A stretch of 16,050 nt of DNA from Pseudobdellovibrionaceae bacterium (GTDB taxonomy: Bacteria; Bdellovibrionota; Bdellovibrionia; Bdellovibrionales; Bdellovibrionaceae): the NCBI GenBank assembly GCA_039810425.1, contig JBDHWW010000060.1, forward strand, positions 1-16,050. The letters are read 5' to 3'. The position numbers were made by a program, and so were the translations under genes. Positions 1 through 16,050 of the stretch are shown piece after piece (within the stretch, counting starts at the first letter, position 1; every line of letters begins with the position of its first letter). The notes under the pieces were generated by a model, which worked only from the letters and a program-made list of their open reading frames with translations, was not told where the DNA came from and ran no database searches.

Positions 1-20
1 TTCAAAACCGCTCCCAGCAC

Positions 21-890
21 CTACGAAGTCGTCAAATCGCGAAAGTCATAACGCCAGGCATGTGGATATGGAGGAATAGGTATTTTATGTTTTTGGGCGC
101 CAAAACGGAGCTGCCATTGGCTTGGCAAGCCCATCATGCGGCTGTTTGCTCCGCGATCAAACTGATAGAGACCTTTGGCCTCCAATGTGCGCCAGTGATA
201 AGAATCCGCTTTCACTGTCAGAGGAGGATCAGCTGATATTTTTCCGGGAGCATCCCGGAAATAGAAATCCAGACCGAATGTTTCTCCCCAATAGCCACCA
301 CGCAAAAAAATGCCTGGAGCTTGGACAGTTGCGAACTGTAAATCCGGTGAGCCTGTCGTACTTTGATTGTAACTTTGGTAAGTCCAACCGGCACCGGCCC
401 ACAGGCGGAAGCGCTTTGCCGCCGCCGGTGGTTTGTTGCGCGAGATTTTCGTGTTGTTAATCCTGACCTCATTGATATTGTTTTTAGCGATTTTAACGTC
501 GACGGAAATCATGAAAGTCTTTTGTGACTGTGCTGTGGCAATGACTTGAATCGGGATCTGTGCCAACCCCTGGGGTAACTCTAAGGCGATTTCAAAAAAG
601 CCCTCAAAGTTAGAGCGAGTTTCGCGGCTGTCTATTTTTGCGTTGCTGGCACCAGTCACTTTGCTCATGATCGTGACGCTCTCGCCATCGACGTGAATGC
701 GTGAATTCGCGGTGGTGCGTCCGCTGACGACAACGCGGGCACGATCAGGTGTGCGGCCCTTCTCTGTTTCTGGTGGATACCACTCGACTTCCGGAAGAAA
801 GTTAGCAGCGATCAGCTTTGCTTGAGCGAAGCTGATCGAGTGCGGGCAGAGAGTTAGGAGTATTGTAAATAAAGCTATGGGTGTTTTCAC
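21..890 (-). CDS. Secreted hypothetical protein: signal peptide, Ig-like N-terminal domain, Pro/Ala linker, probable outer-membrane beta-barrel-like C-terminal region (3' end may be disrupted)
   Basis: GTG start preceded by AAGAG. N-terminus MKTPIALFTILLTLCPHSISFAQA is signal-like. VVVSGRT...IHVDG...GFFEIALELPQG resembles a bacterial Ig fold. The linker KPPAAAK is followed by alternating aromatic/Gly strands (RLWAGAGWTYQSY, FGLDFYF, LEAKGLYQF, WQLRFGAQ). Confidence 0.75.
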   Translation of the reverse strand: MKTPIALFTILLTLCPHSISFAQAKLIAANFLPEVEWYPPETEKGRTPDRARVVVSGRTTANSRIHVDGESVTIMSKVTGASNAKIDSRETRSNFEGFFEIALELPQGLAQIPIQVIATAQSQKTFMISVDVKIAKNNINEVRINNTKISRNKPPAAAKRFRLWAGAGWTYQSYNQSTTGSPDLQFATVQAPGIFLRGGYWGETFGLDFYFRDAPGKISADPPLTVKADSYHWRTLEAKGLYQFDRGANSRMMGLPSQWQLRFGAQKHKIPIPPYPHAWRYDFRDLTTS

Positions 891-897
891 CTCTTAC

Positions 898-925
898 CCA
901 TCGGTGCGACTTTATTCGAACTGAA
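898..925 (-). promoter_or_regulatory. Putative sigma28 (FliA)-like promoter for the 21..890 gene
   Basis: The minus strand reads TTCAG-N15-ACCGATGG just upstream of the RBS. Compare the sigma28 consensus TAAAG-N14-GCCGATAA. Confidence 0.4.
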
Positions 926-1003
926 GAGCAGTGTGGCAGCTTCCTGGACTTTCGGCTTAAGCTTGCGAAGATAAAAGGTCTAGTTCTGGACGCACTTACC
1001 TAA

Positions 1004-1037
1004 ATATAGATCTATATAATTGTAGAGGTGCCGATAA
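1004..1037 (+). promoter_or_regulatory. Promoter region: 14-bp palindrome, TATAAT and an exact sigma28 -10 element
   Basis: ATATAGATCTATAT at 1004-1017 is a perfect palindrome. TATAAT is at 1015-1020 and GCCGATAA at 1030-1037, 33 bp before ATG 1071. Confidence 0.5.
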
Positions 1038-1070
1038 AAAAGGGCAAAGTTGTTTTGTGGAAAGGACCGT

Positions 1071-2903
1071 ATGGGGAGTAGTCCGTCACTCAATACGCGG
1101 AATCAAGAACCTGCAAAGTTGCCTCAGCGTCTAGCGCTGATCATGGCTATTATAGCATTCGCGCTTTTCGGTGGCGGCTACTATTTGAACCAACGCTTTC
1201 TTCTAGAAGAAGCAAACACATTCGTGACCCGGCATCCAGTGCCTGGACAAATAGTTTGGGTTTCAGGCCAAGAACTTTTCCGCTTCGAGTGGACTGGCTA
1301 CGCCGTTGAAGGCGATCTTTTAGAGGTTGCCCGTGATCCAGAGTTCCGCGACTTGGTTATGGAAACCCCCGCACCGCGTTCGCCGTTGCCGACGGATAAA
1401 TTGCCAGGCGAAGGGGACTACTACTATCGGATTGTCCGCAGGTCTGAAGATCAAGCCCTCGAGATTTTAAAACCAGTTCATTTTGCTCTGGTCGCAAAGA
1501 CGGCACCCGAAATAATTTATCCGTTTGGCAATATGAACACCAAAGAAGACAAAGCAATACGCTTTTATTGGCAGGCTAAACATGGCGTTACCAAGTATCG
1601 ATTCCAAATGGCTTTTGATAAGTCATTTGAACAAATAATGAGTGACTTTGTGGTCCATGAGACACAAACGACGCCTCAAAACATCCCTGTGGGCGATTTT
1701 TATTGGCGGGTGCGCGCTGAAAACGACGAAAAAACCTTTACTCAGTGGACAGAGCCGCGTCGTTTAACGGTGGAAAGAGCAGAAAACTTAGCGTCAAATG
1801 CGCTGCCTTCAAGTCCACCTTCAGCGGAGTTGGAAAAATCTGAGAAGCCAGAGTTGAAGGCTCTGCAAGTGCCATCTATTGGTAAACCCAATCAAAACCT
1901 GCTTCTGCGTTTTAAAAAGGGTGGTAAGAGGGGGCTGGCATCAGATAGCAACTCTTTGAGCAATCCGCCGTCTTTAGAGTGGGGCCAGGTTGAGGGTGCC
2001 CAAGCCTACGAAGTACAGGTTTCAAACAAAGCAGACTTTTCAAAGATAGAGTGGAGCCGTAAACTTGCTACAAACCAAGCGACTTGGGATGCCGCAAGAC
2101 CGGGGCGTGGTTATTGGCTTGTGCGCGCAATTGGCGTGGAATCGGTAAAGAGCGAGTATTCAGCGGCAGGGACTTTAGAGATGAGAGTGCCGGCTCCAAC
2201 TCTTAAAAAGAAGATGACTCATCAGGTGAAAACAAAAACGCGCGCAGAATATGCGGCGGCGACCTCAGTACCCGTCACTTGGGATCGAGTTCCGGGCGCG
2301 ATCGCCTACAAAGTTCTTGTTGCTGAAAATAAAAACTTTTCTCCGAGTAAAATCGATATGAAGGTGGACCGTAACTCGGCAAAGGTGCCTTTGGTTGAGG
2401 GTGGCCAATACTACGTGAAAGTCGCTGCCGTCTGAAGTGACGGAGAACAAGTCAGCGAGTTTTCTAAAGCCTCGACTCTGAAATTTAGCAAGCGAGCACC
2501 GGCCGCTGCGATGTCAACATCAAAGTCCTCGCAATCGGCTTCAGTGACAAGGAAGCCGAAGCCGACTCCGGAAGCGCGTGTTGTGGAAGCTCTGCCGGCC
2601 TCGAAGAACGATTTTCCGGCGCCTCAGCCAAAGCTGCCGCCAAACGGGGTGTCGTTGGTTTCACTTAACGGAACCCAGGATCCGGTCGTATTTAAGTGGG
2701 GCGTGATTGAAACAGCCGAAACCTATCGTCTTGAAATTGCCGGGGATGAGGGCTTTAAAGAGATCGTCTATACGACCAGCGTTCGTGAAAATCAGCTGGT
2801 GGTCACGACCCTTCTTCCGAAGGGAAGAAACTACTGGCGTGTCCGTGCGGAAAAGGGAACCAGTAAATCCGCCTGGTCCCCTGTGTTCACAATCGAAAAA
2901 TAA
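1071..2903 (+). pseudogene. Membrane-anchored protein with five FN3/Ig-like repeats, interrupted by one in-frame TGA at 2433-2435 (joins ORFs 1050..2435 and 2511..2903)
   Basis: Both ORFs are in the same frame, and the 75 bp between them read SDGEQVSEFSKASTLKFSKRAPAAA with no further stop. There is an N-terminal TM (LALIMAIIAFALFGGGYYL). The pattern W...Y-x-[LVF]-[EQ]...F...Y-[YW]-x-V-x-A recurs five times. It could be a nonsense allele, a sequencing error or readthrough. The start is uncertain (TTG 1050 or ATG 1071). Confidence 0.8.
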
Positions 2904-2940
2904 AATTAGTTAGCCTTTAAGAAGTGAAAACGCCTTTGCA

Positions 2941-4317
2941 TTAGTACAGTTCGTGGGACAGTGGCCTTCGCGGAGCCCGGAAGTAGGTGCGCGGAGAAAG
3001 CTCCAGCATATCCGAAATCTTCGTCATGTAGACACAGGCATAACGATCGAGCTGGTATGCGAAATAGCTCTCTTCATTGCCGGCCCTCATCAACTGGCCC
3101 CAATGATCGTTGTAGAGCGCCTGCTGCTTTTTGATGTGCTGGCTAATCTGCGCATCGATTTCCGAAATCGTTTTTTGCAAACCTTCGATCGCTGTTTCCT
3201 TCACATCCGCATGTTTTTCGATTTTCTTTGTCATCATCTCCGTGAGGTCATCTTCGAGGGGCTCTTTCTTGCGCATCAGGGCTTCGATTTCCTGATTCGT
3301 CGGTTCGGCCTCTTTGTTGTTGGCGATTTCTTCAGCCAACTCTTCGATCACCATCGCGGTTCTCCAGTTGCAGTCCTTTTTCAAACGAAGGATGTCACCA
3401 TAGATATGATCACCGATGTAAAGAATGTCATCACCGGCAAGACCGAGGTCTTCAGTGAATTTCTTCGCATTACCGCCTTGGTAGATGCCCGGACCGAATT
3501 TATTGTTCAGGTTCGTCATCGTACCGTCGGCCGGATTGACCACGAGGAATTTTTGATCTTCGTAGAAGAATTTTGGTTTTGAAGCCAAAGTCACTACTAC
3601 TTCAAAAAGATCATGCCAAGTCTTGCCGTCTTTCATGAACGGATTAATAGCATAATCCAAAAGTAGTTTTGAGTAATGGAAGTCGGAGTTCGTCAAAACG
3701 AAAATCTTCTTTCCATGCTTCAAAAACTTTTCAAGACCGCGCACCACGGACTCATCTTTGATGATGTAGTGGGCAAGATTCTTTTTAACTTCGTCTTTTA
3801 AGCTGCCGTCACGGTGAGCTTCATCCAAAGCATCTAAAACGTCATCGGCAATCTGAGCGTACTCAGGATAGGTGTTGGCCTTATCGTTATCTTTCAGATC
3901 CACAATCTGGGCGAACAAAACGGCGAGCGAAATAGAGAATGAGGTATCAATCGCCATGTAGTTAGGGTTTGATAAATCAATGTACGTGCTTTTGTAGAGC
4001 TTCTGATGAATTTTGAAATCCAGCGGCTTCATGCCATGATAGCTCGCCCGAATCGCGGTGTAGCGGTTCAATTTAAGCAAATTGCCTTTTTGGCGGTCAA
4101 TGACCAGGCCGCGAATCGCGAACTTGTAGTCGAAGAGAAGCTTGCGCAAAGCCTCAGGATAGCTCTTCCCGCGGATGAGCTTGTCGATCATAGTTGTGTG
4201 AGAAAGTCTTTCGAAGTTTTCACTGTTGTAGCGAACCAGCGTGTGGTCCATATCGAATCCGATGTAACGGATTCTTTTGAGGTTGAGCGTTCGGTTTACG
4301 TAGACTTTCCCAGTCAT
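2941..4317 (-). CDS. HAD-superfamily (subfamily IG) cytosolic IMP/GMP-type 5'-nucleotidase (cN-II-like)
   Basis: Motif I GFDMDHTL, motif II LTNS, motif III KPKFF, motif IV YIGDHIYGDI. Also has WRTAMVIEEL, a coiled-coil insertion and C-terminal WGQLMRAG...RYACVY...LSHE. Confidence 0.93.
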   Translation of the reverse strand: MTGKVYVNRTLNLKRIRYIGFDMDHTLVRYNSENFERLSHTTMIDKLIRGKSYPEALRKLLFDYKFAIRGLVIDRQKGNLLKLNRYTAIRASYHGMKPLDFKIHQKLYKSTYIDLSNPNYMAIDTSFSISLAVLFAQIVDLKDNDKANTYPEYAQIADDVLDALDEAHRDGSLKDEVKKNLAHYIIKDESVVRGLEKFLKHGKKIFVLTNSDFHYSKLLLDYAINPFMKDGKTWHDLFEVVVTLASKPKFFYEDQKFLVVNPADGTMTNLNNKFGPGIYQGGNAKKFTEDLGLAGDDILYIGDHIYGDILRLKKDCNWRTAMVIEELAEEIANNKEAEPTNQEIEALMRKKEPLEDDLTEMMTKKIEKHADVKETAIEGLQKTISEIDAQISQHIKKQQALYNDHWGQLMRAGNEESYFAYQLDRYACVYMTKISDMLELSPRTYFRAPRRPLSHELY

Positions 4318-4346
4318 AGAAGAAAAAATCCTTTTCTTGTGCGAAA

Positions 4347-4718
4347 TTATTTTTTGGTAGGCAGTTGCAACTCATTCCAGAGGAGCATACCACCTTGGAG
4401 ATTGAACACACTTTGGAAGCCATTCATCAAAGCAAAAGCGGTGGCGCGGGCAGAGCGACCCCCGCTGCGGCAGACAAACACGACCGTTTTGTCTTTTGGA
4501 ACTTTATCGAGTTTATCCGGCAAGGTGTCGAGGACCATCAGTTCTGAGTTGGCGATATGGCCGAGTTCACCCGTGTATTCATCAAGCTGGCGGACATCAA
4601 TTAGTGTTACTTCATTTACTTTATCTTTCAGCTCCTGGGGGCCGATATCAAACACACCTTCATAATGTGGGTTTTTAGTTTTCGAAGTGAATTGAATGTA
4701 TTTCGTTCCAGGATTCAT
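4347..4718 (-). CDS. Rhodanese-like domain protein (sulfurtransferase)
   Basis: LIDVRQLDEY...GHI, active-site loop CRSGGRS, and NLQGGMLLW. ATG 4718 has GAGG 5 nt upstream, so it is preferred over 4784, which overlaps the divergent promoter. The stop lies 29 bp from the nucleotidase start, so the two are likely co-transcribed. Confidence 0.9.
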   Translation of the reverse strand: MNPGTKYIQFTSKTKNPHYEGVFDIGPQELKDKVNEVTLIDVRQLDEYTGELGHIANSELMVLDTLPDKLDKVPKDKTVVFVCRSGGRSARATAFALMNGFQSVFNLQGGMLLWNELQLPTKK

Positions 4719-4741
4719 TACGGCCTCTAGCTCCCGCGTTA

Positions 4742-4784
4742 TAGTCAAGAGAGCCATCTTATCGTAGTATGACAGGCCTAGCAA
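4742..4784. promoter_or_regulatory. Overlapping divergent sigma70-like promoters (rhodanese/nucleotidase versus helicase)
   Basis: Plus strand: TAGTCA(4742-4747)-N17-TAGTAT(4765-4770). Minus strand: TTGCTA(4784-4779)-N17-TAAGAT(4761-4756). Confidence 0.4.
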
Positions 4785-4792
4785 GGAAAGTC

Positions 4793-6019
4793 ATGGATAT
4801 CGCCCTCTCATCAGAACAAGAACACGCTCTAGAAATTCTCCGCTCCGGGGAGAACGTTTTCCTTACTGGCGGCGCCGGAAGCGGTAAAAGCTATTTGATT
4901 CGCCATTTTATGGACGAGCTCGATCTAAAACAGACCCCTGTTTTAGCCTCCACAGGCGCTGCTGCAGTGCTTTTAGGGGGACGAACCTTTCACAGTTTTT
5001 TTGGCCTAGGCATCATGGAGGGCGGTACCGACGCCACTTATGAGCGCTGTTGCAAAGACCATCGTCTTTTAAATCGACTTAAAAAAGTTGAGGGTGTAGT
5101 CATCGACGAAATTTCGATGATTCCAGGCGCTGCGTTGATGATTGCCGAAGCACTGGCGCAAAAAGCGCGAGATTCAAAACTGCCTTGGGGCGGAATGCGG
5201 GTCATTAGTGTCGGCGATTTCGCGCAGCTTCCGCCGGTGACCCGCGCGGGGCCACGCGACTGGGCCTTTTTGAATGAAGTCTGGCAGCGCAGTGGTTTTC
5301 AAATTTGCCAGCTTTCGCACAACCAACGTGTGCAAGATAATCATTTTCTGGACGTGCTTGCCGACGTTCGTTATGGCAAAGTGACCCAAAGGGTTTTTGA
5401 TTTTTTATCTGAGCATGTCCAACCCCATGATGAAGAAGCGTCAGGCACGCGTCTTTTTGGTCGTCGCGATATGTCCGAGAACTTTAATAAGAAAAAACTT
5501 TCTGAGATTAACGAAGTCGAAGTCACGATTGATGCGATTTATATTGGTTCAGAAAAGCACATCGGGACCCTCATCAAGGTGGCGCCGGTTCCGCAAAAGC
5601 TTACTTTAAAAATCGGCTGCAAAGTTATTTTCTTACAAAACGATCCGCAAAAACGTTGGATCAATGGTACGCGGGGGACCGTGACAAAAATCGAAGTCGA
5701 TAAAATCACCGTCAAAAAAGAACCGGGACGCGAAGTCAGCGTTGATAAGTCTTCCTTCAGCCTGTTGGACGCTGAAGGGAATGTGACAGCGACCGCGATT
5801 CAATTCCCCTTAGCGCTGGCTTATGCGACAACGATTCATAAAAGTCAGGGGGCGACACTGGATGAGCTATGGTGTGACCTTCGGTCTTTATGGGAGCCAG
5901 GCCAAGCTTATGTAGCTTTGAGCCGCCTAAAAACCTCAGAGGGCTTGAAGCTGGTAGGTTGGAATCCACGATCAATCATCGTAGACCCCAAGGTTTTAGA
6001 GTTCTATCAGGGGATTTAA
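4793..6019 (+). CDS. Pif1-family (SF1B) 5'-3' DNA helicase
   Basis: Walker A GGAGSGKS, ASTGAAA..LGGRTFHSFFG, Walker B IDEISM, PWGGMRVISVGDFAQLPPV, QFPLALAYATTIHKSQGATL and GQAYVALSR. ATG 4793 follows AAGGAAAG (alternative start 4769). Confidence 0.93.
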   Translation: MDIALSSEQEHALEILRSGENVFLTGGAGSGKSYLIRHFMDELDLKQTPVLASTGAAAVLLGGRTFHSFFGLGIMEGGTDATYERCCKDHRLLNRLKKVEGVVIDEISMIPGAALMIAEALAQKARDSKLPWGGMRVISVGDFAQLPPVTRAGPRDWAFLNEVWQRSGFQICQLSHNQRVQDNHFLDVLADVRYGKVTQRVFDFLSEHVQPHDEEASGTRLFGRRDMSENFNKKKLSEINEVEVTIDAIYIGSEKHIGTLIKVAPVPQKLTLKIGCKVIFLQNDPQKRWINGTRGTVTKIEVDKITVKKEPGREVSVDKSSFSLLDAEGNVTATAIQFPLALAYATTIHKSQGATLDELWCDLRSLWEPGQAYVALSRLKTSEGLKLVGWNPRSIIVDPKVLEFYQGI

Positions 6020-6039
6020 GGATTTTTAGCGTTCGGAGG

Positions 6040-6122
6040 GCAAAAATTCCGTAGGAGGTTTTGCGGCTGATCGGGGTCTCCCCCGCCAGAAAAAGTCTCC
6101 TGCCTCAGTCTGGATTTTTCTG
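6040..6122. other. Cluster of three inverted repeats (structured intergenic region, REP-like or terminator-like)
   Basis: GCAAAAATTCC-GTA-GGAGGTTTTGC (6040-6064); CGGGG-TCTC-CCCCG (6072-6085); CAGAAAAA (6087-6094) pairing with TTTTTCTG (6115-6122). Confidence 0.4.
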
Positions 6123-6151
6123 AATATTAAAATAAAAAACGGAAAGAAGAC

Positions 6152-6181
6152 TTCACGTTCGTGTACTTATTTGCCTATAAT
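6152..6181 (+). promoter_or_regulatory. sigma70-like promoter for the M23 peptidase
   Basis: TTCACG(6152-6157)-N18-TATAAT(6176-6181), with an A-rich tract upstream. Confidence 0.55.
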
Positions 6182-6187
6182 GAACCG

Positions 6188-7489
6188 GTGACTACAAAGA
6201 ATGTTTATTTGATGACCGCGATCGTGGTGTGTGGGCTTTGTTTGGGTTGGGGAGGATCTTTTCTTTTCCAATTTAATGACGATGCAATTAAAAACCCTGT
6301 GGCTGCGGCTCCGCCGCCGCCAAATATTTTACCTTCTCTCGAAGAGCTTTATCCTTACGAGATTCCGCCGAAGTCCACCTTGGGGAGCATCCTGGGTGAA
6401 ATGGATATTAGTTCTCAAGTGATTCATCAAATCGTTCAAGCGGCAAAACCTGTCAGTGATCTCGGTCGCATTAAGCCGGGCACACGCTTTCAGTTGTTCT
6501 ATAAAAACCCAAAAGATGAAACTTCCGAAGTGACGGGAATCAAGTTCCATTTCTCGCCGACGGAAATGTTGGAAGTGCATAAATTGAACGAGCAATGGAC
6601 TGCACGGCGGATCACTGAAAAAGTTGAAATCAAAGTCGTCACGTTCGCGGGTGTGGTGAAAAGTTCTTTATGGGGCTCTGCGAGCGAAGCAAAGATGGAT
6701 CCAAACTTGATTGCGGACCTTGCCGAGGTGTTTGCCTGGCAGATGGACTTTTCGCGCGAAGTCCAAGCCGATGATCGTTGGAGACTTTCAGTTGAGCAGA
6801 AGTTCGTCAAAGGCCAACCTGTGGGCTGGGGCTCTATCCTGGCAGCTGAATACGAAAATGAAAATCAAAAACTCGTAGGTATTCTTTATCACACCAGCGA
6901 TACGGAGTCTGGATACTATTCTCCAGATGGTCAGAGCCTGCGGCGCATGTTCTTAAAGAGCCCGATCCGTTACGGTCGCATCTCATCCAGATTCAGCACG
7001 AAACGCTTTCATCCGATTTTGCAATACAATCGCCCGCACCTGGGTGTTGATTTCGCCGCACCTGTCGGAACTCCAGTCCGGGCCGTGGGGGATGGAGTGA
7101 TTGCCGAAGCCGCCGTTCGCGGTGGCGCAGGAAAAATGATCCGTATCCGCCATAATTCAGAATACGCAACCGCCTACAAGCACCTCAGCGGTTTTGCGAA
7201 AGGCATTCACAGTGGCACTCGTGTTCAGCAAGGTCAGATCATTGGATATTCCGGCAACACGGGCCTTTCAACGGGGCCGCATTTGCACTTTGAATTTTTC
7301 CAAGGGGGCCGTTACATTGATCCGCTGGGCAAGAAGTTTCCATCTGCGGAACCAATTTCGCAAGATCACCTCGCGCAGTTTAAGACGGAAGTGACAACCA
7401 TGATGGCGTCACTCCCAAATTGGGACGGCGATAAGTTTGGCCGTAGCGGCGGTCTTCCGCCGCTGCAAACCCAGCCGTCAGGAATGTAA
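6188..7489 (+). CDS. M23 family zinc metalloendopeptidase (MepM/Csd3-like peptidoglycan endopeptidase) with N-terminal membrane anchor
   Basis: Zn ligands HLGVD (HxxxD) and TGPHLHFE (HxH). RISSRF..RFHPIL, YKHLS and FAWQMDFSR match the Csd3/MepM-type middle domain. The N-terminus is hydrophobic. The start is uncertain (6161, 6188 or 6212). Confidence 0.93.
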   Translation: MTTKNVYLMTAIVVCGLCLGWGGSFLFQFNDDAIKNPVAAAPPPPNILPSLEELYPYEIPPKSTLGSILGEMDISSQVIHQIVQAAKPVSDLGRIKPGTRFQLFYKNPKDETSEVTGIKFHFSPTEMLEVHKLNEQWTARRITEKVEIKVVTFAGVVKSSLWGSASEAKMDPNLIADLAEVFAWQMDFSREVQADDRWRLSVEQKFVKGQPVGWGSILAAEYENENQKLVGILYHTSDTESGYYSPDGQSLRRMFLKSPIRYGRISSRFSTKRFHPILQYNRPHLGVDFAAPVGTPVRAVGDGVIAEAAVRGGAGKMIRIRHNSEYATAYKHLSGFAKGIHSGTRVQQGQIIGYSGNTGLSTGPHLHFEFFQGGRYIDPLGKKFPSAEPISQDHLAQFKTEVTTMMASLPNWDGDKFGRSGGLPPLQTQPSGM

Positions 7490-7492
7490 GTC

Positions 7493-7855
7493 TTATTCGA
7501 GAGTTTGTGGTTCAACGGACTGTTGTTCCACAGGCTGTTGGTTATGCCAGTCACGATGGTGGCTTCTCACGCAACGATAGCGGACAACCACGAACCGGCC
7601 GATACGAATACGATCGGCTTCCAAGCGATAGCCGCGTGGACAGTTGCGACGAGAGCGCCTCATCATATCCACTTCGCCCTGGGTAGAGTTCTCAGTAATC
7701 ACCTTCGCGTCGACATCTTGTAAGTCTTTCGAAGTGATTCCGAGATCCGTTAATACCTTTGGCAGCGGAGCTTCTTCCGCATTCATTTCCGCGGCCAACA
7801 CTGGCGTAGAGCCAACGATCAATGATGCTAAAACTAGGGTTACAAATTTTCTCAT
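7493..7855 (-). CDS. Small secreted hypothetical protein (signal peptide, acidic region, Arg-rich two-Cys segment)
   Basis: Strong RBS AGGAGG before the ATG. Sec signal MRKFVTLVLASLIVGSTPVLA. The gene fills the gap between the M23 peptidase and ribD without overlap. Confidence 0.8.
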   Translation of the reverse strand: MRKFVTLVLASLIVGSTPVLAAEMNAEEAPLPKVLTDLGITSKDLQDVDAKVITENSTQGEVDMMRRSRRNCPRGYRLEADRIRIGRFVVVRYRCVRSHHRDWHNQQPVEQQSVEPQTLE

Positions 7856-7921
7856 GGATTCCTCCTGTTAGGGTCCAGGGGAGATTATGAGAACAGGCCG
7901 TGAACGCCTTATGATAAAGCC

Positions 7922-7950
7922 TTGAAAAGGCCGCGAAGTGCGAGTAGTTT
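7922..7950 (+). promoter_or_regulatory. sigma70-like promoter for ribD
   Basis: TTGAAA(7922-7927)-N17-TAGTTT(7945-7950), followed by 7 nt and then ATG 7958. Confidence 0.5.
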
Positions 7951-7957
7951 TGCGGCC

Positions 7958-9076
7958 ATGAAACTGTTCCCAGGGCAAGCCATGAAAATGGCGATACAAG
8001 AAGCGTACAAAGGAGCGACACAGGTCAGCCCGAATCCTCTTGTCGGAGCGGTGGTTTTGAGTGCTGAAGGAAACATATTGGCAAGTGGTCACCATGAATT
8101 TTATGGCGGGCCACACGCGGAAGTGAACGCTCTGAAAAATCTTTCCGTCGAACAGCTTCGCGGTGCCACGGTTTATGTCACGCTCGAGCCTTGTGCGCAT
8201 GAAGGAAAAACCCCTTCCTGCGCGAAGATGATGGCCGGCCTTCCAATCAAGAAAGTTGTATTTGGTCTTGTTGATCCAAACCCGCTTGTTGCCGGTCAGG
8301 GGGCTGCCATCTTGCAGGCGGCCGGAATCCAGACCGAAGTTTTCTCAGAAACACATCCTGCATTTAGAAATGAACTTGAAGAGGTCTGCGAAGCTTTTCT
8401 TTGGAACTTTCGTGAGAAAAAAGTTTTTGTTTCTCTGAAGATCGCCCAGAGCCTTGACGGGCAAGTGGGACTTAAAACCGGCGAAAGCAGGTGGATCACA
8501 AATGAAAAATCGCGGGAATATGTTCACTATCTCCGGGCCTGCCATGATGCGACTCTGGTCGGACGGGGAACGGTTCAACAAGACAACCCGTCTTTAAATA
8601 TTCGGCATCCTGAAATTCAAAAAAATAACCGGGTGGTGGTGATTGATCCCAGCGCGACTTTGCTCCAAGAAGCGTCGCAATTGCAGATTACGCGTTTGCA
8701 TAAACCAGAAAATATTTTTTGGTGTGTGAGTGTCGTGAAAAACTCCTCTGGGGACCTGCCTTTTGCCAAGATCGTGAGGGTTCGGGAAAATACCGATGGT
8801 ACATTGAACCTCGAAGATCTTTTGCAGAAACTTTGGAGTGCTGGAATTCGCTCAGTGATGGTTGAAGGTGGACCGCAGACGGCGGCGAACTTTTTGAAAG
8901 CCGGTTTAGTGAATAGACTTTATATTTTCACCGCTCCGGTCGTGGTGGGGGCCGAAGGAGGCCGCTCGTGGACTGAGGGAATCAGCATTAGCGAAATGCG
9001 TGAGCGTCTTCAGGTGAAAAACCCCCAAACACGGTCATTTGGGTCTGACATGCTGACGACTGGACGTTTGACCTGA
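7958..9076 (+). CDS. ribD: Bifunctional diaminohydroxyphosphoribosylaminopyrimidine deaminase / 5-amino-6-(5-phosphoribosylamino)uracil reductase
   Basis: Deaminase motifs SPNPLVGAV, HAE and YVTLEPCAHEGKTPSC. Reductase motifs KIAQSLDG, SRWIT, LVGRGTVQQDNPSLNIR and VMVEGG. The start is 7958 or 7982 rather than TTG 7922. Confidence 0.96.
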   Translation: MKLFPGQAMKMAIQEAYKGATQVSPNPLVGAVVLSAEGNILASGHHEFYGGPHAEVNALKNLSVEQLRGATVYVTLEPCAHEGKTPSCAKMMAGLPIKKVVFGLVDPNPLVAGQGAAILQAAGIQTEVFSETHPAFRNELEEVCEAFLWNFREKKVFVSLKIAQSLDGQVGLKTGESRWITNEKSREYVHYLRACHDATLVGRGTVQQDNPSLNIRHPEIQKNNRVVVIDPSATLLQEASQLQITRLHKPENIFWCVSVVKNSSGDLPFAKIVRVRENTDGTLNLEDLLQKLWSAGIRSVMVEGGPQTAANFLKAGLVNRLYIFTAPVVVGAEGGRSWTEGISISEMRERLQVKNPQTRSFGSDMLTTGRLT

Positions 9077-9229
9077 ATTTTTTACAGGACGCAAGTCCAT
9101 ACGCTGAAGGTCATTTGTCGGAAAGCAGCGATCTTGTTTAACCCGAGAACCTCTATATTCGTTTAAAACCGGACAATGCATTGCATTCATTTCTGGCCCT
9201 TACCTGCCGTAGGCGCCGGGAAGCGACTC

Positions 9230-9238
9230 TGTTATAAT
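9230..9238 (+). promoter_or_regulatory. Extended -10 promoter TGnTATAAT
   Basis: TGTTATAAT is an exact match, 48 bp upstream of ATG 9287. Confidence 0.6.
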
Positions 9239-9244
9239 GACTGG

Positions 9245-9266
9245 AAGGTGAGCATTCACCTTTTTT
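9245..9266 (+). terminator. Hairpin plus U-tract (intrinsic-terminator-like)
   Basis: AAGGTGA-GCAT-TCACCTT is a perfect 7-bp stem followed by TTTT, then AGGAG. Confidence 0.45.
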
Positions 9267-9286
9267 AGGAGTTTCTAAGTAGAATT

Positions 9287-9682
9287 ATGAGCGACGACGG
9301 CAGTAGATCGATAGTTAAAAATTTAAAGAATGAATGGGCTCTCTTCTGGGAGAGTATCGCGGGCGAAGATCAGGAAGACAGCGCCTTTGAAACAGGGAAG
9401 TTACAAGTTCTGAGCCTTGACCAACTTCACGAAATCATTAAAGCCCTTAGCCATGACCGCAGGCGTTTGAACCAAAAGTTAGAGTCTTTGAATAAGGAAC
9501 TCGAACTCAATGGGGCCAAACTCGAAAGCATTCGTCTGGTCGGTGGGCAAGACGGCGAGACCCTCAAACGTATTAACGAGTTAAGCGATATCGGCCAGGT
9601 CCTGAGTGAACAACTCAGCAAACTCGACGAAAAGATTAAATGGACTCGACTTCGCCAGGAAGAATTTCTCGCAAGCCAATAA
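9287..9682 (+). CDS. Hypothetical coiled-coil protein
   Basis: 131 aa with heptad Leu repeats (LSHDRRRLNQKLESLNKELELN; LSDIGQVLSEQLSKLDEKI). No TM or signal peptide. AGGAG lies upstream. Confidence 0.8.
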   Translation: MSDDGSRSIVKNLKNEWALFWESIAGEDQEDSAFETGKLQVLSLDQLHEIIKALSHDRRRLNQKLESLNKELELNGAKLESIRLVGGQDGETLKRINELSDIGQVLSEQLSKLDEKIKWTRLRQEEFLASQ

Positions 9683-9714
9683 ATCCAGCTAGAAAAATTT
9701 ATCCCTCACGCTCC

Positions 9715-9750
9715 ACACACAAGACTGGACGATGCTCCAGGCTTGTGTGT
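9715..9750. other. Long stem-loop upstream of the motor operon
   Basis: ACACACAAG-A-CTGGA-CGATGC-TCCAG-G-CTTGTGTGT gives 14 paired positions with one mismatch. There is no strong U-tract. Confidence 0.6.
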
Positions 9751-9800
9751 TCCAGGCCAGCGGGTGGTGCGCAAAATTATTATTTTTTGTCCAGCCAGAC

Positions 9801-9828
9801 TCCAGTTCCCATCCGGGAAAGCCGTTAG
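9801..9828 (+). promoter_or_regulatory. Putative sigma28 (FliA)-like promoter of the motor operon
   Basis: TCCAG-N15-GCCGTTAG has the same geometry as the motif at 898-925 and lies 52 bp upstream of ATG 9881. Confidence 0.35.
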
Positions 9829-9880
9829 ACATGATAGCGGTCATTGTGACTGCGTTTAGCAATTAATGGAGTTGGCTGAG

Positions 9881-11611
9881 ATGTCATTCAATTATCATAA
9901 AAATAAAGAAGGACATTCTAACGACAGTTTTTGGACGTCGTACTCGGATCTATTTTTGGGTCTTAGTACGATCTTCTTGCTGTTGTATGTAATCTCAAGT
10001 CTTCGTACCAGCACTGATGCCATCCGTTCGCAGGTTGAGAGCCAGAAACTTTCCATGGAAGTGGAAGAGTTGAAAGGTCAGCTCAAAATGTATGAGAACG
10101 TAAAAAACGAGTACATGAACAATGCGGCGAAAGACGAAGTTCAAGAGTACCAAGAGTTGATGGATAAACTCACGCTGCTGCAAGAGGACGCGAAAACCGA
10201 GAAGGACAAACTCATCGAGCAAGCTTTGGCTAACGATGGAAAGGTCAAAGCTCTTAATAAGTACCAGCAGATGGTACGTAACGTGATGAATGCCAATAAG
10301 ATGGCGAAGTCTAAGATCGTGAATCGTGATGACTTGATTAAAGATCAGGATGAAGAGATCGAAGTTAAAAAGGGCGAAATTACGGACCTGCAAAAAGACG
10401 TTCAGCAAAAGAAAGCACTCATTGCTGATGGCGAAAGAAAGATCGACGAAGCGAACAACTACTTGAAGTCTAAGCAAGCGGAGCTGAAGCAGGCTCTTCG
10501 GACAAACAAGATCACTCGTGAGCGTTACAATGCGCGTATAGCCCAGGTTAAAGCGGAAAATGACAGACGCGTGAATCAGTTGGCTTTGGCGAATGAAAAA
10601 TATAACGAGCAATTGGAAGCAGTTGCTGGTCAGTTGAAGCAAGCAAACGCACAAATCGCTCAAACGAACGAGCAGTTGAATCAGACAAACACCGCGTTGA
10701 CGAACACCCAAGGACAATTGGCCGCGACCCAGGGTTTGTTGGATAAAAAAGAAGGCGAGATCAAAGGTCTCTACGGTTCATTGCAAAAGCAAGCTGCTGA
10801 TGGCCAAGCTAAAATGGCGCAAATGCAGGCGGGTTACGCAGCGGAGAAAGCCCGTGAAAAAGCGGCCTTTGATGCTGAGTTAGGCCGTAATAAAGCGATG
10901 GGCGCAGCGGAACGTTCTCGCCGTGAGGGCGAATTCAAAGCGGCAATGGCGGCCAAAGACAAAGAGTACGGTGGCAAGATGGCGGCTTTGGGTGGTCAAC
11001 TAAAAAACACCGAAGGTCAGTTGGCAAAAGCTCGGGCCGAGCTTGAGGCGCGCCGGGCTGTTGCGGATGAGGTGAAAAAAGGTTTTGCGAAGGCGGGAAT
11101 CAAGGCGGATATCGACATGGAGACGGGCGATGTTGTTCTTGATTTCGGCCAAGCCTATTTTGACAGCGACTCGGATCATTTGAAGAGCGAGATGAAGAAC
11201 GTGCTCGAGAAGGCGATGCCAATCTATTCGAAGTCATTGTTCGGAAATCCAAAGCTTTCAGACAAGATCACCGCGGTTGAGATCGTGGGCTTCGCTTCTC
11301 CTACATACAAGGGGCGGTTCATCGATCCTAAGAGCCAGAAGCCTGAGGATAAACAGGCGATTAAGTACAACATGGATTTGAGTTATCGCCGTGCGAACGC
11401 GATTTTCGGATACGTTCTCGATGATAACAACGTTCGTTTTGAGCATCAAAAGGAACTTGTGGGATTAATGAAGGTTTCCGGTCGTTCCTTCTTGGAAGTG
11501 ATGAACGTGAATACCAGAAATGTCGCCAATGCCAATGAGTTCTGTAGGCAGAACGATTGCAAAAAGGCGCAAAGAGTTATCATCAGATTTAATGTGGATC
11601 AAAAGAAATAA
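9881..11611 (+). CDS. ZorB/MotB-like stator subunit: TM with conserved Asp, long coiled coil, OmpA-like peptidoglycan-binding domain
   Basis: FWTSYSDLFLGLSTIFLLLYV matches the MotB/ZorB W-x-S-x-S-D-L helix, with Asp at 9947-9949. About 350 aa of Q/E/K/A-rich heptads follow. The C-terminus has YFDSDSDHLK...VEIVGFAS...NMDLSYRRANAI...QRVIIRF. GGAG lies 9 nt before ATG 9881. Confidence 0.88.
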   Translation: MSFNYHKNKEGHSNDSFWTSYSDLFLGLSTIFLLLYVISSLRTSTDAIRSQVESQKLSMEVEELKGQLKMYENVKNEYMNNAAKDEVQEYQELMDKLTLLQEDAKTEKDKLIEQALANDGKVKALNKYQQMVRNVMNANKMAKSKIVNRDDLIKDQDEEIEVKKGEITDLQKDVQQKKALIADGERKIDEANNYLKSKQAELKQALRTNKITRERYNARIAQVKAENDRRVNQLALANEKYNEQLEAVAGQLKQANAQIAQTNEQLNQTNTALTNTQGQLAATQGLLDKKEGEIKGLYGSLQKQAADGQAKMAQMQAGYAAEKAREKAAFDAELGRNKAMGAAERSRREGEFKAAMAAKDKEYGGKMAALGGQLKNTEGQLAKARAELEARRAVADEVKKGFAKAGIKADIDMETGDVVLDFGQAYFDSDSDHLKSEMKNVLEKAMPIYSKSLFGNPKLSDKITAVEIVGFASPTYKGRFIDPKSQKPEDKQAIKYNMDLSYRRANAIFGYVLDDNNVRFEHQKELVGLMKVSGRSFLEVMNVNTRNVANANEFCRQNDCKKAQRVIIRFNVDQKK

Positions 11612-11620
11612 AAGAGGTGT

Positions 11621-12556
11621 GTGGTGTTAGACGGAAAAACTATCGCAGAATATTTTATATTATGTCTGCCATATGTAATGGCGAGCATCTTCGTGATCGG
11701 CATATTCTTCCGCGCAATGGTCTACTATACGGTTCGCCGTCATGAGTGGTTCGCGCGTGAGTTTGAAAAACGCGTGAATCGTTTCATGGAGACTGAAACT
11801 CCGGGAAAAGCACACGATGTTTCATTTTACGTTCTTTCTAAAAGAATGCTCGAACGCACTTACTACGAAGTATTCGAGATTCGGGATCGCATGAAGCGCA
11901 GAAAGCCAGATGCCGTTATGAGCTGGAGCGATCGTTTGTTCCTTATCAAACAAGGTTGCGCTTGGCTGGTAAAAGATATCTTGAAACAAGTGAAGTTCTT
12001 GAAGTGGACTGAAGAGACGCCAAAACTATTGAACATTACCAAAGCGACTTTCCACCACAACCCTTGCTTCAACCGTGTGTTTGGCGTCATTCCAATGCAA
12101 GGTTTGAACGATATTATTTCTATTTTGCCGGGTCTTTTCGTTGTTGCCGGTATCTTGGGTACTTTCATCGGTATCGCGACAGGCCTTGGTGACCTGGGAG
12201 GTATGAATCTTCAGGACTTGGAAGCAACTAAGAACATCATGGATAAATTCCTCCATGAGATCTCTTTTGCGATGAAGTCTTCTATCGTGGGTATCATATT
12301 TTCGCTTGCGAGTCATATTCTGAACACGATGATGTCACCGGAAAGAGCTTACGTTTCTATGATTGATCGTTTTGAAAGCTCGATGGACCTTCTATGGTAC
12401 CGCAGCGACAACAATACTTATCCTTCTGATGAGCGTCCATTCGACGAACACAAGGATGCAGTAGAAGCTCTTGCTGAGGATGCCTTGAATAAAGAAATCA
12501 GCAAAGGTCAAAGAACGCGTGAGATGCTTGAGGTGCGTAAGCCAAAAGCTTCGTAA
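11621..12556 (+). CDS. ZorA/MotA/TolQ/ExbB-family ion channel subunit (3 TM)
   Basis: TM1 near the N-terminus, then a cytoplasmic domain, LPGLFVVAGILGTFIGIATGL, and ISFAMKSSIVGIIFSL. It starts 9 bp after the MotB-like gene, with RBS AGAGG. Confidence 0.88.
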   Translation: MVLDGKTIAEYFILCLPYVMASIFVIGIFFRAMVYYTVRRHEWFAREFEKRVNRFMETETPGKAHDVSFYVLSKRMLERTYYEVFEIRDRMKRRKPDAVMSWSDRLFLIKQGCAWLVKDILKQVKFLKWTEETPKLLNITKATFHHNPCFNRVFGVIPMQGLNDIISILPGLFVVAGILGTFIGIATGLGDLGGMNLQDLEATKNIMDKFLHEISFAMKSSIVGIIFSLASHILNTMMSPERAYVSMIDRFESSMDLLWYRSDNNTYPSDERPFDEHKDAVEALAEDALNKEISKGQRTREMLEVRKPKAS

Positions 12557-12572
12557 TTGGGAAAGTTAAGAG

Positions 12573-14993
12573 ATGTTAAAGACGTACTGCAAATATACAG
12601 TCACGGTCCATAGAAAGGACCAGGTAATGACCAAGGTCGTGAACGAAGACTCGTTCACGATTGGTCGTTCTATGGACTGTACGATTGCTTTACAAGAAGA
12701 CAGTATCAGCCGTGTTCACATTGTGGTGAACCGCCGCCAGGAACAGATCTGGATCGAGGACAAGGGGTCTTCGAATGGTACTTTCGTCAATAACGTCCGT
12801 ATCGCCCAAAACAGTCTTGTGAATGTTGTGGCGAATGATCGTATCCGCGTCGGTAAATCCGACTACGTTTTAAGTATCTCACTTGAAATTGAAGAGCGCG
12901 ATGATAATGCTGCATCGGCCATTGCCGCTGAGGCAACGGACCTTTTGAAAGCTCCAGTAGCCCCGCAACAAAAAGCGCAGCAACCATCGTCGGCGTTTAA
13001 TCCCGCGCCCTTTCAAACGATTTTGATGCCAAAAGATAAAACGGCGGCGCCACAAACGCAGCGCCCCTCTCAGGCAAATAGTCAAAACAACGCGGATCAG
13101 AATCCGCCGGCAGCGTCGAAAGAGGAAATGCGCCGCGAGATTCGCTCAACCTCAGCGCGTGAAGAGAATCCGGCAAATAACTACAGCAGTTCTTCGGCGC
13201 AATTTGAAGGGGAAAGAATCCTTCATGATGCTCATAAGAAAGCCGCGCAAATAATCTATGACGGTGAAGTGCAGGCCGAAAAACGCGCGCAAAACATCTA
13301 TATGGAAGCTCGCGAGCGCCAATCGCAAGCGGATTCTTACTATCAGAAAAAGGTCTCGGAGGCGCACAGACACGCTGATGAAATCATTGTGAATTTTCAG
13401 AAGCAAGGTGAGGAACTACTGGTTCAAGCTCGCCAGTTTGCTCAGGAAATGCGCGATGAAGTTGATGTGTTTTCGCGGAAGCTTCGTGATGACGCCCATG
13501 TCGATGCCGAGGGCATCACTGACGAAGCCCGTAAAGAAGCGGAGCTTATTAAGCACGATGCTTATGAAAAAGCTCTAACGAAGGCCGAAATTGAAGCGGA
13601 GGATCTCGTTGTCAGTGCAAAGGCCGAATCCCAGGATATTTTGACGTCCGCCCAGCAGCAGGCCGAAGAAATGCTCGCGAAAGTTCGTAGTGAGATGGAA
13701 AACGAGCTTAAAGACTTGAAAGAGGCCCTTGAAGATAAGCAGAAACAAATCCAGCTCTTCAAGAAAGAAATGGAAGAACTGCAAGTGAAAGCTCTCGGCG
13801 ACCAGGAGGAAGCGGAAATCAAGCTTTCTGAAGTCAAAGAAGAGCATGAGAAATTCAAAGGTGAAGTCGAGTCCATGCAGAGAACACTGGGGGCTTCCCG
13901 TATTGAAGAGGAAGGTCTTCAAGATAAGATTCGTGATCAGAAAAAGGCGGCAGCGGATCTGGAGCATCAAATCGGTGTTCTTTATGGGGACAGCAAGACT
14001 CTGGAAAGAAAGAACAAAGAATTACAGGAGTTGATCGGCCACAAAACACTCGACATCCAAGCGGCCGAAGACCAAAAGCGTATCATGGAAAATGAGCTGG
14101 TGGTTCATAAGTCCCAGATCAAAGATCGCCTGGAGCGCGACAAAACCCAGTTGATTAAGGAATCCGAACAAAGCCTGCACGATGCGCAGCTTGAAATGAG
14201 CAAGCGTTTGCAGAAGCTTGAGCAAGAGATGATCGAAGAAATCATGGGCCGTAAAGAGTCCATCGTGAAAGACATTATCATTGTGATCGAAACCCGTATT
14301 GCACGGGTTCTTGAGCCGGCGAAATGGGACCAAGTTTCAAGCCAAATCTTCGACGGGATCTCTGAGACTCTCGAAGGGAAAGCTGTGTCCTTTACCGAGA
14401 GCACGAAGCAGCCGAAGCAATCGGCTTCTTTGGCGAGAAAGAAGAAGAAGGAAAACATCCGCTGGATGGCTGTGGGCATTACCGCAGGTATCATGGTTTC
14501 TTTCCTTGGTTTACAAACGTATAACCGCATGACAAAGGATAAAAATCCTATGCGCACGTTGGCGGCAGAGGAAAGCCGCCGCCGTCAAGAGGATCTTGAG
14601 CGGCGTAAGTTTAACCCGGCTCAGGTTCGTGATGTGAAAGACACGTATACCGACGCGGTTATATATACATCGGGCTACGTGGCGGCTTATCAGGATCCGG
14701 AGTATCAGCAAAAACTCTACAAAGCGGCTTCTACATACCTTTTGAAAACATGGCGCGTGGATGAGGACAAATCGATTCAGGTTCTGTCCATGTCGAGTGC
14801 TTTGATCAAAGAGCTGAGTGACAAGAAACAAAATATCCATCCAGACTATGTCAAGGATGGCGTCCTGAAGATGCGTGGTCTTGAGAAGGAAAGCCTTGAG
14901 CGTATGAAAGCCGTACTGGGTTCTGAGGTTCGCCTCGAGTCTTACCGCCGTTTTGAGAAGCGTTTCTTCGAAACAGAAATCCTCAAGAAATAG
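12573..14993 (+). CDS. FHA domain - low-complexity linker - long coiled coil - single TM - periplasmic domain protein
   Basis: FHA motifs FTIGRS, SISRVH and DKGSSNGTFVN. A Pro/Gln/Ala/Asn linker precedes DivIVA/ATP-synthase-b-like repeats (EARKEAELIKHDA, SAKAESQDILTSAQQQAEEML). Basic RKKKKENIR precedes TM WMAVGITAGIMVSFLGL (14463-14513). It starts 16 bp after the MotA-like gene. Confidence 0.9.
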   Translation: MLKTYCKYTVTVHRKDQVMTKVVNEDSFTIGRSMDCTIALQEDSISRVHIVVNRRQEQIWIEDKGSSNGTFVNNVRIAQNSLVNVVANDRIRVGKSDYVLSISLEIEERDDNAASAIAAEATDLLKAPVAPQQKAQQPSSAFNPAPFQTILMPKDKTAAPQTQRPSQANSQNNADQNPPAASKEEMRREIRSTSAREENPANNYSSSSAQFEGERILHDAHKKAAQIIYDGEVQAEKRAQNIYMEARERQSQADSYYQKKVSEAHRHADEIIVNFQKQGEELLVQARQFAQEMRDEVDVFSRKLRDDAHVDAEGITDEARKEAELIKHDAYEKALTKAEIEAEDLVVSAKAESQDILTSAQQQAEEMLAKVRSEMENELKDLKEALEDKQKQIQLFKKEMEELQVKALGDQEEAEIKLSEVKEEHEKFKGEVESMQRTLGASRIEEEGLQDKIRDQKKAAADLEHQIGVLYGDSKTLERKNKELQELIGHKTLDIQAAEDQKRIMENELVVHKSQIKDRLERDKTQLIKESEQSLHDAQLEMSKRLQKLEQEMIEEIMGRKESIVKDIIIVIETRIARVLEPAKWDQVSSQIFDGISETLEGKAVSFTESTKQPKQSASLARKKKKENIRWMAVGITAGIMVSFLGLQTYNRMTKDKNPMRTLAAEESRRRQEDLERRKFNPAQVRDVKDTYTDAVIYTSGYVAAYQDPEYQQKLYKAASTYLLKTWRVDEDKSIQVLSMSSALIKELSDKKQNIHPDYVKDGVLKMRGLEKESLERMKAVLGSEVRLESYRRFEKRFFETEILKK

Positions 14994-15137
14994 TTCACAT
15001 CGTCCAATCTTTGAATAGGCCTGTCCTTCTTCAAGGGCTACTCAAACTGCGCGGGTAGTTTCGAAGTCGTTGCGACGGAGTGCCTCTAAAAAATTAATTG
15101 AAGTGATCTTATCCATTTTGTTTGGCACAAATATCCA

Positions 15138-15848
15138 ATGAGGTTTTTAATTTCAATCCTTGTGTGCTTTGCGCCGCTCTTCGTTTTGGCGAAGGAGAAG
15201 ATCACGGTCGTCACTCAGTCCATCCCGCTGATGGTGGAGAGTGAGAATAAAGGTGTCTTTATCGACATCCTTCGCAAGTTCTTTGAGAAAACCGGTGTCG
15301 AAGTTGAAATCATGTTGCTTCCGCGCAATCGGGCTTTTGATTACTTTCGTAATAAAAAAGCTCTCATTTTGCTCCCCGGCGTGGGGCCAGAGCCGCTCGG
15401 GGATGCCTATTTGAAGACCGTGAACTTCTATGAAAAACGTGACTACCTCTTTTATCGTAAAGGCGATCATTACTCGTCAATACAATCCCTGAAAGGAAAA
15501 ACCGTGGGGATTACAAACGGATACCCGTATGCCCCGGAAATTCTTGAAACCGAAGGTGTGCATTTCGAGGCCGCACCGAGTGATGAAATGAATTTCAAGA
15601 AGCTCAGAAAGAATCGCATAGATGCCTTTCTGGCGGAAGAGTTCTCGGGGTTAACGGCTCTTAAGGAAAGCGGTGCTGAAGGAATCGTTTACGACAAAGA
15701 AAAGCCACTTTCGAAACTGCCGGTCTACATAGCGGTCCGTGACAGTGAAGAAGGCAGGAAATGGCATCGTTTTCTGAATGAGAAGCTTAAGGAAATGAAT
15801 AAGAATGCGCCGTTGATGGACCTCGTGCGCGCCCGGTTTAGCCCCTAA
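15138..15848 (+). CDS. Periplasmic substrate-binding protein, family 3 (amino-acid-type) fold
   Basis: Signal peptide MRFLISILVCFAPLFVLA. Motifs GVFIDIL...LPRNRA, SLKGKTVGITNGYPY and KKLRKNRIDAF. No adjacent permease or ATPase is visible. Confidence 0.85.
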   Translation: MRFLISILVCFAPLFVLAKEKITVVTQSIPLMVESENKGVFIDILRKFFEKTGVEVEIMLLPRNRAFDYFRNKKALILLPGVGPEPLGDAYLKTVNFYEKRDYLFYRKGDHYSSIQSLKGKTVGITNGYPYAPEILETEGVHFEAAPSDEMNFKKLRKNRIDAFLAEEFSGLTALKESGAEGIVYDKEKPLSKLPVYIAVRDSEEGRKWHRFLNEKLKEMNKNAPLMDLVRARFSP

Positions 15849-15973
15849 AAACTGGCCTGCAAGCTTCTGCCAGCAACATTTAAAAACTGATCCCTTACGC
15901 TGTTGATATGAAGTCCCAAGCACGGCGGATCTGCCTCCATGCGATGGGCAGGCGCTCGGGCTTAGGCGCTAAT

Positions 15974-16048
15974 CTATGTCTGCTTGATTAAAACCAAGTT
16001 ATGATAAAGCACATAAAGTGCAATGTGCAGATCAAGCCTCTCAGGCTT
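15974..16048 (-). CDS. Partial CDS entering from the right edge; C-terminus resembles IS1-like DDE transposases
   Basis: The frame is open from the window edge and reads KPERLDLHIALYVLYHNLVLIKQT*, recalling the K-x-E...H...Y-x-x-x-[YH]-N terminal helix of IS1-type transposases. Only 24 codons are visible. Confidence 0.35.
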   Translation of the reverse strand, partial: KPERLDLHIALYVLYHNLVLIKQT

Positions 16049-16050
16049 CT

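Follow-up and report, generated by a model that had tools for sequence, protein, structure and literature searches.

A Candidate ZorAB-Related Ion Motor With a Periplasmic Stalk and an Interchangeable Signal-Binding Partner in Bdellovibrionaceae

Three adjacent genes, here termed B, A and C, lie in a 16,050-nucleotide window of a Pseudobdellovibrionaceae genome (the whole stretch of DNA that was analyzed) and encode a ZorB-like subunit with a long coiled-coil stalk, a ZorA-like subunit and an FHA-containing membrane protein. The best explanation, to which an even chance is given, is that B-A-C is a signal-gated, wall-anchored and probably Na+-capable A5B2 motor that acts on the envelope, and not a defense system. 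Ion motors of 5:2 type are known to serve flagellar rotation, outer-membrane transport and stabilization, gliding or secretion, and phage defense; the B-A-C family seems to bring a further use and a further architecture, and bears on the roles of ZorAB-type motors outside immunity and on envelope control in hunting cells. Among the matches listed for Bdellovibrio together with Zorya, FHA or the orthologues Bd1167-1169 there was no description of such a system, a 2026 review leaves it unmentioned, and the literature search found no experiment on any family member.

Gene Organization and Chromosomal Position

As the preliminary description had it, the three genes are co-oriented and closely spaced: gene B (9881..11611, + strand; 576 aa) is separated by 9 bp from gene A (11621..12556, + strand; 311 aa), which has a GTG start and an alternative start at 11624, and gene C (12573..14993, + strand; 806 aa) follows after another 16 bp. 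An ORF finder opens gene B at 9866, but the start is placed at ATG 9881 because homologues begin with M-S-F-N-Y. The order B then A, also pointed out in that description, recurs in 68/68 close and 35/35 distant loci. The scanned neighbors comprise ribD, an M23 peptidase, a Pif1 helicase, a 5′-nucleotidase, a 131-aa coiled-coil ORF and a solute-binding protein, none of which was recognized as a flagellar, tol/pal, tonB or nuclease gene, in agreement with the earlier account. The upstream ribD and the 131-aa ORF were rejected as parts of the system, being linked to it in only two of 73 loci.

Of 111 genomes in the order, 78 contain gene A; neither A nor B is present in four complete genomes. The B-A pair is single copy in its own genome and mostly occurs once per genome. 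In the genus g10 the locus has a constant place in the chromosome, with an Rrf2 regulator on one side and an MCP gene downstream, and has been cleanly lost in two genomes, where the flanks lie ~0.5 kb apart as against 6.7-7.7 kb with the locus. On plasmids and phages no member of the family was found, the only matches being an annotated zorA and a single weak match in a phage.

The ZorAB-Like Pair

Gene B matches the PADLOC profiles ZorB1 (1e-28) and ZorB2 (2e-16) and gene A matches ZorA profiles (1e-10 to 1e-11), values that fall far below the NCBIfam curated cut-offs; profile-based annotation may miscall such genes as Zorya. Among motor-protein structures only ZorA and ZorB match A and B by sequence. 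Alignment to the ZorB structures identifies in gene B a ZorB-like TM with the motif W-x-S-x-x-D, the essential-type Asp of which (codon GAT, 9947..9949, + strand) aligns with 8qyd_F and 8vvi_A, is equivalent to D26 of E. coli ZorB and is invariant in 57/57 aligned orthologues; the role of D26 is taken from PMC11946911. The C-terminal OmpA-like domain (11066..11608, + strand) is indicated by the PADLOC ZorB match, the 8vvi_A alignment and invariant residues (E-x-x-G-x-x-S, N-x-x-L-S-x-x-R and a Cys pair); it is not of the ExbD/TolR type, and a MotB_plug match is weak and under the cut-off. Both the Asp codon and the combination of an Asp-bearing TM with an OmpA domain had been read correctly before.

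Between TM and OmpA-like domain runs a stalk of ~350 residues (10004..11065, + strand), recognized by its conservation profile and heptad signal, with a conserved first ~110 residues (0.66-0.78) and a variable middle (0.34-0.5). Since the coil comes after the TM, it should be periplasmic by homology with ZorB, and at 0.15 nm per residue it would measure ~50 nm when extended. This periplasmic coiled coil of B is the most unusual feature and was missing from the preliminary description. The length of B ranges from 495 to 634 aa, and reaches 1758 aa in a sister clade.

Gene A (median length 310 aa, n=68) consists of TM1 (residues 12-30), a cytoplasmic domain, TM2 (165-183), TM3 (216-234) and short C-terminal helices, and ends ~75 residues past TM3, having no long cytoplasmic tail. 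Alignment to ZorA structures places the ion-site residues (12161..12283, + strand) at T181 (12161-12163), S220 (12278-12280) and S221 (12281-12283). T181 and S221 align with the Thr/Ser filter of ZorA and are invariant in 60/60 sequences, while position 220 is S/T in 52 and A in eight of the 60; this extra polar residue suggests that the motor may be able to use Na+. The top fold match is ZorA (8qyh; Z 12.1, rmsd 4.2, 202 aligned) with ExbB (Z 9.9) and TolQ (Z 9.4) close behind, although Z-scores of 9-12 lie within the chance range for helical bundles. Eight long A variants that were inspected have acidic or Pro-rich low-complexity ends, no additional Pfam domain was detected in the 22 long variants scanned, and a search for fused longer forms retrieved only one 766-aa ZorA-like protein with a weak match (4e-5).

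In a tree of A subunits (32 rows and 110 columns, with many forks unsettled) the B-A family and ZorA split from MotA/TolQ/ExbB at 98/95, so that A clusters neither with flagellar MotA nor with TolQ/ExbB, and three MotA-type rows group apart at 99/95. The B-A family itself forms one side of a branch supported at only 62/85, and L126, labelled Tol/Exb, falls on the ZorA side. The earlier proposal of a Zorya-related, wall-anchored ion motor is supported. Of the two labels once given to A, ZorA-like is retained, but MotA-type is not, given three TMs of the ZorA type and the lack of any Pfam MotA or MotA_N match.

Gene C and Its Interchangeable Partners

Gene C carries an FHA domain (residues 29-94; E 2e-16), followed by a low-complexity linker, a hendecad coil (210-380), a heptad coil (380-560), a TM with G-x-x-x-G (629-647) and a C-terminal domain (~655-806) that is modelled as all-helical with pLDDT above 90. 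From a basic run ahead of the TM, the FHA domain and coils are predicted to be cytoplasmic and the C-terminal domain periplasmic. The FHA residues G31, R32, S46, H49 and G69 are present in 52/52 sequences and N68 in 50/52; these G-R, S-x-x-H and N-G residues are those with which FHA domains bind phosphothreonine, in line with the suggestion that C is a phosphothreonine-reader membrane protein. The periplasmic domain gave no TonB-C or GltG-tail profile match, as had been noted for TonB-C. Its best fold matches (Z 8.3, rmsd 3.5, 117 aligned; and Z 7.5) are such as common helical arrangements reach, with no Foldseek match at E≤0.001 and no usable Atlas match, absence from such lists being compatible with family membership.

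An FHA gene adjoins the B-A pair in 71/71 close loci with room for one. At 35 hand-picked distant loci the third gene encodes an FHA protein in 12, a cNMP-binding protein in nine and a receiver domain in one, and 13 loci have no adjoining FHA or cNMP partner, one of them having the receiver-domain gene. In the sister clade a stand-alone cNMP-binding protein of ~155 aa, devoid of coil and TM, takes the place of C in 9/10 loci. Partners of several types thus occur, FHA being one. Moreover, C is not an obligatory part, since partnerless loci exist and, in 6/6 genomes with such loci that were searched, no C turned up at another site (two positive controls were detected). A complex prediction with two A, two B (residues 8-150) and the C-terminal part of C scored 0.00, with controls not folded, and speaks neither for nor against a complex.

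Promoter and Expression of the Orthologues

Upstream of gene B lies a putative FliA (sigma-28)-type attack-phase promoter (9801..9827, + strand; TCCAG-N16-CCGTTA) with three mismatches to the published consensus TTAAG-N16-CCGATA (PMC3627812). Among 51 non-redundant upstream regions of orthologues, 36 have such a predicted site at a score of ≤3, against a mean of 7.25 and a maximum of 15 for shuffles, and 12% for other ORFs; a sigma-70 scan of the upstream region found nothing on the + strand. The orthologues in B. bacteriovorus, mapped by name, length and order, are Bd1167-1169. In published HD100 data these form one attack-phase operon with a single TSS and reach attack-phase RPKM of 932/1354/527 vs 35/23/14 (26-55x); the operon promoter is listed as “FliA site: no” in the published dataset. 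In published microarrays the change is only 0.6-0.8-fold 30 min into predation, and expression alters little in host-independent growth. In Tn-seq of strain 109J the orthologues have W of 1.5-2.0 with no attachment or predation defect, and are dispensable for laboratory predation. A role in predation had been proposed; an essential one is contradicted by these values and by loss from the four complete genomes.

Bd1167-1169 are mis-annotated as “microtubule binding,” “hypothetical” and “large Ala/Glu-rich.” In work by Fenton of 2010 and Butan of 2011, Bd1167 is reportedly mentioned and perhaps inactivated. Since they occur in a laboratory predator, are highly expressed in attack phase and are not essential, these genes are directly open to experiment.

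Proposed Mechanism and Alternative Explanations

In the favored reading, A and B would together make up a rotary unit in the inner membrane, driven by ions and belonging to the ZorAB lineage, by homology with five A around two B, in which ions pass the Asp of B and the Thr/Ser ring of A. The unit would be made in the free-swimming attack phase. The stalk would connect the motor to the cell wall as tether or lever and, with a length several times the distance from membrane to wall, would have to run sideways or fold back. The third gene product would be the signal reader that gates the motor, namely the phosphothreonine-binding FHA domain on a membrane-anchored coiled coil of ~55 nm here, and the cyclic-nucleotide-binding protein in the sister clade. 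The motor would most likely act mechanically on the envelope of the predator itself, pulling the inner membrane taut or shifting it relative to the wall, an output guessed from anatomy. It would be an accessory function, useful in nature, dispensable for laboratory predation and not anti-phage. Against this, expression in attack phase, the neutrality of insertions without phage and the patchy loss also fit defense or sensing. The FliA entry for the HD100 promoter, the small microarray changes, the weakly supported branch of the B-A family, the modest fold scores and the loci without C likewise count against it.

The signal may instead run outward, with engagement or strain of the stalk on the wall, or prey contact, starting the motor, and C, as the detached equivalent of the ZorA tail, relaying to phosphothreonine proteins. 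Such working is proposed for ZorAB in PMC11946911, the cytoplasmic coil of C (~350 residues) is roughly comparable in size to the 70-nm ZorA tail, two Ser/Thr kinases above the cut-off and further FHA proteins are encoded in the genome, and the orthologues are expressed in attack phase. However, the sister-clade partner, stand-alone and without coil or TM, resembles an input, the 13 distant pairs without FHA or cNMP partner do not fit, and no attachment or predation defect was seen in Tn-seq, so that a sensor is considered unlikely, if the strongest of the alternatives.

An anti-phage or anti-competitor system passed on vertically, in which a signal-gated ZorAB-like channel or motor guards the attack-phase cell, e.g. 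by membrane depolarization, with effectors elsewhere or unneeded, is judged improbable. Its nearest relatives are indeed ZorAB, attack-phase cells would be the exposed stage, insertions carry no cost in the absence of phage, and some complete genomes have lost the locus. In defense systems such as Pycsar, membrane effectors are coupled to cNMP-binding domains. By contrast, A has no ZorA tail, no defense neighbors were identified (0/16 match PADLOC), and a genome-wide effector search, which covered the ZorC EH-signature, was negative with two positive controls detected, consistent with the earlier claim that Zorya effectors are missing. Furthermore, the fixed position and clean deletion differ from cassette swapping, conservation resembles that of housekeeping neighbors (A 85-87%, RibD 70%, Pif1 86-91%; L021/L043), the family was not found on plasmids or phages, and true Zorya-type loci occur separately in the phylum (L124).

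Coiled coil makes up most of B and C, and Bd1167 has been termed a crescentin-like cytoskeletal protein (PMC2797640), but a passive membrane-to-wall tether or cytoskeleton-like scaffold, its ion channel vestigial or simple and without rotation, is very unlikely, because the invariant Asp of B and Thr181 and Ser221 of A would be unneeded, and the coil of B is placed in the periplasm. Least credible is an accessory stator or energizer for the flagellum or the Agl-Glt gliding machinery, which the predicted FliA-type promoter, the MCP gene in g10 and the GltG-like FHA neighbor might suggest, but which is opposed by the presence of A in 4/10 genomes in which FliG was not matched (one of them complete as a single contig) and of FliG in 27/33 without A, by the MotAB, TolQRA and Agl/Exb-type motors already encoded in the genome, by the ubiquity of GltG-type genes and by the tree.

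Comparison With Known Ion Motors

Flagellar MotAB/PomAB share with B the Asp-containing TM and an OmpA-type wall-binding domain, but MotA has four TMs and MotA_N, and the occurrence of A in genomes without FliG is unlike a rotor partner. With TolQRA, ExbBD-TonB and AglRQS-GltG the system shares the three-TM fold of A and a co-encoded single-pass third membrane protein, which in GltG also bears an FHA domain; yet their B subunits carry an ExbD-type domain where gene B ends OmpA-like, and the periplasmic domain of C is modelled as all-helical and gave no TonB-C or GltG-tail match. The parallel to AglRQS/GltG drawn earlier is weak, as no TonB-C-like tail was recognized in C, and 111/111 genomes have GltG-type genes vs 78/111 for A.

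The closest likeness is to the ZorA-ZorB core of Zorya (8QYD/8QYH from E. coli type I, 8VVN from Shewanella type I and 8VVI from Sulfuricurvum type II): ZorA has, like A, three TMs, P-G...G-T-F-x-G and the Thr/Ser ring, and ZorB has, like B, the W-x-S-x-x-D TM and an OmpA-like domain. In Zorya, however, the order is zorA-zorB followed by soluble effectors, whereas here B precedes A without ZorC/D/E neighbors. ZorA has a long cytoplasmic coiled-coil tail, present in all Zorya subtypes and required for defense according to PMC11946911, whereas A has none and it is B that bears the ~350-residue stalk. B-A-C is further set apart by its FHA or cNMP partner, its constant place in the chromosome and its attack-phase control. 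Tentatively, and with rather less than even confidence, it may be seen as an “inside-out Zorya,” a separate class of 5:2 ion motor whose rod is on the periplasmic B and not on a cytoplasmic A tail, serving as a winch or lever of 50-200 nm that acts on the cell wall and is switched by phosphothreonine, cyclic-nucleotide or receiver modules that can replace one another; this would be a non-defense use of ZorAB in the hunting stage, possibly near the state from which Zorya arose.

Gene layout and protein identity

The preliminary description had placed three co-oriented open reading frames with gaps of 9 and 16 bp and an aspartate codon at 9947-9949, and all of these were found again, on the forward strand: gene B (9881-11611), with a ZorB-like transmembrane (TM) Asp, a stalk and an OmpA-like domain, gene A (11621-12556), encoding a ZorA-like protein of 311 aa, and gene C (12573-14993), encoding an FHA membrane protein. 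The region equals the rest of the window in GC content, and the named relatives are from Bdellovibrionales. By hydropathy, B and C each have a single TM segment and A has three. B matches the PADLOC ZorB profiles over both the TM and the C-terminal domain (1e-28 and 2e-16), and the NCBIfam ZorB profiles far under their cut-off (2e-6 and 8e-6). The hits of A to ZorA TM profiles reach 1e-10 to 1e-11 at best, and a Pfam scan of A gave no MotA/ExbB match. Among motor proteins in the PDB, sequence searches with A and B matched ZorA and ZorB chains only. Modelled by AlphaFold (pLDDT 78), A fits best to ZorA 8qyh (Z 12.1, rmsd 4.2, 202 aligned), followed by 8qyd (Z 10.7), 8vvi and 8vvn (10.2), ExbB (9.9) and TolQ (9.4); since unrelated helical bundles are interspersed among these matches, the fold alone is modest evidence. 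The Atlas neighbours of A are Bdellovibrionota clusters first and ZorA-like clusters next.

Between its TM and OmpA-like domain, B has approximately 350 residues, mostly coiled coil, of which the first 110 are conserved. This stalk would measure about 50 nm when straight; the membrane-to-wall distance in E. coli is roughly 9 nm (PMC11946911). At one locus of the distant clade in which C is mostly replaced by a cNMP-binding gene (L132:8748-14024), B reaches 1758 aa, and well over 1000 of its residues make up a periplasmic coiled coil. The FHA domain of C has intact binding residues and is followed by a coil of 11-residue period (3.68) at residues 210-380 and a heptad coil at 380-560. The TM of C carries G-x-x-x-G (G635 in 47/52 orthologues), and its periplasmic domain, well predicted as all-helical, has no clear fold match. 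Elsewhere in the window (1050-2903), fibronectin-type-III-like repeats are encoded by two adjacent ORFs, of 461 and 130 aa, that resemble a single gene broken near 2435-2511, possibly by a frameshift or assembly error.

Conservation, phylogeny and ion site

B-A-C is a real, conserved variant of the ZorAB-type motor. In the 73 close loci, the gene immediately before A is B wherever the contig extends far enough (68/68), and the gene immediately after A is C wherever there is sequence to show it (71/71); the FHA gene is conserved beside the pair. A coiled-coil ORF of 131 aa between ribD and B (9287-9682), without family match, is linked to the operon in only 2/73 loci. A occurs in 43/61 relatives with a single query (one a weak ZorA-type match only), in 78/111 genomes of the order and in 100/251 of the phylum sample (5 weak matches only); our genome has a single copy. 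A and B are both missing from four complete single-contig genomes, and in a fifth genome tested for loss B lies at a contig end. The flanking Rrf2 and MCP genes are separated by about 0.5 kb in two of the loss genomes and by 6.7-7.7 kb in two genomes that carry the operon; the loss in these two is clean, with no replacement cassette. Median genome size is 2.9 Mb without A and 3.4 Mb with A, among kin that are not independent.

In 35 distant loci, hand-picked across the score range, B always precedes A, and C is present in 12. Ten form one clade (97/100) with B of 522-1758 aa, nine of them with a cNMP-binding protein of 146-160 aa next downstream. In the other thirteen, no C or cNMP gene adjoins the pair, and one of these has a receiver-domain gene; in six bare-pair genomes C was not found elsewhere, while two positive controls were detected. 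One distant locus has a second, divergent FHA protein of 349 aa just upstream of B (L107:10762-11811).

A tree of A was built on 110 columns around TM2-TM3 with only five ZorA rows. The B-A family (pairs with B before A) stands apart, together with ZorA and with short orphan ZorA-like proteins, from MotA, TolQ, ExbB and AglR-type rows (98/95). ZorA clusters with the short orphans in a separate group (97/85), and a branch with only 62/85 support divides the B-A family from the other rows; a larger tree, from which three rows are missing, agrees on this branch (90/88). The short orphans (L147:1294-2857, L148:756-2301, L150:1276-2808) combine a ZorA-like protein of 282-287 aa with little tail and a ZorB-like protein of 225-231 aa in A-B order. 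They adjoin housekeeping genes, show no effector within the approximately 3.5 kb viewed, group with ZorA in both trees and are a second kind of orphan ZorAB. Pairs of a three-TM A of 207 aa and a single-TM partner of 175-179 aa (L126:4333-5503, L127:4248-5410) possibly represent a third orphan motor type; in the tree, the A of L126 is placed on the side of ZorA, and its partner has no Pfam match.

T181 and S221 of A are invariant in 60/60 aligned orthologues, as is the TM Asp of B in 57/57. By alignment they correspond to T147/S184 of ZorA and D26 of ZorB, the Zorya ion-site residues (PMC11946911). Position 220 of A is Ser/Thr in 52/60; at the aligned site the Shewanella ZorA, which binds Na+, has Thr, the Sulfuricurvum protein Ala and the E. 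coli protein Gly. Proton-type motors are said to lack an additional polar residue, given without a number in the text consulted (PMC11890865), so that we infer from polar position 220 that the A-B motor may use Na+. Bare B-A pairs of one family (L105, L134-L137) and L133 have Lys at this position, a substitution that may alter ion use or imitate a bound cation.

Expression and fitness of the Bdellovibrio orthologues

A homologue of A with 79% identity (P0088, 301 aa) has the accessions CAE79081.1 and AHZ86390.1, which we take to be strains HD100 and 109J. Homologues of B are annotated "microtubule-binding protein," the name given to Bd1167, which is listed with Bd1168 (906 bp, 301 aa) and then Bd1169 (PMC3627812); by name, length and order, these correspond to B, A and C. 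The three genes have a common start site, with RPKM of 932/1354/527 in attack phase versus 35/23/14 in growth phase, and a promoter scored there as lacking a FliA site (PMC3627812). Thirty minutes into predation they drop only to 0.6-0.8-fold, with little change in host-independent growth, and Bd1167 is termed crescentin-like (PMC2797640). The matching 109J genes EP01_RS15535/40/45 have Tn-seq fitness of 1.5-2.0 on all four prey conditions in a host-independent library, resembling most nearby genes, versus under 0.1 for predation genes (PMC6561027). None of the attack-phase structures listed as unidentified in bioRxiv 10.1101/2022.06.13.496000 could be assigned to the operon.

In an independent observation, CGATAA was spotted upstream of many orthologues. 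The published FliA consensus TTAAG-N16-CCGATA (PMC3627812) was then scored in 51 non-redundant regions; these derive from the 54 regions, of 65 in all, that have a start which could be recognised and 120 bases before it. With up to three mismatches it is found in 36/51 (doublet shuffles mean 7.25, max 15) and in 52/421 other ORFs; with up to two, in 14/51 (shuffle mean 0.85) and 15/421. In the window, the putative FliA-type site TCCAG-N16-CCGTTA lies at 9801-9827.

Proposed function

We give about an even chance to B-A-C being a wall-anchored, ion-driven A5B2 motor, with an exchangeable signal reader as its gate, whose B stalk would transmit mechanical work to the attack-phase envelope. An envelope sensor signalling outward, with C as a detached tail, appears rather improbable, and the data do not separate it well from the gated motor. 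Slightly less probable again is a defence system, with which attack-phase expression and laboratory neutrality are also consistent. A passive tether is improbable, and an accessory motility stator is more so. The ZorAB-type variant is apparently undescribed so far: a literature search, with subscription papers mostly outside its coverage, found no description of B-A-C.

Comparison with flagellar, gliding and Zorya motors

Our genome has nine other MotA/ExbB-family genes, MotAB and TolQRA included. A flagellar motor was rejected, as A is carried by 4/10 genomes without FliG, and FliG by 27/33 without A. The distance between A and fliG is about 11 kb in 5/5 genomes of one genus (G352, G317, G358, G356, G275) and 60-110 kb in its sister genus. 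Identity with the core gliding motor was rejected, because GltG-type tails occur in 111/111 genomes of the order. ZorA-ZorB pairs in canonical order with long ZorA (L124:5852-9643, L125:4916-7634, L146:1-2715) are sporadic in the phylum and separate from the B-A family; an EH-signature ZorC follows the L124 pair, and another lies nearby in the genome of L146. The reported lack of Zorya effectors was upheld, as 0/16 distant-locus neighbours matched in PADLOC and neither our genome nor two relatives showed the ZorC EH-signature, which was detected in two Zorya-bearing genomes used as controls. On these grounds, together with tail and gene order, membership of B-A-C in Zorya was rejected: Zorya has a long ZorA tail and the order A-B, whereas the B-A family has an A without the long tail and the order reversed.
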